Of a stretch of 64,000 nucleotides of DNA, positions 1 through 64,000 are shown in pieces; position 1 is the first letter of the stretch, and each line of letters opens with the position of its first letter. The stretch is from Candidatus Multivoradales bacterium (lineage in GTDB: Bacteria > Acidobacteriota > Thermoanaerobaculia > Multivoradales > J023), in NCBI GenBank assembly GCA_965248925.1, contig CBDFLE010000006.1, positions 1,440,001 to 1,504,000 of the forward strand. Direction: 5' to 3'. The position numbers were made by a program, and so were the translations under genes. A model generated the notes under the pieces. The model was given only the letters and a program-made list of their open reading frames with translations, had not been told where the DNA came from and ran no database searches.

Positions 1-1549
1 AGTCGCCCACCTCACCGCCAGATTCGGCATAGAACACGCTGCGGTCGAGCACTGCCACGCCACGCTCGCCACCGCCCAGACTAGTCGCCACCCGCGCCGA
101 ACCATCGGCATCCAGGCGCGCCAAGCGCACCACCATGGCACCGTCGAGCTCGGTGGCGGTGTAGCCGACGAATTCCGTCGCCCCTGGTTCACCGACCCCA
201 TAGACCGCCTCGCGCAGACTGGCCATGCGGCGCTGTAGCTCGCCGGTGGTATGGCGGGAACTCTCGCGGCGCGCGGCCAGATGGCGCTCGAAACCTTCGA
301 TATCGACCTCGAGCTGCTCTTCGGCGGCAATCTCACACACCGTGTCGAGTTCTTGGCCGTAGGTGTCGTAAAGCTGAAAAATTGCCTCGCCGGACAACAC
401 TCCTCGCCCTTGCTGGCGCGCGCCTTCGATGGCTTCCTGTACTCGTCGAGCGCCGCTGGCCAGGGTGTTGAGATACTTCTGCTCTTCCTCGCGCACGGTG
501 GCCGTGGTGGCGGTTTCAGTCTCACCGAGTTCGCGGTAGTGGTGGCCGAGCATCTCTCCCACCAACGGCACCAGGCGGTGCAGAAAAGGCTCTTCAAAGC
601 CTAGTCCCATACCGTGGCGCACCGCGCGGCGCAGTAGCCGACGGAGCACGTAGCCACGTCCATCGGGACCGGGAATGACCCCATCGGCAAGCATGAAGCT
701 CGCCGCCCGCAGATGGTCGCCAACCACCCTCAAGGAGACATCGGCCCGATCGTCGCGGCCATACTCGGTCCCGGCCAGGGCGGCGGCGGCACGCAGCAGC
801 GGCTGGAAGAGGTCGGTATCGTAATTCGAAGCCACCCCCTGCAGCACCGCCGCCACCCGCTCGAGTCCGGCGCCGGTATCGATCGACGGATTGGGCAACG
901 GCTGTTGCTGGCCGTCGGCAGTGCGCTCGAATTGCATGAAGACCAGATTCCAGATCTCGACATAGCGCCCGTTGTCGTTGCCTAGATGGAAGTCGATCTG
1001 GGGCAGCTCGGGCTGAAGGTCAACAAAAATCTCACTGCAAGGGCCACAGGGACCGGTCTCACCCATCGACCAGAAGTTGTCCTTGGCGCCACAGCGCACG
1101 ATGCGTTCGGCCGGCAGACTGGACAGCTGGCGCCACAGCTTGGCGGCTTCGTCGTCGTCCTCGAAGACGGTGGCGAAGAGCCGCGCAGCCGGCAACTCCC
1201 AGACCTCGGTGATCAGCTGCCAAGCAAAGCGAATGGCGTCTTCCTTGAAGTAGTCGCCAAAGGAGAAGTTGCCCAGCATCTCGAAAAAGGTGTGGTGACG
1301 AGGGCTGGGGCCGACATTTTCCAGGTCATTGTGCTTGCCCGACACCCGTAGACACTTCTGTGCCGTCACCGCGCGAGAATGCGGCGCTTCCTCGTTGCCG
1401 AGGAAGATGTCTTTGAACTGCACCATCCCGGCGTTGACGAACATCAGTGTCGGATCGCCCTGCGGCACCAACGGCGCGCTGGCCAGCGGCTGGTGGTCGT
1501 GCTGGCTGAAGTAGTCGATGAAACTCTGACGGATATCCTGACTCTTCAT
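1..1549 (-). CDS. alaS: Alanine--tRNA ligase, 5' part (runs off the window start)
   Basis: Manual translation from ATG at 1549 gives MKSQDIRQSFIDYFSQHDHQPLASAPLVPQGDPTLMFVNAGMVQFKDIF, the AlaRS N-terminal signature. It is absent from the ORF track because it is truncated. Confidence 0.96.
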   Translation of the reverse strand, partial: MKSQDIRQSFIDYFSQHDHQPLASAPLVPQGDPTLMFVNAGMVQFKDIFLGNEEAPHSRAVTAQKCLRVSGKHNDLENVGPSPRHHTFFEMLGNFSFGDYFKEDAIRFAWQLITEVWELPAARLFATVFEDDDEAAKLWRQLSSLPAERIVRCGAKDNFWSMGETGPCGPCSEIFVDLQPELPQIDFHLGNDNGRYVEIWNLVFMQFERTADGQQQPLPNPSIDTGAGLERVAAVLQGVASNYDTDLFQPLLRAAAALAGTEYGRDDRADVSLRVVGDHLRAASFMLADGVIPGPDGRGYVLRRLLRRAVRHGMGLGFEEPFLHRLVPLVGEMLGHHYRELGETETATTATVREEEQKYLNTLASGARRVQEAIEGARQQGRGVLSGEAIFQLYDTYGQELDTVCEIAAEEQLEVDIEGFERHLAARRESSRHTTGELQRRMASLREAVYGVGEPGATEFVGYTATELDGAMVVRLARLDADGSARVATSLGGGERGVAVLDRSVFYAESGGEVGD

Positions 1550-1609
1550 GGTGAGATTTCCCAAGACTGAAAGCTATCGATCACGAGCCAGAGCTGGACC
1601 CAGGGCTCT

Positions 1610-2086
1610 TCAGAGGTCTTCTGAAAGCTGTTCGGCGGACTCGGGACCCGTGCTGCGGAGCGCGGCGAAGATAGCACGGCGAGAGAACCCGCGGCGCTCG
1701 AGATAGCGCGCCAAAGCCGCCGATTCGCCGCTCGGCCGACGCGCCCACCAGCCGCGAGCGCTCTGCTCGGCAAGCTCTGTATCGTTCTCAGGGCAGACAT
1801 CATCGAGAGCTTGATCAGCAATCTCGGCATCGACCCCGCGGCGCAACAGGTCGGCAAAGAGTCGCCGCCGGCCAAGCCCTTGGCGGGCTAATTTGCTGCG
1901 CGCGAAGTCCCGCGCCAGGGAAGCGTCATCAAGCCAGCCAGCGGATTGCAGGCGATCGAGAGTGGCATCGAGGTCTTCGCGCCCGTAACCCCGCCGGCTC
2001 AACTTGGTGGCCAGCTCACGGCGAAAATGGGGCCGCCGAGCCAGCAGCTCGATCGCCTTGCCGTAACTGGTCGGCGTTTCAGCCAT
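1610..2086 (-). CDS. recX: Regulatory protein RecX
   Basis: AIELLARRPHFRRELATKL..GWLDDASLARDF..YLERRGF pattern; directly upstream of alaS. Confidence 0.9.
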   Translation of the reverse strand: MAETPTSYGKAIELLARRPHFRRELATKLSRRGYGREDLDATLDRLQSAGWLDDASLARDFARSKLARQGLGRRRLFADLLRRGVDAEIADQALDDVCPENDTELAEQSARGWWARRPSGESAALARYLERRGFSRRAIFAALRSTGPESAEQLSEDL

Positions 2087-2094
2087 CTGCTAAC

Positions 2095-3273
2095 TCAGCC
2101 CAAGCGTTCGATTTCGAAGCTTGAGTCTTCCTGCAGCACACCGTCCTCGCCACCATCGAGCTCCATGCCCTCTTCCATCTCCTCGCGAGCCACGTCCGAG
2201 GTGAACTGTACTCCGGCCACCTTGAGTTTGAACTCATCCGGGTTGGTGGCGCGGCGCAAAGCCTCGTCGAGGGTGATCAGACCACCCTTGAAGAGGTAGT
2301 ACAACGATTGATCGAAGGTTTGCATGCCGTATTGGCTGGTGCCCAAGGCGATCTGCTCACGGATGTACTTGGTCTTCTCTTTGTTCTCGATGCAATCGCG
2401 GATGTAGGGAGTGGTAACCATCACTTCGCAAGCCGGTACCCGCCCCATGTCATCAGCCCGCGGCACCAAGCGCAGCGAGACGATCGCCTTCAGCACTTGG
2501 CCGAGCTGGATGCGGATCTGCTTCTGATGGTGCGGTGGAAAGACCGAAATGATGCGATTGATGGTCTCAGCGGCATCCAAGGTGTGCAAAGTCGAGAACA
2601 CCAGATGGCCGGTCTCGGCCGCCAACAAAGCGGTCTCGATGGTCTCGTAGTCGCGCATCTCGCCGACTAGCACCACATCCGGATCCTGACGCATGGCGGC
2701 GCGCAGAGCCTGAGCGAAAGTGCGGGTGTCGACATCGATCTCGCGCTGATTGACCAGTGATTTCTTGTCCCGGTGGAGGAACTCGATTGGGTCCTCGATG
2801 GTCATGATGTGCTCGCCGCGGGTCGAGTTCACATAGTCGATCATCGCCGCCAGGGTGGTCGACTTTCCCGAGCCGGTGGTGCCGGTACAAAGCACCAAGC
2901 CGCGACGCTCCTCGGACACCTTCTCCAACACCTGCGGCAGCATCAGCTCGCGAATGGTCTTGATCCGCGCCGGAATGACCCGCAGAACCATGCCCACCGT
3001 GCTGCGCTGCTGAAAGACGTTGCAACGAAAGCGCCCCAGCCCCGGCACCGAATAGGCGATATCGATATCGAGCTCTTCCTTGAAACGCTGCTTCTGCCGC
3101 GCGTTCATGATCGAGTAGGCCATCGACAGGGTGTCTTCCTGCATCATCCGCTTGAGTTCGGACATCGGCTGTAGCTCGCCATCGACACGGATCACTGGAT
3201 GACTACCAACTTTCAGATGCAGATCCGAAGCCTTGCGCTCGACTGCGAGCTTGAGGAGGTCGTTGATGTTCAT
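2095..3273 (-). CDS. pilT: Type IV pilus retraction ATPase, PilT/PilU family
   Basis: ASDLHL, GTTGSGKSTTLAAMID, TIEDPIEF, RQDPDVVLVGEMRD, ETGHLVFSTLHT, GMQTFDQSL. Confidence 0.93.
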   Translation of the reverse strand: MNINDLLKLAVERKASDLHLKVGSHPVIRVDGELQPMSELKRMMQEDTLSMAYSIMNARQKQRFKEELDIDIAYSVPGLGRFRCNVFQQRSTVGMVLRVIPARIKTIRELMLPQVLEKVSEERRGLVLCTGTTGSGKSTTLAAMIDYVNSTRGEHIMTIEDPIEFLHRDKKSLVNQREIDVDTRTFAQALRAAMRQDPDVVLVGEMRDYETIETALLAAETGHLVFSTLHTLDAAETINRIISVFPPHHQKQIRIQLGQVLKAIVSLRLVPRADDMGRVPACEVMVTTPYIRDCIENKEKTKYIREQIALGTSQYGMQTFDQSLYYLFKGGLITLDEALRRATNPDEFKLKVAGVQFTSDVAREEMEEGMELDGGEDGVLQEDSSFEIERLG

Positions 3274-3436
3274 CGAAACATCCCTTGGGGGGTGGTTGCG
3301 GAGTGGAAAACAGCGAAATCGCCGCAGCTAGGCTAGCACAGAGGCCGGAGTGCAGAATCTCACTCTGTCAGCATGCTCTGAGGACCGACCACGGTGCTAA
3401 ACATCACCACAAGGCCAGCGGCGAAGACGACAGCAT

Positions 3437-6400
3437 CTACGCCTTGGCGTCTTTCAGACTGAGGACGAACTCGGCCTTCGGCTTCGTGCCGTCTGACCGC
3501 CGGGCAGCCTCCGGACACTCTGGGGCGGCTTGCCTTTTGAAACCACCGCCAGCCCATAAAGCGCTGGTGACGGTACCAAGGTTATAAGCCCGAATCCGGA
3601 GTTCGTGGATCTCCGTCGAATGTCTGAGAAGTCCTGCCAACCGGCTCTCGCTGAACTCTTTGATCAACCTCTCGACAAAGAGTTCGCCGACCCCCACACC
3701 CCATAGACCAGCCCCGACATAGAGCCGATCCGAGTCAACCCACCCAACTTTGGCTTCAATACGGACTTCGACGACGCCAGCGAGGATCCGCTGGGCATCT
3801 GGCCCGAGAGGAAGGGTCAGACCCAGCAGATAACCGTCGTTGGACGACCACTCGCGCCGCCTGGCACGCCACCGCTCGAGGGTGTAGCCGACACCATCAG
3901 GATCGCGGATACGCTGCAATTTCGCTGCTGTTACCTCGAAGCGTAGAGGGAGTTGGAACTCTGCGTGCATAAAGAGTTTGAACGAGCGCGGATAGAGTGG
4001 CGACAACCATGGCCACCAGGCGCGAAACAACTGGCTGGTCGCCCAGCGTCCGAGGCGGTTGAACCAGCCCTTGTAGCGCGGATGGCTGGCCGCCACCGAA
4101 CTGTCGTTCATGCCGCTGCGCACGCAGAGAGTGTGCATCAGGCGCAGCGCGCATTGGATGATCGGCAGCGCCTCGAACAGGACCAGGTCCAGACTAGCGG
4201 GTGGCGAGCAGCGGGGTGGAGTGCAGCCCAACACCTGACGGTAGAGTTCCCTTGGCCCTTTCGCCACCAGCTGAGCTTCCATCGTCTCCCATTCCCGCTC
4301 GAGGTCTGTCAAGGTCGGGGCATCATCGCCGCGAGTCGGCGGCCAGGCCAGCCGCGCCTCGAGAAAGACCCGGATCAAATGCCGCCGGTCGTGGACCTTG
4401 GGTTTGCCCTTCGGCTGCAGGCCGGCCAGCGCCTTGCCGGTAATGTGCTGACCGAGTTGCCGATAAGCCTCCCACTGGGCCTCGTCGTAGAACTGGTCGA
4501 GGGTGGTCTCATGGGGAAAGGCCTCGTTGCGGATGGCGTACTGACTGATGTCGCTAGGCTCTTCGCCGACCAGAGTGGGCTTTAGATAAAGCAAGATTCC
4601 CTGATCTCCCCGCGGGTACTCGATGGTACCGGCGACCATCGGTTGGCGGGCCGACCCAACAGCGGAACGCAGCGGCTCGAGGTCGATATCGATCTCGACC
4701 CCGAAGTCCTCACGCACTCGTCGCACCACATTGCCGAAATCGTCGAAGGCGACGTCTGGATCAGCGCCGCAATCCGACAGCAGGATATAGCGGCAGTGAC
4801 GCCGAATCAGCTCATACAATGCCAAGTTCTCGAAGTGGGCGCCATCGGAGAGGTGGACCCAGCCTGAGCGGGCAGTGCTCCATCCAAACAGCTCGCGCAG
4901 GAACAGCAGGCCCGGAAATTTGCGCTGAATCGAAGTCCAGGCCCGCCCAGCTCCGCTCGGCCCCTCGATCCACAGACCGAGGCGCAGGCCCAGGGCCGCC
5001 AGTAGAAAAGTCGACGGCCGCCCAATCCGCATCGACACACTGCCCATCAGTGAGTTGAAGGCGGCAGCCGAAGCGGTCATGGCGCCAGCCAGAGACGGGG
5101 CTCGCCCACCCTTCTTACCGGTCTCGCTCCAGCGCCGCCAACGGTCTCCGACCTGCAGTCCGTTGCGTGAGATGACGGCGCTCTGAGCACCCCGGTGCAA
5201 GGTCGGCAGCTCATCACTGGCAAGGTCGTTGGCGGTGCAGCAGATCAAGTGCAAAGGGCGCTTCGGCAGCTGGTCGACGCCAAGGTCATCCCCAGGGGCG
5301 ACCTCGGTGGCGAACGGCGGTGCGGTGCGGTTGGAGGCACCCAGATAACTGCGAGTCAGCCGTCCTCGATAGAGAGCGTGAAAACCGGTTTCGTGCGGGT
5401 CGAAAACCACTGCCGCGACCGCCAGCAGCAACGCCGCTACCAGCAGCGGCCACAGCAGATGGCTCCATGCCAGGGACTCGGCCAGCAGTACAAGCAGCGC
5501 AGCGCTGGAGGTTGCACTAGCGAGAATGGTAATCGAGGCGATCAACCGCGGCAGCCAGGGGCGCAACAAAGCCCGCCACCGAGCGCCGCTCGGCTTGTTT
5601 GGCTGGGCCGAAAACAACCGGCGAGCGAAAGCGAAGGTGCCACCGCCACCGAGCGCCGTGGCAACGGCACCGACAATGCCCTCGACACCAACCGCCGCAA
5701 GCCACTGGCCACCCAGCCAGCAACCGCCGACGACCAGCCAGGTCGCCGCACCGAGGAGAGTCAACGACAGCACCCGACCCAGGGCCGCCTGCCGAGCCCG
5801 CGCCGGTTGCGGATCTCTTTCCCCTTGAGCTGCCAGGCGGCTGAGAAAAGTCTGAAAGACCGCCAGAACCAAGGCCGTCACCAACCAAGCCCCGGCTGGT
5901 AGGGCTACCAGGCCACCGGCAGTGAGCGCGGCGTCTGGCGGCAGCGAGCGGAGCAGCATCCAACTCGGCAACGGCACCAGATGCCACAAGAACCACCAAG
6001 CAGTCACCGTCAAGACTACGGCGAACAGGCTCCAGGCCAGGTAGGCGCCGTTGGCCCGGCTCGCCTCTGCTTCCGGCCGCCGCCACCACAACGCTTCACC
6101 GACCAGCACGAGCGTTGCAGAGATCCCCAGCATCCACCCCGCGTTGGCCAGCCCTGGTGGTCCCCAACCGGCACCGCTCAAGTACTGCGACAGCACCGCC
6201 CACGCCGCCAACACGAAAACCAACACCGCCAGCGCGATCACCACCGATGGCACCACCGCACCAAAAGCGCCCGCGACGATGCGGCCGGTCGAGAAGGTAA
6301 ACAGAGACATCCGCGGTCGCAAGAAGTTGGCAAACTCCCGAAGATGACGAATCTCCTCTGCCTCAGGCTCTCCGCTCGGGAACATGGGTGCGGGTTCTTC

Positions 6401-6877
6401 GTCCTCTTTCTTCTCTCCGTCCTCGTTTCTCCTTCCCGGCCCTATCTCTCTTTCTTCCTCTCGTTTTCTCCGCTTCAGCCAAGCGCTCCAGAAGCCGCCT
6501 ACGTAACCGCCACCGGAGACTGTCGACACGTAGTCGACGCCCGACAGGATCTTCAACTTGTCAAGCTCCTGCAGCACACCGAGATTGAAAGTGGCGCTGC
6601 GGATGCCGCCGCCGGAAAGTGCCAAGCCGACCCGCTCCGGCGCCGTAACCTCCTCCCGCCAGCGGGGGAAACGCTGACTGCTTGGACAGGTCAGCTGTGG
6701 CGATTCCTGGTCAGTCCTCTCGATGTCGGCATCTTCGAGTTGCTGCAGGCTCGCCCAGCAGTTGCAACTGTCGAACAAGCTCTCCTCCGTCAAGCCCGAC
6801 GACTCGCTAGCTTCCACCTCTGGCGGCGCCTCCACTTCTACGGTGGTGGCGTTCATTACCTGTTCGTTGTTGCTCAC
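3437..6877 (-). CDS. Large multi-pass membrane patatin/cPLA2-like phospholipase with possible C-terminal GNAT-like domain
   Basis: GLALSGGGIRSA, STVSGGGY (catalytic Ser), LSDGAHFENLALYEL (catalytic Asp), FPHETTLDQFYDEAQWEAYRQLG; about 8-9 hydrophobic segments inserted in the catalytic domain. Confidence 0.85.
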   Translation of the reverse strand: MSNNEQVMNATTVEVEAPPEVEASESSGLTEESLFDSCNCWASLQQLEDADIERTDQESPQLTCPSSQRFPRWREEVTAPERVGLALSGGGIRSATFNLGVLQELDKLKILSGVDYVSTVSGGGYVGGFWSAWLKRRKREEEREIGPGRRNEDGEKKEDEEPAPMFPSGEPEAEEIRHLREFANFLRPRMSLFTFSTGRIVAGAFGAVVPSVVIALAVLVFVLAAWAVLSQYLSGAGWGPPGLANAGWMLGISATLVLVGEALWWRRPEAEASRANGAYLAWSLFAVVLTVTAWWFLWHLVPLPSWMLLRSLPPDAALTAGGLVALPAGAWLVTALVLAVFQTFLSRLAAQGERDPQPARARQAALGRVLSLTLLGAATWLVVGGCWLGGQWLAAVGVEGIVGAVATALGGGGTFAFARRLFSAQPNKPSGARWRALLRPWLPRLIASITILASATSSAALLVLLAESLAWSHLLWPLLVAALLLAVAAVVFDPHETGFHALYRGRLTRSYLGASNRTAPPFATEVAPGDDLGVDQLPKRPLHLICCTANDLASDELPTLHRGAQSAVISRNGLQVGDRWRRWSETGKKGGRAPSLAGAMTASAAAFNSLMGSVSMRIGRPSTFLLAALGLRLGLWIEGPSGAGRAWTSIQRKFPGLLFLRELFGWSTARSGWVHLSDGAHFENLALYELIRRHCRYILLSDCGADPDVAFDDFGNVVRRVREDFGVEIDIDLEPLRSAVGSARQPMVAGTIEYPRGDQGILLYLKPTLVGEEPSDISQYAIRNEAFPHETTLDQFYDEAQWEAYRQLGQHITGKALAGLQPKGKPKVHDRRHLIRVFLEARLAWPPTRGDDAPTLTDLEREWETMEAQLVAKGPRELYRQVLGCTPPRCSPPASLDLVLFEALPIIQCALRLMHTLCVRSGMNDSSVAASHPRYKGWFNRLGRWATSQLFRAWWPWLSPLYPRSFKLFMHAEFQLPLRFEVTAAKLQRIRDPDGVGYTLERWRARRREWSSNDGYLLGLTLPLGPDAQRILAGVVEVRIEAKVGWVDSDRLYVGAGLWGVGVGELFVERLIKEFSESRLAGLLRHSTEIHELRIRAYNLGTVTSALWAGGGFKRQAAPECPEAARRSDGTKPKAEFVLSLKDAKA

Positions 6878-8106
6878 CCGGCACTCCAGAATCCGCCTGG
6901 CGGCGCCGAGCAGTAGTAGACCGCAGCGCCGAAAGCTTGGCCAACCACTAACCCACTGGCTCCTTCGAGTTCGACGACTACAGAGGCGCCGCTGACCAGA
7001 CCGCCGGGATCGAACGACATGGCGTCGATCTCACCCTGCGGACCGATCTCGAGCCGCCATAAGATGCTCGGCGAAGCAGCCCACGGGGAGATCGCGTGCT
7101 GGGCGAGGCGGCGGAGGTTGGCGCTGCCGGCAGCCAGCAGCACGCTGGCTGTCGGATCAGCCCAGGTCAGATTGTCAAGCCCCGGCAACTCCTTGCCCAA
7201 TGGTCGGCCCTCGAGCAGTCCCTGGCGGTCCCGAACAGCGTCGAGGTCGACCTCGTAGAGCCGGCCCTCGAAGGTGGCAGTGACGTAGAGCTTGCCGAAC
7301 TTGCCCAAGAGACCTGGGCGATGGGCGATACCATTGAGAAAACGCCCGTGTTCGAAGATGACACTGAATGTGCCGTGGCAGATCAGCTCCTCAGATCGAC
7401 AGCGGATCTGCACTATCTTGGAGTTCGAATTCGGCCCATCGCGCTCAAGCCACAGCGCCAGAGCACCGTGCGGCGGCGAGGTGACGTAAACATCGCCGTT
7501 GGCAAGTGCTACCAGGTCATTGCCGTGGGTCAGGACTCGTGGCTCAGCAAACCGCTGGACGAAGCGCAGCCGGTGGCGCTCGACGACAAAGACCTCGACG
7601 CTAGTGAAAGGACGGCGGTAGAAGGCAACTTCGCTGGCCGCGGCCAGACAGTTGGCAGCCGGCGTGGCGTCCTCAGCCCGGTGGTGGTTGACGATGTAGA
7701 GCAGCGGTACCGGCTTGCTGCCTGGCGCGATGAGGCGATCAACCCGCGACAGCCCGTGGGGACGGAACGAGCAAGCGTCACGGCCGGCCAAGGTCAGTCG
7801 TTCGGCCCGCGCCGCGACACCCGGCGACGGTAAGGTAAGCGCGTAGACTGCGCCATCAGCACCGCCACCGCGACGGCGATCATGCGACGAGACCAACAAC
7901 CGATCACCATCCAAGACCAGATCCTCAGGCCCCGGAACGGCGGCGACCGGAATACAGCTCGCATCACCGGCCGGCGACAGCTCGCTCGGCGGACCCGGCG
8001 CTCGGCAGGTGACGAGAAGGGTCGACAACAACAGCACCGGCAATCGAGCGCCAGCTCTGCAATCGGTTCGACGGCGGGACGACGGTTTGGTCTCGTTGGC
8101 TCGCAC
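6874..8106 (-). CDS. Paraoxonase/arylesterase-like (SGL family) beta-propeller, probable lipoprotein
   Basis: PGPEDL, FRPHGLS, LYIVNH, GNDLVA, FLNGI and LDNL motifs; LLVTC lipobox-like signal; 4-bp overlap with the patatin gene. Confidence 0.75.
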   Translation of the reverse strand: MRANETKPSSRRRTDCRAGARLPVLLLSTLLVTCRAPGPPSELSPAGDASCIPVAAVPGPEDLVLDGDRLLVSSHDRRRGGGADGAVYALTLPSPGVAARAERLTLAGRDACSFRPHGLSRVDRLIAPGSKPVPLLYIVNHHRAEDATPAANCLAAASEVAFYRRPFTSVEVFVVERHRLRFVQRFAEPRVLTHGNDLVALANGDVYVTSPPHGALALWLERDGPNSNSKIVQIRCRSEELICHGTFSVIFEHGRFLNGIAHRPGLLGKFGKLYVTATFEGRLYEVDLDAVRDRQGLLEGRPLGKELPGLDNLTWADPTASVLLAAGSANLRRLAQHAISPWAASPSILWRLEIGPQGEIDAMSFDPGGLVSGASVVVELEGASGLVVGQAFGAAVYYCSAPPGGFWSAG

Positions 8107-8353
8107 CTGTCTCCTCAGATCTACTCAAAAGGTCTCAGTCGAATACATTGCGGCTTATTTCCGCAAGCTACTGCCTCACTATCCTGCGCAGAATTTCCCA
8201 TAGCAGCCCCCAGAACGGACCGCTGTACTGAGGCGAGAATACCCACTTGAGCGAGGCGCTCTGCCCACAAGCCTAACCCAGCCGGCTGGCCGGATGCTGA
8301 ATCTCTCACCAATGAGGTGAGTCAGCTTTCATCATGGAACGCTGATCGGCCGC

Positions 8354-9043
8354 TCAGCACAGCAGCTTCGCGGCGGCGGCCAACGCCGCTGTCTCGACGC
8401 GCAAGATGCGCTCACCGAGACCCAGCGCGGCGCAATTCAACTCTTGCCAGCAGCCGCGTTCCGACTCGCTCCATCCGCCTTCCGGGCCGATCGCCACCGC
8501 TACCGAACCCTCCGTTGACCGAGGACTCGCAGCCACCGCGCCAACGTCGAGCAGCCAGCGTTCCTCTGCCGGGGCCAGCAGATCCGCCACCTCGGCCCAG
8601 GCATGCACGCCGCTAATCTGCGGCAACCGAGAGCGGTGACATTGCTCCAAGGCCGCGGCCGCCACCCGCCGGAACCGCTCCAGTTGGCCGTTGCCGTAGC
8701 GCCGCGGAGCGCGCTCGCTGGCGATGAACCGTATCGCCACGACACCGAGTTCGGTGGCCTTCTCGACCAACCATGAAGCGCGTTCGGGACGAGGCGGCGC
8801 CACCAGCAAGGTCAGCTCCAACGCCGCTTCGCGACTCGCTGCCGAGTCTGCCAAAAGCACTTGGGCGCAATGCCGATCGACTTTTTCGACCGTCGCCCAG
8901 CGCGCTTTGCCCCGACCGTCAACGATCCGTAAACGGCTTCCTACGGCCAAGCGACGGGCGCGAAACAAATGGCGGTAGGCATCCCCTTGGATCTCGATCT
9001 GCTCGCCTGCAAAAGCCTGCTGAGCCACCAGATGGGTGATCAC
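8354..9043 (-). CDS. rsmE: 16S rRNA m3U1498 methyltransferase
   Basis: EKATELGV, AALEQC, IGPEGGWS, LGERILRVETAA; GTG start at 9043 overlaps the prmA stop. Confidence 0.95.
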   Translation of the reverse strand: MITHLVAQQAFAGEQIEIQGDAYRHLFRARRLAVGSRLRIVDGRGKARWATVEKVDRHCAQVLLADSAASREAALELTLLVAPPRPERASWLVEKATELGVVAIRFIASERAPRRYGNGQLERFRRVAAAALEQCHRSRLPQISGVHAWAEVADLLAPAEERWLLDVGAVAASPRSTEGSVAVAIGPEGGWSESERGCWQELNCAALGLGERILRVETAALAAAAKLLC

Positions 9044-9909
9044 GACTGAACTCCCGCGCTGCGCACCAGAGTCCACGCGACCCACTCCTCAGCGTAACGC
9101 TCGGCAGAGGGCGCCAGGCCAAGGCCGGCGAATTGGGCAAGTAGCTCGCTGCGCCTGGTGGCTAGATTGCCGGAGCTGATCAGCCGGCCTCCGGGCCGCA
9201 GGGCGCGGACAAGTCGCGGCAGGTCGTCGACAATACGCTCGGGCAAGACATTGACCAGCAGCAGGTCGAAGCTCTCCACCACCGCCAGGCAGGCGGCTGT
9301 CCCTGCCACCAAGCGAGGAGCCAGAGCATTGAGTTGGGAGTTGCCACGAGCGGTGATCACCGAGGGCAGATCGAAATCGTAGGCGACCACCGAGCGCGCA
9401 CCGCAGCGCAAGGCTGCGAAGGCCAAAATGCCTGAGCCGCAGCCGACATCGAGCACCTGCTGGCGCCGAAGATCGAGTTCCTCAAGCAGTTCCAAGGCCA
9501 AACGGGTGGACTCGTGGCTGCCGGTGCCGAAGGCGTTCATCGCCGGAATCCGCAGCAACACACGCTCGCCAGCCGTGATCGTCGGATCGTCGTCGGGATC
9601 GCGGGGATCGAGCAACCAGCAGCGACCCACTTCAAAGGGCACCGCCTGGGCTCGGTAATCAGCCAGCCAATCACGATCTTCGAGCGCTCGATCGGCCACT
9701 TGCCGCACTCCACGAGCCGCCCAAGGGTCGAGGTTGATCTGGGACGAAGGCGCTGTGCTGGCAGGTGGGAAATAGGCTTCGACGCGGATCTCCTCGCCCG
9801 CCGAGCAGATCTCGAGGCCGGCTACACCTGCTGCCCACAACTCGACGGTGAAGTCCTCTTCGAGCGCCAGGGGCAGCAAGAAACTCTGCTGACGGTAGGG
9901 AGCGGACAC
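9040..9909 (-). CDS. prmA: Ribosomal protein L11 methyltransferase
   Basis: AFGTGSHESTRL, VLDVGCGSGILA; dnaJ-prmA-rsmE order; start position estimated. Confidence 0.92.
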   Translation of the reverse strand: MSAPYRQQSFLLPLALEEDFTVELWAAGVAGLEICSAGEEIRVEAYFPPASTAPSSQINLDPWAARGVRQVADRALEDRDWLADYRAQAVPFEVGRCWLLDPRDPDDDPTITAGERVLLRIPAMNAFGTGSHESTRLALELLEELDLRRQQVLDVGCGSGILAFAALRCGARSVVAYDFDLPSVITARGNSQLNALAPRLVAGTAACLAVVESFDLLLVNVLPERIVDDLPRLVRALRPGGRLISSGNLATRRSELLAQFAGLGLAPSAERYAEEWVAWTLVRSAGVQS

Positions 9910-9925
9910 GACAGCTGGGGCGGAC

Positions 9926-11026
9926 TCAGCCGAACAGATCTTTGACCTTGCCGAGCACTCCGCGGTCACCGTCGACCACTTTGCCTTCGAACTCGGCCAA
10001 CCGTTCGAGGGTTTCGAGGTGCTCGGCATCGAGGTCTCGCTTGTGCGGCACGGTCAGCTTGACGTGCGCCACGTGGTCACCGTGGCCGCGACCGTCCAAA
10101 CGGGCGACGCCCTTGCCGCGCAAGCGGAATTCGTGTTCGGGCTCGGTTCCGGCCGCGACCCGCAGGTGCTCCGCTCCATGCACGGTCTCGATTTCGATCT
10201 GAGCTCCCAAGACCAGCTGCGAGTAGGCCAGCGACACAGCTTCGTGCACATCAGCGCCGTCGCGCACCAGACGTTCGTGGGCTTCGACGTTGATCACCAC
10301 ATGCAGGTCACCAGGCTGGCCGCCGCCGCGACCATGCTCACCTTTGCCCCGCAGCCGCAGGCGCATGCCATCGTCAACCCCTGCCGGGATCGACACCTCG
10401 ACGGTGCGCTGCCGCTCACGCCGTCCTTCGCCGCCACATACCTTGCAGGGATCGGAGACCATGCGACCCGCTCCTTGGCATTGCGGACACGGCCGGCCGA
10501 CGCTGAAGAAACCCTGGGTGTAACGCACCTGGCCGGCCCCGCGACAGGTCTTGCAGGTTTCCGGCTGACGGCTGCGGCTGCCGGTGCCGGCGCAATCGTC
10601 ACAAGACTCCAGACGAGGAAAACGGATCTCCATATCGCGACCAAACACCGCTTCCTCGAAACTCAGATCGAGGTCATAGCGCAGATCCGCGCCAGGGGTT
10701 CCGCTCCGTCCCCGCCGCGAGCCCCCAAACCCGAACAGATCGCCGAGGATGTCGGAGAAATCACCAAACACCGACGGATCAAAACCGCCGAAACCGCCTG
10801 CCGCGGCTCCCTGGTGACCAAAGCGATCGTACTGCGCCCGTTTGGCGTCGTCCGAGAGCACCGAGTAGGCCTCGGCGGCTTCCTTGAAATTGGCTTCGGC
10901 GGCGGGATCGTCCGGATTGCGGTCGGGGTGGTACTTGACCGCCAGCTTACGATAAGCAGACTTGGTCTCCTGCGCCGAGGCGCCCCGCTCGATTCCCAAC
11001 ACTTCGTAATAATCGCGTTTCGACAT
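9926..11026 (-). CDS. dnaJ: Chaperone DnaJ
   Basis: J-domain with HPD, G/F-rich region, four CxxCxGxG repeats. Confidence 0.98.
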
Positions 11027-11120
11027 AGAGGTTCTCTAGCTTCTCGGTCTGATGAGTCCTCAAAGACAAGCTCCGGTGAAGGCGGAAAATTCCCCCTCAC
11101 GCGGCGGCCGGACAATAATC

Positions 11121-12938
11121 TCAGCCCGAGCTTGAACTCTCCAGCATCAGTTGCGAGAGCTTCTGCGAGATGGTGTTGAGATCGAAGATTGCTGCTTCGA
11201 GGTCAGCCCGCTCATCCTCACTAAGCGCCATGCGAGCGCGCAAGAACGACTGGTGGATCTTCTTGTTCTCGGTTTCCGTGACTTGATCCTGAAATTGGTC
11301 GAAGACCCTCTCGTTGGAGTAGATCAGCCCTTCTAGGCGGTTCTTGAGCCGCCTAGTCTCGCGTCGCTGAGCGTCTTCCTGAGCATATTGCTGGGCTTCC
11401 TGCACCAGGCGATCAACCTCCTCGCTGGAAAGACCGCTCGAAGTATTGACCTCAATCCCCTGCTGCTGATTGGTCGCCATGTCGCGCGCCGAAACCGAGA
11501 CGATGCCATTGGAATCGATGGCGAAAGTGACCTCGATCTGCGGCACCCCACGCGGCGCGGGCGGAACGCCGACCAGTTCGAAGCGCCCCAGAGAACGATT
11601 CTCCGCGGCAATCTCGCGCTCCCCCTGCAAGACGTGAATCTCGACCTTGTCCTGGTTGTCGACCACGGTGGTGAAAATCTGGGTCTCTTTGGTGGGGATT
11701 GTTGAGTTGCGGTTGATCAATTTGGTGAACAACCCTCCATGAGTCTCGACCCCCAGCGACAGGGGAGTGACATCGAGCAGCACCACATTCTTGATCTCGC
11801 CACGGATAATGCCGCCCTGGATGGCGGCGCCCATCGACACCACCTCGTCGGGATTGATCTCGCGGTTGGCCGGCCGGCCGAAAATTCTCTCCACCGCTCG
11901 GATGACGATCGGCGACCGGGTCTGACCGCCGACCAGCAAGACCTCGTCGATCTCGCCGGGATCGATACCGGCGGAGTTCAGCGCTTCCAAACATGGACCT
12001 TCGGTGCGATCGACCAGCGGCTGCACCAAGCGCTCAAAATGTTCGCGGGTGAGAGAGCGAGAGAGATGCCGCGGTCCGCTGTCGTCGGCCGAGATAAACG
12101 GCAGATTGATCGCTGCTTCCTCAGCCGTGGAGAGTTCACACTTGGCTCGCTCGGAGGCTTCCTTGAGACGCTGCAGCGCCATCCGATCGCCGCGCAAGTC
12201 GTTCTGGGTCTCCTCGCGGAACTCCTCGATCAACCAATCCATGATCTGCTGATCAAAGTCCTCGCCCCCCAGATAGCTATCGCCGGAGGTGCCGCGAACT
12301 TCGAAGATGCCCCGCGACAGCTCGAGGATCGAAATATCGAAGGTGCCGCCGCCAAGATCGTAGACTGCCACCACATGCTCGTCTTTGTCCTTGTCGAAGC
12401 CGTAGGCAAGAGCTGCCGCGGTCGGCTCGTTGATGATCCGCCTGACTTCCAAGCCAGCGATCTTGCCGGCGTCCTTGGTCGCCTGGCGCTGCGAATCGTC
12501 GAAGTATGCCGGGACGGTGATGATCGCCTCGGTCACTTCCTCGCCCAGAGCTTCTTCGGCAAAACTCTTGATCTCCTTGAGGATGAAGGCGGAGATCTCT
12601 TGCGGACTGTGCTCACGCTGGCGGATCTGAATGCGCACATCGCCGTTGGGAGCCTCGGTGAGGCTGTAGGGCAGCACCTCGCGAGCCCGCTGCACTTCGG
12701 AATCGTGGAACTTGCGACCGATCAGCCGCTTGACGGCGAAAACCGTATTCTCAGGGTTGGTCACCGCCTGACGCTTGGCGATCTGACCCACCAGGCGTTC
12801 ACCATCCTCGGCGAAGGCGACAATCGACGGCGACGTTCTGCTGCCTTCGCGATTGGCCAACACCTTGGGCACCAATGCTTCCACCACCGAAGCACAGCTG
12901 TTGGTGGTCCCCAAGTCGATGCCGATGACTTTACCCAA
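11121..12938 (-). CDS. dnaK: Chaperone DnaK (Hsp70), 605 aa with short C-terminus
   Basis: [41 protein letters not shown]. Confidence 0.97.
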
Positions 12939-13015
12939 TTCTCCAGCCTCCGAGCGCGGTGCCCATCAGGTCTGCGGCAGATTTCGCCGCCACCCAATCG
13001 GGCCCTTGACCGGTC

Positions 13016-13747
13016 TCACTTCTCAGACTCATTTCCCTCGTCGGAGCCCTGGGGACGTGGCTTCGTCGAGCCCTTGGTCGGCATGCCCACCGCCACCATG
13101 GCGGGGCGCAGCAAGCGATCGTGCAGCACGTAGCCACGTTGCATTTCCTCGATCACTGTCGGCTTATCAAGATCATCCCGCTCCTGTCGGCTGACCGCTT
13201 CGTGGACAGTCGGGTCGAAGAGCTTGCCCACCGACTCGACGGTCTCTACCCCGTGACGACGGAGAGTCTCGGCGAGCTGCCGCACGGTCATCTCTACCCC
13301 GAGCTTCAGATCCTCGGCGCTGCCACCAGCGGCCAAAGCCCGTTCGAGGTTGTCGGCGACAGCCACGAAATCCTTCAGCGGCTCGAACAGAGCGTACCGC
13401 TTCAAGCTGGCTTTTTCACGCTCCGATCGTTTGCGAAAGTTGTCGAAGTCGGCCATCGTCCGCAGCGACAGGTCGCGCAACTCGGTAAGCTCACCCTCCA
13501 ATTCGGCGGAGCGAGCTGCTGCTGATTCGTCCTCAGCAGCCAGCAGCGGTGGCTCGCTGCCCTCAATAAGTACCGCACCATCTTGGTCCCGATCCACCGA
13601 CGCCAAGGCCTCTTCGAAGACCTCGTCGATCGACGATTCGCCACCCTGCTCTAGATCGAGCTCATAAGGCTGGTCGGTTTCGCCACCAGCCGCGGCGCTC
13701 TTCTCATCCATCTTGCCAAGCTCCTGCGAATCCACACCGGCGCTCAT
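13016..13747 (-). CDS. grpE: Nucleotide exchange factor GrpE
   Basis: ADFDNFRKR, DNLERAL, FDPTVHEAV, QRGYVLHDRLLRPAMVAV. Confidence 0.96.
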   Translation of the reverse strand: MSAGVDSQELGKMDEKSAAAGGETDQPYELDLEQGGESSIDEVFEEALASVDRDQDGAVLIEGSEPPLLAAEDESAAARSAELEGELTELRDLSLRTMADFDNFRKRSEREKASLKRYALFEPLKDFVAVADNLERALAAGGSAEDLKLGVEMTVRQLAETLRRHGVETVESVGKLFDPTVHEAVSRQERDDLDKPTVIEEMQRGYVLHDRLLRPAMVAVGMPTKGSTKPRPQGSDEGNESEK

Positions 13748-13750
13748 CGT

Positions 13751-14827
13751 CTACTCCTCAGTGACCGTCAGCGCCCGCGAAAGCGTCTTACCCAGATAAT
13801 TCACCAAGGCGAAAGCACGCGAGTATTCCATCCTTGAAGGCCCGATGACCCCCAAACTCCCGACTGTGTTGCCACCGATGCCGTAGGGAGCCGCCACCAG
13901 ACTGAAATCGAGCTCGGAAGTCAGCTCGCTATCTTCACCGATGAAGACCCTGACCCCGCCACCAGCCATGCAATGGTTGAGTATCTTCACCAGGTGAGCC
14001 TTGTCGGCAAAGGCATCCAACATCCGCCGAATGTGCTCGACATCCGACATTTCAGGCTGGTCGAGCAGACTGCGGGTGCCTTCCATCAGCACCGCCCGTT
14101 CGTGGGTCGCCTGGGCAGCTCGCTCTGCCAAAGCAATCGCCTGTGACAACAGGTTGTCCACCTGCCGCCGCTCTTCCGCCATCAACGCCAGCAGCCGGTC
14201 CCGAATCTGCGCCAAGCTCAAACCGGCAAAGCTCTGGTTGAGGTAGTTGGAGATGCGGATCAGATCTTCCCGCGACACCGGCTCCTCAGTCTCAATCACG
14301 ACATTATCGATGAAGCCACCCTCAGATACCACCACGCAGAGAACTCGGCAATCTTGCAGACCCACGAAATCAACCGTCCGCAACACGGTCCCATCCACCG
14401 CCGGGGTCAGCACCACGCCAACCTGGTGCGACAGCTCGGACAAGAGATGGGTCGAAACGCTCATCAGCAAGTCGACATCCGATGCCGCCTTCTTGAAGTG
14501 CTGATCGATGTAGCGCCGCTCCCGCACCGGCAGCTGCCGCTGCTGCATCAAGCTGGCCACGTAGAGTCTGTAAGCCGCCTCGGTGGGCACCCGGCCCGCC
14601 GAGGTATGGGGTTGCTCGATCAGCCCCAAATCCTCCAAGTCGGCCATCACGTTGCGGATGCTGGCCGACGACAGACCTTGGCGATCAGCCTTCGACAACA
14701 AACGCGAACTCACCGGCCGGCCGCTGACAATATACGTGTGCACCAAATCCCTCAAGATGACGCGAGCTCGCGAGTTGAGTTCTTGGTGCTCTGCGGCGGA
14801 TGCTGTGGAAGATCTTTGGGCCGGCAC
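13751..14827 (-). CDS. hrcA: Heat-inducible transcription repressor HrcA
   Basis: SSASIRNVMADLEDLGLIEQPHTSAGRVPT, LGVIGPSRMEY. Confidence 0.96.
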   Translation of the reverse strand: MPAQRSSTASAAEHQELNSRARVILRDLVHTYIVSGRPVSSRLLSKADRQGLSSASIRNVMADLEDLGLIEQPHTSAGRVPTEAAYRLYVASLMQQRQLPVRERRYIDQHFKKAASDVDLLMSVSTHLLSELSHQVGVVLTPAVDGTVLRTVDFVGLQDCRVLCVVVSEGGFIDNVVIETEEPVSREDLIRISNYLNQSFAGLSLAQIRDRLLALMAEERRQVDNLLSQAIALAERAAQATHERAVLMEGTRSLLDQPEMSDVEHIRRMLDAFADKAHLVKILNHCMAGGGVRVFIGEDSELTSELDFSLVAAPYGIGGNTVGSLGVIGPSRMEYSRAFALVNYLGKTLSRALTVTEE

Positions 14828-15164
14828 TGGGTCGCTCTGTATCCGTATGCGCGATCGCCTCGCGGCATCGCGGTCTGTTGCTGCGAATGCTGGAGGCTTT
14901 CAGCCTCTCTACCCGAGGTCGAACCAGACTCCGGTGCGAACCTCGCTCTTAGTGTATCGTAGCCGGGTCGACGACGAGAGTATGATCGCTACGAGAAGTC
15001 TGCCGGATCATAGGACCACAACGCCCGGCCCGCAACCATCACCGAACCGATTCGATGTGGCACTAGCTCCGGGCGCTTGATCTTCCCCTCTAAGGATCCA
15101 ACTAGAGAACCGACCCGAAGTTGACGACCGCGCCGAACCAGGGCCGCAGGAAAGGCATGAGCCC

Positions 15165-15194
15165 TTGACCCTAATTCAGGGCCGATGCTAAGCT
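15165..15194 (+). promoter_or_regulatory. Putative sigma-70 promoter of the mglA-nrdR-lon-thiL unit
   Basis: TTGACC-18 nt-TAAGCT with extended -10 TG, about 30 nt before the ATG at 15225. Confidence 0.45.
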
Positions 15195-15224
15195 GCCCCG
15201 TCCCCTACCCAGGGATGTCCGTCT

Positions 15225-16649
15225 ATGGTTTTCTTTAACTACAGCACCATGCAGATGGCCGCCAAGGTCGTGTATTACGGCCCCGGTCTTTGTGGCAAAA
15301 CCACCAATCTGCAATGGATTTTCGACCACACCTCGAACGACTCTCGGGGTGAGATGGTTTCCCTGGCAACCGAGACCGACCGTACGCTTTTCTTCGACCT
15401 GCTGCCGATCGATGTCGGCTCGATCGCTGGTTTCAGCACCCGTATCCAGCTCTACACCGTCCCCGGGCAGGTGTTCTACAACACCACCCGCAAGCTGGTG
15501 CTGAAAGGGGTCGATGGAGTGGTCTTCGTGGCCGATTCGCAGCGGCCAATGCTACAGGCCAACATCGAGTCCTTCCACAACTTGGAGGAAAACCTCGGTG
15601 AGATGGGCCTGTCGCTGGAGAACATCCCGCTGGTCTTGCAGTACAACAAGCGCGACCTGCCAGGCATCTGCTCCGTAGAGGAACTCAACCAAGCGCTCAA
15701 TCGGGGTCAGTGGCCCTCGGTCGAGAGTTCGGCGCTGAACGGCACCGGCGTCTTCGAGACTCTCAAGACGGTGTCGAAGATGACTCTGTTGGCGCTGAAG
15801 AAGCGGCTTACCAAGGGCAGGTCGGATACCCCCAGGGCAGCCAAGACGGGTCCCCGGCCAACAATCACTGCCAAGCCCAGCGCCGTCCCTCGCGAGCAGG
15901 CAGTCGCCAACCCATCCAGTCCTACGCCGCAGAAGAGCCGGCCAGCGGCAGCAGCCGCGGCGACCACCACCAGCCAGAGCCTTGCCTCCGCCGCTGTGCA
16001 ACCGGATCCGGTGGTCGCCGAAACCAAGCCGCCGATCGCTCTGGCGGTTAGTGACGAGGCCGCGGTAGAAATCGTCGAAGACGTCGCCGTAGAAGTGACC
16101 GCAGAGGGGACGAAGAGGGCCGCTGAGGAACACAGCAAGAAAGCGGATGAGGACACCGCCGTCTCAGTACGGAACCAAGCACCGTTGAACCAACCTGTGG
16201 CAGCCAAAGAACCGGTGGCAGCCAGCACCGCCCAACCCGGTGTCCCATTCACCGCCCAACCCACTGCCCGGACCGGGGCGACCGAAGTCATCGCGGCACG
16301 GACAGCAAAACGCACTGCGACCGCCAAGCCAAAGGTTTACAGCGGCATCGACGCCCTGGCTGAACTCGAGAAGATTCGCCAGCAAGCGCTGCATCCGAAC
16401 GCCAAGCCCGAGCTGACCCACAGCGCCCGCAGTGCCCGCAATGGTCACGAGATCCGCCGCAGCCTGCAGGTTCAGTTATCCCGGCAGGAGTTCAGCCGCG
16501 CTCGTCGGGTTTCCCTAAGCCTGCAAATCGAAGACGCCAACCACCAGGTTGTCGACGAAATTCGGCATCTCCACGTCGACATAGACGATGCAAGCTCGCT
16601 CGAAAGACTCCTGCTGCGACTCAACATTGCCGTCGACCCCTCTGCCTGA
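15225..16649 (+). CDS. mglA: MglA-family small GTPase with long Pro/Ala/Lys-rich linker and C-terminal domain
   Basis: KVVYYGPGLCGKTTNL, TETDRTLFFDLLP, LYTVPGQVFY, QYNKRD in the first ~195 aa, followed by a ~280-aa extension. Confidence 0.88.
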   Translation: MVFFNYSTMQMAAKVVYYGPGLCGKTTNLQWIFDHTSNDSRGEMVSLATETDRTLFFDLLPIDVGSIAGFSTRIQLYTVPGQVFYNTTRKLVLKGVDGVVFVADSQRPMLQANIESFHNLEENLGEMGLSLENIPLVLQYNKRDLPGICSVEELNQALNRGQWPSVESSALNGTGVFETLKTVSKMTLLALKKRLTKGRSDTPRAAKTGPRPTITAKPSAVPREQAVANPSSPTPQKSRPAAAAAATTTSQSLASAAVQPDPVVAETKPPIALAVSDEAAVEIVEDVAVEVTAEGTKRAAEEHSKKADEDTAVSVRNQAPLNQPVAAKEPVAASTAQPGVPFTAQPTARTGATEVIAARTAKRTATAKPKVYSGIDALAELEKIRQQALHPNAKPELTHSARSARNGHEIRRSLQVQLSRQEFSRARRVSLSLQIEDANHQVVDEIRHLHVDIDDASSLERLLLRLNIAVDPSA

Positions 16650-16684
16650 GGCCCGGCGCTTCACCGAATTCACCAAGTGCAGCG

Positions 16685-17179
16685 ATGAACTGCCCATTCT
16701 GCGGTATCAACCGTGACCGAGTCGTCGACTCTCGCGAGAGTCGTGATGGCGATAGCGTCCGCCGACGGCGGGAGTGCTTGGAGTGTAGGCGCCGATTCAC
16801 CTCCTATGAGCAGATCGACAAAATTCCCTACCTGGTGGTCAAGAGCGGCGGCAGGCGCGAGGAATTCGACCGCAATAAGCTGCTAGGGGGTCTGCTCCGC
16901 GCGTGCGAGAAACGTCCGATCTCGGCCACCGACCTCGAAGGCATCGTCCGCCGAGCCGAAGGACTTTTGCACCAGCGGGAAGATCGTGAACTGCCGAGCC
17001 GCGAAATCGGTCGCTTGGTGATGCAGGAGTTGCGTGATCTCGACCCGGTCGCCTATGTACGGTTCGCCTCGGTCTATCGCAGATTCGAGGATATCGGCGC
17101 CTTTGTGGACGAAGTCCGCAGCCTGCTCGACAACGAGCCCGCGAACACCCCTTCCGACCCTGCCGCCGAAGCCGACTGA
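16685..17179 (+). CDS. nrdR: Transcriptional repressor NrdR
   Basis: CPFCG..RRRRECLECRRRFTSYE zinc ribbon, ATP cone, VAYVRFASVY. Confidence 0.97.
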   Translation: MNCPFCGINRDRVVDSRESRDGDSVRRRRECLECRRRFTSYEQIDKIPYLVVKSGGRREEFDRNKLLGGLLRACEKRPISATDLEGIVRRAEGLLHQREDRELPSREIGRLVMQELRDLDPVAYVRFASVYRRFEDIGAFVDEVRSLLDNEPANTPSDPAAEAD

Positions 17180-17250
17180 TATCTTGTCCCTGCGCGGCCT
17201 CGCGCGCCTCGCGCCGTAACTCACAGACGGCGCCCCTGAGAGATCTATCG

Positions 17251-19653
17251 ATGAGCGCCCAGAATCCAACTGACGACGTACCCCAGCTCCCCGACGTGCT
17301 ACCGGTGCTACCGCTCAAAGACGCGGTCATCTTTCCCTACATCATCGTTCCGCTATCGATTGGACCCGATCGCAGCGTTGAGGCGGTCGATCGCGCCCTG
17401 GCCGAAAACCGCCTGGTGATGCTGGTGGCGCAGCGCGATCCCAGCATCGATCAACCGACCCCCGAGCAGCTCTACCGAGTGGGTGCGGTGGGCATGATCA
17501 TGCGCATGCTGAAGCTCCCCGACGGTCGCTTACGAATCTTGATTCAAGGTCTCGCTCGAGCGCGGGTCGAGCACATCGGCCAGACCAAACCCTTCTTGCA
17601 AGCGCGCATCTCGGCGATCGAGGAGCCCCCCTCGCCACCGGCCGGCATTGAAGTCGAGGCCCTGACTCGGACGGTCAAGGAAGGACTCGAGAAGGCTCTG
17701 AACCTGGGCAAGGGCATCTCGTCTGAAGTCATGGTCATCGCCGCCAACCTGGACGACCCAGGGCGCTTGGCCGACCTCACCGCCAGCAACTTGGATCTTA
17801 AGCTAGAGGACGCCGAGGAGATTCTCGAAACTCTCGATCCGATGGTGCGGCTAGCACGGGTCAGCGAGCATCTGCACCGCGAACTCCACCTGCTGCGAAT
17901 GCAACACGAGATTTCCTCCCAGGCTCGTGGCGAAATCGACCGCAGCCAACGGGAGTATTTTCTGCGCCAACAGCTCAAGGCGATCCAGGATGAACTCGAT
18001 GAAGGCGACGAGTTCGCGCAAGACATCGAATCCTACCGCGGACTCGCCGAGAAAAAAGAACTGCCGAAGGAAGCTCGCGAAGAACTCGAGAAACAGATTC
18101 GCAGGTTAGAACGCAGTCACCCCGAGAGTGCCGAGAACTCGGTTATTAGAACCTACTTGGATTGCTTGACCGGCCTCCCTTGGGGTGAGCAGAGCCAAGA
18201 TAATCTAGATCTGCTGCACGCACGAAAGGTGTTGGACGAAGATCATTACGACCTCGACAAGGTCAAACAGCGCATTCTCGAAATGCTCGCGGTGCGCAAA
18301 TTGAAAGCCGACAGCAAAGGGCCGATCCTATGTTTGGTTGGACCCCCAGGGGTAGGAAAGACTTCTCTCGGACGCTCGATCGCCCGCGCCCTCGACCGCA
18401 AGTTCGTACGCATCTCCCTGGGCGGAGTACGCGACGAAGCAGAAATCCGCGGCCATCGACGCACTTATGTCGGAGCTTTGCCCGGCAGGATTATTCAAGG
18501 CATTCAACAAGCCGGTACGGCGAATCCTGTCTTCATGCTGGACGAGATCGACAAGCTTGGCGCCGACTATCGAGGAGACCCCTCTTCAGCCTTGCTCGAG
18601 GTCCTCGACCCAGAGCAGAACTGCTCCTTCCGTGACCATTACTTGGCGGTACCTTACGACCTTTCTAGGGTGCTCTTCATTACCACCGCCAACCTCCTCG
18701 ATCCGATCCAGCCAGCCTTTCTCGATCGCATGGAAGTGATACGACTGTCGGGCTACACCGAAGAGGAGAAGCTCGAGATCGCCCGCCGCCATTTGGTGCC
18801 CAAACAACTTGGCGAAAACGGCCTGCGGACGAGACACATCCGCTTCACCAATGGCGGCCTGAGAAAGATCATCCGCGGCTACACCCGCGAGGCCGGGCTG
18901 CGCAACCTGGAACGCGAGATAGGTGCGATCTGCCGCAAAGTGGCGATGCGGGTAGCCGAGGGTACGAAGGGGCGAAAGACCGTAGGCGTACGCACCGTCG
19001 AGGAGCTGCTCGGACCCGAAAAGCATTTCAAAGAGGCCCTGCTATCGACCAGTCGAGTAGGCATCGCTACCGGGCTGGCTTGGACCGCCACCGGCGGCGA
19101 CCTGCTGTTCATAGAAGTCGTAGCGGTGCCCGGCAAAGGCAGGCTGATGCTTACCGGCCGGCTGGGTGAAGTGATGAAAGAGTCCGCTCAAACAGCTCTT
19201 TCCTACGCGCGGACCTTTGCCCATCGTCACGGCATGACGGATAAGTTCTTCGCCGAGCACGATTTACATGTGCACGCGCCGGCCGGCTCGATCCCCAAAG
19301 ACGGCCCCTCCGCCGGCATCACCATCGCTACCGCAATCCTCTCGCTGCTGACCGGTATTCCGGTTCGGAGATCCCTAGCCATGACCGGCGAGATTACATT
19401 ACGTGGCGACATCTTGCCGATCGGCGGTTTCAAAGAAAAGGCATTGGCGGCGCGGGCTGCCGGCATTCGCGAGGTCATCCTGCCGAAGCTCAACCACCGC
19501 GATCTGCCAGAGCTGCCGCCAGCTGTCCTTGACGATCTCGAGTTTCATTGTCTCGAGCATATGGAACAGGTGCTCGCCCATGCCCTGGCGCGAAAGATCG
19601 ACAAACCATCCAAGACGGTTCTCAACGACACCGCAATGCCATCGGCGAACTAG
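17251..19653 (+). CDS. lon: ATP-dependent Lon protease
   Basis: GPPGVGKTS, EIRGHRRTYVGALPG, PKDGPSAG, catalytic Lys in PIGGFKEK. Confidence 0.98.
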   Translation: MSAQNPTDDVPQLPDVLPVLPLKDAVIFPYIIVPLSIGPDRSVEAVDRALAENRLVMLVAQRDPSIDQPTPEQLYRVGAVGMIMRMLKLPDGRLRILIQGLARARVEHIGQTKPFLQARISAIEEPPSPPAGIEVEALTRTVKEGLEKALNLGKGISSEVMVIAANLDDPGRLADLTASNLDLKLEDAEEILETLDPMVRLARVSEHLHRELHLLRMQHEISSQARGEIDRSQREYFLRQQLKAIQDELDEGDEFAQDIESYRGLAEKKELPKEAREELEKQIRRLERSHPESAENSVIRTYLDCLTGLPWGEQSQDNLDLLHARKVLDEDHYDLDKVKQRILEMLAVRKLKADSKGPILCLVGPPGVGKTSLGRSIARALDRKFVRISLGGVRDEAEIRGHRRTYVGALPGRIIQGIQQAGTANPVFMLDEIDKLGADYRGDPSSALLEVLDPEQNCSFRDHYLAVPYDLSRVLFITTANLLDPIQPAFLDRMEVIRLSGYTEEEKLEIARRHLVPKQLGENGLRTRHIRFTNGGLRKIIRGYTREAGLRNLEREIGAICRKVAMRVAEGTKGRKTVGVRTVEELLGPEKHFKEALLSTSRVGIATGLAWTATGGDLLFIEVVAVPGKGRLMLTGRLGEVMKESAQTALSYARTFAHRHGMTDKFFAEHDLHVHAPAGSIPKDGPSAGITIATAILSLLTGIPVRRSLAMTGEITLRGDILPIGGFKEKALAARAAGIREVILPKLNHRDLPELPPAVLDDLEFHCLEHMEQVLAHALARKIDKPSKTVLNDTAMPSAN

Positions 19654-19655
19654 CG

Positions 19656-20642
19656 GTGAGCCGAGAGACCAGCGTAGAAGATCGGCTGCTGGCGCCCCTC
19701 CTACGCCGCAGCGGTGGCCTGATCGGTGACGATGCAGCTATCTTGCCCGCCGAGTCTTGGGCCGTCACCACCGACACTCAAATTGCCGGAAGCCACTTTC
19801 CAGCCGATCTTGACCCAGCTTTGATAGCCCGCCGGCTGCTGGCGGTCAACCTCTCCGACCTCGCTGCTATGGGTGCCGAACCAGCCTTTGCTTTCTTGGT
19901 CCTGGCGGCGCCAGCGAGCTTCGACCACCGCTGTTTCCTCGACGCCTTCGAACAGGCTTGCCAAGAGGCAGGAGTGCGGCTGGCGGGTGGTGACCTCTCC
20001 AGCCAGGAACAGGTCGCCACAATAGCAACCTTGCTCGGCCGTCAGACCTCGGGCGGCCGTTGGCTGCGACGCGACGACGCCCACCCAGGCCACCGATTGT
20101 GGCTTGGCGGCAGCGTCGGCGAGTCCGCCCTAGGTCTGCGATTGGTACAACGGGGCGCGCGCTTGGGAGCGTTAGGAACCGCATTGGCAGCAGACCTATC
20201 CGCGCTCCAGGTCACCACGGCAGCCGAACAAGCGTTGCGGCGCCATCTCGAACCCGCGCCGCAACTCGCACTGGGCGCTTGGCTCGCCCAACAAGAAAGC
20301 GGTGGCGTCATCGATGTTTCAGACGGACTGGGTAAAGACCTTGCCCGTCTGTGCAAAGCAAGTGGTGTGGGGGCTGACGTTCATTCACGGCGATTGCCGG
20401 AACCGGCCGATTTCACCGCCCTATGCCAAGCTCTCGATTGCGACCCCCTACCAACAAAGCTCAGCGGCGGCGAAGACTACGTCCTGCTATTCAGCTTGCC
20501 GGAAGGCATCCAACCACCCGCGGCCCTCCACTGCCAGCAGATCGGCAACATCACACAGCCTGCTCAAGTGATCTTGGTCGATCAAGGACGGCGCCGTCCA
20601 CTACCTACCGTGGGTTGGGACCATCTTAGTAAGGGCAGCTGA
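19656..20642 (+). CDS. thiL: Thiamine-monophosphate kinase
   Basis: IGDDAA, VNLSDLAAMGA, IDVSDGL, GGEDYVLLF; GTG start at 19656. Confidence 0.94.
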   Translation: MSRETSVEDRLLAPLLRRSGGLIGDDAAILPAESWAVTTDTQIAGSHFPADLDPALIARRLLAVNLSDLAAMGAEPAFAFLVLAAPASFDHRCFLDAFEQACQEAGVRLAGGDLSSQEQVATIATLLGRQTSGGRWLRRDDAHPGHRLWLGGSVGESALGLRLVQRGARLGALGTALAADLSALQVTTAAEQALRRHLEPAPQLALGAWLAQQESGGVIDVSDGLGKDLARLCKASGVGADVHSRRLPEPADFTALCQALDCDPLPTKLSGGEDYVLLFSLPEGIQPPAALHCQQIGNITQPAQVILVDQGRRRPLPTVGWDHLSKGS

Positions 20643-20681
20643 TTCCGGCCGCAAACCAAAGCGCGAAACAGCTCTCTACGA

Positions 20682-20711
20682 CAAACGCCCCGCCGTACGG
20701 CGGGGCGTTTG
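20682..20711. terminator. Bidirectional intrinsic terminator between convergent thiL and the HTH gene
   Basis: Perfect 30-bp palindrome CAAACGCCCCGCCG-TA-CGGCGGGGCGTTTG. Confidence 0.85.
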
Positions 20712-20735
20712 CTAGCTTTGACTATTGCTCGAGGA

Positions 20736-21404
20736 TCAACGTTGCAGAGTGATACGGAAAGGCTTGGTTGACCTCTTCTCGACCCTGGTCAGCTCACGCT
20801 GGAGCTTCTTCACTATCTTTTCGAGCTCTTTCACCCGCGCAGTCAACTCGGCGCCGACATCAGAACCAGCGGCAGCCTGCAGGGCCTTCTGGATTGGACC
20901 GCGCTTGGCGGCTGCTGTCTTTTTGCCCTTGCCAGGCGCTCGTCCGCGGCGACTTTCCTCGCGCAACCGTTTAAAAATGGCGACCGCATCCGGCAAATAC
21001 CGCCGGGCACGCCCAGTGCCGGAGTGGGGAATGCTCTTGAGGTTCATTTTTACGTAGCGCAGCAAGGTCGGATAAGAGATCCCCGTCGTTTTGCCGATCT
21101 GGGTCAAGGTCAGCAAACCGCCGCTACCAGCGGCCTTCGCAGCCGGCTTCTTCGCCGCGGCCTTAGCGGGTTTGGCGGCTTTGGCCGGCGCTAGAGGGTT
21201 CTTACGCGGCCGGCCGCGACGACCGATGTTCTCTTTCTTGAGTTGGCGAAATACCGCTAAAGACGAAGTTGGGTAGCGCTGTGTTCGACCGCTTCCCTCC
21301 GACGGAATGCGATCCTGGTACAGCTTCTTGTAGCGCTGAAGCGTGGGCATCGAAATGCCAGTACGCTTCGACACCTCCGTCAGTGTGTGTAACTTGCCAG
21401 CCAT
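20736..21404 (-). CDS. Basic DNA-binding protein: two MerR/Xis-like HTH repeats, AT-hook, PAKK linker, C-terminal coiled coil
   Basis: Internal repeat LHTLTEVSKRTGISMPTLQRY..IPSEGSGRTQRY / LLTLTQIGKTTGISYPTLLRY..IPHSGTGRARRY; GRRGRPRK; AGGAG RBS. Confidence 0.8.
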   Translation of the reverse strand: MAGKLHTLTEVSKRTGISMPTLQRYKKLYQDRIPSEGSGRTQRYPTSSLAVFRQLKKENIGRRGRPRKNPLAPAKAAKPAKAAAKKPAAKAAGSGGLLTLTQIGKTTGISYPTLLRYVKMNLKSIPHSGTGRARRYLPDAVAIFKRLREESRRGRAPGKGKKTAAAKRGPIQKALQAAAGSDVGAELTARVKELEKIVKKLQRELTRVEKRSTKPFRITLQR

Positions 21405-21833
21405 TAAACGACTCTCCTTTGCAAAATACGCAGAATTGATAAGGGTAAGGGACTCAGAGCCCGCGGCTCATTCTTAGATCACCAATGGCTTTCTGTCAAG
21501 GGTCAACAACCAAGATGCACAGATGATTCGCCGCACTCAAGTCCTGACGAAGATTGAACAAACGGCCCCTACCACAGGACTACTCCTCGCCTAACAAGGC
21601 TCTACTGCACGAACAGACTGGCCTCAGCAAACGATTCTCAAGCAAGTATCGGCATGGCAGTCTGCGAAGCTCGTCCAGGTCGAATTCACGGCGTGGGGGT
21701 TTCCCCTACTGAAACTGATTGATAAGGTGGCTCTACCAGTTAACAGTAGACCAGCTGCACTGCTCGGCCTTTTACCTTCCGCGACAGCAGGTTTGCGAAG
21801 ACAGGTGCGCGAAGACAGGTGCGCGACAACGAC

Positions 21834-24800
21834 TCACCGCGGGCGCACATCCAGCGAGAAGCGTTTGATCAGATAGGACAAGGTCTGGCGGCTTACACCC
21901 AACTGACGAGCGGCCGAGGTTCGATTGCCATCACAGTCCTCGAGTGCACTCTGCAAAGTACGACGACGGGTCTGTTCGACAATCTCGTGGTAAGTGGTGG
22001 GATAGGATCCAGCAGCCGGATTGGCGTTGAACGGTAGATCTAGGTGTCGGCAATCGATCTGATCATCATCAGCCAACGTTGCCGCCACCGCCAACACGTT
22101 TTCCAGTTCACGAACATTCCCTGGCCATGAATGTTGCAACAGGGCCTGACGCGCAGCCGCGGTTAATCGTAGATTGCCGGCACCCTTCTTGCCGGCGCCC
22201 CGCGCCCTGGCGAGGAAGTAGTCAGTCAACAGCAGGATGTCTTCCCCACGCTCTGACAGTGCCGGTAGCCGCACCGTCGCCACTTTCAAGCGATAGAAGA
22301 GATCAGCGCGAAAAGTCTTTTCCGCGGCGCCTCGTTCGAGATCTCGATGGGTTGCGGCGATGATTCGCACGTCTACTTTTCGCGCGTGGCTCTCGCCGAT
22401 CCGGCGCACTTCCTTCTCTTGCAACACGCGCAGCAACGAGCCTTGAACTGAAAGCGGTAGGTCGCCTATCTCGTCAAGAAATACCGTCCCCCCACGGGCC
22501 GACTCGAATAGCCCCGGGTGATCCCGATCAGCACCGGTGAAGGCTCCTCGGCGATGGCCGAAGAGTTCTGAATTGATCAAGGTCTCGGGCAAGGCAGCAC
22601 AGTTGATCGGCAGAAAGGGACCGCCCTGGCGCGGACTATGCTGATGAACCAACCGCGCTACAAGCTCTTTGCCGGTACCACTCTGACCGAGAATCAGGAT
22701 CGGCAACTCTCCAGCCGCGAGCTTGCTAGCACGTTCCAACACCTCGGTCAGAGCCGGGCTCTTACCGATGATCCCCGACCGATGAGTCAATGGCTCTGAC
22801 AAGGTACCGACGTTGACCTCGAGCGCTAGCTGATCGTTGCCAAGGTCACGACTAATCAGCGACAGAAGGGTAGTCAAGACCTCGTCTTTCGACCCCGCAC
22901 GAAGCTCCAGTCGAAACTCTGGAGGGTGAGCAGACGGCAATTCGACCACCAACTTGTGATCCCCTCCAACCCCATCGACCAGAATTCTCTGCCGACCCTC
23001 GCGGAGCAATATCAGCCGCGCTTCTTCATAGCCAAAGTTTCTGAACAACCCGGCGATCGCCGCCGGCTCTCCCGCCCGATGCAAGTAGTCTTGCAACAAT
23101 CGCCAGCGACTCGACGAGTGGCTCTCAAGCTGCTCTGCCAGCGACCTCGCTCCGAGGCTGCGCAGAGTCGCCATGGCGCGGCGTAACCACCGTCCCGGAA
23201 CCACTCCTCGGCGCAGCAATTCGAGGTCGAATATCAACCGTGAAGCACGGCTGGGCTCAAGCCCACCGAGCTGCTCCCAGAGCCGACGCGGAGGTTCCTG
23301 GCCGAGGGCCAAGGCTTGCCACAGCTCCGACCAAGATGTCCCAGCGGCCAACTCGACGGCGCGCTCTGGCCAACCCGCCAGAGCCATTAGAGCGGGTCGT
23401 TCTTCCGCTTCGAGATCCTGCAACCCTTCGGGATCGGCGCGGCGCAGATAGTCGCGGGCTTGTGCTTGCCGTCCCAGCCAAAGATGAGCCCGAGCGGCGA
23501 GCGCGGCGAGCCCCGGCGGCTCAAGCAAGTCGGATCGACTGGCCAACCGCTCCGCCTCCCGGACATAGGCCAAAGCGCTCGCGGGCCGGCCACGGCTCAG
23601 CTCGAGCCGCGTCCACAGCTCCAAGTCGTGCAGCTGGCCGCGCAGATTGCCGCTGCGACGATTGGCCGCCACCGACGCCTCCAAGGTCTCTTCCACTCCC
23701 TCCGGCCGGCCTCGGCGCAGCCGAACTTCCGCCAGATTGAAAAGCGCCAGGGTAGTTCCGGCCGGTCCGTCGCAGGACCACAGCTGGCGCAGAGCGTGAC
23801 GGGCTGCGCGCTCCGCACCGGCCAAGTCGTCAATTAACACCCGACAGCGAGCCAGCTCACTCCACAAGCGGCCGGCGTCGCGCCGTGGCAGCAGCCGGCG
23901 TTCAGCGGTCAGCGCAGCTGCAAAATGCTCGGCGGCACCCAGCCCATCCTTGCGGCTGAGTGCCAACAAGCCTGCAACTTGGTGCCAGCGCCAAATCTGA
24001 CCAGGCAGCTCGCGGGCGCTGCGAGCTGCTTGCAGATGATCAGCCATCTCCTGCAACCGGCCGCCATCCCAAGCCGCCTCTGCTGCCAACAAGCGAGCGC
24101 GGGGCGCCAGCTCACCCCGTGCCACCCGCCGCGCTCGAGCGACCCAGGTAGCGAGACCCTCGAGATCCCCAAGATTGGCCAAAGTACGCACCGCGATCTC
24201 GGCCAGGTCGACAGCTTGAGTGGGCGAGAGTTTCTCCTCGGCCAAGCGCCGCACCGCCCGAGCCACCGCTGGCAACTCGCCAAGCTCCAGCCGACAGCGG
24301 GCGCGCAGCAATCGCGGGCCGAGGCCACGCCAGGAGGCCAGAGCTTCGCGGCCGAGGCCGAAACGGCCGAGCCGAAAAAGACACTCTGCCAGGCTCAAAG
24401 CCTCCTCGGCGCTCTTGGGCGGCTGCCGATGCCAAGCCGCGACCGCTCGTCGCAGAGCCCCGCGGCGAGCCAGATCGACCCCTTGATCACCTGCCTCGAA
24501 GCCCTCCCAAAGAGCTTTCGCGGCCGGCCCTGACAAACAGGCTTCGATCCCCGACCGATCCTTCGCCGCGCGCAACAGGCGACCCCGACAGCGGCCCGGC
24601 CCGGCGACCCAGAGCCGTGTTTGCCCGCCAAGCTGGATCTCGGCCACCAAAGCCAACCGAGCTATGGCGAAGTCGTCTCGCCATAGGAAATCAGCCGAGC
24701 GCAGCACATCTTCCACCGCTTGATCGGCCGAGACTGTGGTCAGACTCTGCCACCACTGGGCCTGCAACGCCCGCGCCGCCCGCCGCGCCTGACCACGACC

Positions 24801-25103
24801 GGCGATCGCTCCCGAGCTACGAAACACCCGGCCGAGCAGCCGGCGCAGCAGCTCCTGCGGCCGCTCAGCCTGACGCCCTGGAGCTGCGCGCCCGGTGCGC
24901 AGCTCGCCAGCACCGCTGATCTGCACCTGCTGCCATCCAGCGGGCAGATGCCAGCCAACTTGTTCTAGATGGGCGATTAGAGCAGCGCCTTGCAGCACCA
25001 CCGCCAGGCGTTGCCGGTCGGTCAAGCGAGCACTGGTCAGCGCTACCCCAGAGCCGTCCTCGAGACATCGATGATCCAGACTGCGAGTGTCGTCATTCCC
25101 CAT
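21834..25103 (-). CDS. Sigma-54-dependent enhancer-binding protein with large helical/TPR-like N-terminus and Fis HTH
   Basis: GQSGTGKELVAR, SELFGHRRGAFTGA, FLDEIGDL, FRADLFYRL, WPGNVREL, AARQLGVSRQTL. Confidence 0.92.
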   Translation of the reverse strand: MGNDDTRSLDHRCLEDGSGVALTSARLTDRQRLAVVLQGAALIAHLEQVGWHLPAGWQQVQISGAGELRTGRAAPGRQAERPQELLRRLLGRVFRSSGAIAGRGQARRAARALQAQWWQSLTTVSADQAVEDVLRSADFLWRDDFAIARLALVAEIQLGGQTRLWVAGPGRCRGRLLRAAKDRSGIEACLSGPAAKALWEGFEAGDQGVDLARRGALRRAVAAWHRQPPKSAEEALSLAECLFRLGRFGLGREALASWRGLGPRLLRARCRLELGELPAVARAVRRLAEEKLSPTQAVDLAEIAVRTLANLGDLEGLATWVARARRVARGELAPRARLLAAEAAWDGGRLQEMADHLQAARSARELPGQIWRWHQVAGLLALSRKDGLGAAEHFAAALTAERRLLPRRDAGRLWSELARCRVLIDDLAGAERAARHALRQLWSCDGPAGTTLALFNLAEVRLRRGRPEGVEETLEASVAANRRSGNLRGQLHDLELWTRLELSRGRPASALAYVREAERLASRSDLLEPPGLAALAARAHLWLGRQAQARDYLRRADPEGLQDLEAEERPALMALAGWPERAVELAAGTSWSELWQALALGQEPPRRLWEQLGGLEPSRASRLIFDLELLRRGVVPGRWLRRAMATLRSLGARSLAEQLESHSSSRWRLLQDYLHRAGEPAAIAGLFRNFGYEEARLILLREGRQRILVDGVGGDHKLVVELPSAHPPEFRLELRAGSKDEVLTTLLSLISRDLGNDQLALEVNVGTLSEPLTHRSGIIGKSPALTEVLERASKLAAGELPILILGQSGTGKELVARLVHQHSPRQGGPFLPINCAALPETLINSELFGHRRGAFTGADRDHPGLFESARGGTVFLDEIGDLPLSVQGSLLRVLQEKEVRRIGESHARKVDVRIIAATHRDLERGAAEKTFRADLFYRLKVATVRLPALSERGEDILLLTDYFLARARGAGKKGAGNLRLTAAARQALLQHSWPGNVRELENVLAVAATLADDDQIDCRHLDLPFNANPAAGSYPTTYHEIVEQTRRRTLQSALEDCDGNRTSAARQLGVSRQTLSYLIKRFSLDVRPR

Positions 25104-25215
25104 CTCAAACCTCCAACTACTCGACGACCCAGAAAGGGCCGCGAGGTCCGGTGTTTCAGCTCGCTCGAGAAGTCACACAGAACAGACTGCTCACCTTAGG
25201 TGGCAGCTCAGAGAC

Positions 25216-26517
25216 TCAATGTTCTTCGGCCAGAGGATGACCGAGTAGACTTCCCAGATCAGTCCAAAAGCCGGGATAGGATTTGGCGACCACGCCGGGC
25301 TCACAGACCCGCACACCCGCGCGGCGCAAGCCGACCAGGGCGAGGCTCATGGCGATGCGATGATCGTCCCAGGTCCGCACATCGACCGCGGTCGAGGGAG
25401 GCTCGTTAGCCGCCCAACAGCCCGCGATCACCAAACCGTCCTCACGTTCCTCGACCGGCACTCCGAGGCGCTTTAGCTCGGTCGCCATGGCGGCCAACCG
25501 ATCACTCTCCTTGAGCCTCAGATGAGGCACACCGGTGATCCGCGTCGTACCCTCGGCGAACGGCGCCAGCGCCGCCAACGTCGGGACTTGATCCGGCATC
25601 TCGCTAAGATCAGCCGTGATCGCCCGTAGGCTGCCGCCGCCAACCTCGAGCACCTTGTCTCGCCAGCTGACCTCGGCCCCCATCTGGCGCAACAGATCGA
25701 AAAAGGCGCGATCCCCTTGGTGCGATTCCTGGCGTAGACCAGTAAGCTGCACCTGGCCGCCGGCCAGCGCCGCCGCGGCGGCGGGGTAGGCCGCGGCGGA
25801 GAAGTCGCCCTCGACGATCACCGCCCGCGCCCGCAGGCTACTGGGCTGCACCCGGAAACTGTCTCGCTCCAAGCGCTCGACCCGGCCACCGAGTTCGGCG
25901 ATGGCGTCAAGGGTCAGCTCGACATAGGGCGAAGAGGTCAGCGCCACCACCTCGATCCGTACCTCGCGCCGAGCCGCCAGGCCAGCCATCAGCAGAGCCG
26001 ACAGATATTGACTCGAGGCACCCGCATCGAGCCGGGCCACCCCACCTTTGAGACTGCCACCAACGATAGCGAGCGGCGCACAGCCAGGTTCGCCCAGGTA
26101 GCTCAGCTCAGCCCCCAGCTGGCGTAGTGCGTCGACCAGCGGCCCTAAGGGTCGCTGCCGTAGTCGCGTCGACCCGTCGAGCCGCCAGCGGCCAGGAACG
26201 GCGGTCAAGGCGGCAGTCAGAAAACGCAACATGGTGCCACCGGCGCCACAATCGATGGTGCCACCGCGAGCGGGCCCAGCGGGTCGCAGACTGACCCGAT
26301 GATCGCCGCGACTCACCGCCAGCCCGCAGGCCGGCAACGCTGCCAAATAGCGGTGGATATCGTCCGAGAACAGCGGCCGCTCGAGCTCTAGCGGCAATCG
26401 ACCGAGCAATGCGAGGTTGAGGTAGCGCTGACTGAGGCTCTTCGACGCTGGCGGAGCGACGGTGCCTTCGATGCGCCCCGCCACTGGCAGCTCGATCCAA
26501 GTTGGAGAGGTCATCAT
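25216..26517 (-). CDS. aroA: EPSP synthase
   Basis: PASKSLSQR, SSQYLSALL, LRLKESDR, DDHRIAM, KSYPGFW. Confidence 0.96.
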   Translation of the reverse strand: MMTSPTWIELPVAGRIEGTVAPPASKSLSQRYLNLALLGRLPLELERPLFSDDIHRYLAALPACGLAVSRGDHRVSLRPAGPARGGTIDCGAGGTMLRFLTAALTAVPGRWRLDGSTRLRQRPLGPLVDALRQLGAELSYLGEPGCAPLAIVGGSLKGGVARLDAGASSQYLSALLMAGLAARREVRIEVVALTSSPYVELTLDAIAELGGRVERLERDSFRVQPSSLRARAVIVEGDFSAAAYPAAAAALAGGQVQLTGLRQESHQGDRAFFDLLRQMGAEVSWRDKVLEVGGGSLRAITADLSEMPDQVPTLAALAPFAEGTTRITGVPHLRLKESDRLAAMATELKRLGVPVEEREDGLVIAGCWAANEPPSTAVDVRTWDDHRIAMSLALVGLRRAGVRVCEPGVVAKSYPGFWTDLGSLLGHPLAEEH

Positions 26518-27191
26518 TGGAGCCACTCTATTTTTCGAGAATTAAACCAAGCGTCGACGATTCGCACCTCGCCATCACCCACCCGCCAGCTGTGCGGGGC
26601 GTGGAAATGCCCTAGCAGCACTACATCATGCCCTGCCGCCAAACGGCCGACGGCCCAGCCGCGAATGGCAGTTTCGGGCACCCGCATCTTGTGCTTGAAA
26701 TTGCCTCGCGAGAGCCGTTTCTCTGTAGATCCCACCAGGCGCCGGGCCAGTCCTGTCGGCAAGCCTTTGATCAACCAGCGAACGACGGTGCTCTTCGACA
26801 GCCAGCGCCAAAAAAGATACTTGCGGTCCCGATCGTTGAGCCCATCGCCGTGTACCGCCAAGTAGCGCACGCCGCCGACCTCAAAGTCGATTTCACCAGC
26901 TAAGCGGTCGAAGAGCCCGGCGTAGGGACCCTCACCGAGAAAGAAATCACGGTTACCCTCGACATAGTCGATCTCGATCCCCGCATGGCGCAGTTCGGCC
27001 AGCACCGGCAGCACCGCCCGCACCTCCTCGGTCTCGAAACTCGGGAAGCCAACCCAGACATGGAATATGTCACCCAACAGCAGCAGGCGCCGGCAACCCT
27101 GTCCGGGAAGCGCTCGCAACTGCTCGATCATCGGACCCGCGGCTCCTCCGGGCCCGCCGAGGTGGGAGTCGGCGATAATGGCGGTGGACAT
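26514..27191 (-). CDS. lpxH: UDP-2,3-diacylglucosamine diphosphatase (LpxH-like metallophosphoesterase)
   Basis: ADSHL, LGDIF, GNRDF, HGD, GHFH. Confidence 0.82.
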   Translation of the reverse strand: MSTAIIADSHLGGPGGAAGPMIEQLRALPGQGCRRLLLLGDIFHVWVGFPSFETEEVRAVLPVLAELRHAGIEIDYVEGNRDFFLGEGPYAGLFDRLAGEIDFEVGGVRYLAVHGDGLNDRDRKYLFWRWLSKSTVVRWLIKGLPTGLARRLVGSTEKRLSRGNFKHKMRVPETAIRGWAVGRLAAGHDVVLLGHFHAPHSWRVGDGEVRIVDAWFNSRKIEWLQ

Positions 27192-27193
27192 CG

Positions 27194-28279
27194 TCAGCTA
27201 ACGATCTCCAGCTTGGGAGGGCTGCGCCGAGTAACCTCGTCGACCACTGCTTGGGCGATGCGGCGAAAAGCCGTCGCGTGAGAACCGTCGGCATCAGAAA
27301 CGACGATCGGCACCCCGCTATCGCCCCCTTCGACGATCGCCGGGTCAAGGGGAATCTTACCCAGAAAGGCGGTCTCCAGCAGCTCAGCGGTGCGCTCGCC
27401 GCCGCCGCGTTTGAAGATGTCGGTGACCTCGCCACAACTCGGACAGCAAAATCCGGACATATTCTCGATGATGCCCATGACCGGCACATTGACCTTGCGA
27501 AACATCGCTAGGCCCTTGCGGGCATCTATCAAGGCCACATCTTGCGGCGTGGTGACGATCACCGCCCCCGATAGAGGCACCCGCTGAGTCATGGTCAGCT
27601 GAGCATCCCCAGTGCCGGGCGGTAGATCGACCACCAACAGATCGAGTTCACCCCAGGCGACCTCACCGAGCATCTGTTCGAGGGCGCGCATCACCATCGG
27701 GCCACGCCAGATCACCGGCGTGTCCATCTCCACCAGGAAGCCGAGCGACATCAGCTTCACGCCATAGCGCTCGAAAGGCAACATCTTCTGCCCGTCGAGC
27801 CGCGGCCGGCCATGAACCCCAAACATGGTGGGCTGGGACGGACCATAAATATCGGCGTCGAGCAGGCCAACCCGATGACCCAGGCGAGCCAGACTGACCG
27901 CCAAGTTGGAAGCCACTGTCGACTTACCAACCCCCCCCTTACCGCTAGCCACGGCAACGATGTGCCGCACTCCAGGCACCAGCTGCGGATCGCGGGCTAC
28001 CTTCTTCTGTGCCCCTTCGCGACCTGCTGGCCGGGCTACCTGGAGTTCGACAGCGACCTCCGCAACGCCGCTCACTTGCCCCACCGCGTCCTCGACGGCA
28101 CGCCGTACTTGCTCAGCGGCATCATTGTTATGGGTCGACATCTCCAGCCCAACTCCGACTCTACCGCCGTCGATGGCTACGCTGCGGACGAATCCGAACG
28201 AAACGATGTCGCGACTCATGCCTGGATATCTGACGCTGCGTAGAGCGTCCCAGACCTGTGTTTCCAGATCATTGGCCAT
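27194..28279 (-). CDS. apbC: Mrp/ApbC Fe-S cluster carrier ATPase
   Basis: SGKGGVGKST, DADIYGPS, WRGPM, DLPPGTGD, ENMS..CPSC. Confidence 0.95.
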   Translation of the reverse strand: MANDLETQVWDALRSVRYPGMSRDIVSFGFVRSVAIDGGRVGVGLEMSTHNNDAAEQVRRAVEDAVGQVSGVAEVAVELQVARPAGREGAQKKVARDPQLVPGVRHIVAVASGKGGVGKSTVASNLAVSLARLGHRVGLLDADIYGPSQPTMFGVHGRPRLDGQKMLPFERYGVKLMSLGFLVEMDTPVIWRGPMVMRALEQMLGEVAWGELDLLVVDLPPGTGDAQLTMTQRVPLSGAVIVTTPQDVALIDARKGLAMFRKVNVPVMGIIENMSGFCCPSCGEVTDIFKRGGGERTAELLETAFLGKIPLDPAIVEGGDSGVPIVVSDADGSHATAFRRIAQAVVDEVTRRSPPKLEIVS

Positions 28280-28329
28280 GCTTTGTCAAACTCCCTTGTG
28301 CCGCGGCTCGGAGGCGAGACCGCAGGCTC

Positions 28330-29121
28330 TTAGGATACACCCTGAGAAGGGGCTTCCCCGCGCAAACGCTCGACTTCGGCCCGGACTTGGACAGCCAAGC
28401 CGCGGCGCTCCTCGGCCGCAAAATCCGCCACCTCGATCGGCATGCCATAGCGCACCGTCACCGGACCTGGACGTACCCGCAGTGAGCCTGGCGGCTGCAC
28501 CGCGGCCGTGCCACTTATTCCCACCGGCACGATCGGATAGCCACTCTTCAACGCCAGCAAGATACCGCCACGCTTGAACGGCAGCAGACGACCGTCGCGG
28601 GACCGCGTTTCCTCGGGAAAAATCAGCACCGAACGGCCCCGCGACAGCCGATCGAGGGCGGCAGCGAAAGTCGCGCGACCGCTCTTACGATCGCGCCGAT
28701 CCACCGGAATGAAGCCACCAGCGTGCAGGGCCCAACCAAAAATCGGAATCTGGAACAAGCCGCGCTTGGCCATGAACCGGGTCTGCCCCGGCAAGGTGTG
28801 GATGAGGGTAGGGATATCGAAGTAGCTCTGATGGTTAGCCAGGAAGACGTAGCCTTGGCTGGGATCAAGCTCGCTCTCCCGGCTGACCTCGGGACGCACA
28901 CCAGCGAGCCACAGCCAACCACGGCTCCACATCCGGGCTAGCTGATAGGCCCAATCACCCCGCGGTGGTAGCCAACCGACGAAGCAAGCGAGAAAGCCGA
29001 AGAATAGGCTCGCCAGCACCAGATAGACATTCCAAATGGCGGTACGCCAAACCACCTCGAAAACACTGACAGAGCGGCTATCCGGCGCTGCGGCCGGCGA
29101 ATCTGGAGTCGTTGGGCTCAC
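28330..29121 (-). CDS. plsC: 1-acyl-sn-glycerol-3-phosphate acyltransferase
   Basis: ANHQSYFD, IFPEETRSRDG; GTG start estimated. Confidence 0.88.
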   Translation of the reverse strand: MSPTTPDSPAAAPDSRSVSVFEVVWRTAIWNVYLVLASLFFGFLACFVGWLPPRGDWAYQLARMWSRGWLWLAGVRPEVSRESELDPSQGYVFLANHQSYFDIPTLIHTLPGQTRFMAKRGLFQIPIFGWALHAGGFIPVDRRDRKSGRATFAAALDRLSRGRSVLIFPEETRSRDGRLLPFKRGGILLALKSGYPIVPVGISGTAAVQPPGSLRVRPGPVTVRYGMPIEVADFAAEERRGLAVQVRAEVERLRGEAPSQGVS

Positions 29122-29239
29122 GGTAAAGCCATTGTCGCCGAACCGCGGCAGCGGGTAAAGCCGGTTCGCGAGTTGCCTAGCTCGCCTCACCGAAGAGACC
29201 CCGCATACCTGCACAAGATGGCTGTTAGGATGCGCCCCA

Positions 29240-29665
29240 ATGAGCATCGTCCAGCATCCTCCCCACCGCTGGGCCCATCTGCTGCTGCAAATTGGGCTGG
29301 TGGTCGGCGCACTGTACGACAGTCTCTTCGCGCTGCTCATCGTCGCCCTGCCCGAGCTTCCTGCCCGGCTGCTCGACCTGCCGATTCCTGATGAAACCTA
29401 CTTGCTCTGGTTGCAAGCGGTATTCCTGCTGATGCTCAGCGCGATCTACCTCCTGGCCGCCTACGACCCGGTAGCCTATGGCGGCAACGTGGCGGTGGCC
29501 ATCGGCGGCCGTGGTGCCGGTTTTTTGGTGATGGCGGCAGCGGCATCGAGCAACCCCGCCTGGGCTGGTCTGTGGCCGTTGGCCCTGGCCGATCTGCTCT
29601 TCGCCGCCTGGCATGCGCTGGCCTGGGCGCCGATCCGCCGACCCGGACGATTCGGACTCCGCTGA
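29240..29665 (+). CDS. Small four-helix membrane protein of unknown function
   Basis: 141 aa with four hydrophobic segments; stop overlaps the start of the next gene. Confidence 0.7.
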   Translation: MSIVQHPPHRWAHLLLQIGLVVGALYDSLFALLIVALPELPARLLDLPIPDETYLLWLQAVFLLMLSAIYLLAAYDPVAYGGNVAVAIGGRGAGFLVMAAAASSNPAWAGLWPLALADLLFAAWHALAWAPIRRPGRFGLR

Positions 29666-30639
29666 TGGCCCGCCATATCTTGGTTACCGGAGGCGCCGGT
29701 TTCATCGGCTCGCAGGTCGTGGGGCGCCTGTTGCGGCGGGGCGACCGGGTGACAGTGCTCGACAACTTCGACGACTTCTACGATCCGGCGCTCAAGCGGC
29801 GCAACCTGGCAGCCTTTGCCCAGCATCCCAAGCTCACCGTGGCAGCAGGCGACATCCGCGACCGCCAGCTGCTCGACCGCTTGTTCGCCACCAGCCGCTT
29901 CGATCACATCGTGCATCTCGCCGGCCGCTGCGGAGTTCGTCCCAGCTTGGAGCAACCTGCCCTTTATTTCGAGGTCAACTGCCTCGGCATTCTGGCCTTG
30001 CTCGAGGCGGCTCGGCAACATGGGCCGCCGTCCATGGTGGTGGGCTCGTCCTCGTCGGTCTACGGCGCCACTAGCCACTTGCCCTTCAGCGAAGACGACC
30101 CGGCGGACCGGCCGATCAGCCCCTATGCGGCGAGCAAGCGCAGCGCCGAGCTGCTGTGTGCCAACTACCACCATCTCTATGGACTCGACCTCACCTGCCT
30201 GCGCTTCTTCACCGTTTTCGGACCGGCACAGAGACCCGAGATGGCCATCCACCGCTTTACCGACCGGCTTGCCAGAGGGCAGACCATCACCCTCTTCGGA
30301 GACGGTTCGAGCCGCCGCGACTATACCTATATCGACGACATCGTCGACGGTATCGAAGCCGCGCTCGAACTGCGCCGCGGCTTCGAGGTGATCAACCTGG
30401 GCGGTGCTGCAACTACCACCCTGGCCGATCTAGCGCGCTGGCTGGCGGAGGAGCTTGCCGTCGAGCCAAAGATCAAGTATCTTGCCGATCAGCCGGGCGA
30501 TGTGCCCGCAACATACGCTGATATTTCGAAAGCCACGAGCCTGCTGAGCTACACTCCCAAGGTTCCCATCCGAGAAGGGTTGCAGCGCTTTGTTGCCTGG
30601 TACCGCGCGAATCGCCTCGAAGCCCCCGACCCACGGTAG
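29665..30639 (+). CDS. NAD-dependent epimerase, UDP-glucuronate 4-epimerase-like
   Basis: LVTGGAGFIGS, HLAGRCGVRPS, SSSSVYG, YAASK, LRFFTVFGP..RPEMA, QPGDV. Confidence 0.9.
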   Translation: MARHILVTGGAGFIGSQVVGRLLRRGDRVTVLDNFDDFYDPALKRRNLAAFAQHPKLTVAAGDIRDRQLLDRLFATSRFDHIVHLAGRCGVRPSLEQPALYFEVNCLGILALLEAARQHGPPSMVVGSSSSVYGATSHLPFSEDDPADRPISPYAASKRSAELLCANYHHLYGLDLTCLRFFTVFGPAQRPEMAIHRFTDRLARGQTITLFGDGSSRRDYTYIDDIVDGIEAALELRRGFEVINLGGAATTTLADLARWLAEELAVEPKIKYLADQPGDVPATYADISKATSLLSYTPKVPIREGLQRFVAWYRANRLEAPDPR

Positions 30640-30785
30640 CTTGAGCTGATCATGGCGAGTTACCACCTCGAGCAACCAGGCAATTTCTAGTAGGCAAGAA
30701 GGTAAGCCCCGCACCTAATCGATTTAGCGGCAGCCCGAAGTACCCGACGGCAAGCTGCGTACAAATGTACACATAGAGTCGAATC

Positions 30786-32090
30786 ATGAAGATCTGCGTA
30801 GTAGGAAGTGGTTACGTCGGCCTGGTGACCGGCGCGTGCTTAGCCGACTTCGGCATGGACGTCACCGGCGTCGACATCGATCACGGCAAGATCGAGGCGC
30901 TGAACTCGGGCCAAATTCCGATTTACGAGCCTGGCCTGCGCACCCTGGTGCGCAAGAACATGGAAGAAGGCCGGCTGAGCTTCACTACCGACCTCGGGCC
31001 GGCGATCGAAGAGGCGATCGCGGTATTCATCGCCGTCGGCACCCCGCCACGCGCCGATGGTTCCGCCGACCTCACCTTCATCCGTCAGGTGGCGACCTCG
31101 ATCGGCGAACACCTGAACGGCTACAAGGTAATCGTCACCAAGAGCACGGTACCCACCGGCACCGGTCAGATGATCGAGGAGATCGTCGCCAAGACCAGCG
31201 ATGCCAAGCACCGATTCGCCGTGGTGTCGAACCCTGAGTTCCTGCGCGAAGGCTCGGCGATCGACGACTTCCTGCATCCCGACCGGGTGGTGATCGGTAC
31301 TCGCGACCCCCAGGCGCTGGAGATCATGCACGATATCTACGGTCCGTTACGGGTGGCCAACGTGCCATTCGTCGACACCGACGTCGAGACCGCCGAGCTG
31401 ATCAAGTACGCCTCGAATGGCTTCTTGGCGACCAAGATCTCCTTCATTAACGAGACCGCCGCCCTCTGCGAAGCCTTTGGCGCCGATGTCGAGCAAGTTG
31501 CCCGCGGCATGGGACTCGACAGCCGCATCGGTCCGAAATTCCTGCAACCAGGCCCCGGATTCGGCGGTTCCTGCTTCCCCAAAGACACCCGCGCCGTCGC
31601 TCAGCTGGCAAAAGAAAAGGGCCTCACTTTCCGCATCATCGAAGCGGTGCTGAAAGCCAACGAAGTCACCAAGCTGCGCATGCTGGACAAGATCCGCGAC
31701 ACCCTCGGCGGTCTCGGTGGCAAGACCGTGGCCATCCTCGGTCTGTCTTTCAAGCCCGACACCGATGACATCCGCGAATCACCAGCCTTGCCAATCCTCG
31801 ACGGACTCATCCGCGAGCAGGCCGCGATTCGCGCCTTCGATCCAGAGGCGATCGAAGCCTGCCGCGAGCGCTACCCCCAAATCACCTACTGTGGGGACGC
31901 CTACGAAGCCGCCGAAGGCGCCGACGCGCTGGTGATCGTCACCGAGTGGAATCAGTTCCGGGCCCTCGAACTGGGACGCCTGCAAACGCTGCTGAAGGCG
32001 CCGGTGGTGATCGACCTGCGCAATATCTACGAGCCGGCCAAGATGGCCGCGGCCGGCTTCCACTACGTCTCCGTGGGGCGACAGAGTTGA
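30786..32090 (+). CDS. ugd: UDP-glucose 6-dehydrogenase
   Basis: [43 protein letters not shown]. Confidence 0.96.
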
Positions 32091-32124
32091 AGCAGATATT
32101 CGCCGAGATACTGGAGGTAATCAG

Positions 32125-33129
32125 GTGGAGAAAACTGTGAAGAGCAACACCCACGATGCATCCCAGAGTGCGCCTCGGGCCGTGGTCACCGGCGGTGCCG
32201 GCTTTCTTGGCTCCCACCTCTGCGAACGCTTGTTGGCCGCCGGCCAGCGGGTGATCTGCGTCGACAACTTCCTCACCGGCCAGCAACGCAACATCGCCCA
32301 CCTGCTAGAGCGGGACGATTTCGAGCTGCTCGAACACGATGTCTCGCGGCCCTTCGAGATCGACGGCGAACTCGACTTCGTGCTCCATTTCGCTTCGCCG
32401 GCGAGCCCGATCGACTATCTGGAACTACCCATCCAAACTCTGAAAGTCGGTTCCCTCGGCACCCACAACACCCTGGGTTTGGCCAAGGCGAAGGGGGCGC
32501 GGTACTTGTTGGCATCGACCTCAGAAGTCTACGGCGACCCGCTGGTCCACCCCCAGCCCGAGACCTACTGGGGCAACGTCAACCCGGTGGGGCCGCGCGG
32601 GGTCTACGACGAGGCCAAGCGGTTTGGCGAAGCGATGGTGATGGCCTATCACCGATACCACGGCCTTGAAACCCGCATCGTCCGCATCTTCAACACCTAC
32701 GGTCCGCGGATGCGACCCAACGACGGCCGCGTGGTGCCCGCTTTCATGCTGCAAGCCCTGCTCGGCCAGCCGCTGACCGTTTTTGGCGATGGCGGCCAGA
32801 CCCGCTCATTCTGCTTCGTTGACGACCTGGTTGAAGGCATCTTCCGCTTGCTCATGTCAGAGCATCCCGGACCGATCAACATCGGCAACCCGCACGAGAT
32901 GACCATCTTGCAGTTCGCCGACGAAATCCTCCGCCTGACCGATAGCAAGAGTGAGATCGTCCACCAGCCGCTGCCTGAAGACGATCCCAAGACCCGCCAG
33001 CCGGACATCCGCTTGGCGCGCCAGCTGCTCGATTGGCAGCCGGAAGTGACGCTAGCCGAGGGCCTGGCCAAGACGGTGGCCTATTTCCGCAACGTGGTCG
33101 CCGAGAGACAGGTCACCGAAACGTTCTAG
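32125..33129 (+). CDS. UDP-glucuronate decarboxylase (UDP-xylose synthase) family
   Basis: [60 protein letters not shown]. Confidence 0.93.
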
Positions 33130-33215
33130 CGCTGAGCAGATCTGGATTCGCGAGATCCGACCAGCAGCAACTCGCCAGTCGACTCGAATTTCACCACGGA
33201 CTTCTGGAGGTCCCC

Positions 33216-33476
33216 GTGACCGAGACTGAGAACGCCATCGAATGCAAGCGCTGCGGCCACCACAAGGCGGCCGCCGAGGACGTCACCTACGGCGGTGAAC
33301 TAGGAAATGAGATCCGCCGCCACACTTGTGCCGAATGCTGGCTAAAGTGGCTGGACACCGAAGTGATCGTGATCAACGAGCTGAAGCTCAATTTCATGGA
33401 ACCGCAGTCGCTCGACACCTTGACCCAACACCTGCGCGACTTCCTTCAATTAGACACCGCCGCGCCGACCTCCTGA
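33216..33476 (+). CDS. YggX-like Fe(II)-trafficking/oxidative-damage protein
   Basis: GGELGNEI..CAECWLKWL...INELKLN matches the YggX pattern; GGAGG RBS before GTG 33216. Confidence 0.8.
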   Translation: MTETENAIECKRCGHHKAAAEDVTYGGELGNEIRRHTCAECWLKWLDTEVIVINELKLNFMEPQSLDTLTQHLRDFLQLDTAAPTS

Positions 33477-33495
33477 ACCCGAGGCGGGATCCACT

Positions 33496-34263
33496 TTGAA
33501 TAGCGAAACCTCCATCACCAGCAGCGATCGACCGGTCCTGCCGCGCAAAGTGCTGCTGCGGTTTGTCTTGTTAATCGCCTTGGTGGTGGGCGGCTTCCTG
33601 ATCTTGACCCGCACACCGCTGGCCGAGCATCTGACCCGCGAGCAACTGCTCGCCACTCTGGGCGAGCTGCGCAACGCTTGGTGGTCACCGCTGCTATTGA
33701 TCGGCCTGTTCGCGTTAGTCGCCCCTCTGGGAGTGCCGGTCAGTCCCTTGGTGGTGACCGGAGGCGCGGTTTTCGGCACCCTTCTGGGGGGCCTCTATAA
33801 CACCGCCGGCCTGTTCATCGGCGCCGGCACCTCCTACATGATGGCCCGCTTTCTGGGCCGCGATTTCGTCGCTCATTTCGCCGGTTCACGGCTACGCCGC
33901 GCCGAGCGGGTGCTACACCGGCAGGGATTCTGGCCCTTGGTGCAAGTGCGCTTCATGCCCCTACCCTTCGCAGTGGTCAACTACGGTGCCGCCTTGGCCG
34001 GCATCCCCTTGCCGCGCTTCCTGGCCGCCTCGTTGATCGGCCTGGCCCCCGCCACCCTGATGCACACCTTCTTCGTCGCCACCCTGCTGGCGACCCCCAA
34101 AGAGCGCCAGTTACCGGTCTTGGGGCTGTATCTTGCCACCTGGATCTTGCTAGCGGCATTCAGCGGTTTCTCCTCCGCCCGCCGCTGGTGGCGCCGCCGG
34201 CAACGCTACCGCGACCTGCTCGCTGAACGTCGCGCGGCGGGCCGCGACAGCAGTCGCGGCTGA
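33496..34263 (+). CDS. VTT/TVP38 (DedA-related) membrane protein
   Basis: GGAVFG..ARFLGRDFV..RFMPLPFAVVNYGAAL..IGLAP. Confidence 0.88.
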   Translation: MNSETSITSSDRPVLPRKVLLRFVLLIALVVGGFLILTRTPLAEHLTREQLLATLGELRNAWWSPLLLIGLFALVAPLGVPVSPLVVTGGAVFGTLLGGLYNTAGLFIGAGTSYMMARFLGRDFVAHFAGSRLRRAERVLHRQGFWPLVQVRFMPLPFAVVNYGAALAGIPLPRFLAASLIGLAPATLMHTFFVATLLATPKERQLPVLGLYLATWILLAAFSGFSSARRWWRRRQRYRDLLAERRAAGRDSSRG

Positions 34264-34576
34264 ATGAGTTCTTAGATCCCAAGAAGGTGGCCTCTCACCC
34301 AGCAGGCACTGCAACCCGAGAAAACCAAGAACAGAGAATGTCTCGGCGAGGTGGTGTGGCCAACTTGGTCAGCCGACGCTGCAAGAAGCGGACAGGTTTC
34401 TTCGCCAACTCTCCGACAGCTGATCGACAGCGGTCACTCGGTCACCCTGGCAGGACGAGAAAGGGTGGGATGAGAACGTTGATGACGGCCGTAACGCATC
34501 AATCCGCACCTCGGATCAGACCCTTGTTCCCCACCTGCAGGCGAGATGTCCCCGCGGCCTCAGTGGGTCCGTTGAC

Positions 34577-34592
34577 CGGAACGGTTCTTGCG
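34577..34592 (+). promoter_or_regulatory. Putative sigma-54 (-24/-12) promoter of the S8 protease gene
   Basis: CGGAACGGTTCTTGCG: GG-N10-GC with TTGC, about 120 nt upstream of ATG 34714. Confidence 0.5.
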
Positions 34593-34713
34593 CCTCAAGA
34601 CGCTGAGATGGCGGGGATCTTCCTCGCCCCCAACAGCCCGTGGCAAGAGGTCGAGACGCTGTAAGGCGTCCCCTTGCGGCTGGTTTGCTGGTGACACAAC
34701 TAGGAGATTGCAC

Positions 34714-37700
34714 ATGCGAAAGCCGTGGTCATTGATATCAAGATTTCTTATTCTGGTGGTCTGGTTCGTGGCCTTGCCGCCGTTGTTGGCTGAAAACATC
34801 GGGGAGCACCGGCCGGGCGCCATCGAGGGAGAATACCTGGTGCTGTGGGATGTGCCACCAGGCAAGTTCTCGGGCCAGTTCTCCAACCATTGCCAGAAAG
34901 CTCGCCGACGACTATGAAGGCGAGGTGCAGGCGGTTTGGCAGTGCGTGCTGCCCGGTGCCGTGATGAAGATCTCGGCACAAAGCGCCAAACGCTTGGCGC
35001 TCGATCCGCGGGTGCTGAGGGTGGAGCAGAACCAACGCCGTTTGCCAGCCACCGCCGGCGAGCTCCTCGCCACCGCACCAGCCAAGTTGGGCGCGGCCAC
35101 TTGTGAGAGCAAGTCGGCTGGCCAACAGCAGATTTGCGATTGCGATTCTCCAGATCCCAACAAGCCATCGAGCTGCACGGACAATTGGGGCCTCGACCGG
35201 ATCGACCAAGCTTCTGGCGTCCGCGACTAGCAGTACTCGTGGGGTGCCACGGGCTTCGGCGTTCATGTCTATGTGTGGGATTCGGGGGTCCGCAACACCC
35301 ACCAGGAATTCGCCGACCGGGTGCTCGATGGCTACGGCGCCGATGGCCGTCCGCACGTCGACCTCCATCCTCGGAGCCATGGTACGCGGGTGGCGAGCAT
35401 TATCGGTGGGGAGACGTTCGGCGTCGCCAAGGAGGTCTGGCTGCATTCGGTCAAGATCGCCGGCAACACCGGAGGCCCGTCGACCGCCGGCTATGTCAAC
35501 GGCCTTGAGTTCATCTGCCAGCATCGGCAGGATCACAACATTGGACCAGCGGTGGTCAACATCAGCTTGAATGAGGATAAAGATCCCGATGGTGACGATG
35601 TCGACGAAGTGGTCTTCAGCCAAGCGGTACGCAACCTAGTTGAGTTGCACGGCATTACGGTGGTGGTTTCCGCCGGCAATCAAGAACTCAGCCCGCTGGA
35701 CTTCGCGCCTTCCGACCAAGCGCCGGTGGACGGAGTGATCGTCGCTGGCGGCATCGATTTCTCGGACCAACGCTGGCGCCGGCAAGAAACCGACCCCGAT
35801 TACACGACGTTCTGTGTTGACTTCGATGATTGTGGCTCGAACTTCGGTGTTGATATCGACCTGTGGGCGCCCGCCGCTTGGATTTACTCAGCGACCAAAG
35901 GTACGGACACCGAGGAGGAGTGGCTCTCCGGGACCTCCTTCGCCTCGCCCTTCGTCACCGGCGTTGTGGCCCTCTACCTGGAGCAAAACCCTAATGCCAC
36001 CCCCACTCAAGTGGAGCAAGCGCTGGTCGCCAACGCGACCGTTCCAGTGCCACCTCTGGGGGACATCGGCCTTTCTCCGAACCGGCTGCTTTACAGCGGT
36101 TTCATCCAGGATAATAGTGCAACTCCATTCGCTCCGGTGGCCCGTTCGGATAGCGCTATCACCGAGGTCGACTTGCCGGTCGAGATCCGGGTCCTCGACA
36201 ACGACACCGATCGCAACGGCGGTCCGTTGAATGTGTCGGCGGTCACCCAAGATTCGATCGGTAGCGTGACCTTCGACGGCACGAGCGTGCAGTACACCCC
36301 CGATCCGGGGCAGGCAGGGACCGACACATTCTCCTACACCGTCAGTGACGGCCAGTTGACCGCTACTTCGACCGTGACGGTCGAAGTAGTCCCAGATCTA
36401 CCGCCGATAGCGGTCGACGACTTCTTCGCCCTGCGCTCCACCGAGACCTTGCGCTTCAGCACCGGGCAGCTGGTCGAGAACGATCTGGACGAGGGGCCGA
36501 TCACTCCCCTCCAGGTGTTCCAAGACGATCCGCGGCACGGTGAGATCCATTTTGCCGGCGGCGTTAACAACTGGGACTATTTTCCCGACCCCGGCTTTCA
36601 AGGTGTCGACAACTTTCGCTACGAGATCCGCGACGAGGCGTTACAACGGGACATCGGCATGGTCTTCGTGACCGTGAGAAACCCTGCCAACGTGCCGCCC
36701 AATGCGCAACCGGACAGCTTTACCATGGCCCAAGGAACGGCGTTGGGGTTGACTTCGATCCAGTTGCTCGCCAACGATTCGGATGCCAATGGCGATCCCT
36801 TGGTGGTGGCTGGTTTTGGCGCGCCCACGGTGGGCTCGATCAGCTGCTGCGGCGTGGTCCAGGGTGGCTTCGGCTTTACTTACACTCCGCCGCCGAGCTT
36901 TGCCGGCAGCGATACGTTCGAGTACTCGGCGTCAGACGGCGTGGCCCAAGACGCAGCGTTGGTGACGATCACGGTGGAAGGTAACAACTGGCCCACGGCT
37001 CACGACGACGTAGCCGAGATGGTGCAGCCTGGTTTCGTCAAGGTGCCGGTGCTCAACAACGACACCGATCCCGAAGGCGATTCGTTGAGCGTCGTCTCCG
37101 TCGGTGCTGCCAGCCACGGCAGCTTGGTGATTACCAACCTGGGGACCCAGGTGAAGTACACGCCTAGCGATCCGGCCTTTATCGGTCAGGACCACTTCAC
37201 CTACACCATCAGCGACCCGTCTGCTGGGATGGACACGGCGGGGGTGTCGATCACTGTTAACGGTGCCAGTAATCTGGCACCGGACGCCCGTGAAGATCAG
37301 CTCTTCACCTACCAGAATCAGCCGCTGACCTTCACCTTTGGTGGGCTGACTTGGAACGACTACGACCCCGATGGCCAGGTCAGCATCAGCAGCTTGAGCA
37401 CCGATGTCAACGGTTGGCTGACTTGCACCGGAACAATTTGCCACTACACACCGCCAACCTTTTTCGCTGGCACCACCACCTTCGACTACACCGTGACCGA
37501 CGGTGCCGGTGGCGAGGATACGGCGCAAGTGAAGATCTACGTCGGCCTGCGGCGGGCGGCGCCAATCGCCGGTCAGGACAGCTTTACAACCACCAAGGGC
37601 AGTGGCTTCGACTTCACTCTCTTCGACTTGCTGGCCAACGACTCCGATGCTGATGGTGACGTGCTCTCGGTGCGCTCGATCAGTAGCTCGCCGAACAGCA

Positions 37701-38422
37701 CCGTCACTTGCTCAAACCCGGTGTATGCCTGTTCTTATCAACCCAACCCGGGTTTTGTCGGGGTCGATCACTTGACCTATGTGGTGACCGATGGCGTCAA
37801 CAGCGATGTCACGGCCGAGATCCTGGTGTGGGTGGTCGGGCCGCCCGATCAACCGGACGCGCGAGGTGATCAAGTCTTCACCTACCAAAACCAACCGAAG
37901 TGGATTCCCTTGGCGGCAATGCTGGTCAACGATTTTGATCCCTTGGCACACCCCCTCACCGTCAGCGCGGTCGACGACTCCGAGGTCCGGGGCTCACTGA
38001 CCTGCTCGACCTTTGGTTGCCAATACCTACCGCCGACCTACTTCGGCGGCTACACGGAGTTTCGCTACACCGTGGACGATGGCCAGGGCAACAGCGATGA
38101 GGCGCGGGTAAGGATCTACGTCGGCCAGCGTTTCGATCCACCCACGGCCGCCGACGACCATTTCTCGACCCCTGCCGGGATGGCGTTAGAGCTGTCGATC
38201 TTCGACCTGCTGGCCAACGATTGGGATCTGCAAGGCGACAGCTTGACGGTCACCGACATCGGGTCCCCGAGCCAGGGCACCTTGAGCTGCTCGCGGCCGA
38301 TCTACACCTGCACCTACACCCCATTCAGCGGTGCCAGCGGTAGTGATTCCTTCGGCTACACGATCAACGATGGGGTGAATGACGAAGCCTCGGCAATGAT
38401 CACTATCCAAATCAGCCCCTGA
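34714..38422 (+). pseudogene. Secreted S8 (aqualysin/proteinase K-like) protease with I9 propeptide and 8 Ig/cadherin-like (Big_9) repeats; interrupted by a frameshift (~34860-34890) and an in-frame TAG (35228-35230)
   Basis: AGGAG RBS and signal peptide MRKPWSLISRFLILVV; propeptide ..RLALDPRVLRVEQNQ in another frame; NWGLDRIDQ..RD*QYSWGATG..WDSGV; HGTRVAS; SGTSFASP; repeats begin PxAxxD and contain L(L)xND and FxYTV.DG. Confidence 0.85.
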
Positions 38423-38860
38423 GGAGGCTTCGCCGTTGCGGCTCCGGCACCAAGTCGGAGTCGCTCGCTTTGATCAACCAGGGCGCGGGCAGGGAGTGGA
38501 CATCTTGCAGCCGCGGCGGACCGCTGGTCGAACGGGCGCTCGGGATCATGCAAAACCAACTGGGCGCCGACCATCCCGACGTGCTCAGGACCCAGCGTAT
38601 CCTCGCCGGCATGCTGTTCGACCTCGGAGATCCGGCACGCGCCGAGCAGCTTCTGCGTCAGCAAGTGGCCCGGCGCATCGCCACCGCAGCTGAGGACTCC
38701 CCCGCAGTGGCAACCGATTTGCACCTGCTCGGCACCGCTTTGCAGGCCGCCGGACGTCTGGATGAGGCCGAGACTGCCATGCGCAACGCACTCGCGCGAC
38801 GCCTCGCCGCCACCCCGGTGGAATCCCTGGCGCTGGCTAGCTCCAAGGTCGGCCGCGCGC
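38423..38860 (+). pseudogene. Fragment of a kinesin-light-chain-type TPR protein
   Basis: LGADHPDVLRTQRILAGMLFDLG, VATDLHLLGTALQAAGRLDEAE; no proper start and the frame decays. Confidence 0.6.
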
Positions 38861-39099
38861 CCTGCTGGTCGAGAATGCCGTTCCGCGGAGACCGAACCGG
38901 TGGCCCTGACCCCGGCAGTTATGGCCGAAGAGGCAACCGCCGAGGCATCGACTCACCAGGTCGTCCAGCATCCAGCTAGCGCGGTCCTGGGCGAGGCCAA
39001 GGAAGTCTATCCTGCTCGACGAGAACCACCAGAAACTCGCCACCATCGCCCTGCGGCGGAGGAAGGTCCTTGGGGCGTACAGCGGCGAGGAGCACGACG

Positions 39100-39850
39100 T
39101 GGTACCTGGCAGAGTGCGCAGCGTGCCGCAGCGCGAAGGTCAGTTGGTCGCCCAGAGAGATCTCCTGGTGCACATTGACGACGAAAACGAGAGCCGCAGC
39201 TCGAAAGAGACCGCAGGTTGCTCGCCGGCCGCAGCATCTCGCTAGAGAAGCTGGACGAAACCGTTCGTCGACTCGATGGCTTGCGGGCCAGTATTCAGGA
39301 GAGCGAGCAGGTCCTGGCCCTGGCCCGAGCACGCCGTGGGTACGGCGAGGTCAGGGCGCCTTTCGCCGGTGTCATCCAGGCGGTCATGATCCATCCCGGC
39401 GAGCTGGCGATGGCCGGCAAAACGCTCCTCGAACTAGTCGGCGAAGCCGCCCTCAAGGCGGTGGCAAATATCCCCCAAGTCGATCTGCCGAAGTTGCTCG
39501 GCGTCATCCTGCTTACCGGTCCGGTGGTTAACAACAGCATCGTACTGGTTGATTACGTGCTGCAACGCCGCGCCGAGGGAGCCAGCCTGGAGCGGTCGGT
39601 CATCGATGCGGTGACCACCCGCTATCGCCCGATCATGATGACCGCCTTCTCGGACATCGCCGGCATGCGAAACCAGTCTCGAAATTGCCGTCCGGGGATC
39701 AGCCGCGGTGGCCGAATGTGAGCGCCTGCGACGCGACAACGGTGTGGGTACACCTGCCGACTTCCTCGACGCCGAAGCCGACCTGCTGCAAGCCAAAGCC
39801 AACCTGACTCTCGCCCGCAACGCGATGATTTTCGGCTCTCCTCAACTAGG
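39100..39850 (+). pseudogene. Collapsed RND efflux operon remnant (MFP, AcrB-like and TolC-like fragments)
   Basis: GRVRSVPQREGQLV..LLVHID and EVRAPFAGVI (MFP) fused in frame to LGVILLTGPVVNNSIVLVDY..RYRPIMMT (AcrB C-terminus), then DFLDAEADLLQAKANL (TolC C-terminus). Confidence 0.75.
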
Positions 39851-39878
39851 AGCGGGTTCCTTCGTGGCTTTGTAGATG

Positions 39879-39945
39879 CCCTGTGGAAGGCGCGGAAAGC
39901 CGGAGACCCCCCGCCCTGCCGCGGCTTACCGCCCCTCCCACAGGG
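39879..39945. repeat. Long imperfect inverted repeat (24-bp arms)
   Basis: CCCTGTGGAAGGCGCGGAAAGCCG ... CGGCTTACCGCCCCTCCCACAGGG, 21/24 paired. Confidence 0.75.
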
Positions 39946-39954
39946 TCGGCGGTG

Positions 39955-40413
39955 TTAACGGCTGCCAAAAAGCGGGGTATTTCGGCTGCCAACCGCGCTT
40001 TTCTCGGGTGGCGCCCGGAGAAGGCGGCTGCGTCGCCGGGGCGCTCGGCGAAACGCAAGTGGTTGAGTGTGGTGGAAATAGGTCGGGCCGACATCGCAGG
40101 TGCAGCAGTAGTACCAGCGAGGACCCTCATGCGTCCAGACACGCTGCGATCGCGCCTTCGAGGAACAGTGATCCGTCACGCTTGCCCTGGCACGCTGGCG
40201 AGCCCGGCAGTGTGCCTGACGCTGCCTGTGAAACTGCCGGCCATGTGGAGTGACCCGATAACGCCGATTCGCTTCCCGGCGGGCTTGCCTGCGCGCCTGC
40301 TGAGCACAGTCCGGGCCACAGTAGCGATTGCCGCGATCGCACCGAGTACAGACCGACACCAGCCGGTTGTAGCGATCACAGTAGAACAGGCGGTGACTCT
40401 TGACCTTTCGCAC
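39955..40413 (-). CDS. Cys/Arg-rich small protein of a type usually found beside IS21-like transposases (orphan here)
   Basis: RLFYCDRY..VCTRCDRGNRYCGPDCAQQARR..RRY..GRQFH..RQ..VTDH; the family link is from recall, not a search. Confidence 0.55.
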   Translation of the reverse strand: MRKVKSHRLFYCDRYNRLVSVCTRCDRGNRYCGPDCAQQARRQARREANRRYRVTPHGRQFHRQRQAHCRARQRARASVTDHCSSKARSQRVWTHEGPRWYYCCTCDVGPTYFHHTQPLAFRRAPRRRSRLLRAPPEKSAVGSRNTPLFGSR

Positions 40414-40774
40414 ACTCGGAATCCTACCGCCCCGGCGCCAGGGGATCAGCTAGCCGGTTGAGCTTAGCTTCGCGCTCCCGAGCGCGACGATGATGCTGAC
40501 CTGCTCAGATCAGGAAACGCGGCTAGATCGCCGCAATGCCGCGCTTTTCAACCGCCGTTGACACGGCGGCGACTGCGACCGGGACTCAGGCGTGCGTGCA
40601 AGGAGCTGGGAGAGGCTCAGGTGCCGTAAACACCGGTGTTCAGGGCATTTCTCTACCTTTGCCGGCTGAAATCACTCACTGCAAGTTGAGGAGAGTCTGA
40701 TTTTCGCGCGGGTCCATCTGGCCAGCCTCCAAGGTGGGCTCGGCAGCCACTAGGTAACCGAGCAGCTGCAAGTA

Positions 40775-40803
40775 GCGGAGGCACCTTCGAACGGCGCCTC
40801 CGC
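40775..40803 (-). terminator. Hairpin downstream of the 313-aa ORF
   Basis: Minus strand GCGGAGGCGCC-GTTCGAA-GGTGCCTCCGC (one G-U pair), 25 nt after the stop codon. Confidence 0.55.
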
Positions 40804-40828
40804 ACGGCTACAGATCGGCTATCGAGGT

Positions 40829-41770
40829 TTAGTAAACGTGGCAGTGAGGCACGCAGAGGTAGTTCGCGTTGCCCGTCGCGAAGTCGTTGCGGGCGCGGGA
40901 TCCACTGCCACGAGCGTAGACATAGAGGCCGATCGTGCAGCGGATGTAAGCCCAGTCGCCACCACCGAGCAGATAGCTATTGTAGGTGTGGCGGTCGACA
41001 TCCAGGCGCTTGCTCTCGTTGATGTTCGAACCACTCCGGTTAAGGACGTTGACGTGGTTCCACCCCTTCCAGTTGTACTGGTAGACGTTGGTCCAAGCTG
41101 AGACCGCTACCCGGGCCCGCTTGGAGGTGAAGAACCCGTCGTCTGCCCGAACCACGTAGAAACCGCGGAATCGAAACTGCGGAATGACACTGTAGAAACG
41201 GGTCACCCGCGGGCGGTACCAGAAACCAAACTCCACCCACGATTGGTTCTTACCCACGCCACTACCGAACAGGCCAGAGCCAGCACCCTTGGCCCAGTTG
41301 TAGTAATTCTTGCAAGTGCCGCCCGTAAGCAGCGCCGCCTTGGCCGAATGACCGGACACTTCCTTGGCAGAGATCGAGCCCGCGAAGCGGTCCGAGTCGT
41401 CAGCCGAAGAGAAGTCCGCCGTCCAGGCCGGCCGCAAAGTCCTGGCCCCCTTGCCGCGCAACTCGTGCAACTCGGCAGCATCCTCATCAGCCACCACCAG
41501 AGACCGAGATTCCTCAGCCATCCGAGCTTCCGTCGCTTCAGTCTCCGCATCCGCTTCTCGACTCAGCTTGCGGTCGAAGGCATCCAAGCGAGCGACATCG
41601 ATACCGGCGGCCTTGATCTCCTTGAGCGCTGACCGCAAATGCCTCTGGCATCTCTTCTCCTCCTCCTTGCGCTTCGCAGCGAACTCCGCCATCTCCTGAT
41701 TGCGTTCACCGGTGATCTGTTGAATGAGAAATTCTTGTAACTTCCTGCGTTTCTTCATGCGTTCCTCCAA
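40829..41770 (-). CDS. Hypothetical protein: charged helical N-half, aromatic beta-rich C-half
   Basis: 313-aa ORF with coding-like codon usage; GGAGG before ATG(KKRR); followed by a hairpin. Confidence 0.75.
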   Translation of the reverse strand: MEERMKKRRKLQEFLIQQITGERNQEMAEFAAKRKEEEKRCQRHLRSALKEIKAAGIDVARLDAFDRKLSREADAETEATEARMAEESRSLVVADEDAAELHELRGKGARTLRPAWTADFSSADDSDRFAGSISAKEVSGHSAKAALLTGGTCKNYYNWAKGAGSGLFGSGVGKNQSWVEFGFWYRPRVTRFYSVIPQFRFRGFYVVRADDGFFTSKRARVAVSAWTNVYQYNWKGWNHVNVLNRSGSNINESKRLDVDRHTYNSYLLGGGDWAYIRCTIGLYVYARGSGSRARNDFATGNANYLCVPHCHVY

Positions 41771-42055
41771 TACAACGTCTCATTTATGCTGGCTTCTATA
41801 TAAAGCCACGGCACGCCGCCTCCAGGTTACATCCGCCCGAAACTCAACGGCGCTGGTGCCCTTCGTAAGACAAGACGGAAGGAAGAGAGAAAACTCTCAC
41901 CTACGCCGAAAAATATGGCCCACTACACTTTGCCCGGGTAACGATCACCGGCTGAGACTCTCCGGGTAGAGATCGAAACCATCAAAGTAAGCCATTGCTT
42001 TACCGGTGACCTTCAGCAGGTGTACGATTCCAGAACTCCTGACATACCCTTTTTC

Positions 42056-44449
42056 TCAAATGTCCGGTTGAGCCTCTCCGGAGGTGTTCCGAGGCCCTGG
42101 GAAGGCCAGGCTCCGGGGTGGCGCCTTCTTGATCGCGAACCGCATCCGTAGCTCGGTGCCGGGGAAGTGGGTGGCGGTAGCGTTGAGTTCTTCGCAGACG
42201 GCGGCGATCGCCGCCGTCTTGTGGGGAGAGCTGAGCGGGTCGATGGAAAGGAGCAGCACGGTGTCGGTAACCTCCATATCGCCGCCGGCCGCGAAAGCGC
42301 TTTGGATCAGGGTGCGTCCCTCCTGCTCGGTGCGGCGGTAGTGGGGTGATAGGAGCCGGAGAAGATCACCTTCGGCCTGGTAGGCGACCATCTTGAGAAT
42401 ATCGGTGAGGTGCTTGCGCTCGACGGACAGCTTGATGACATCCGCTTCGACGACCTCTTGGACGGGGACGCGGACGGGGAGGGTCGCGCGCTGGTTCTCG
42501 AGTTCGGTGATCTGCTCTATCGCTGCCCGGACCCTGGCGGAGATGGCGGCGTTGGCGATCTTGAATCCGCGCATCGTGCGCCGCCGATCCTCGCGGTTTT
42601 CAAGAGCAGCGATCCCGATGTGGGCCCGGAGCTGCTCGAGATGTGCGTGAGCTTTGCGCAGCTCTGCATTGATCTTGCCGCGCTCGGGATTCGGCACATC
42701 GCGGGCGGCGTCCGCTGGCTCGGTGCCATAGTCCACCAGGGCATCGAGTGCGAATTCTTCGCGCAGGTATTTGAAGAAGTTCTCTTGCCTCCAACGATCG
42801 AACATGCGGTAGGCGACCTCGAGTGTGGAGAGGTCGCGGCGGGAGGTGATGATGGACGTCTGGTGGCCGTTGTCGCAGAGGCGGGTGACCTGGCGCAGGT
42901 ACAGCCGCTTGCGCTTCTTCCTCGGGCCATACTCGAGGTAGATACGCTGATCGGCGAGGAGGTACTCGAGCTTCCGCCCGTGGATCGTGTCCTTGATCTG
43001 CCCGAACTTGCTCAACGGCACCGGACGAAAGGGGGCCTTTCGGTATGTGAGGATGTCGAACTTCTTGGCGATGAGCTTCGCAAACAGCTTCGGGCTCCAA
43101 CCCCCACGGTCGAAGACGACGGTGACTCGCCGGTCTCCGAGTAGCTTTCGTACCTCTTCGAGAATGAGGGGAAGCATCGTCGCAAGCCCCTTGTTGGCCT
43201 CGGTGGGGACCACGAAGAGAGGCTCGCTCTCAGCATCGTTGACCCAGTAGTCGGTGGTGGCCGGCATCGCGATCCGCATCCGCGCTACGTGTGTCTTGGG
43301 AATCTCTCGGCCACCGTGGTAGGCGCGCACATGCCCGTCCACGTAGAGGAAGCCCATGGCATGGCCCCTGGTGGCGACCCGGCGCTGAGCGAGGGCGCGA
43401 CCGAGATCCGCGGCCAGGCCATGCGCGGCCAGCCGAGCGAGCTTGTTGCGCAAGGTTTTCACTTCCGGCGCTCGGTCGAGCCCGAGAAGCTGACCCAAAT
43501 GCCGGGGTGAGCGCTCCTTGAGCCCTTCGGGTCGCTTGACCCGCAACAGTGCCATCAGCAGCAGGGTTACCAGAGTGGTGCGCAGCCCATAGAAGGCCGG
43601 CCCGATGCTGCCGTACAGCTCCTGCGCGATGGAGAGCACGCCGCTGTCCACCAGGGCGGGAATCGCCAGCAGAGCACCGGCGCCCGGTAGCTGGGTCGCC
43701 GCTCCGAAGATCGGCGCCGCATCATCGAGGAATCCCAGCCTCGCCAGCAGCCGATCGCTGGCGCGATCCGCTGGATCGAGGTCCAGCGAGAGGGGAACCT
43801 GATCTTGCTCGGACGCAGAAGCGGACAGTTTTGGGTCCGCAGCCGCTGGGTCACCGCCACCCTCAGCGTCGAGCGCAAGATCCGCAGTTTTCAGGGGGCC
43901 GTCGACCTGCTGCTCATCAGAGGCGGACAGTTTTGGGTCCGCACTCTCGAAGGGCATCGTCATCTGCACTACCGACCGCTCTTTCCAGCCCAGGCGCTTG
44001 GCGAGCTTGCGAACGGCCTTCTCATCGATGCCCAGCCGCCGGCCAATCTCGCGATTCGACACACCCTCGGCCTTCCAGCCGTTGACCGCGTCCAGGCGGC
44101 CCTGCGCTACCCGAGACTGACCCCGGGGAAAACCGCGCGGCCGGCCCAGAGCAGCCAGCCCACCTTCTTCGAAGCGGCGCTGATTCCGGCGCACAGTCCG
44201 CACATCACAAGCGAACGCAAGGGCCACCTCGCGTTGCTGTGCCCAGCCCAATTCAACGAGACTCACCATCGCGTGGGCCTCGCCTGTCCTGTCGCCGGCA
44301 GCGAAGTGAGCGAGCGGCATGCCGCTGACCACCACCACCCGATAGCCGCCCCTCTGCTGGAGGCGGCAGCGGTCGTTGATCACCACAACCCCATCGGGGA
44401 CCCCGGCGTGGTCTGGGAACAGGACGGTGTGCTCGCTCGTCAGTGCCAT
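42056..44449 (-). CDS. DDE transposase (IS4-superfamily-like fold) with N-terminal HTH domains
   Basis: LYVDGH (D), VFDRGG (D), YRMFDRWRQENFFK (E, YREK-like); HTH-like QQREVALAF and SNREIGRRLGIDEKAVRK. Confidence 0.88.
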   Translation of the reverse strand: MALTSEHTVLFPDHAGVPDGVVVINDRCRLQQRGGYRVVVVSGMPLAHFAAGDRTGEAHAMVSLVELGWAQQREVALAFACDVRTVRRNQRRFEEGGLAALGRPRGFPRGQSRVAQGRLDAVNGWKAEGVSNREIGRRLGIDEKAVRKLAKRLGWKERSVVQMTMPFESADPKLSASDEQQVDGPLKTADLALDAEGGGDPAAADPKLSASASEQDQVPLSLDLDPADRASDRLLARLGFLDDAAPIFGAATQLPGAGALLAIPALVDSGVLSIAQELYGSIGPAFYGLRTTLVTLLLMALLRVKRPEGLKERSPRHLGQLLGLDRAPEVKTLRNKLARLAAHGLAADLGRALAQRRVATRGHAMGFLYVDGHVRAYHGGREIPKTHVARMRIAMPATTDYWVNDAESEPLFVVPTEANKGLATMLPLILEEVRKLLGDRRVTVVFDRGGWSPKLFAKLIAKKFDILTYRKAPFRPVPLSKFGQIKDTIHGRKLEYLLADQRIYLEYGPRKKRKRLYLRQVTRLCDNGHQTSIITSRRDLSTLEVAYRMFDRWRQENFFKYLREEFALDALVDYGTEPADAARDVPNPERGKINAELRKAHAHLEQLRAHIGIAALENREDRRRTMRGFKIANAAISARVRAAIEQITELENQRATLPVRVPVQEVVEADVIKLSVERKHLTDILKMVAYQAEGDLLRLLSPHYRRTEQEGRTLIQSAFAAGGDMEVTDTVLLLSIDPLSSPHKTAAIAAVCEELNATATHFPGTELRMRFAIKKAPPRSLAFPGPRNTSGEAQPDI

Positions 44450-44498
44450 GCTCGATCATGCCTCGGCACCGAAAAAAGCGGACAGTTTTGGGTCCGCA
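43821..44498. repeat. Three identical copies of the 21-bp quasi-palindrome GCGGACAGTTTTGGGTCCGCA
   Basis: Copies at 43821-43841, 43923-43943 and 44478-44498. Confidence 0.95.
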
Positions 44499-44651
44499 CC
44501 ACCTCTGAGGGGCGGTCCTGTGTTTTCAGAGGGTTAGGAGGGGTAGGTCAGGAGGTCTGGATTCGCCGATGACCTTCTACAGCCCACGGACTTCGCAGTG
44601 GAGAATCGCCAACCGTCGTGGTGACGGAAAAGACGGCGGAATACGGCCCCG

Positions 44652-44849
44652 ATGCGGATTTCAGTAAAGGCAGTACTCGCCCTTGGGGCCTTGGTCGCGA
44701 TGGCGATTCCGCCGGTAGTCTTCACCGGGGTGGCTCTCTTCGACGGCCTCGGAGTGGGCGAGTCCCGGTCGGCGCTAGTGGCCCAATACTCGGTACTGCC
44801 CAAACTAGGTGCCACCCTCTTCGCGAATACACGGAGCAGGCGCCTCTAG
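44652..44849 (+). pseudogene. Probable truncated membrane/secreted protein 5' fragment, cut at the 44800 junction
   Basis: Hydrophobic N-terminus MRISVKAVLALGALVAMAIPP; the frame runs into the repeat motif and stops. Confidence 0.35.
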
Positions 44850-45226
44850 AGCCGCTGTGCCCCGTCAAGTCGGCTGAGTTTGCGGTCGAAAGTGCCGAGG
44901 GGGAGATGCCCTGCCTGACGAGCAATTTCCAGCACCAGGCAGTCCGAAAAGCCAAGGCCTGGCAAGCTCCTGAAGTGGGCGAGCGCGGCCACCACGGTGC
45001 TCCGTTCTTGAACCGCGATTTGACGATGATCGAGCAACATCTCGATGGCGGTGGCGATGGCCAGCGGCTTCAACTCGTAAACCGCCGACAGCACCCACGT
45101 GGTTTCGGCGAGAACCAGATGGGAGATCCACGCACCGCGGCCGATGAAATCTTCAGCAGTATCAGCCTGCCCAGCGTCATCCCTGGTGATGAGCCGCACC
45201 AGGACGTTCGTATCAACCGCGTTCAT
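44846..45226 (-). CDS. vapC: VapC/PIN-domain toxin, copy B
   Basis: VDTNVLVR, LAETTWVL, FSDCL, TFDRKL. Confidence 0.92.
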   Translation of the reverse strand: MNAVDTNVLVRLITRDDAGQADTAEDFIGRGAWISHLVLAETTWVLSAVYELKPLAIATAIEMLLDHRQIAVQERSTVVAALAHFRSLPGLGFSDCLVLEIARQAGHLPLGTFDRKLSRLDGAQRL

Positions 45227-45476
45227 GCTTCAGCTGGGCGTACTCACGAACACCGTCCTTCAATTCCTCCAAGCTCCTACGCCGGGGACTTCCTTGAAGG
45301 AAAAGAGCTGCGGTGATGTCCTTCGCGGAGTAATCACCTCCGCGGCTGACCGCGATCCGCCCCTGCTCCTCATTCCACAGCAGAATCGAGCCAGGACCCA
45401 CCCCGAGCTTCTGGCGCACCTTGGCCGGCACCGAAACCTGCCCCCGGGCCGTAACTTTAGCTCGAGCGAGACTCAT
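45213..45476 (-). CDS. AbrB/MazE/SpoVT-family antitoxin, copy B
   Basis: KVTARGQVSVPAKVRQKLGVGPG; overlaps vapC. Confidence 0.9.
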   Translation of the reverse strand: MSLARAKVTARGQVSVPAKVRQKLGVGPGSILLWNEEQGRIAVSRGGDYSAKDITAALFLQGSPRRRSLEELKDGVREYAQLKHERG

Positions 45477-45483
45477 CCCGATA

Positions 45484-45499
45484 CATTACTTCAGCAATG
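45484..45499. promoter_or_regulatory. Probable TA operator, copy B
   Basis: CATTAC-TTCA-GCAATG just upstream of the antitoxin ATG; counterpart of 48264-48279. Confidence 0.55.
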
Positions 45500-45596
45500 A
45501 ACTGTGCGGGATCGAAGGACTCAATGCCGCACCACTGGCACGATGTCAAAGGCACTCTGTGCACCGCACCGAACGGACTGAGAGAGCCGCGAAGCC

Positions 45597-47201
45597 TCAG
45601 AGCCGCAAGACGGTGATCTGCCGGCCGCTGTGCTCGATCCCTTTGCGAGAGCAGCGTTCAGCGATCGGTGGCGCGTTCTGACGCTGGTCGAAGAGCACCA
45701 GGGTGCCGGCATCGAGGCCCAGGCGGATCAAGTACTGGCCGAGCTGCTCCAGACCCTCTTCGAGCGGGTCGCTGTCACCGTTGCGACGTACTTTGAGCTC
45801 AGCGGCGAAACGTTCGACGCCGCCTTCTGGCAGCGGCCAACGCACCAGCAGGTCGACGCGCCCGCTGCCAACCGCATATTCGCGATCGATCGCCGCCACG
45901 CCGGCCGGCCGAGCTTTGACCTCGGCGCTGCCGTTGACCACCCGGTGCAGCCACGCGGAGATGACCAGCTGCGCCGCCGCCTCGGAGTAGGGTTGGCGGT
46001 TGAGCATCCATTCGGCATTCGACTTCCAGAAAGCGGTGAAGCCATCGAGTAACTGGTGCCAGAGCAGGCGACCATCCTCGGCGATGTAAGTACTGCGGGG
46101 CACCGGCAAGAATGCTTCGGTGGCCGCGGTCAAGGCTCGCGGGATAATCTCGCGGTAGATGGGATTGGCAATCTCCAGCATGCCGGCACCCGGTGCGACC
46201 AGGCCCAGGTCCTTGACGAATTGGATGTCGTCGTCGAAGACGTCATCCTGTGGGGAGTTGCCGGTGAGGATCGGCTCGATCACCTTGCGGATACGATCTT
46301 CGCGCAAGCGCTCGATGAGGGAGTCGAGATGGGTGTCGCGACGGCGGATGAGAACTTCTTTCGCCACCTCGACGTCCGTATTCTCGATCGCGCTGCTGCG
46401 ATCGGGCACCAGTTTCTCGACCAACTGGCGCGCCAGGGCGTTGGTCAGCCACGGTTGGCCGCCGGTGAGTTCGAAGGCGCGGGCCTTGGCGGCGGCGGAG
46501 AAGGGTTGGCCGGTCTCCGCGGTGTGCTGCTCGTAGAGCTCGGCGACCTCGCGGGCGTTGAAGTTGCGCAGGGTCAGCGAGTCGCTCTTGATATTGAACG
46601 GCGACGAGCTACCGATCCGCTCCAGGCCGTCACGGCGCGAAATCTTGTAATCGCGAACGTCGCGCAAGCCGACAAGCCCCAAGGCATGAGGGAAACGCGC
46701 CGGCCGGCCAGGGTAGCCGGCATGGAGCTGATCGAGGACCGAGAGCAGTGTGTCGTCGACCAGAGCATCGATTTCGTCGAGGAAGAGCACCACGGGCCGC
46801 GGACAACGGTCACACCAGCGAGTGAGGTACTCCCCGAGCCTTGTCTCAGCGACGACCTCTGCGAGTTCTTTCAGCGGTGCCGGTCGAAGCTCGCTGACCA
46901 GCTGATTGCGGCATTCCAAGTCGATGGAGTGCAGCAGCGCTCTGATGCCGCGCTCGACGTCGTTGCCGGCGACGGCTCCGGGCTTGCAGCTTGCGAGCAC
47001 GGCGGCGTAGGTGGCTTCGGCGGTGAGCGCTTCGGCGAGCAGCCGGGCGCTGGTCGTCTTGCCGCTCTGGCGCGGGGCATGGATGACGAAAAATGCCTTG
47101 TCGTCGATCAGCCGGCGAAGTTCGCCGAGACGCGCCTCGGGCGCCACCATGAAATGGTCGTCAGGGCGACAGATGCCAGCGGTATTGAAACGGCGAGCCA
47201 T
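45597..47201 (-). CDS. AAA-type ATPase with C-terminal PD-(D/E)xK nuclease-like domain
   Basis: FNTAG, HAPRQSGKTT (Walker A), LFLDEID (Walker B), SPFNIK, REY..GSGRVDLLV..ELKV. Confidence 0.82.
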   Translation of the reverse strand: MARRFNTAGICRPDDHFMVAPEARLGELRRLIDDKAFFVIHAPRQSGKTTSARLLAEALTAEATYAAVLASCKPGAVAGNDVERGIRALLHSIDLECRNQLVSELRPAPLKELAEVVAETRLGEYLTRWCDRCPRPVVLFLDEIDALVDDTLLSVLDQLHAGYPGRPARFPHALGLVGLRDVRDYKISRRDGLERIGSSSPFNIKSDSLTLRNFNAREVAELYEQHTAETGQPFSAAAKARAFELTGGQPWLTNALARQLVEKLVPDRSSAIENTDVEVAKEVLIRRRDTHLDSLIERLREDRIRKVIEPILTGNSPQDDVFDDDIQFVKDLGLVAPGAGMLEIANPIYREIIPRALTAATEAFLPVPRSTYIAEDGRLLWHQLLDGFTAFWKSNAEWMLNRQPYSEAAAQLVISAWLHRVVNGSAEVKARPAGVAAIDREYAVGSGRVDLLVRWPLPEGGVERFAAELKVRRNGDSDPLEEGLEQLGQYLIRLGLDAGTLVLFDQRQNAPPIAERCSRKGIEHSGRQITVLRL

Positions 47202-47281
47202 AGGAACATTGTAGAGCCTTCCGACCAGCGTTGCCAAAAGCGGACGGCCTTTTCGACCCTAGAACCAAACGCCCCCCTCTT

Positions 47282-47521
47282 CACCGCTCAAACCAACGCC
47301 GCCTCAACCTCCGCTCGATCGACCAGCACCGAGCGGCCCGTGGCCTTGACTTCGGGCTCGAACTCGTAGTCGCGAATCACCCGCCTGAAGACCTCGCGCA
47401 AAGCCCTGGCACCCAAACGCGGCTGGCTGGCGGCCGCCTTGGCGATCGCTTGGATGACGGCGGGTGAGAGGGCCAGGTCGTAGCCGCGGCTCTCTAAGTA
47501 ACGCCGCACCTAGTGGTAGCC
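47282..47521 (-). pseudogene. Displaced duplicate of the 3' ~240 bp of the ClpX-like gene
   Basis: Direct repeat of 48281-48520 with about a dozen substitutions, including CAG->TAG. Confidence 0.9.
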
Positions 47522-47640
47522 AAACTAGGTGCCACCCGCCTCGCGAATACACGGAGCAGGCGCCTCTAGAGCCGCTGTGCCCAAACTAGGTGCCACCCCC
47601 TCGCGAATACACGGAGCAGGCGCCTCTAGAGCCGCTGTGC
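47520..47640. repeat. Tandem 61/60-bp repeat (junction motif plus vapC 3' end); third copy at 44800-44860
   Basis: CCAAACTAGGTGCCACCC..TCGCGAATACACGGAGCAGGCGCCTCTAGAGCCGCTGTGC at 47520, 47581 and 44800. Confidence 0.92.
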
Positions 47641-48006
47641 CCCGTCAAGTCGGCTGAGTTTGCGGTCGAAAGTGCCGAGGGGGAGATGCCCTGCCTGACG
47701 AGCAATTTCCAGCACCAGGCAGTCCGAAAAGCCAAGGCCTGGCAAGCTCCTGAAGTGGGCGAGCGCGGCCACCACGGTGCTCCGTTCTTGAACCGCGATT
47801 TGACGATGATCGAGCAACATCTCGATGGCGGTGGCGATGGCCAGCGGCTTCAACTCGTAAACCGCCGACAGCACCCACGTGGTTTCGGCGAGAACCAGAT
47901 GGGAGATCCACGCACCGCGGCCGATGAAATCTTCAGCAGTATCAGCCTGCCCAGCGTCATCCCTGGTGATGAGCCGCACCAGGACGTTCGTATCAACCGC
48001 GTTCAT
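47626..48006 (-). CDS. vapC: VapC/PIN-domain toxin, copy A (identical to copy B)
   Basis: Same 126-aa sequence as 44846-45226. Confidence 0.92.
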   Translation of the reverse strand: MNAVDTNVLVRLITRDDAGQADTAEDFIGRGAWISHLVLAETTWVLSAVYELKPLAIATAIEMLLDHRQIAVQERSTVVAALAHFRSLPGLGFSDCLVLEIARQAGHLPLGTFDRKLSRLDGAQRL

Positions 48007-48256
48007 GCTTCAGCTGGGCGTACTCACGAACACCGTCTTTCAACTCCTCCAAGCTCCTACGTCGGGGTGTTCCTCGAGGGAAAAGAGCTGCGCTGATGTC
48101 CTTGGAGGAATAAGCACCACCGAGACTGACCACGATCCGCCCCTGTTCCTCGTTCCAGAGCAAAACCGAGCCGGGGCCAGCCCCCAGTCTCTGACGCACT
48201 TTGGCCGGCACCGAAATCTGCCCCTGGGCGGTAATCTTTGATCGAGCGAGACTCAT
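47993..48256 (-). CDS. AbrB/MazE/SpoVT-family antitoxin, copy A
   Basis: KITAQGQISVPAKVRQRLGAGPG. Confidence 0.9.
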   Translation of the reverse strand: MSLARSKITAQGQISVPAKVRQRLGAGPGSVLLWNEEQGRIVVSLGGAYSSKDISAALFPRGTPRRRSLEELKDGVREYAQLKHERG

Positions 48257-48263
48257 CAGCGCA

Positions 48264-48279
48264 CATTACCACAGTAATG
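48264..48279. promoter_or_regulatory. Probable TA operator, copy A
   Basis: Palindrome CATTAC-CACA-GTAATG upstream of the antitoxin ATG. Confidence 0.65.
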
Positions 48280-48286
48280 GCACCGC

Positions 48287-49378
48287 TCAAACCAACGCCG
48301 CCTCGACCTCCGCTCGATCGACCAGCACCGAGCGACCCGTGGCCTTGATTTCGGGCTCGAACTCGTAGTCGCGGATCACCCGCCTGAAAACCTCGCGCAA
48401 AGCCCTGGCACCCAAACGCGGCTGGCTGGCGGCCGCGTTGGCGATTGCTTGGATGGCGGCGGGTGAGAGGGCCAGGTCGTAGCCGCGGCTCTCAAAGTAG
48501 CGCCGCGCCTGGTGGTAGCCCGAGTCGGGGACTTCGAGGAAGATGCGCTCGAGTTCGTCGACCGTCAAGTCGTCGAGCAGCACCACCGCGTCGAAGCGGG
48601 ACAAGAACTGTGGGCTCATGCCGTAGTCGAAAAGGTCTTCGTTCTTGAGCCAATCGCGCAGGGCGAACTCGAGCCGCTGTTCGACGTTGCCGTCTTCAAC
48701 CACCGTTACCGGCTGTAGCGCGCCTTTGTCCTTGCCGACCGTGACCCGGTCGTACACCGCGTCCCACAAACCCTCGAAGGCACCCGCACTGACGAACAGC
48801 AGGCCGCTTGAGTCCACTGTCAAAGTCTTACCTCCAGCCCAATCCGGCAGAGTGAAGGGCACCGATTCGTTCTCAATCAGGGTAAGCAGGGCTTCTTGCG
48901 CCCGGATACCGGCAGTGTTGGGCAGGCCACCCACGTGAGCGCGGATCTTGTCGACCTCGTCGATGAACACCAAGCCACCACGCGCTTGCTTGAGCAAGGT
49001 GGCGACCGGGGTCGCGGCCCCGAGCTGCTCGCGAGCGCGTTCTAGCAGGCGCCGCAGCACCGCCTCACCGGGTCGCCCTCGGGCCGCTTCTTCACCCAGC
49101 ACGTTGGCGTGGATGCGAATCACCGTCGAACGCAAGGCCAACTCCGGGCGCTGGCTGAGGTACTGCTCCACCGCCCGCATCAGGGTGGTCTTGCCGGTAC
49201 CCGAGGAACCGATCATCAGCAAGTTGCCGAGGGGCAAACCGGCGAGCTTCTTCGACAGGGCGATCGACATCTCGCGAATCGCTTCGCGCTGACCGATCAC
49301 CCTCTTCTCGAGCTCAGCGGCAATCTCCTTCGGGCTGGGAACCTTGGCCGACACTTCGCTACTGGACATGCCCACCAT
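48287..49378 (-). CDS. Atypical ClpX-like AAA+ ATPase
   Basis: PSPKEI..VIGQREA, GSSGTGKT, VFIDEVDKI, GAFEGL, DLFDYGMSPQFLSRF, LGARALR; no zinc-binding domain. Confidence 0.85.
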   Translation of the reverse strand: MVGMSSSEVSAKVPSPKEIAAELEKRVIGQREAIREMSIALSKKLAGLPLGNLLMIGSSGTGKTTLMRAVEQYLSQRPELALRSTVIRIHANVLGEEAARGRPGEAVLRRLLERAREQLGAATPVATLLKQARGGLVFIDEVDKIRAHVGGLPNTAGIRAQEALLTLIENESVPFTLPDWAGGKTLTVDSSGLLFVSAGAFEGLWDAVYDRVTVGKDKGALQPVTVVEDGNVEQRLEFALRDWLKNEDLFDYGMSPQFLSRFDAVVLLDDLTVDELERIFLEVPDSGYHQARRYFESRGYDLALSPAAIQAIANAAASQPRLGARALREVFRRVIRDYEFEPEIKATGRSVLVDRAEVEAALV

Positions 49379-49468
49379 TCTACGGATACCACCGGCAGCA
49401 TGCCAGCCAGCTCAATGTTCGGTGTTGCTGATGAAGCGGCCGGCGGGCTGTGATAGAAATTTGTCCCT

Positions 49469-50455
49469 ATGAGGCGTCCGCATCCACCCTTCCTCGGCCA
49501 GCTAGGCTGCTTGGCACTCCTCTGCCTGATGGCATCGATAGCCGGCGCCGCGGCTGCGGCCGATCCCCCTCTCGGCGAAATCCAGCGACTCCTCGACCAG
49601 GGCCAGCCCGAGCAGGCTTTGGCGCTGCTCGGCCGTAGCTTGCCGCGGGGCAAAAAGGGCGCTCAAGCGCTGCTCCTGCGCTCCACGGCGCGCATCATGA
49701 CCGGCGACAGCGAAGCCGGCGAGGCTGACTTGCGCGACGCTCTGAAGCTCGACCCGCGGCTGCGGCAGGGTTGGCTGAACCTGGGCGCAGTAGAGATCGC
49801 CGCCCAGCGTTATGCAGCAGCTCTGGCCGCCTTCGCCACCGCCGAAGACTTGGACCCGACCGACTTTGGCAACCACCTCAATCAGGGCGCGGTGCTCCTG
49901 CTGCTCGGCCGTCTGGACGAAGCTGGCACCAAGTTCGCTGCCTTCTTGGCCCACCACAGCGACGCCACCGGCCACTACCTGGTAGCAGGCAACTACGCCC
50001 TCAGCGGCCACGAATCGCAAGCGGTCGAGCACCTGCGCCGGGCTTTTCAAGTCGACGAACGCTTGCGGCTGCAGGTGCGCACTGACGACAAGTTTGTCCT
50101 TTTGCAAGGCGAGGCGTACCGCCACTTGTTGGTCACCGACGGCTACCGCCCATCGGCCGACGCCCACAGTCGCGCGGCCAGCTTTCAGCTGCCTTACGAT
50201 CGTCAGGATGGCCGCCTGCTCAACGCGGTGCTACAGGCGATGCAGCAGGTCGGCGAGCCCTTTGACCCTCGGATCGAGGCCAACGAGAAGTGGGCCCTGA
50301 TCTGGGGTGATTTGCGAATCAAGCTCTACAACCAAGCTGCTGGCACTTCGGTGGTGACCCTCAGCGCTGCCGCCGACAGCATGAGTTCCGCCACCTGGGC
50401 GCGGCGCAGTGACTCTCTTCTGCGAGCGATCTACGAAGCATTGCGGGGCTTCTGA
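49469..50455 (+). CDS. Exported TPR-repeat protein
   Basis: Signal peptide ending AAAAA-D; TPR units (ALKLDP..WLNLG, HLNQGAVLLLLGRLDEA). Confidence 0.8.
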   Translation: MRRPHPPFLGQLGCLALLCLMASIAGAAAAADPPLGEIQRLLDQGQPEQALALLGRSLPRGKKGAQALLLRSTARIMTGDSEAGEADLRDALKLDPRLRQGWLNLGAVEIAAQRYAAALAAFATAEDLDPTDFGNHLNQGAVLLLLGRLDEAGTKFAAFLAHHSDATGHYLVAGNYALSGHESQAVEHLRRAFQVDERLRLQVRTDDKFVLLQGEAYRHLLVTDGYRPSADAHSRAASFQLPYDRQDGRLLNAVLQAMQQVGEPFDPRIEANEKWALIWGDLRIKLYNQAAGTSVVTLSAAADSMSSATWARRSDSLLRAIYEALRGF

Positions 50456-50487
50456 TCCTGCAGGGCGACCCTACCGACGGCGCACTC

Positions 50488-51480
50488 TCAGCCGGCAGCG
50501 CCCACCACCATCGAACAATCCGCCGCTAACCATGGTTCGGGGTCCGAGAACTCGACTTCACCCGACCGCGCCGTCGAGAGTCGACTCGCCCTGCTCTCGA
50601 CAACCGACTCACCGCTCGTGGCCGCGACCTCGGCGCGGGTAAAGATGTCCAGAGCCAGGGCAACAACCTGGCGCCCGGCACGGCGAATCGAACCCAAATG
50701 CTCCGCGCCATCGATGATCGTGGAACTGCCACCGGCTAACTTCGCCAGCTGGCGAGTGTCCTCGGGGCGAACTCCGCGGTCTTCGCCACCGCTGACATAG
50801 GCCACTGCTTCGAGACCCAGGAATGGAGCGTGCGAGCGAGCATCGAGGTAGCGATAGGCACTGCCGAAAGCATGCTCAAAGAGCTTGTAGAACGGCCAAC
50901 CTCGAGGAGCCATGCGGTGTGACCATTCGAGCAGATGAGGAGGAACATCCTCGAACATCGCCCCCACGGCGAGGGGGGAACGTGACAAAGCGGCATGCGC
51001 CCAATAGCCACCAGCACTAACCCCCCACAGGTGCAGCGGCAAGTCACCGGCGTAGTCGCGCAGCCAAAGCAACCCATCGGCAATATCGCGGTCGAAAAAG
51101 CCGCGGACCGGAGAGCTGCTGCCAAAACCGCTCAAGTCAAAGCTCAGCACATGGTACCCGGCCTGGCGGAGGGCCTGAATCCGACCGCGGGTGTGAAAAT
51201 AGGCTTTGCCCCAGGGTCGCCATGGATGTACCAACAGCACCGCACCCCGAGGTGCCGACGCCGGGAACAGCCGCGCCGCCAGACCACCACCCCGGCCCCG
51301 GCGGGCGATCTGAAAATCACAGTAGGGCCCCAGATGTGGCGGCGCTGGAGACTGCTCCTGACAGCCTAGACGCGGCGAAAGGGCCAAGAAAAGCCGGTTG
51401 GCGACAGTCTCTATGCGCCGCGAAGGACGGCTGGGAGGCAATAGCTCGGAGTTTCCCAGAGGTTGGGCTCGATCACTCAT
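50488..51480 (-). CDS. Alpha/beta hydrolase
   Basis: FDLSGFGSS, WGVSAGG nucleophile elbow, GGED, GAEHL; GGAGG before ATG 51480. Confidence 0.82.
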   Translation of the reverse strand: MSDRAQPLGNSELLPPSRPSRRIETVANRLFLALSPRLGCQEQSPAPPHLGPYCDFQIARRGRGGGLAARLFPASAPRGAVLLVHPWRPWGKAYFHTRGRIQALRQAGYHVLSFDLSGFGSSSPVRGFFDRDIADGLLWLRDYAGDLPLHLWGVSAGGYWAHAALSRSPLAVGAMFEDVPPHLLEWSHRMAPRGWPFYKLFEHAFGSAYRYLDARSHAPFLGLEAVAYVSGGEDRGVRPEDTRQLAKLAGGSSTIIDGAEHLGSIRRAGRQVVALALDIFTRAEVAATSGESVVESRASRLSTARSGEVEFSDPEPWLAADCSMVVGAAG

Positions 51481-51643
51481 CTTGTGGCCTCCAAGGCCAG
51501 AGATCCTAGGGACCCGCCGGCAAACAGGCAGGATGCTTGGGACCCTCCACGGAGCACATGGTAGATAGCAGTCGACCAGCGACCGACAGAGACCCAAGAC
51601 ACAGCAAGAGGCGGGTCATGGCGGGTTCTGGGAAAGTGAACAT

Positions 51644-51660
51644 CGCAACACGCATGCCAA
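51644..51660 (-). promoter_or_regulatory. Putative sigma-54 promoter of the hydrolase gene
   Basis: Minus strand TTGGCATGCGTGTTGCG, near-consensus TGGCACG-N4-TTGC. Confidence 0.65.
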
Positions 51661-51904
51661 GTTTAGGTCTCACTCAGCTTCTTAGGGCGGTTAGACTAGA
51701 GTGAGGTAAACCCTTTGTACACAGCAAGTTAGCAATCAGTTATCAAAGCCAGACAAAAGGCCTCGCGAACCACCGCCTACCAAGAGGGCTTTTCGCCTTG
51801 AGCACAAGAATCGGTTGGCCCCGACCGCCAACGTAGTGGGCACAGCGGCCAACATTTCCTCTACCAAGCAGTAGATCTCGAATACGCAAATGCGCATACC
51901 ATCC

Positions 51905-51933
51905 TTGACAAGCCTCGCTGCCGGAACTACGCT
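51905..51933 (+). promoter_or_regulatory. Sigma-70 promoter of the proBA leader
   Basis: TTGACA-17 nt-TACGCT; predicted +1 falls at about 51940-51941. Confidence 0.7.
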
Positions 51934-51940
51934 GGAGACC

Positions 51941-52051
51941 ATGAACGGCCTCCTCCTCACCACCTCGCACCTTCGCCTGCCGCTGGATCGCGGTCGTCGC
52001 CGCCCCTGCCTCTGCCGCAGTCCACGATGCCCGAGGCCGGGAGGACCGTAG
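51941..52051 (+). CDS. Putative 36-aa attenuator leader peptide MNGLLLTTSHLRLPLDRGRRRPCLCRSPRCPRPGGP
   Basis: ATG at the predicted TSS; stop 28 nt before a terminator; below the ORF-track size cutoff. Confidence 0.6.
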   Translation: MNGLLLTTSHLRLPLDRGRRRPCLCRSPRCPRPGGP

Positions 52052-52079
52052 ACGCGCCACATCTGCTAGCGTCGACCAG

Positions 52080-52115
52080 AACCCCCGGCCAGCTCCAAGC
52101 TGACGGGGGTTTTTT
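52080..52115 (+). terminator. Intrinsic terminator (attenuator) upstream of proB
   Basis: AACCCCCG-GC-CAGC-TCCAA-GCTG-A-CGGGGG followed by T6, 35 nt before the proB ATG. Confidence 0.85.
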
Positions 52116-52150
52116 GCTTCTGCAATGTCCGAACACAGAAAGACCTCACC

Positions 52151-53356
52151 ATGCGCAACTCCCACACCAAGACCGCTATCGCCGCCGCCGGCACCGCTCC
52201 CCAACCGGCCCGGCCGGCAGTAGCGGCGGCGCAGAGGATCGTCATCAAGCTCGGCAGTCGGGTGTTGACCAACGACGACGGCAGCCTGGCGCAGCAACGT
52301 ATGCGCGCCGTGGTGGCAACCGCCGCCGCGCTGCGCCACAGCGGTCGCCAGGTGTTGTTGGTGAGCTCGGGAGCCGTGTCCCTGGGCCGCGCTGAGTTGG
52401 GACTCGATCGCCTGCCTCCCAATCGCGGTCTGCGGCAAGCCTGTGCTGCGGTCGGACAGACCCGCTTGACCACCTTCTACCAACGGGTCAGTAGCCCTTT
52501 CGGCCTCAGCTGCGGCCAGCTCCTGGTCAGCCACCGCGATCTCAACGACCGCCAGCGAGCGCTGAATCTGCGTCGCATCCTCGATGCCCTGCTGGACCAG
52601 GGAGTGCTGCCGGTGCTGAACGAGAACGATGCCTTGGGCGACGACAGCGAGCCCGAAGCCACCCCCGCCTTCACCGACAACGATCGCCTGGCGGCCTTGG
52701 TAGCCAGCGAGGTTGCGGCCGACCTGCTGCTGCTGTTGACCGATGTCGAGGGTCTCTACGATCGCAACCCCAAGACCGACTCCACGGCGCGACTGCTGAG
52801 CCGCATCGATGATCTCGACGCTCTGCCACAGGTCGATCCTGAGCCTGGATCGGCCCTCGGTCGGGGCGGCATGCAGAGCAAGGTCGAAGCAGCGCGACTC
52901 GCTTGCCTGGGCGGCTGCCAGACGGTAATCGCCAACGGCCTGCGGGCCGGTGGTCTGTCGCAAGCGGTGGCCGGTGATGAGATCGGCACCTGGTTAGCAG
53001 CCAGTGGCTGGCTGGGGGCGCGCAAGCGTTGGATCGGTCTGACCGCGCCGTCTCGCGGCGCCCTCTACCTGGACGCTGGCGCGGTCGAGGCGCTGTGCGC
53101 ACACAACGCTTCCTTGCTGAGCGCTGGGGTCGAGCGCATCACCGGCCGCTTTCGCAGTGGCGATGTGGTCGAGCTGCGCTCTGCCGATGATCAGCTGATC
53201 GGCCGCGCCTTGGTGCGGCTGAACTCGACCGCCGCTCGCCGCCGCTGTGCCACAAGCAATCGTGCCGTCAGCAGCGCTGCCGTCAGTAGCCGTGCCGCCA
53301 GCGGCGGTGATCCAACCCTAATTTCGCGCACCGATATCGTGCTTCCCCCCAGCTGA
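52151..53356 (+). CDS. proB: Glutamate 5-kinase with PUA domain
   Basis: IVIKLGSRVL, VSSGAV, AAVGQ, LNENDA, DNDRLAA, GRGGMQSKV. Confidence 0.96.
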   Translation: MRNSHTKTAIAAAGTAPQPARPAVAAAQRIVIKLGSRVLTNDDGSLAQQRMRAVVATAAALRHSGRQVLLVSSGAVSLGRAELGLDRLPPNRGLRQACAAVGQTRLTTFYQRVSSPFGLSCGQLLVSHRDLNDRQRALNLRRILDALLDQGVLPVLNENDALGDDSEPEATPAFTDNDRLAALVASEVAADLLLLLTDVEGLYDRNPKTDSTARLLSRIDDLDALPQVDPEPGSALGRGGMQSKVEAARLACLGGCQTVIANGLRAGGLSQAVAGDEIGTWLAASGWLGARKRWIGLTAPSRGALYLDAGAVEALCAHNASLLSAGVERITGRFRSGDVVELRSADDQLIGRALVRLNSTAARRRCATSNRAVSSAAVSSRAASGGDPTLISRTDIVLPPS

Positions 53357-53370
53357 AGGAGTGCCCTGCA

Positions 53371-54660
53371 ATGAAACTGGATCTAGCGCCCCTTGCTCAC
53401 CAAGTCCGTCAAGCTCAGCGCCAGCTCGCCAGCGCTCCGGGCAGCCAACGTTCGCAACTCTTGTGGAATCTCGCCACCCTGCTCGAGGAGCGCCGAGAAG
53501 AACTGCTGGCGGCCAACCGTCTGGACCTTGAAGCCGCCCGCCGAGACGGCCTGGCCCCCCCCCTACTACGCCGACTGGAGCTAACCCCGGCAAAAATCGC
53601 GACTCTCTGCCAAGGCGCCCGCCAACTCGCCGAACAAGGCGATCCTCTGGGCCAGGTGCTGCGCCGCACCGAACTCGATGACGGCCTTGAACTCACCCAA
53701 GTGCGCAGTCCCATCGGCGTGCTCTTGATCATCTTCGAGAGCCGCCCGGACGTGGTCATTCAGATCGGTTCCCTGGCCCTGCGCAGCGGCAATGGCGTCT
53801 TGCTCAAAGGAGGTTCGGAAGCCACTCAATCGAACCGCCTACTGGCTCAATGCCTGGCCGATGTGCTGGCCAGTGAAGATCTGCCAGGGGCGGCCGTCAG
53901 CCTGGTCGAAGGACGCCAGGCGGTGCACCAGCTACTCGAACTTGACTCGCTGATCGATCTGGTGATTCCGCGCGGCTCTGGAGAGCTGGTGCGATCGATC
54001 CAAAACGCTACTCGCATCCCGGTTTTGGGTCACGCTGAAGGCATCTGCCACCTCTATGTCGACGTCGACGCCGATCCACGGATGGCGACACACTTGGCGG
54101 TGGACGGCAAATGTGGCTATCCGGCGGCCTGCAACGCCACCGAGACCCTGCTGGTGCACGAGGACTTCCTCCCCCGGCTGCCCGCGGTGGGCCGAGCCTT
54201 GCTCGAAGCCGGGGTCGTGCTGCGTGCCGACGCCCGTGCCCGTGCCCACCTGAGCGCCGTCGAGCCCGCCAGCAGCAACGACTGGCAGACCGAGTGGGGT
54301 GGGCTTACCCTGGGGATCAAGACCGTCGCCAACTTGGCCGCGGCGGTCGACCACATCCACCGCTACGGCAGCGCCCACACCGAATCGATCGTTACAGACA
54401 ACGCCGCCACGGCAGAGAGCTTTCTACGCCAAGTCGACGCCGCCTCAGTGTTTCACAACGCCAGCACCCGCTTTGCCGACGGCTATCGCTACGGCCTCGG
54501 CGCCGAGGTGGGTATCTCTACCGGTCGCATTCACGCTCGCGGACCGGTTGGCGCCGAGGGCCTGCTGACCACTCGCTGGCTGCTGCGCGGCAGCGGCCAA
54601 GCGGCGGCGGACTATGGCGCCGGCAAACGGGCCTTCAAGCACCGCGTCCTCCCCAACTGA
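53371..54660 (+). CDS. proA: Gamma-glutamyl phosphate reductase
   Basis: FESRP, LKGGSEA, IPRG, ACNATETLLVH, NASTRFADG, GAEVGISTGRIHARGPVG. Confidence 0.97.
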   Translation: MKLDLAPLAHQVRQAQRQLASAPGSQRSQLLWNLATLLEERREELLAANRLDLEAARRDGLAPPLLRRLELTPAKIATLCQGARQLAEQGDPLGQVLRRTELDDGLELTQVRSPIGVLLIIFESRPDVVIQIGSLALRSGNGVLLKGGSEATQSNRLLAQCLADVLASEDLPGAAVSLVEGRQAVHQLLELDSLIDLVIPRGSGELVRSIQNATRIPVLGHAEGICHLYVDVDADPRMATHLAVDGKCGYPAACNATETLLVHEDFLPRLPAVGRALLEAGVVLRADARARAHLSAVEPASSNDWQTEWGGLTLGIKTVANLAAAVDHIHRYGSAHTESIVTDNAATAESFLRQVDAASVFHNASTRFADGYRYGLGAEVGISTGRIHARGPVGAEGLLTTRWLLRGSGQAAADYGAGKRAFKHRVLPN

Positions 54661-54773
54661 GGCAGCGGTCTGGCAAGGGCAGAGGCCCATTGCTACCGCC
54701 AAGGCCGCGGTCCATCCCAAGTGGCCGACGTCGGCCCACTTGTCGCCGTAGGTAGCTGCAAGGAGGATGATCC

Positions 54774-56219
54774 TTGCGCGTCAGAAGTTCTGCTCTCACC
54801 TGGTCCCTCAGCGCCGTGCTCTGCTGGCTGGGCGGCTGCGCCCAGGAGACGGCCCAGTTGCAGCCCGTGGCGCTGCCAGCGATGGAACAGATCCACCCAG
54901 CGATCGCGAGCCAACTGCGTCGCTGGCACGCCGCACTGCCGACGGACGACTATCGGAGCAACCCCGCTCCCCAGGATGGAGCCTATGGCGAGTTCGGCCA
55001 ACGCCTGGCCGCCTATGGCTTTCTCGAAGCCGCCGCTAGCGCCTTTCTCAACGCCGCCGCCCTCGACCCGAGCGACGGCCGCTGGCCTCACTACCAGGGG
55101 ATTGTCAGTTTTGAGAGCGGCAATCTCGAAGCCGCCGCCAGCTACTTCCGGCGCTCCACCCACAGCAGTCCCGAAGACAGCTGGCGCTGGCTGCACCTGG
55201 GCAGCGTGCTGCTCGAACTTGATCAGTTAGCAGCCGCCGAAGTGGCCCTGCGGCGGGCCCTCCTGCTGGCTCCTGAAGATGCCGCCGCCCACGAACGCCT
55301 TGGGCGCCTGGCAAGCCGCCATGAAGACTCCGCGGAGGCGGTACGGCGCTTCACTCGCACTCTGGAATTGCAGCCAGAAGCCAGCGCCGTCCACTACGCC
55401 CTGGGCCGCGCCCTGCTGCACCAAGGTCAGGAGCAGCTGGCTCGCCAGCACCTTAAGCGGCGCGGAGAACGGGAGGTGCGGTGGGCTGATCCGCTGCTGG
55501 CAGAACTCGGCGACCTCATCCACCGCACTGTCTTCGAAGTCATCGCGGCACAGATCTCAGAACCCCAGGCGCGCTTCGATGCCGCCGCCACTCTCGATTT
55601 CGCGCTCGACCATCTGGCCGGGGTCAACGGCGCGGGAGCCAAAATCGCCGATTGGCTGGAGCGCGAGAAGAGCTACCTGGGAGACACTTTCCGTGGCCGC
55701 TTGCAGCTGGTGGTGGGCGCCCTGCAAGCCGCTCAGGGCAACGACACCCAAGCCTTGGTCCACCTCGAGCAAGCGGTTCAGCTACAACCTGAGCTAGTGG
55801 CCGCCAGACTTCGCCTGGCTCGGCTACTAGTACGCGCCGGCCACTCCGAGGCCGCTTTCGAGCACTACACTCACCTTATCCAGAGCGATCCCGAGCAGCG
55901 GGAAGCCCGCCTACAACGCGCCACCCTATGGGTTTGGGCCCGACGCTTCGACGAAGCGCTGTTCGACCTCGAATACGCTTCCAGCCGGCGACCGAAGGAC
56001 GCTGAGATCGTGGTCCGCTTGGCGGCAACCCACAGACTCGCCGGCGACCGTCGCGGGTACTTGCGCGAACGGCGGCGCCTCGACGATCTGCGACTCGACG
56101 CCACTGCCCGCCGCAACTGGTACTTGGCGCTGGCGAGCAGTCTCGAAGCCGGCGGCTGGTTGGAAGACGCCGCCGAAGTCCGCCATGCGGCCACTCCTCT
56201 CACCGCCAGCGCACCTTGA
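54774..56219 (+). CDS. TPR-repeat lipoprotein
   Basis: LGGC lipobox; multiple TPR units. Confidence 0.8.
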   Translation: MRVRSSALTWSLSAVLCWLGGCAQETAQLQPVALPAMEQIHPAIASQLRRWHAALPTDDYRSNPAPQDGAYGEFGQRLAAYGFLEAAASAFLNAAALDPSDGRWPHYQGIVSFESGNLEAAASYFRRSTHSSPEDSWRWLHLGSVLLELDQLAAAEVALRRALLLAPEDAAAHERLGRLASRHEDSAEAVRRFTRTLELQPEASAVHYALGRALLHQGQEQLARQHLKRRGEREVRWADPLLAELGDLIHRTVFEVIAAQISEPQARFDAAATLDFALDHLAGVNGAGAKIADWLEREKSYLGDTFRGRLQLVVGALQAAQGNDTQALVHLEQAVQLQPELVAARLRLARLLVRAGHSEAAFEHYTHLIQSDPEQREARLQRATLWVWARRFDEALFDLEYASSRRPKDAEIVVRLAATHRLAGDRRGYLRERRRLDDLRLDATARRNWYLALASSLEAGGWLEDAAEVRHAATPLTASAP

Positions 56220-56438
56220 CATCAAGCGGATCGCTCGGCGTTGGTCCACTTTTCTGAATTTTATCCAGCAAAGTTAATCTCCAGCGGCATCCGCGCCGCT
56301 AACAGTCCTCCAGCCTATCCCCTGGCCACCACCAGTCATCCCCCGGCCGACCCGTTCGACCCAGCTAGACGTGCGTTCCCGGCAGCCGAGAGGCAGCTCG
56401 TCACCGGCACGGCGATTCGATCCCACTATCACCGTTCT

Positions 56439-56454
56439 GGGAACAAGGCTTGCT
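56439..56454 (+). promoter_or_regulatory. Possible sigma-54 promoter of the TonB receptor gene
   Basis: GGGAACAAGGCTTGCT (GG-N10-GC), about 65 nt upstream of the ATG. Confidence 0.4.
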
Positions 56455-56520
56455 ATTAGAGATCGGTGACGCACCGCACCAAGGTGCTAGCCGAGGGGGG
56501 TTACGACACCAGGAGGACCC

Positions 56521-59448
56521 ATGACTAGTTTCCCGAAAAAGATACTCGCTATTCTCGTTCTAAGTCAGCTAATAGTGCTTTGCGCATTCGCCCAAGGCAA
56601 TCCTAGCGGCAAGGTCAGTGGCCGCATAACATCCGCTGGCGAGGCCATTCCAGGAGTCCGCATCTCGATCGAGTCCGACAGTCTGCTGCAACCGCGACAG
56701 GTCTTCAGCCAGGCCGGCGGTGATTACCTTGTCAACGCCCTACCGCCCGGCACCTACCGCCTGACCTTCCATCTCGAGGGGTTCGACCCGGCAACACGCC
56801 AAACAGCGGTATCGATTGCCCAGACTACCTATCTGGATGTCGATCTCGACGCTCCTGAGTTCGCCGACATTGTCGACGTGGTCGCAGACTCAACCAAGAT
56901 TTCAGAATCGGCCACTGCCTCCACCACCCTCACCCAAGACTTCATCGACAAGCTGCCGACCGGCCGCAGCATCAACTCCATCGTCACTCTGGCGCCGGGC
57001 ACGGCCAACACCGGACCGAGCAACAATCTGTCGATCTCGGGTGCACAGTCATTCGACAACCTTTACTTGATCAACGGCGTACCAGTGATGGAGAATCTGC
57101 GCGGCCAGGCTTCGACCCTGTTTATCGAAGACGCCATCGCGGAAACCACCGTGTCGTCCGCCGGCGTCTCCGCCGAGTACAGTCGCTTTACCGGCGGGGT
57201 CATCAACACGGTGACCAAGTCAGGTGGCAATCAGCTTTCGGGATCGCTGCGCAGCAGCATCACGAATGACGATTGGACCTCGGTGTCACCGTTCGGAGAG
57301 ACCCGACTCGACGACATCAATCAGCGCTACGAAGCCACCCTCGGCGGCCGCTTGATCAAAGATCGGATATGGTTCTTCGCTGCCGCTCGCAGTGTCGACA
57401 ACTCCGTCGGCGGCTCAACCTCTTTCAGTAACATACCGTTTGACACTTCGCAGGAGGAAAGCCGAATAGAAGGCAAACTGACGGCCTCGATCACCGCCAG
57501 CCATGAAGTGCAGCTGAGCGTATTGGAGATCGAGGACGACCGCACAGGAAACGTGCAGGGGGCGGCCCTCGATCTCGGCGCGGTCAACGACAACGTCAGC
57601 TTTCCGGAGGAGTCCTTCGCCGCTCACTACACCGGCATCCTGACCGACAAGTTGTTGATCGAGGCGCAGTATTCCGAACGCTCGTTACAGTTCAATGGCA
57701 TCGGCGGCCTCGACAGCAACTTGCTCACCGGCACTCCCTTCCGCGACGCATCACGGGGGGCGGCGGTCTACCACCAACCGCTCTTCTGTGGCAACTGCCC
57801 CAATCCGACCACTCGCGAGACGGAGCACGCTATCGTCAAGGGCTCACTCTTCCTACCGACAGAAAAGACCGGATCCCATGACCTGATCTTCGGCATAGAC
57901 ACCTTCAACGACATCATTTCCGGCGACAATGTTCAGTCAGCCACCAACTTCGCGATCTGGTCGAGCAATGTGATCATTCGCGGTAGCGATGTTTTCCCAG
58001 TGCTGATTCCCGGCGCCAACGCCTTCATCCTCTCCCGCCCGATTCTCGAATCGAGCCTCGGCACCGATTTTGTCTCCAACGGTCTCTATGTCAACGATAC
58101 CTGGCGCTACGACGATCGCTGGAGCTTCAATCTCGGTCTGCGCTTCGACCAGAACGATGGGGTTGATTCGGCAGGGAATGCGATTGCTGACGACAGCTAC
58201 ATCAGCCCCCGCCTCGGTGCGTCCTATGACTGGAAAGGCGACGGCTCGCTGCTGCTGCGGGCCACCACCGGCCGCTATGTCACGCGCCTGGCCAATGGCG
58301 TCGCCAATGGTGGCTCAGCGGCGGGCCGGCCGGCCTTCTTTGGTTGGAGCTACTTCGGGCCGGGGATCAATCTGGATCCCAACACTGCCGACCCGGTCAC
58401 CGCCGAGGAAGCCTTGACGATCATTTTCAATTGGTTCGATTCGATCGGCGGGGTGAACGCCTTCGCCGACCTCGGCACCAACATTCCGGGTGCTACCAGC
58501 CGCATCGATGGTTCCCTCGACTCACCCAACGTCGAGGAATTCACCCTCGGATTCACCCAGCGCCTGGGCAGCCGAGGCTTGGTGCGCGCCGACTACATCC
58601 GGCGAGAGTTTGGCAACTTCTACTTCCAGCGCACCGACACCAGCACCGGTACCATCGTCGATCCAAATGGGGTAACTCAGGACCTCACTCTGATCCAGAA
58701 CGACGACTCGGTCCTCGAGCGGGTTTATGACGGATTGCAGACCTCGTTCCGCTATCGCCTCAATTCGCGCTGGGACGTGGGTGGCAACTGGACCTGGTCC
58801 CACGCCCGCGGCAACTTCAACGGCGAAACGGTCCGTACCGGCCCGGTCTCCGGCACCGTCGGTCAGTACCCGGAATTCAAGGCTTTCGCGCAGAACAACC
58901 CGCGCCGCGACTTGAGCATTGATCGCCGTCACACGGCCCGTGCCTGGCTGCTCTTCGACGCTATCCAGACCGAGCACCACAGTCTCGACATCAGCTTGTT
59001 GCAGAGCTTCTTCTCCGGCACCCCTTACGGTGCCGCGGGGGGCGTTGATTCCTCACCTTTCGTCGATGATCCGGGGTACCAGTCGCCACCTGGCTCAAAT
59101 GGCGTGACCTATTGGTTCACCGCCCCGAATGCCTTCAAGACCGACGACATCAGCCGCACCGATCTGACCCTCAACTACAGCTTCGGCTGGACCCTGGGGG
59201 GTAAAGCACTAGAGATCTTCGTGCAGCCCGAGGTCATCAACGTATTCGATGCCGACGGGGTTACTGGGGTCAACACCTTCGTCCAAGACGCCACCTCCGC
59301 CGCCGGTTTCGAGGCCTTCAACCCCTTCACCGACACCCCGATCCAAGGCGTTCATTGGGACTTCGGATCGACCTTTGGCCAACCCACGAACTCCACTAGC
59401 TACCAAACGCCGCGGACCTTCCGGATGTCGGTCGGCCTGCGCTTCTAA
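56521..59448 (+). CDS. TonB-dependent outer-membrane receptor (Oar-like, N-terminal carboxypeptidase-regulatory-like domain)
   Basis: AGGAGG RBS, signal peptide, LPPGTYRL, SAEYSRFTGGVINTVTKSGGN, C-terminal PRTFRMSVGLRF. Confidence 0.93.
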   Translation: MTSFPKKILAILVLSQLIVLCAFAQGNPSGKVSGRITSAGEAIPGVRISIESDSLLQPRQVFSQAGGDYLVNALPPGTYRLTFHLEGFDPATRQTAVSIAQTTYLDVDLDAPEFADIVDVVADSTKISESATASTTLTQDFIDKLPTGRSINSIVTLAPGTANTGPSNNLSISGAQSFDNLYLINGVPVMENLRGQASTLFIEDAIAETTVSSAGVSAEYSRFTGGVINTVTKSGGNQLSGSLRSSITNDDWTSVSPFGETRLDDINQRYEATLGGRLIKDRIWFFAAARSVDNSVGGSTSFSNIPFDTSQEESRIEGKLTASITASHEVQLSVLEIEDDRTGNVQGAALDLGAVNDNVSFPEESFAAHYTGILTDKLLIEAQYSERSLQFNGIGGLDSNLLTGTPFRDASRGAAVYHQPLFCGNCPNPTTRETEHAIVKGSLFLPTEKTGSHDLIFGIDTFNDIISGDNVQSATNFAIWSSNVIIRGSDVFPVLIPGANAFILSRPILESSLGTDFVSNGLYVNDTWRYDDRWSFNLGLRFDQNDGVDSAGNAIADDSYISPRLGASYDWKGDGSLLLRATTGRYVTRLANGVANGGSAAGRPAFFGWSYFGPGINLDPNTADPVTAEEALTIIFNWFDSIGGVNAFADLGTNIPGATSRIDGSLDSPNVEEFTLGFTQRLGSRGLVRADYIRREFGNFYFQRTDTSTGTIVDPNGVTQDLTLIQNDDSVLERVYDGLQTSFRYRLNSRWDVGGNWTWSHARGNFNGETVRTGPVSGTVGQYPEFKAFAQNNPRRDLSIDRRHTARAWLLFDAIQTEHHSLDISLLQSFFSGTPYGAAGGVDSSPFVDDPGYQSPPGSNGVTYWFTAPNAFKTDDISRTDLTLNYSFGWTLGGKALEIFVQPEVINVFDADGVTGVNTFVQDATSAAGFEAFNPFTDTPIQGVHWDFGSTFGQPTNSTSYQTPRTFRMSVGLRF

Positions 59449-59643
59449 CTCACCCCCAGCGGCCCCGGACCTCGACTCTCCCGGGCCGCTCCTTCCCCCC
59501 GGCTTTGCCGGATTTCGCCCTTCTTCTTCTCTTCCATCAAGGCGGCCAACGGGCCGCCATTTTTCTTTTGCTCGAGAGCCTGGCTGCACATGAGGTCAGA
59601 AACCCGCTAAGATAGACATCTAGATAGCCACCTGGAGAGCCTT

Positions 59644-59919
59644 ATGTCCAAGCAATACTCGATAGCCACTGCCCGCAACAACCTGCCCGCACTGGTTCAC
59701 GCGGTGGAAAACGGACCGCCGCTAGAACTGACCCGCCGTGGAAGACCGGTCGCGGTGCTGCTGTCCTGCTCCGATTACGAGAAGCTGAAGCGCGGCAAGT
59801 CAGATTTGTGGGAAGCCATTGAAGATTTTCGCCGTAGCGCGGATCTAGCCCTCCTCGACATCGACCAGGCCTACGCCGGGGTGCGTGATCCAGCACCGGG
59901 CCGTGAACCCGAGCTATAA
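59644..59919 (+). CDS. Phd/YefM-family antitoxin
   Basis: YSIATARNNLPALV..LTRRGRPVAVLLS. Confidence 0.9.
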   Translation: MSKQYSIATARNNLPALVHAVENGPPLELTRRGRPVAVLLSCSDYEKLKRGKSDLWEAIEDFRRSADLALLDIDQAYAGVRDPAPGREPEL

Positions 59920-59921
59920 CG

Positions 59922-60356
59922 GTGCGCTACCTGCTCGACACCAACGTGCTGTCCGAGCCGGCAAAGCCCGAGCCAAATGTGGCGCTCATGCAGCGGCTTG
60001 CACGCCACCGCAACGAAGTCTGCACCGCCACGTTGGTGTGGCACGAGCTGCTCTACGGCTGCCACCGCTTGCCACCCTCGAAGCGACGCGAGCAGCTCAG
60101 CGCCTATCTGCACGACTGGCTCGAGCCCTCGCTGGTTGTCTTACCGTACGACACTCCCGCCGCCGAGTGGCATGCAGAGCAGCGGGCGCGCTTGAGCCGG
60201 ATTGGCAAGACCCCGGCTTTCATCGACGGTCAGATAGCGGCCGTAGCACGGGTTCATGACCTCGTTGTGGTGACTAGCAACGTGTCCGACTTTCGGGATT
60301 TTAGCGGGCTCGCGGTAGAAGACTGGCGCCAGCAAAGTCGCGGAGCAACCTGCTGA
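59922..60356 (+). CDS. vapC: VapC/PIN-domain toxin
   Basis: YLLDTNVLSE, HELLYG, DGQIAA, VTSNVSDF. Confidence 0.93.
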   Translation: MRYLLDTNVLSEPAKPEPNVALMQRLARHRNEVCTATLVWHELLYGCHRLPPSKRREQLSAYLHDWLEPSLVVLPYDTPAAEWHAEQRARLSRIGKTPAFIDGQIAAVARVHDLVVVTSNVSDFRDFSGLAVEDWRQQSRGATC

Positions 60357-60373
60357 CCCGAGCTTGATCGTCG

Positions 60374-62665
60374 ATGAGCAACTTACCGTTCTCCAGTCTG
60401 GCGAAACGCCTGGAGCAGCTCGAATTCCGGCTGCTCGGTGAAGAAGGCTCGACTGCCTTCGCCGAGCTGGGGCCACCCGCGAGCCTCGAACGGCTCTTCG
60501 GCCTCGAGCTGCGCCTGTTACTGCGACGCGGGCCGGGGGCGCGGCCCACCCCGGCAGACTTGGTGGCCACCGCTGCCAGCGCCGCCGCTGAAGGCGCTCT
60601 GCCTTTGGCCGCCACGGGCAGGCTGCGCCAGTTTCTCGATCTCCAGGGAGTTCTGCTGAAGCGGGCCGATGCCTGGCAGGGCCCACTGTGGTGGCAGCCG
60701 CTGCCGGCTCCGACAGCGCTCGAAGAACTCAGTCGGGAGCTTCAAGAAGCGTTACAAATTCCAACCGGCGAGCCGCTCGCCGAGACCCTCTCGGCCAGCG
60801 GGGAGGGCTGGTGGACGACCAACACCCTACTCAGGCCGACCTATGTCAGCCAGCTGGCGACCGAACTTGAAGGCGCTTTCCAAGGTGGCCAGCTGCCCCT
60901 GGAACGGGCTGGGGTCGGCAGCGACGGCCTGACCTCGACGGCTCGCTCTGACCAAGTCGCCTACCTCGATGGCACTGAACCCGAGTTGCTGGCGGTGGCG
61001 CCCCGTGCCGCGGCGCTGATCCAAAGTGTTCTGGTGGAGTTCGCCGAGGTACTGGATATTGGCGGCAGAGGGCAAGTCGCGCTAGCGCCGGAGCGTGCCA
61101 TGCTGGCCCGTTATCCCGCTCCTTCAGGAGGTTTCAGACCCCACCTGGACAATCCCGGAGGGGAACACGACAACGGCCGTAGCAGAACCCTGGTGCTCTA
61201 CCTCAATCCCGCCAACGCCCTCTGCCAGGGCGGCGAGCTGGCCTTGTGGTCGGCCGGCACCGCGACCACCGCAGAACCGGTGGCGGTGCTCAAACCACGG
61301 CCGGGCTGGGCGGCGCTATTTGATTCACGGAAGATCCCCCACCAAGTCCGAGCCCTACGCCCCGGCCCTCCCAGATGGGCCTTGACCCTGTGGTTCAATG
61401 ATCACCTGTCCGGCACAGCGTCCACCCCAGCGCTACCCAAACTCGACCTCACCGATCTGCTGCTGCTGATCAGCTCACCACCACTGCCGGCCGATAGGGT
61501 GCTCTTCCACCAACTCGACGACCGCGATCCACGGGGCCAGCTGACCGTGGTGCGGGCACCAGTATCGGCGGCGGCTCGGCGCTCACGATTCGGGGTGGTC
61601 AGTACGGTCTACCGCTGTGGCGCGGCACTGGCCGACTGGTGCGATCATCACCTGGCCCTCGGCGCGGCCCATCTGCTGCTGATTTTCGATCACCTGGAAC
61701 AACCGGCCGAGGCTGCCTTGGCCACTGCACTGCAAGGCCGTTGGCCGCGCGAACAGCTGCAAGTGTGGTCTGGCGGCGACCTGCTGGCCAGCGGCTGGCC
61801 GGCCCTCGATCCCACCCCGGAGCACCAGCAGCTACGCCGCCTGGCGACCGGTGGCCCCAGCTCCTACGCGGTGGCCGCACGGCAGACCCTCAACGCCTCG
61901 ACGGCATTGGAGGCGGCGCGAGGTGAACAACTCGGCGGCACGCCCCTCGACTGGCTGCTGCACCTTGACGGCGACGAGCTGTTGTATTTGCAAGGCAGAG
62001 GTCGCGGCGGCGCAGACCTGACGCAGCACTTGGCAGCCGCTGAGCAAGCTGGCTGGTCACTCTTGCGCTATCTCAACCATGAGTTGCTGAGCAGCCCCCA
62101 GGGGCCTTCGCCACGATTCAAGATCCACCCCCGAGTGGCAGCGACTATACTCGGCAGCGGCGGCTGGAAACACCTGGAACGACATCTGAAGATGTCCGCC
62201 GACGATCACCGGCCCTATTTCAACAGCTACCGCAATGGCAAAGCGGCGGTACGAGTGACCGCCGCCCGGGCTGCCGCGGGCGTACACAGCTGGTCGCCGC
62301 AGCAGCCGACCCGCAGCGCCAGCCACTGGTTGGCCGGGCCATCGGTGCTGCACTGCTATTGCCCCACAGCAGCCGAGTTCGCCGCCAAATACCGTTCCAA
62401 GGCCAACGCGCCGCCGCTCGCCGAACGCCCTTTCGAGCCTTCGGCAGCTGAAGTCGCGGCATTAGAGACTCTGCACCAGCTCGAAACCAGCGCCGCCAGC
62501 GAATCGCAGGTCGAGGCTGCGCTCACGGCTCTCCACCACCGACTGAGCGAATTCAACGCTAGCGAGCTCGAGCTGCTGGACGAAGCCGGCTTGCTCTTCA
62601 CTTGCGACTCGCCAACCGCCGAACGATTCGCTAGCCGCCTGCTCGATGCCAACGTGGCCGAATAA
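60374..62665 (+). CDS. Fusion of a PHD/EGLN-like 2OG-Fe(II) oxygenase and a GT-A (KOBITO1/GT92-like) glycosyltransferase domain
   Basis: RSDQVAYLDG, FRPHLDNP..GRSRTLVLYLN, GGEL, PHQV, RWALTLWF; then DWCDHHLALG, RQTLNA, DWLLHLDGDELL, YRNGKAAVRV. Confidence 0.78.
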   Translation: MSNLPFSSLAKRLEQLEFRLLGEEGSTAFAELGPPASLERLFGLELRLLLRRGPGARPTPADLVATAASAAAEGALPLAATGRLRQFLDLQGVLLKRADAWQGPLWWQPLPAPTALEELSRELQEALQIPTGEPLAETLSASGEGWWTTNTLLRPTYVSQLATELEGAFQGGQLPLERAGVGSDGLTSTARSDQVAYLDGTEPELLAVAPRAAALIQSVLVEFAEVLDIGGRGQVALAPERAMLARYPAPSGGFRPHLDNPGGEHDNGRSRTLVLYLNPANALCQGGELALWSAGTATTAEPVAVLKPRPGWAALFDSRKIPHQVRALRPGPPRWALTLWFNDHLSGTASTPALPKLDLTDLLLLISSPPLPADRVLFHQLDDRDPRGQLTVVRAPVSAAARRSRFGVVSTVYRCGAALADWCDHHLALGAAHLLLIFDHLEQPAEAALATALQGRWPREQLQVWSGGDLLASGWPALDPTPEHQQLRRLATGGPSSYAVAARQTLNASTALEAARGEQLGGTPLDWLLHLDGDELLYLQGRGRGGADLTQHLAAAEQAGWSLLRYLNHELLSSPQGPSPRFKIHPRVAATILGSGGWKHLERHLKMSADDHRPYFNSYRNGKAAVRVTAARAAAGVHSWSPQQPTRSASHWLAGPSVLHCYCPTAAEFAAKYRSKANAPPLAERPFEPSAAEVAALETLHQLETSAASESQVEAALTALHHRLSEFNASELELLDEAGLLFTCDSPTAERFASRLLDANVAE

Positions 62666-62786
62666 CATCTGATACGCGCCACTTGAACATATAGGGATTT
62701 CAGAATACACTGAGCATTCTTATTTTGACTCTTGTAGACAGACTCCGAGTCTGTTGATCATCCGATTCGCGAGTAGGAGAAGAAGC

Positions 62787-64000
62787 ATGCCGGACGATCC
62801 TTCCGCCACCCCGAGTTCCGGCGCGCGACGCCAGCTGTTGCAGGGAGTAGCAGCCACCGCCGCCGTCATCGCCACGACTGCTTCAAGCGCCGCCGCCAAG
62901 TCCGCTGAAGCACCCACCAGCAACATGCGGCCGAGCAGCGCCCACCGTCGCCGTGCGCGCCTAGCGCGGCCGGAAGCGCCGGGAAAAGGGTTGCCGGCAC
63001 TGCCAAACTTGAGTCTGATTGCACTCAACCGGATGGGTTTTGGTCCACGGCAGGGAGATGTGGCGGCCTTCAATGCGCTGGGAGGAGATCCGGACTCCAG
63101 GCTGACCGCCTACGTCGATCAGCAACTCGAACCCAATTCGATCGCCGATCCGGAAGTCAACATCCGCTTCTCCGCCGCCGGCTTCCAGACCCTGAACAAG
63201 AGTCGCACGCAGCTGTGGGCCGACCACAACGTCAACAACGATCAGGGCAGTAGCTACCGCTCCCTACCCCGCGATGAGGTCGAGGCGGCAACCATCATCC
63301 GCGCCGTCTACAGCCAGCGCCAACTGCTCGAAGTGATCACCGGCTTCTGGCACGACCACTTCAGCGTCGACGCCAACGACTATTGGGTGCGACCGGTATT
63401 CTCCTACTACGACCGCGAGGTGATTCGCGCCAATGCCTTTGGCAACTTCCGGGACATGCTCGAACTGGTCGCCCGCAGCACCTCGATGCTCTACTACCTG
63501 GACAACTACACCAGCAGCAACTCGGGACCGAACGAGAACTACTCGCGGGAGCTCTTCGAGCTCCACACCCTGGGGGCCGAGAACTATCTTGGCGTCATAC
63601 CACAACAGGACGTGCCCACCGATGGCGATGGTTTTCCCTTGGGCTATGTCGATGGCGATATTTTCGAGACCACCCGCTGCCTCACCGGCTGGACGGTGAA
63701 CAACTCTTCCACCTTTGGCAACACTGGCGACTTCCTCTATCGCAACGACTGGCACGACCGCTTCCAGAAGTTCGTTCTCGGCGACTTCCTGCCCCAGGAT
63801 CAACCCGATCTGAAAGACGGTCGCGACGTGCTCGACAAGTTGGCGGCCCATCCCGGCACCGGCCGCTTCATCGCCCGCAAGCTGTGTCGCAAGTTGATCG
63901 CCGACGACCCACCACAGTCGATCATCGACCAGGCAGCGACTCTCTTCACCGCCCAGAAAGACGCCCCCGATCAGCTCAAACAGGTGATTCGCCTCATCCT
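62787..64000 (+). CDS. DUF1800-family protein with Tat-like signal (runs off the window end)
   Basis: AGGAG RBS, ARRQLLQG, LNRMGFG, RQLLEVITGFWHDHFSV, MLYYLDN, PNENYSRELFELHTLG. Confidence 0.9.
   Translation, partial: MPDDPSATPSSGARRQLLQGVAATAAVIATTASSAAAKSAEAPTSNMRPSSAHRRRARLARPEAPGKGLPALPNLSLIALNRMGFGPRQGDVAAFNALGGDPDSRLTAYVDQQLEPNSIADPEVNIRFSAAGFQTLNKSRTQLWADHNVNNDQGSSYRSLPRDEVEAATIIRAVYSQRQLLEVITGFWHDHFSVDANDYWVRPVFSYYDREVIRANAFGNFRDMLELVARSTSMLYYLDNYTSSNSGPNENYSRELFELHTLGAENYLGVIPQQDVPTDGDGFPLGYVDGDIFETTRCLTGWTVNNSSTFGNTGDFLYRNDWHDRFQKFVLGDFLPQDQPDLKDGRDVLDKLAAHPGTGRFIARKLCRKLIADDPPQSIIDQAATLFTAQKDAPDQLKQVIRLI

Follow-up and report, generated by a model that had tools for sequence, protein, structure and literature searches.

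A plausible attenuator-type switch in the leader of proBA in a Multivoradales bacterium

Results

The window analysed here, a stretch of 64,000 nucleotides from Candidatus Multivoradales bacterium (contig CBDFLE010000006.1) with a GC content of 62.7%, carries proB and proA one behind the other on the forward strand. The product of proB (52151–53356, + strand), glutamate 5-kinase, scores 309 bits with its NCBIfam equivalog model against a cutoff of 186 and contains the Pfam AA_kinase and PUA domains. The product of proA (53371–54660, + strand), glutamate-5-semialdehyde dehydrogenase, scores 507 bits against a cutoff of 289 and matches the Pfam Aldedh family. Equivalog models and Pfam families thus agree with the identities proposed for both genes in the initial annotation of this DNA. 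The upstream neighbour of proB is an alpha/beta-hydrolase gene (50488–51597) on the opposite strand, and the divergent spacer 5′ of proB measures 553 nt. Into this spacer the initial annotation had placed a promoter, a short upstream open reading frame (uORF), an antiterminator and a terminator, and direct reading of the sequence located every one of these elements where it had been described. The first 91 nt of the leader consist of 47% C and 23% G, a C-rich composition that would suit the loading of Rho if the leader were left untranslated. A repeat or mobile element was ruled out at this position, as the leader has no second copy in the 64-kb window or in the proB loci (at least 80) listed from the contig scan described below.

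A sigma-70-like promoter lies at 51905–51933 (+ strand), with TTGACA at 51905–51910, a 17-nt spacer and TACGCT at 51928–51933; the ATG of the uORF at 51941 follows the −10 hexamer after 7 nt. Both the promoter-like site and the adjoining ATG are present as described. This is the single match to TTGACA-N16–18-TANNNT on both strands of the 64 kb, where 0.25 matches are expected and at least one is found in 23 of 100 shuffled sequences. A stricter consensus scan missed the site because its −10 hexamer matches at three of six positions, and returned three other sites at chance level. From the spacing between hexamer and ATG we infer a putative transcription start at the ATG itself (51941). An ATG or GTG falls 5–8 nt past the −10 hexamer in 1493 of 20,000 shuffles. 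The looser pattern TTGNNN-16..18-TANNNT-5..8-RTG occurs five times in the window, compared with 1.9 ± 1.4 times in shuffled sequences, 15 of 200 of which reach five. Two of these five sites head real genes, those of a MazE-type antitoxin (48256, − strand) and of a 534-residue AAA ATPase (47201, − strand), which makes leaderless initiation plausible in this organism.

The uORF (51941–52051, + strand) comprises 36 codons, as annotated, from its putative leaderless start to a TAG at 52049–52051. A frame of this length is no more than chance would provide, as 10,721 of 20,000 random 35-codon frames (54%) that share the composition of the leader contain no stop. The encoded peptide contains six Pro (five of them in codons 22–36), eight Arg, seven Leu and three Cys, and the sole deviations from expectation are those of Leu (7 versus 2.9 expected, P = 0.022) and Arg (8 versus 4.6, P = 0.08). 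When 28 genes of the window served to train a codon model, the coding log-odds of the uORF amounted to −3.1 nats; in-frame pieces of genes average 6.7 ± 3.7, with 99.2% of them scoring higher than the uORF, and an equally high score is seen for 15% of intergenic pieces. The codon usage is not gene-like, the content of the frame is indistinguishable from chance, and the peptide has no Pfam match.

Between the uORF and proB lies an intrinsic terminator (52082–52115, + strand), formed by a left arm (52082–52094), a 3-nt loop, a right arm (52098–52109) and a U6 tract (52110–52115). The T6 run lies 35 nt before the proB start codon at 52151, and the GC hairpin (52082–52109) with its tract is as the initial annotation had it. 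The calculated folding energy is −22.9 kcal/mol with flanking sequence and −18.3 kcal/mol for the bare hairpin. As in known attenuators, the terminator is located in the 5′ leader, on the strand of the operon and near its first gene. It was not called by a consensus scan, because an internal loop breaks the stem rule which that scan applies. The window holds five A6/T6 runs, and only the one at 52110–52115 is intergenic and placed behind a compact GC hairpin; another T6 run behind a predicted hairpin (29521) is located inside a 141-codon ORF. A hairpin with a T-run at 48165 (− strand) was considered as a gene-end terminator and rejected, as it sits within the antitoxin ORF. Elsewhere in the window, about 95 nt past a TonB-receptor gene, a compact hairpin precedes a T5 run that begins at 59560, which suggests that the organism uses canonical intrinsic terminators. 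No TANNNT motif occurs in 52110–52150, and the best promoter candidate for proB past the terminator matches its two hexamers at 4/6 and 2/6 positions. A separate proB promoter 3′ of the terminator was ruled out on this ground, and proB probably needs read-through from upstream.

Folding of the leader (51941–52115) yields −71.5 kcal/mol (z = −2.2), a value equalled by 6 of 200 shuffled sequences. The antiterminator of the initial annotation, in which 52035–52044 pairs with 52082–52090 to the exclusion of the terminator, withstood comparison with shuffled controls: a duplex at least as stable (−20.3 kcal/mol) arose in 10 of 1000 cases when the entire leader upstream was dinucleotide-shuffled, and in 3 of 1000 when shuffling was confined to the 60 nt upstream. 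A third helix, absent from that annotation and termed P1 here, would act as an anti-antiterminator. It joins 51945–51958 to 52033–52049 through 14 pairs with an energy of −23.1 kcal/mol, a value that 5 of 1000 shuffles attain. Region 1, the 5′ strand of this helix (51945–51958, + strand), is C/U-rich and covers codons 2–6 of the uORF. The 3′ strand (region 2, 52033–52049, + strand) holds the 5′ strand of the antiterminator and ends at the uORF stop, and the 3′ strand of the antiterminator (region 3, 52082–52090, + strand) is formed by the first 9 nt of the left terminator arm. The leader therefore contains the complete layout of a 1:2 anti-antiterminator, a 2:3 antiterminator and a 3:4 terminator. 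In the fold of the leader, P1 encloses a long imperfect hairpin (51981–52026, + strand), which may serve as a pause hairpin.

As the tests of P1 and of the antiterminator involve the same G-rich block, each was repeated with only the partner strand permuted and the rest of the sequence left intact. Under these arm-only permutations the observed energy was reached in 8 of 2000 cases for P1 and in 49 of 2000 for the antiterminator. All statistics reported for the leader are post hoc, for a region picked for its attenuator look in a single genome. Read in this way, the attenuator architecture proposed ahead of proBA, with its promoter-like site, strong terminator and non-random antiterminator, holds up and is extended by P1.

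When the transcript was folded in growing lengths, P1 was part of the minimum free energy structure from a 3′ end at 52050 to one at 52090. At the decision point, with the 3′ end at 52094/52097, the P1 state (−48.1 kcal/mol) and the antiterminator state (−48.9 kcal/mol) are nearly equal in energy, and the direct path from one to the other crosses a barrier of 18.3 kcal/mol. A balanced and kinetically trapped pair of states of this kind is a requirement of a switch.

To model a ribosome on the uORF, 29 nt of the transcript, folded to 52097, were masked and equilibrium probabilities were calculated. The probability of the antiterminator ranges from 0.57 to 0.97 with codons 1–10 in the P site (at least 0.87 at nine of the ten positions), is at least 0.8 also for codons 13–14 and 24–27, and drops to 0.00 for codons 29–36. 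With the full transcript under the mask the terminator is always preferred (probability 1.00), so that the decision must be kinetic. Being equilibrium values, the masked folds are compatible with the suggestion of the initial annotation that a ribosome held early in the frame frees the antiterminator, but they do not settle it. The codons that lie over region 1 encode approximately Gly-Leu-Leu-Leu-Thr-Thr, and those from the start to about codon 10 include, past the start, Asn-Gly-Leu-Leu-Leu-Thr-Thr-Ser.

These folds suggest how the leader might operate. Transcription from the promoter at 51905–51933 would yield about 175 nt of leader RNA and then either stop at 52082–52115 or continue into proBA. 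If the leader is not translated, P1 would form once its 3′ strand has been made, the antiterminator strand would be locked, the terminator would form and proBA would be off. A ribosome on, or queued over, codons 1–10 would cover the 5′ strand of P1, leaving region 2 to pair with the left arm of the terminator, and read-through would follow. An unhindered ribosome, having arrived at the stop codon at 52049, would cover region 2 and allow termination; the stop lies at the end of that region, so that a ribosome terminating there would sit on the antiterminator strand and leave the terminator uncovered. In shuffled sequences, an RTG start 5–8 nt past the −10 hexamer combined with a stop in 52033–52065, the interval that would mask region 2, occurs in 160 of 20,000 cases. 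Since the position of the ribosome would set the outcome, such a switch would report the speed of uORF translation. P1 is predicted to form before region 3 has been made, and to block it directly a ribosome would have to be located between codon 1 and about codon 10. With a stall beyond about codon 10, region 1 stays accessible and P1 should still form unless ribosomes queue; a ribosome stalled deeper in the frame would be effective only if followers, by a presumed queuing, reached back over the start. The Leu and Thr codons that govern P1 make no obvious sense for proBA.

In a special case of control by the ribosome, to which the initial annotation had pointed while calling the sensed amino acid uncertain, a shortage of proline would stall the ribosome at Pro codons of the uORF and thereby free the antiterminator, in keeping with the fact that the controlled genes make proline and that Pro-sensing leaders are described for mgtA and mgtCBR of Salmonella (PMC3641672). 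Proline sensing is not supported by a count of the codons: the six Pro compare with 5.9 ± 2.2 expected (P = 0.54), and no two Pro codons are adjacent. Tandem codons for the end product of the pathway, which attenuators carry at helix 1:2, are absent, and the codons over region 1, in a frame whose codon usage is not gene-like, specify Leu and Thr. Equilibrium folds with the ribosome mask give antiterminator probabilities of 0.83 and 0.95 with Pro14 and Pro28 in the A site, but 0.12 with Pro22 and 0.00 with Pro31, Pro33 or Pro36; a partial masking of the antiterminator by stalling at the last Pro codons had been anticipated in the initial annotation. Sensing through Pro14 and Pro28 is possible in these models, with no enrichment to indicate it, but beyond codon 10 P1 can re-form, and P1 is the first helix to form, with an exit barrier of 18 kcal/mol. 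We consider stalling at Pro codons improbable as the trigger, and the arrangement of the leader gives no indication that proline is the signal. The sole PPP run, which the +1 frame carries across region 1, was ruled out as part of an alternative leader peptide, as no ATG, GTG or TTG opens that frame in 51802–52026.

No close relative is present in a database of 5.8 billion clustered proteins, whose nearest ProB is 57% identical. ProB was aligned with 29 homologues from the database, and a scan of genome contigs with this alignment provided at least 80 proB loci. The best ProB identity among the matches listed is 53%, and the window's own genome is absent among them. A hairpin with a T-run 5′ of proB is found in none of the eight nearest listed loci (47–53% identity), which are too distant for this to be counted as failed conservation. 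In at least three of these eight, no intergenic space precedes proB, which directly adjoins or overlaps an ORF of the same orientation, and the two nearest listed loci with a real spacer fold unlike the leader (z = −1.25 and +0.14). The scan for a hairpin with a T-run covered 48 of the 80 listed loci, enterobacterial and Pasteurellaceae loci being omitted, and beyond the eight nearest it gave scattered, unrelated matches. Upstream ORFs with at least three Pro in six codons provided 12 weak matches in the 80 listed loci, none with a convincing Pro run and with no common leader peptide.

Discussion

Starting from the observed helices, their non-randomness, the near-equal energies of the two states and the positions of the start and stop codons, we regard an attenuator-type switch on proBA as plausible, and its leader-peptide part as plausible too. 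After a discount for the post hoc choice of the region and for the single-genome basis, we estimate from the sequence analysis a probability of about 65% that the leader holds a real termination/antitermination switch. Of the triggers that could operate such a switch, a ribosome on the uORF is the most likely. This assignment is tentative and carries rather less than even odds, as it combines a putative leaderless start, a presumed translation of the uORF and a presumed coupling of the ribosome to the polymerase.

The switch could instead work independently of translation. The 105-nt domain 51945–52049 would then bind a metabolite (e.g. proline) or a protein that stabilizes P1, and the ORF would be incidental, in line with its chance-level content. 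The 3′ strand of P1 doubles as a strand of the antiterminator, and this is the standard layout of an OFF riboswitch. The two states are nearly isoenergetic, so that a ligand would need to contribute no more than a few kcal/mol. Set against this, the 5′ domain closed by P1 is no stabler than shuffled sequences (z = −0.98; 81 of 500), a conserved aptamer is not demonstrable, and the placement of start and stop (160 of 20,000 shuffles) would have to be a coincidence. With Rfam 15 at gathering thresholds, no family matched anywhere in the window; an Rfam search of 20 related loci gave no match either. At E-values up to 10, the segment 51500–52300 gave six sRNA or cis-regulatory matches, all at chance level and none of them a T-box. 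The leader thus matches neither the T-box nor any known metabolite-riboswitch model, a result to be read alongside 12 Firmicutes-type proB loci that were intended to serve as a positive control for the T-box and were likewise blank. On balance, a translation-independent trigger appears unlikely.

Within this alternative, the protein ligand could be ProB itself, which in the window carries a PUA domain. ProB of Escherichia coli has been described to bind RNA specifically but weakly in SELEX and EMSA experiments, although the affinity reported there lies well above 10 µM and its own mRNA is not involved (PMC10380284). We judge it highly improbable that the domain closed by P1 is either a novel aptamer, with proline or an intermediate of the pathway as its ligand, or a site for the PUA domain of ProB. 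If the latter were true, glutamate 5-kinase would stabilize the anti-antiterminator and in this way switch off the operon that encodes it, and the PUA domain found in bacterial glutamate 5-kinases, long without an explanation, would gain a regulatory role in RNA binding.

Promoter and terminator together bound a transcript of about 175 nt, which could also be a stand-alone short unit, either an sRNA or the gene of a 36-residue peptide. Expression of proBA would then come from constitutive leak-through or from a promoter that went unrecognised, and nothing would be sensed. The C/U-rich 5′ end can be likened to the anti-Shine-Dalgarno seeds of some sRNAs. However, the unit shares its strand with proB and ends 35 nt before that gene, no TANNNT separates the two, a simple sRNA has no role for an antiterminator and an anti-antiterminator, and a peptide gene is at odds with the missing Pfam match and with the lack of a copy in the window or the 80 listed loci. 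A stand-alone unit is in our view quite unlikely. Distinctly improbable, finally, is a functional or vestigial terminator with fortuitous complementarity and no regulatory role in a C-rich, GC-rich spacer: GC-rich sequence pairs easily, a single genome was selected post hoc and the two helix tests are not independent because both share region 2, but the arm-only permutations, which keep composition and region 2, still gave 8 of 2000 and 49 of 2000, the compact hairpin with a T6 run is the sole intergenic one in 64 kb, and start and stop are placed as observed in 160 of 20,000 shuffles.

A real switch at this position would add proline synthesis, which is not known to be regulated by attenuation of this kind, to the pathways under such control, and would do so in a lineage that branches deeply and has been sampled poorly; if driven by the ribosome as preferred here, it would provide a leaderless example outside Actinobacteria. 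Its weight is limited by the single genome and by the familiarity of the mechanism class.

The classical attenuators of enterobacteria (trp, his, leu, thr, ilv and pheA) have Shine-Dalgarno starts and tandem regulatory codons in region 1. The proBA leader resembles them in its 1:2, 2:3 and 3:4 helices, in a stop codon that lets the ribosome mask region 2 and in termination as the untranslated default. It differs in its putative leaderless start, in an ORF that spans regions 1 and 2 and in a region 1 that specifies Leu and Thr. In mycobacteria, leaderless short ORFs with polycysteine runs reportedly act as Cys-responsive attenuators, as Canestrari et al. are said to have described in 2020. These share with the proBA leader a leaderless small ORF ahead of a biosynthetic operon, but contain runs of the cognate codon.

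In the literature searched, which omits most subscription journals, we found no leader-peptide attenuator on proBA, and neither proline nor proA appears in the main text of a survey of attenuators (PMC2965389). RNA-level control of proline biosynthesis is documented in that literature for Bacillus only, where proBA and proI of Bacillus subtilis are described as being under T-box control that answers to tRNA-Pro (PMC9245794). This system acts on the same operon, also through a choice between terminator and antiterminator in the 5′ leader, which responds to the proline available for translation (PMC9245794). The leader described here, by contrast, is about 175 nt long, has no recognisable Stem I or specifier and matches no T-box model at E-values up to 10. 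In Salmonella, mgtL and mgtP are described as Pro-codon leaders of the mgtA and mgtCBR operons, in which translation of a short Pro-containing ORF decides on downstream transcription, much as proposed here (PMC3641672). These operons serve Mg2+ transport and virulence, however, their leaders are unrelated in sequence, and Pro is not enriched in the proBA uORF.

The closest working analogue is the attenuator of ilvBNC in Corynebacterium glutamicum, described as a functional leaderless three-hairpin device conserved in 103 species (PMC11857589). It shares with the proBA leader an ORF on a leaderless transcript (putative in our case), an anti-antiterminator over the start region, an antiterminator, a terminator and an amino-acid operon downstream. 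As far as the published description goes, two features set it apart (PMC11857589): the control codons of ilvBNC are cognate (Leu, Val), whereas the proBA leader has no proline codon signal, and its hairpin is local, whereas P1 is a long-range helix spanning 105 nt.

Leader frames, composition and start sites

Two real genes in the window begin in the manner proposed for the uORF, the 36-codon frame at 51941-52051 (+) of the putative attenuator RNA before proBA. The ATG of a MazE/AbrB-type antitoxin gene, at 48256 (-), lies 6 nt past a good promoter (TTGAGC-16-TAATGT), and that of a gene for a 534-aa AAA ATPase, at 47201 (-), stands at the same distance from another (TTGGCA-18-TACAAT). Because of this spacing, the sequence suggests that the organism uses leaderless mRNAs.

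The +1 frame relative to the uORF is much richer in proline over 51946-52044, with ~10 Pro in 33 codons, and its PPP run sits exactly over region 1 (51945-51958), the C/U-rich 5' strand of the anti-antiterminator helix P1. No ATG, GTG or TTG that could start this frame occurs anywhere in 51802-52026. The simplest explanation for its proline richness is that it is a side effect of the C/U-rich strand of the helix. Over its first 91 nt (51941-52031), the leader contains 47% C and 23% G; such a C-over-G skew is associated with Rho loading sites.

Upstream, at 51598-51900, the promoter-distal half of the spacer that separates proB from the divergent alpha/beta-hydrolase gene is AT-richer (52.8% GC). 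Within it, a 10-nt sequence at 51599-51608 recurs exactly, as a direct repeat, at 51719-51728, and a palindrome lies at 51713-51724; these elements may be sites for the promoter of the divergent hydrolase gene or for a regulator.

proB loci of relatives

In an Acidobacteriota MAG whose ProB is 53% identical (locus L002 of the genome-contig search), a perfect 12-bp GC-rich hairpin lies ~45 nt before proB, at 2889-2916 of that locus; no T-run follows it, and it bears no resemblance to the leader in the window. The window's own genome was not among the matches listed in this search, although its ProB has both search peptides, and relatives closer than those listed may therefore be present in the same genome-contig collection.

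Other features of the window

The antitoxin gene (47993-48256, -) and a PIN-domain toxin gene (47626-48006, -) form a vapBC-like pair. This cassette (47626-48256, -) appears to be an insertion after the AAA gene at 48287-49378, of which ~200 nt of the 3' end are present again downstream, in the ORF 47288-47509. A tandem repeat with a unit of ~60 nt, at about 47530-47655, flanks the cassette.

The TonB-dependent receptor gene (56521-59448) has, about 95 nt beyond its end, a compact GC hairpin with T5 behind it (59542-59567, +), which is probably a true intrinsic terminator of that gene. Further along, 60374-62665 (+) encodes a 763-aa protein in which a 2OG-Fe(II) oxygenase domain (PF13640) is joined with a family-2 glycosyltransferase domain.

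Follow-up and report, generated by a model that had tools for sequence, protein, structure and literature searches.

The gene described here encodes a single protein in which a prolyl 4-hydroxylase domain of the PHD/EGLN type (aa ~120-348) is joined to a glycosyltransferase domain with the GT-A fold, of the PF13704/GT92-like kind; from sequence and structural models, catalysis by the first and sugar transfer by the second are both predicted. The function proposed for this fusion (P4H-GT) is that of a soluble cytoplasmic enzyme that hydroxylates a prolyl residue and then glycosylates the same protein or peptide substrate, a reading to which we assign an even chance. The order of the two steps, hydroxylation and then glycosylation, is plausible.

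Architecture and conservation of the fusion protein

In the ORF list of the window (i.e., the whole 64,000-nucleotide stretch that was analysed), the gene appeared as one open reading frame with an ATG start, the features of which are given in Table 1. The motifs named by a first-pass annotation were located at HLDNP (257-261), GRSRTLVLYLN (268-278), PHQV (322-325), RWALTLWF (334-341) and LHLDGDELL (529-537). A further motif, 'Y.NGK..R', was present but had been given with the wrong spacing, since three residues separate K and R in Y619-R-N-G-K-A-A-V-R627. The domain limits suggested there (~140-350 and ~395-750) agreed with the Pfam matches, which were far beyond chance: PF13640 at aa 243-342 (E = 2.8e-16) and PF13704 at aa 417-541 (E = 8.5e-7). 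The cut-off of PF13704 is 27.5 bits, and the domain scored 29.8, or 33.4 when the whole genome was searched, a small margin. NCBIfam returned no match for the 763-aa protein, its N-terminal 139 aa or its last 93 aa. The highest 19-residue Kyte-Doolittle mean was 0.33 for windows starting at residues 1-25 and 1.59 anywhere in the protein; the N-terminus is therefore not hydrophobic, which fits a cytoplasmic protein and the earlier view that a signal peptide is absent. There were four sequencing-run holders, all of one study, and none of those listed was RNA.

Table 1. Features of the P4H-GT gene and its product, in window positions
Feature	Residues	Position	Strand	Basis
P4H-GT fusion protein, whole ORF	763 aa	60374..62665	+	ORF; homolog coverage
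N-terminal helical domain, family-specific	aa 1-117	60374..60724	+	predicted helices aa 6-97
PHD/EGLN-type 2OG/Fe(II) prolyl 4-hydroxylase domain	aa ~120-348	60731..61417	+	PF13640, profiles, fold
HxD of Fe(II) triad	H257-L-D259	61142..61150	+	invariance; EGLN1/2 H-V-D alignment
Distal Fe(II) ligand, in PHQV	H323	61340..61342	+	invariant; aligned to EGLN PHEV
2OG C5-carboxylate-binding Arg, in RWALTLWF	R334	61373..61375	+	invariant; aligned to EGLN RYAITVW
Inter-domain linker, PPLP-type motif and beta-hairpin (aa 376-393)	aa 349-400	61418..61573	+	consensus, model
GT-A glycosyltransferase domain, PF13704/GT92-like	aa ~401-668	61574..62377	+	Pfam, model, fold matches
DxD metal/nucleotide-sugar motif	H530-L-D532-G-D534-E535	61961..61978	+	invariance in alignments A1, A2, A3
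C-terminal invariant GT residues, putative roles	N621-G-K623 to H638	62234..62287	+	alignments
C-terminal helical extension	aa 669-745	62378..62608	+	predicted helices

The fusion is no artefact of assembly. Each of the 119 homologs listed aligned over 74-99% of the query, with identities of 40-51%, and most of them came from Acidobacteriota. The two domains are really joined, and the Fe triad, the 2OG-binding Arg and the DxD motif were invariant across homologs; together with the GT-A model of the C-terminal half, this leaves none of the three refuting outcomes that the first-pass annotation had named. Within an alignment of 38 family sequences (A1), mean pairwise identity was 0.40 for the N-terminal domain, 0.38 for the linker, 0.56 for the GT domain and 0.45 for the C-terminal extension. 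The GT domain was the most conserved part, with at least 90% identity in 73 of its 268 columns, and only the tail (aa 746-763) was not conserved. A literature search found no description of an architecture combining a PHD-type P4H with a PF13704 GT.

Four fusions have the reverse order, PF13704 followed by PF13640 (P0177, P0214, P0198 and P0240), with PF13704 above the cut-off in P0177 and P0214 only, the second of which comes from a dinoflagellate. In a quick tree search, their GT domains formed a different clade, and the separating branch had an SH-aLRT support of 99.

The N-terminal helical domain produced no structural match, only two of 50 fold-search rows beginning before residue 112, and the first 139 aa had no Pfam match. 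However, it was 41% identical to aa 326-434 of a paralog, P0151, in which the helical domain and the GT are kept and the oxygenase is replaced by a radical-SAM domain. This paralog was found in one protein cluster only; the best matches of its radical-SAM domain, all weak and far below cut-offs, were the peptide maturases HxsC, PqqE and YydG, and no obvious precursor gene was seen among its neighbours. As the helical domain accompanies the GT in this paralog too, where another domain has taken the place of the oxygenase, it may serve in substrate recognition or as a scaffold. Linker strands were predicted at aa 376-382 and 385-393, and helices of the C-terminal extension at model residues 289-300, 314-328, 333-348 and 352-360 (aa 666-737).

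The oxygenase and glycosyltransferase domains

The assignment of the N-terminal half to the PHD/EGLN type, first made from motifs, was borne out by sequence, profile and fold. Human PHD2/EGLN1 and Trichoplax PHD (TaPHD) were its best sequence and fold matches, and all of the active-site motifs listed could be aligned with them. EGLN2 was matched by sequence (E = 1.9e-8), while profile comparison matched EGLN1 (E = 1.5e-21), TaPHD (2.3e-20) and the Pseudomonas enzyme PPHD (4iw3; 2.8e-16). Alignment to EGLN by residue covered the R-x-D, Y-P, HxD, R...Y-L-N, PHxV and R...W motifs. The HxD...H triad that had been called intact (H257, D259 and H323), together with R334, was invariant in 38 of 38 sequences and aligned to the corresponding EGLN residues; R191, D193, Y247, H257, D259, R269 and Y276 were invariant in 57 of 57.

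The predicted fold consisted of a double-stranded beta-helix core with N-terminal helices (pLDDT 92.8; Foldseek E = 5.8e-12 for the domain model). VIA-align of aa ~120-348 gave Z scores of 20.6 for TaPHD, 20.5 for PPHD, 20.2 for PHD2, 19.6 for DdPhyA and 19.4 for the Phytophthora P4H, so that the best five structural matches were all protein prolyl hydroxylases. OGFOD1/Tpa1 were lower (Z about 17), as were small-molecule oxygenases (16.7 or less), and the Z score of mimivirus lysyl hydroxylase was only 13.1, where the PHDs gave about 20. Compared with PHD2 and TaPHD, only a short helix (aa 359-363) stood between the P4H-GT core and the linker in the model. PPHD superposed with an rmsd of 2.7 over 196 residues, at 26% identity, and shares the same Fe and 2OG residues, but it consists of one domain, about 200 aa long, and has no GT. 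The beta2-beta3 finger loop (aa ~171-193) was extended and had lower pLDDT (blocks of 89 and 71), and its residues R191 and D193 aligned to the RGDxI(A/T)W of EGLN. According to a passage of PMC7864055, an extended finger loop is characteristic of those 2OG oxygenases that act on macromolecules.

For the C-terminal half, searches of PDB by sequence and by profile found no relative. The model (pLDDT 93.8, pTM 0.93) nevertheless had a GT-A fold with a single Rossmann-like domain, and its structural matches agreed with the GT-A assignment made previously. GalS1 (8d3t) aligned over 221 residues (Z = 13.3, rmsd 4.2) and SunS (7msp) over 220 (Z = 12.8, rmsd 4.2), although identity to either was only 10-14%. 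Among the best 50 rows of a wide fold search, rows 1-22 were glycosyltransferases or glycan synthases (Z from 13.3 to 10.0), and lower rows included nucleotidyltransferases with the same fold. SunS and ThuS, which are peptide S-glycosyltransferases, were among the best matches, and the GT domain of LH3 appeared in the Foldseek list (E = 3.5e-5). GalS1, SunS, BcsA and hyaluronan synthase lay within about 1.5 Z of one another, and the fold therefore fixes no subfamily. No Gnt1 structure occurred among the fold rows listed; a GalNAc-T, presumably akin to Gnt1, was tenth (Z = 10.7).

The DxD motif claimed within LHLDGDELL was substantiated, D532-x-D534 being invariant in A1, in A2 (which includes stand-alone GTs) and in A3. 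H530, D532, D534 and E535 were invariant in A1 and A2, with D, D and E retained in A3, while G622, K623 and H638 were invariant in all three. PF13704 was matched at E of 0.001 or less in 24 of the 25 relatives scanned. PF01697 was not among the Pfam matches, and in the Atlas, where the features of the domain resembled bacterial GT92-like clusters (scores 0.97 and 0.96), PF01697 was carried by 22-29% of members of the bacterial 'GT92' clusters. The likeness to plant KOBITO1 (in Arabidopsis NP_187467.1, as cited in PMC10684911) that had been put forward is a putative one: no match of that name occurred in the C-half profile search, the cluster look-ups or the Atlas, and the source text available for KOBITO1 gives it a GT-A-type superfamily domain and states nothing more specific, such as a Pfam family. 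The domain seen in P4H-GT is of the PF13704/GT92-like kind. Plant GT92 members are assigned PF13704 in an excerpt of PMC11765706.

Relatives of the GT domain were stand-alone or otherwise fused (to alpha-amylase or TPR), and the domain is thus a versatile module. GalS1 elongates galactan and SunS glycosylates a peptide Cys, and neither is fused to an oxygenase. As GalS1 is the top structural match, its action on a glycan, and not on a protein, is a counterpoint to a protein acceptor. The GT might extend a polysaccharide or glycolipid under O2 control, with the PHD-type domain as a regulatory O2 or 2OG sensor directed at the enzyme or at a partner; the top matches included GalS1, cellulose synthase and hyaluronan synthase, and the Atlas likeness was to bacterial GT92-like clusters. 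However, the protein had no membrane segment and the gene had no polysaccharide gene cluster around it, and the pairing of the helical domain and GT with a radical-SAM domain suggests a catalyst rather than a sensor in that position. This role in glycan synthesis we regard as very unlikely.

Gene neighbourhood and the halogenase-type partner

Across 28 loci and the window, no neighbour family was common to more than four loci, and no linked substrate gene was evident. Nor was any precursor-like gene or conserved cluster found around the P4H-GT loci. An upstream gene confined to one sub-clade, P0299, belonged to no family, and nothing was found in the window's genome when it was used as a query.

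Genes of proline and ornithine metabolism did occur near some loci. The window has proB/proA, an arginase-family gene is found at L004, L005, L009 and L013, and L023 has an ornithine cyclodeaminase. These would suit an enzyme that hydroxylates a free metabolite (proline or a related compound) and then glycosylates it, yielding a glycoside solute or secondary metabolite, as would the presence of PolD (Z = 16.7), PasI (15.6) and mannosylglycerate synthase (10.6) lower in the fold lists. Linkage to a proline pathway was rejected, however, as proB/proA occurred in 0 of 32 other loci and the arginase gene mainly among close kin; identity among L004, L005 and L009 is 88-100%, and its presence there reflects synteny. 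The five best structural matches and the long, conserved finger loop also speak against a small-molecule substrate, and we consider such a pathway quite improbable.

One partner was recurrent, an enzyme of the flavin-halogenase type. Its gene lay directly downstream in five of the 28 loci (L019, L022, L024, L027 and L028), and the domain also occurred in fusions, N-terminal in P0110 and C-terminal in P0111 and P0149; P0112 also carries PF04820. Among 40 relatives, both genes were present in 10, P4H-GT alone in two, the halogenase alone in three and neither in 25; the halogenase-type enzyme therefore occurred in 10 of the 12 relatives carrying P4H-GT. The partner had the motifs GGGVAG, GVGEAT and WSWTIP, and a weak match to TIGR03882, a leader-peptide-binding family (E = 0.0018, far below cut-off). 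In the window's genome the halogenase was on another contig, adjoining a TonB-dependent receptor, and for the proteins flanking it neither PDB nor NCBIfam gave a match. The idea that the first 386 aa of the neighbouring halogenase are a copy of the GT was rejected (hhalign probability 0.1%). Loci combining TBDR, SapC, halogenase and P4H-like genes in Proteobacteria were a candidate parallel, which a literature search did not confirm.

The association with a halogenase and the leader-peptide-binding-like match suggest more complex tailoring than a simple hydroxyproline-sugar mark. Maturation of a ribosomal peptide or natural product is one such case, in which the P4H, the GT and the halogenase-type flavoenzyme would act on different residues (proline hydroxylation; Ser/Thr/Cys glycosylation, as by SunS; and aromatic halogenation or hydroxylation), and the sugar would not be placed on hydroxyproline. 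The rank of SunS and ThuS, the fused, adjacent and co-occurring halogenases, the motifs of the partner and the affinities of the radical-SAM paralog with peptide maturases are all consistent with this, although the TIGR03882 and radical-SAM matches fell far below cut-offs, the precursor-like gene and conserved cluster were wanting, and in the window's own genome the halogenase is on a separate contig. A finger loop strongly conserved across the family, moreover, is easier to reconcile with a single fixed target than with peptides that vary. Peptide tailoring was therefore judged rather unlikely.

Comparison with known systems and proposed function

The first-pass annotation had described the hydroxylase and glycosyltransferase of the protist Skp1 pathway as separate enzymes. 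Oomycetes, however, already offer a case in which a PHD-type P4H of this pathway is joined to a GT. A dual-function P4H/GlcNAc-transferase is reported, in the title of a paper, from a plant pathogen (an oomycete), and the idea of one protein performing both steps therefore has precedent. Gnt1, the GT type concerned, we take to be CAZy family GT60. Like P4H-GT, the dual-function enzyme combines a cytoplasmic PHD-type P4H and a GT of the GT-A fold in one polypeptide, and by analogy the same order, hydroxylation and then glycosylation of hydroxyproline, is proposed here. It differs in being eukaryotic and in having Skp1 as its target, whereas the bacterial fusion has a PF13704/GT92-like GT in place of the Gnt1 type and adds the N-terminal helical domain and the C-terminal helical extension. 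To our knowledge, bacteria possess neither SCF/Skp1 nor HIF-alpha, the substrate of PHD2. In the portion of PMC8724618 concerned, enzyme pairs of the Skp1 pathway are said to be often fused in protists, and the GT is termed pp-alphaGlcNAcT. PPHD is described in part of PMC7864055 as a bacterial PHD homolog in Pseudomonas that hydroxylates EF-Tu, the only bacterial substrate of a PHD-type enzyme named in the literature surveyed.

A second parallel is offered by LH3/PLOD3 and mimivirus L230, where a 2OG oxygenase and a GT-A domain also share one polypeptide and the hydroxylated residue is glycosylated. Their hydroxylase is lysyl-specific, and the enzymes, which are secretory or viral, have collagen as their substrate. 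In LH3 the GT is N-terminal and the lysyl hydroxylase C-terminal, whereas in P4H-GT the oxygenase precedes the GT.

In the mechanism that we propose, the PHD-type domain would bind Fe(II) through H257, D259 and H323 and 2-oxoglutarate through R334, and with O2 would hydroxylate a proline within a macromolecular substrate, as homology, residue conservation and the model suggest. The substrate would be held by the extended finger loop, with R191 and D193 at its base; the strong conservation of this loop suggests a single conserved target, probably encoded elsewhere in the genome. In the GT-A domain, D532-x-D534 is predicted to bind a divalent metal together with a nucleotide sugar, and the domain might pass the sugar on to the same substrate; the simplest acceptor would be the new 4-hydroxyl, which would give a Hyp-O-glycoside. 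The helical domain may recognise this substrate or act as a scaffold, and a halogenase-type flavoenzyme would share the pathway in many lineages. A more specific version can be offered only tentatively, as possible rather than probable: that some Acidobacteriota carry out O2-dependent, cytoplasmic Hyp-O-glycosylation of a conserved target, as a counterpart of the protist Skp1 pathway with another GT family and a halogenase-type partner, and that the radical-SAM paralog provides an O2-independent route to a residue that can be glycosylated.

Plants, algae and protists have glycans linked to hydroxyproline, and PHD-type hydroxylases are oxygen sensors of animals and protists; we know of no hydroxyproline-linked glycans from bacteria. 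The cases treated in the relevant part of PMC8724618 are eukaryotic only. If the proposal is true, PHD-type chemistry coupled to glycosylation would represent a new prokaryotic protein modification, and could reveal a switch responsive to O2 or 2OG. It would also provide a function for the large, uncharacterised bacterial PF13704/GT92-like family, and for the widespread 'tryptophan halogenase' homologs that accompany it.

Reading frame and distribution of the fused gene

Both halves of the P4H-GT protein were recognised by Pfam, the N-terminal half through PF13640 (aa 243-342, E = 2.8e-16) and the C-terminal half through PF13704 (aa 417-541, E = 8.5e-7), which scored 29.8 bits where the cut-off is 27.5; an NCBIfam search of the protein returned no family. 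The motifs quoted in the first-pass annotation were present (HLDNP at 257-261, GRSRTLVLYLN at 268-278, PHQV at 322-325, RWALTLWF at 334-341 and LHLDGDELL at 529-537), and the spacing it gave for the last motif required correction, the sequence reading Y619-x-NGK-xxx-R627. Its statement that a signal peptide was lacking agreed with 19-residue hydropathy windows, which gave no candidate signal peptide or membrane helix across the whole protein (maximum mean 1.59; 0.33 in windows starting at residues 1-25). The GC3 of the gene (0.74) was similar to that of adjoining genes (0.74-0.78).

A word-indexed search with the protein found 136 proteins at E <= 0.001. Among the matches listed, all 119 other than the window's own aligned over 74-99% of the query, with 40-51% identity; each carried PF13640, and most were 700-830 aa long. 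An exhaustive search of representatives gave 573 matches at E <= 0.001, of which 71 reached E <= 1e-30. Full-length or near-full-length relatives were encoded at 28 loci in reference genomes, assigned by title to Thermoanaerobaculia (8), 'Acidobacteriota bacterium' (12), Holophagae or Holophagales (2), Acanthopleuribacteraceae (1), Anaerolineae (2), 'Deltaproteobacteria' (1) and unclassified sources (2). The gene was single-copy in its own genome (7.98 Mb, 6 contigs). Elsewhere in its taxonomic family it was found in 10 of the 23 genomes searched, and in the wider order in 2 of another 17; an even sample of 300 further genomes from across the phylum gave no match at E <= 1e-10. The fusion is thus a conserved, patchily distributed accessory gene rather than an artefact of chimeric assembly. 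At one locus in genome G327 (L059, 8443-10897, minus strand) the match was broken across two reading frames near aa ~480, which reflects either an assembly indel error or a pseudogene.

Coordinates of the P4H-GT gene, its neighbours and related loci
Feature	Location	Strand	Remarks
P4H-GT ORF	window 60374..62665	+	763 aa, single ORF
Phd/YefM antitoxin	window 59644-59919	+	E 1.2e-15
PIN-domain toxin	window 59922-60356	+	E 3.4e-13
proB (AA_kinase + PUA) and proA (Aldedh)	window 52151-54660	+	6-8 kb upstream of P4H-GT
Transposase_29 gene with HTH domains; two AAA/NACHT-like ATPases	window 42056-44449, 45597-47237, 48287-49378	-, -, -	
P0299, 457 aa, without known family	L019 6459-7829		directly upstream of P4H-GT gene
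PF04820 halogenase-type gene	L019 10243-12966		same gene in L022, L024, L027, L028
Radical-SAM paralog P0151	L023 6462-9029		radical-SAM domain in place of 2OG oxygenase; helical and GT domains kept
PF13640 protein, 235 aa	L051 1423-2130	-	DdPhyA E 0.001
GT-B glycosyltransferase, 364 aa	L051 2127-3221	-	MshA/PimA-like, E 6.8e-10
Own-genome halogenase row	L055 5600-14132	-	659-aa unknown, halogenase, 606-aa unknown, TonB-dependent receptor

Predicted activities of the two halves

The closest solved relatives of the oxygenase half by sequence were EGLN2 and EGLN1 (E = 1.9e-8 and below), in an alignment spanning the R-x-D, Y-P, H-x-D-N-P, G-R...T...Y-L-N, P-H-x-V and R...W motifs, while the family profile matched EGLN1 (1.5e-21), Trichoplax PHD (2.3e-20), Pseudomonas PPHD (4iw3; 2.8e-16) and Phytophthora P4H (6.9e-12). 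A confident model of aa 1-394 (pLDDT 92.8) superposed over aa ~120-348 on TaPHD (Z 20.6, rmsd 2.9 over 205 residues), PPHD (Z 20.5, rmsd 2.7 over 196), PHD2 (Z 20.2), DdPhyA (Z 19.6) and Phytophthora P4H (Z 19.4); OGFOD1/Tpa1 (Z about 17) and small-molecule oxygenases (Z 16.7 or less) ranked lower, and Foldseek was consistent with this order. H257, D259, H323 and R334 were invariant in 38 of 38 family sequences, and R191, D193, Y247, H257, D259, R269 and Y276 in 57 sequences that included more distant single-domain relatives. The loop at aa ~171-193 was long, modelled with lower confidence, and strongly conserved (consensus LxLERxGVG...RSDxVxYLxGxEP); PMC7864055 describes the PHD finger loop as binding macromolecular substrates and as short in small-molecule enzymes. 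The profile, fold ranking, invariant residues and conserved loop together lead us to predict a PHD-type protein prolyl hydroxylase, as the PHD/EGLN-type assignment of the first-pass annotation had it; a place in a small-molecule pathway is quite unlikely.

The C-terminal half was modelled with similar confidence (aa 378-763, pLDDT 93.8, pTM 0.93). Its best Foldseek matches were SunS (3.4e-7), GalS1 (8.0e-7), AvpGT, ThuS, LARGE1 and the GT domain of LH3. In a wider fold search, rows 1-22 of the best 50 were all glycosyltransferases or glycan synthases, headed by GalS1 (Z 13.3, rmsd 4.2 over 221 residues), SunS (12.8), BcsA (12.1) and hyaluronan synthase (11.9); IspD and other nucleotidyltransferases that share the fold appeared in lower rows. 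The modelled GT-A fold is thus certain; the subfamily is not, because Z falls gradually down the list. That the protein is a glycan synthase under oxygen control is very unlikely. H530, D532, D534, E535, E570, K583, G622, K623 and H638 were invariant in the family and with stand-alone relatives added, and likewise in an alignment of the C-terminal half only, where H530 was nearly so; the DxD motif noted earlier (D532 and D534) is therefore conserved throughout. The stand-alone relatives measured about 320-370 aa; a source name was available for one of them, 'glycosyltransferase family 2 protein'. Atlas features of this half pointed to bacterial 'GT92' clusters, and plant GT92 galactan synthases are modelled by PF13704 in PMC11765706.

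The GT domain was the most conserved part (identity 0.56, reaching 90% or more in 73 of its 268 columns), followed by the oxygenase (0.48), the C-terminal helices (0.45), the N-terminal helical region at aa 1-117 (mean pairwise identity 0.40) and the linker (0.38). The N-terminal helical region matched no Pfam or NCBIfam family; the fold search covered it only slightly, 2 of the best 50 rows beginning before residue 112.

Gene neighbourhood and the halogenase-type partner

Upstream of the gene in the window lay proB, proA, a TPR protein, a TonB-type outer-membrane protein and a Phd/PIN pair, and downstream a DUF1800 gene. None of these neighbours was conserved: when the 28 loci and the window were compared, no more than four loci had any one neighbour family in common. 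The Phd/YefM and PIN genes form a type II toxin-antitoxin pair on the same strand, ending 17 nt before the P4H-GT start codon, and the pair was absent from the neighbour families shared between these loci. A link to the proline pathway was rejected, as proB/proA occurred in none of 32 other loci. The region 11-18 kb upstream, with its transposase and ATPases, may be mobile or defence-type. P0299, a protein encoded also in L018, L024 and L028 within one sub-clade, contains the Asp-rich motifs DNFLDD and DDLQD, which seem to resemble those of prenyl or terpene synthases.

The sole recurrent partner of P4H-GT was a PF04820 'tryptophan halogenase'-type flavoenzyme. It was fused C-terminally in the homologs P0111 and P0149 and N-terminally in P0110 (aa 2-340, E = 9e-30), was carried also by P0112, and was encoded directly downstream at five loci (42-75% mutual identity). 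Among 40 relatives it occurred in 10 of 12 genomes with the P4H-GT gene against 3 of 28 without, a descriptive comparison since the genomes are related. The partner had GGGVAG, GVGEAT and WSWTIP motifs, and we take WxWxIP to be a halogenase signature. Its N-terminal ~385 aa carried paired CxxC motifs and matched a TOMM leader-peptide-binding domain below threshold (E = 0.0018), scoring 18.5 bits where 36.9 were required. The own-genome homolog was 47% identical and lay on another contig (C5), not near P4H-GT, in a row of same-strand genes followed by a Ser/Thr kinase-TPR protein; the two proteins flanking it (659 and 606 aa) matched no known family. The alternative that P4H-GT and the halogenase tailor several sites of one peptide, the sugar going to a residue other than the hydroxyproline, is rather unlikely.

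Related pairings and proposed activity

Reverse-order fusions, a single paralog and known precedents speak for the two domains acting together. A reverse-order fusion of PF13704 and PF13640 was found in P0177, P0214 (from the dinoflagellate Polarella glacialis), P0198 and P0240, with PF13704 above cut-off in P0177 and P0214 only; the family profile recognised the GT domain of P0177 (E = 8.6e-22), in which every motif was present. A quick tree built from 59 GT domains grouped the window's family as one clade (24 rows, SH-aLRT 99) and put the four reverse fusions in another, with eukaryote-like stand-alone GTs. The two domain types were thus joined on independent occasions. The radical-SAM paralog P0151, a single and so anecdotal protein cluster lacking PF13640, nested inside the family clade. 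It retains the helical domain, 41% identical to aa 13-119, and the linker with the GT domain, 47% identical to aa 373-669. The window's own genome holds a second oxygenase/GT pairing on contig C6, where the start of a PF13640 gene overlaps the end of a GT-B gene by 4 nt.

The concept is already known from the oomycete Skp1 enzyme and LH3: a Skp1 P4H/GlcNAcT fusion has reportedly placed hydroxylase and GT in one protein, and LH3 and mimivirus lysyl hydroxylase-GT enzymes are said to couple the two activities. No description of the P4H-GT architecture was found in the literature searched. Unlike the oomycete enzyme and LH3, the present family is bacterial, uses a different GT family, and has extra helical domains and a link to a halogenase-type enzyme. 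Our preferred reading, over which our confidence is evenly poised, is that P4H-GT is a cytoplasmic enzyme of two activities: the helical domain would recognise the substrate, a conserved protein or peptide, the P4H domain would hydroxylate one of its prolyl residues, and the GT domain would then glycosylate the same substrate, most simply on the new hydroxyl.
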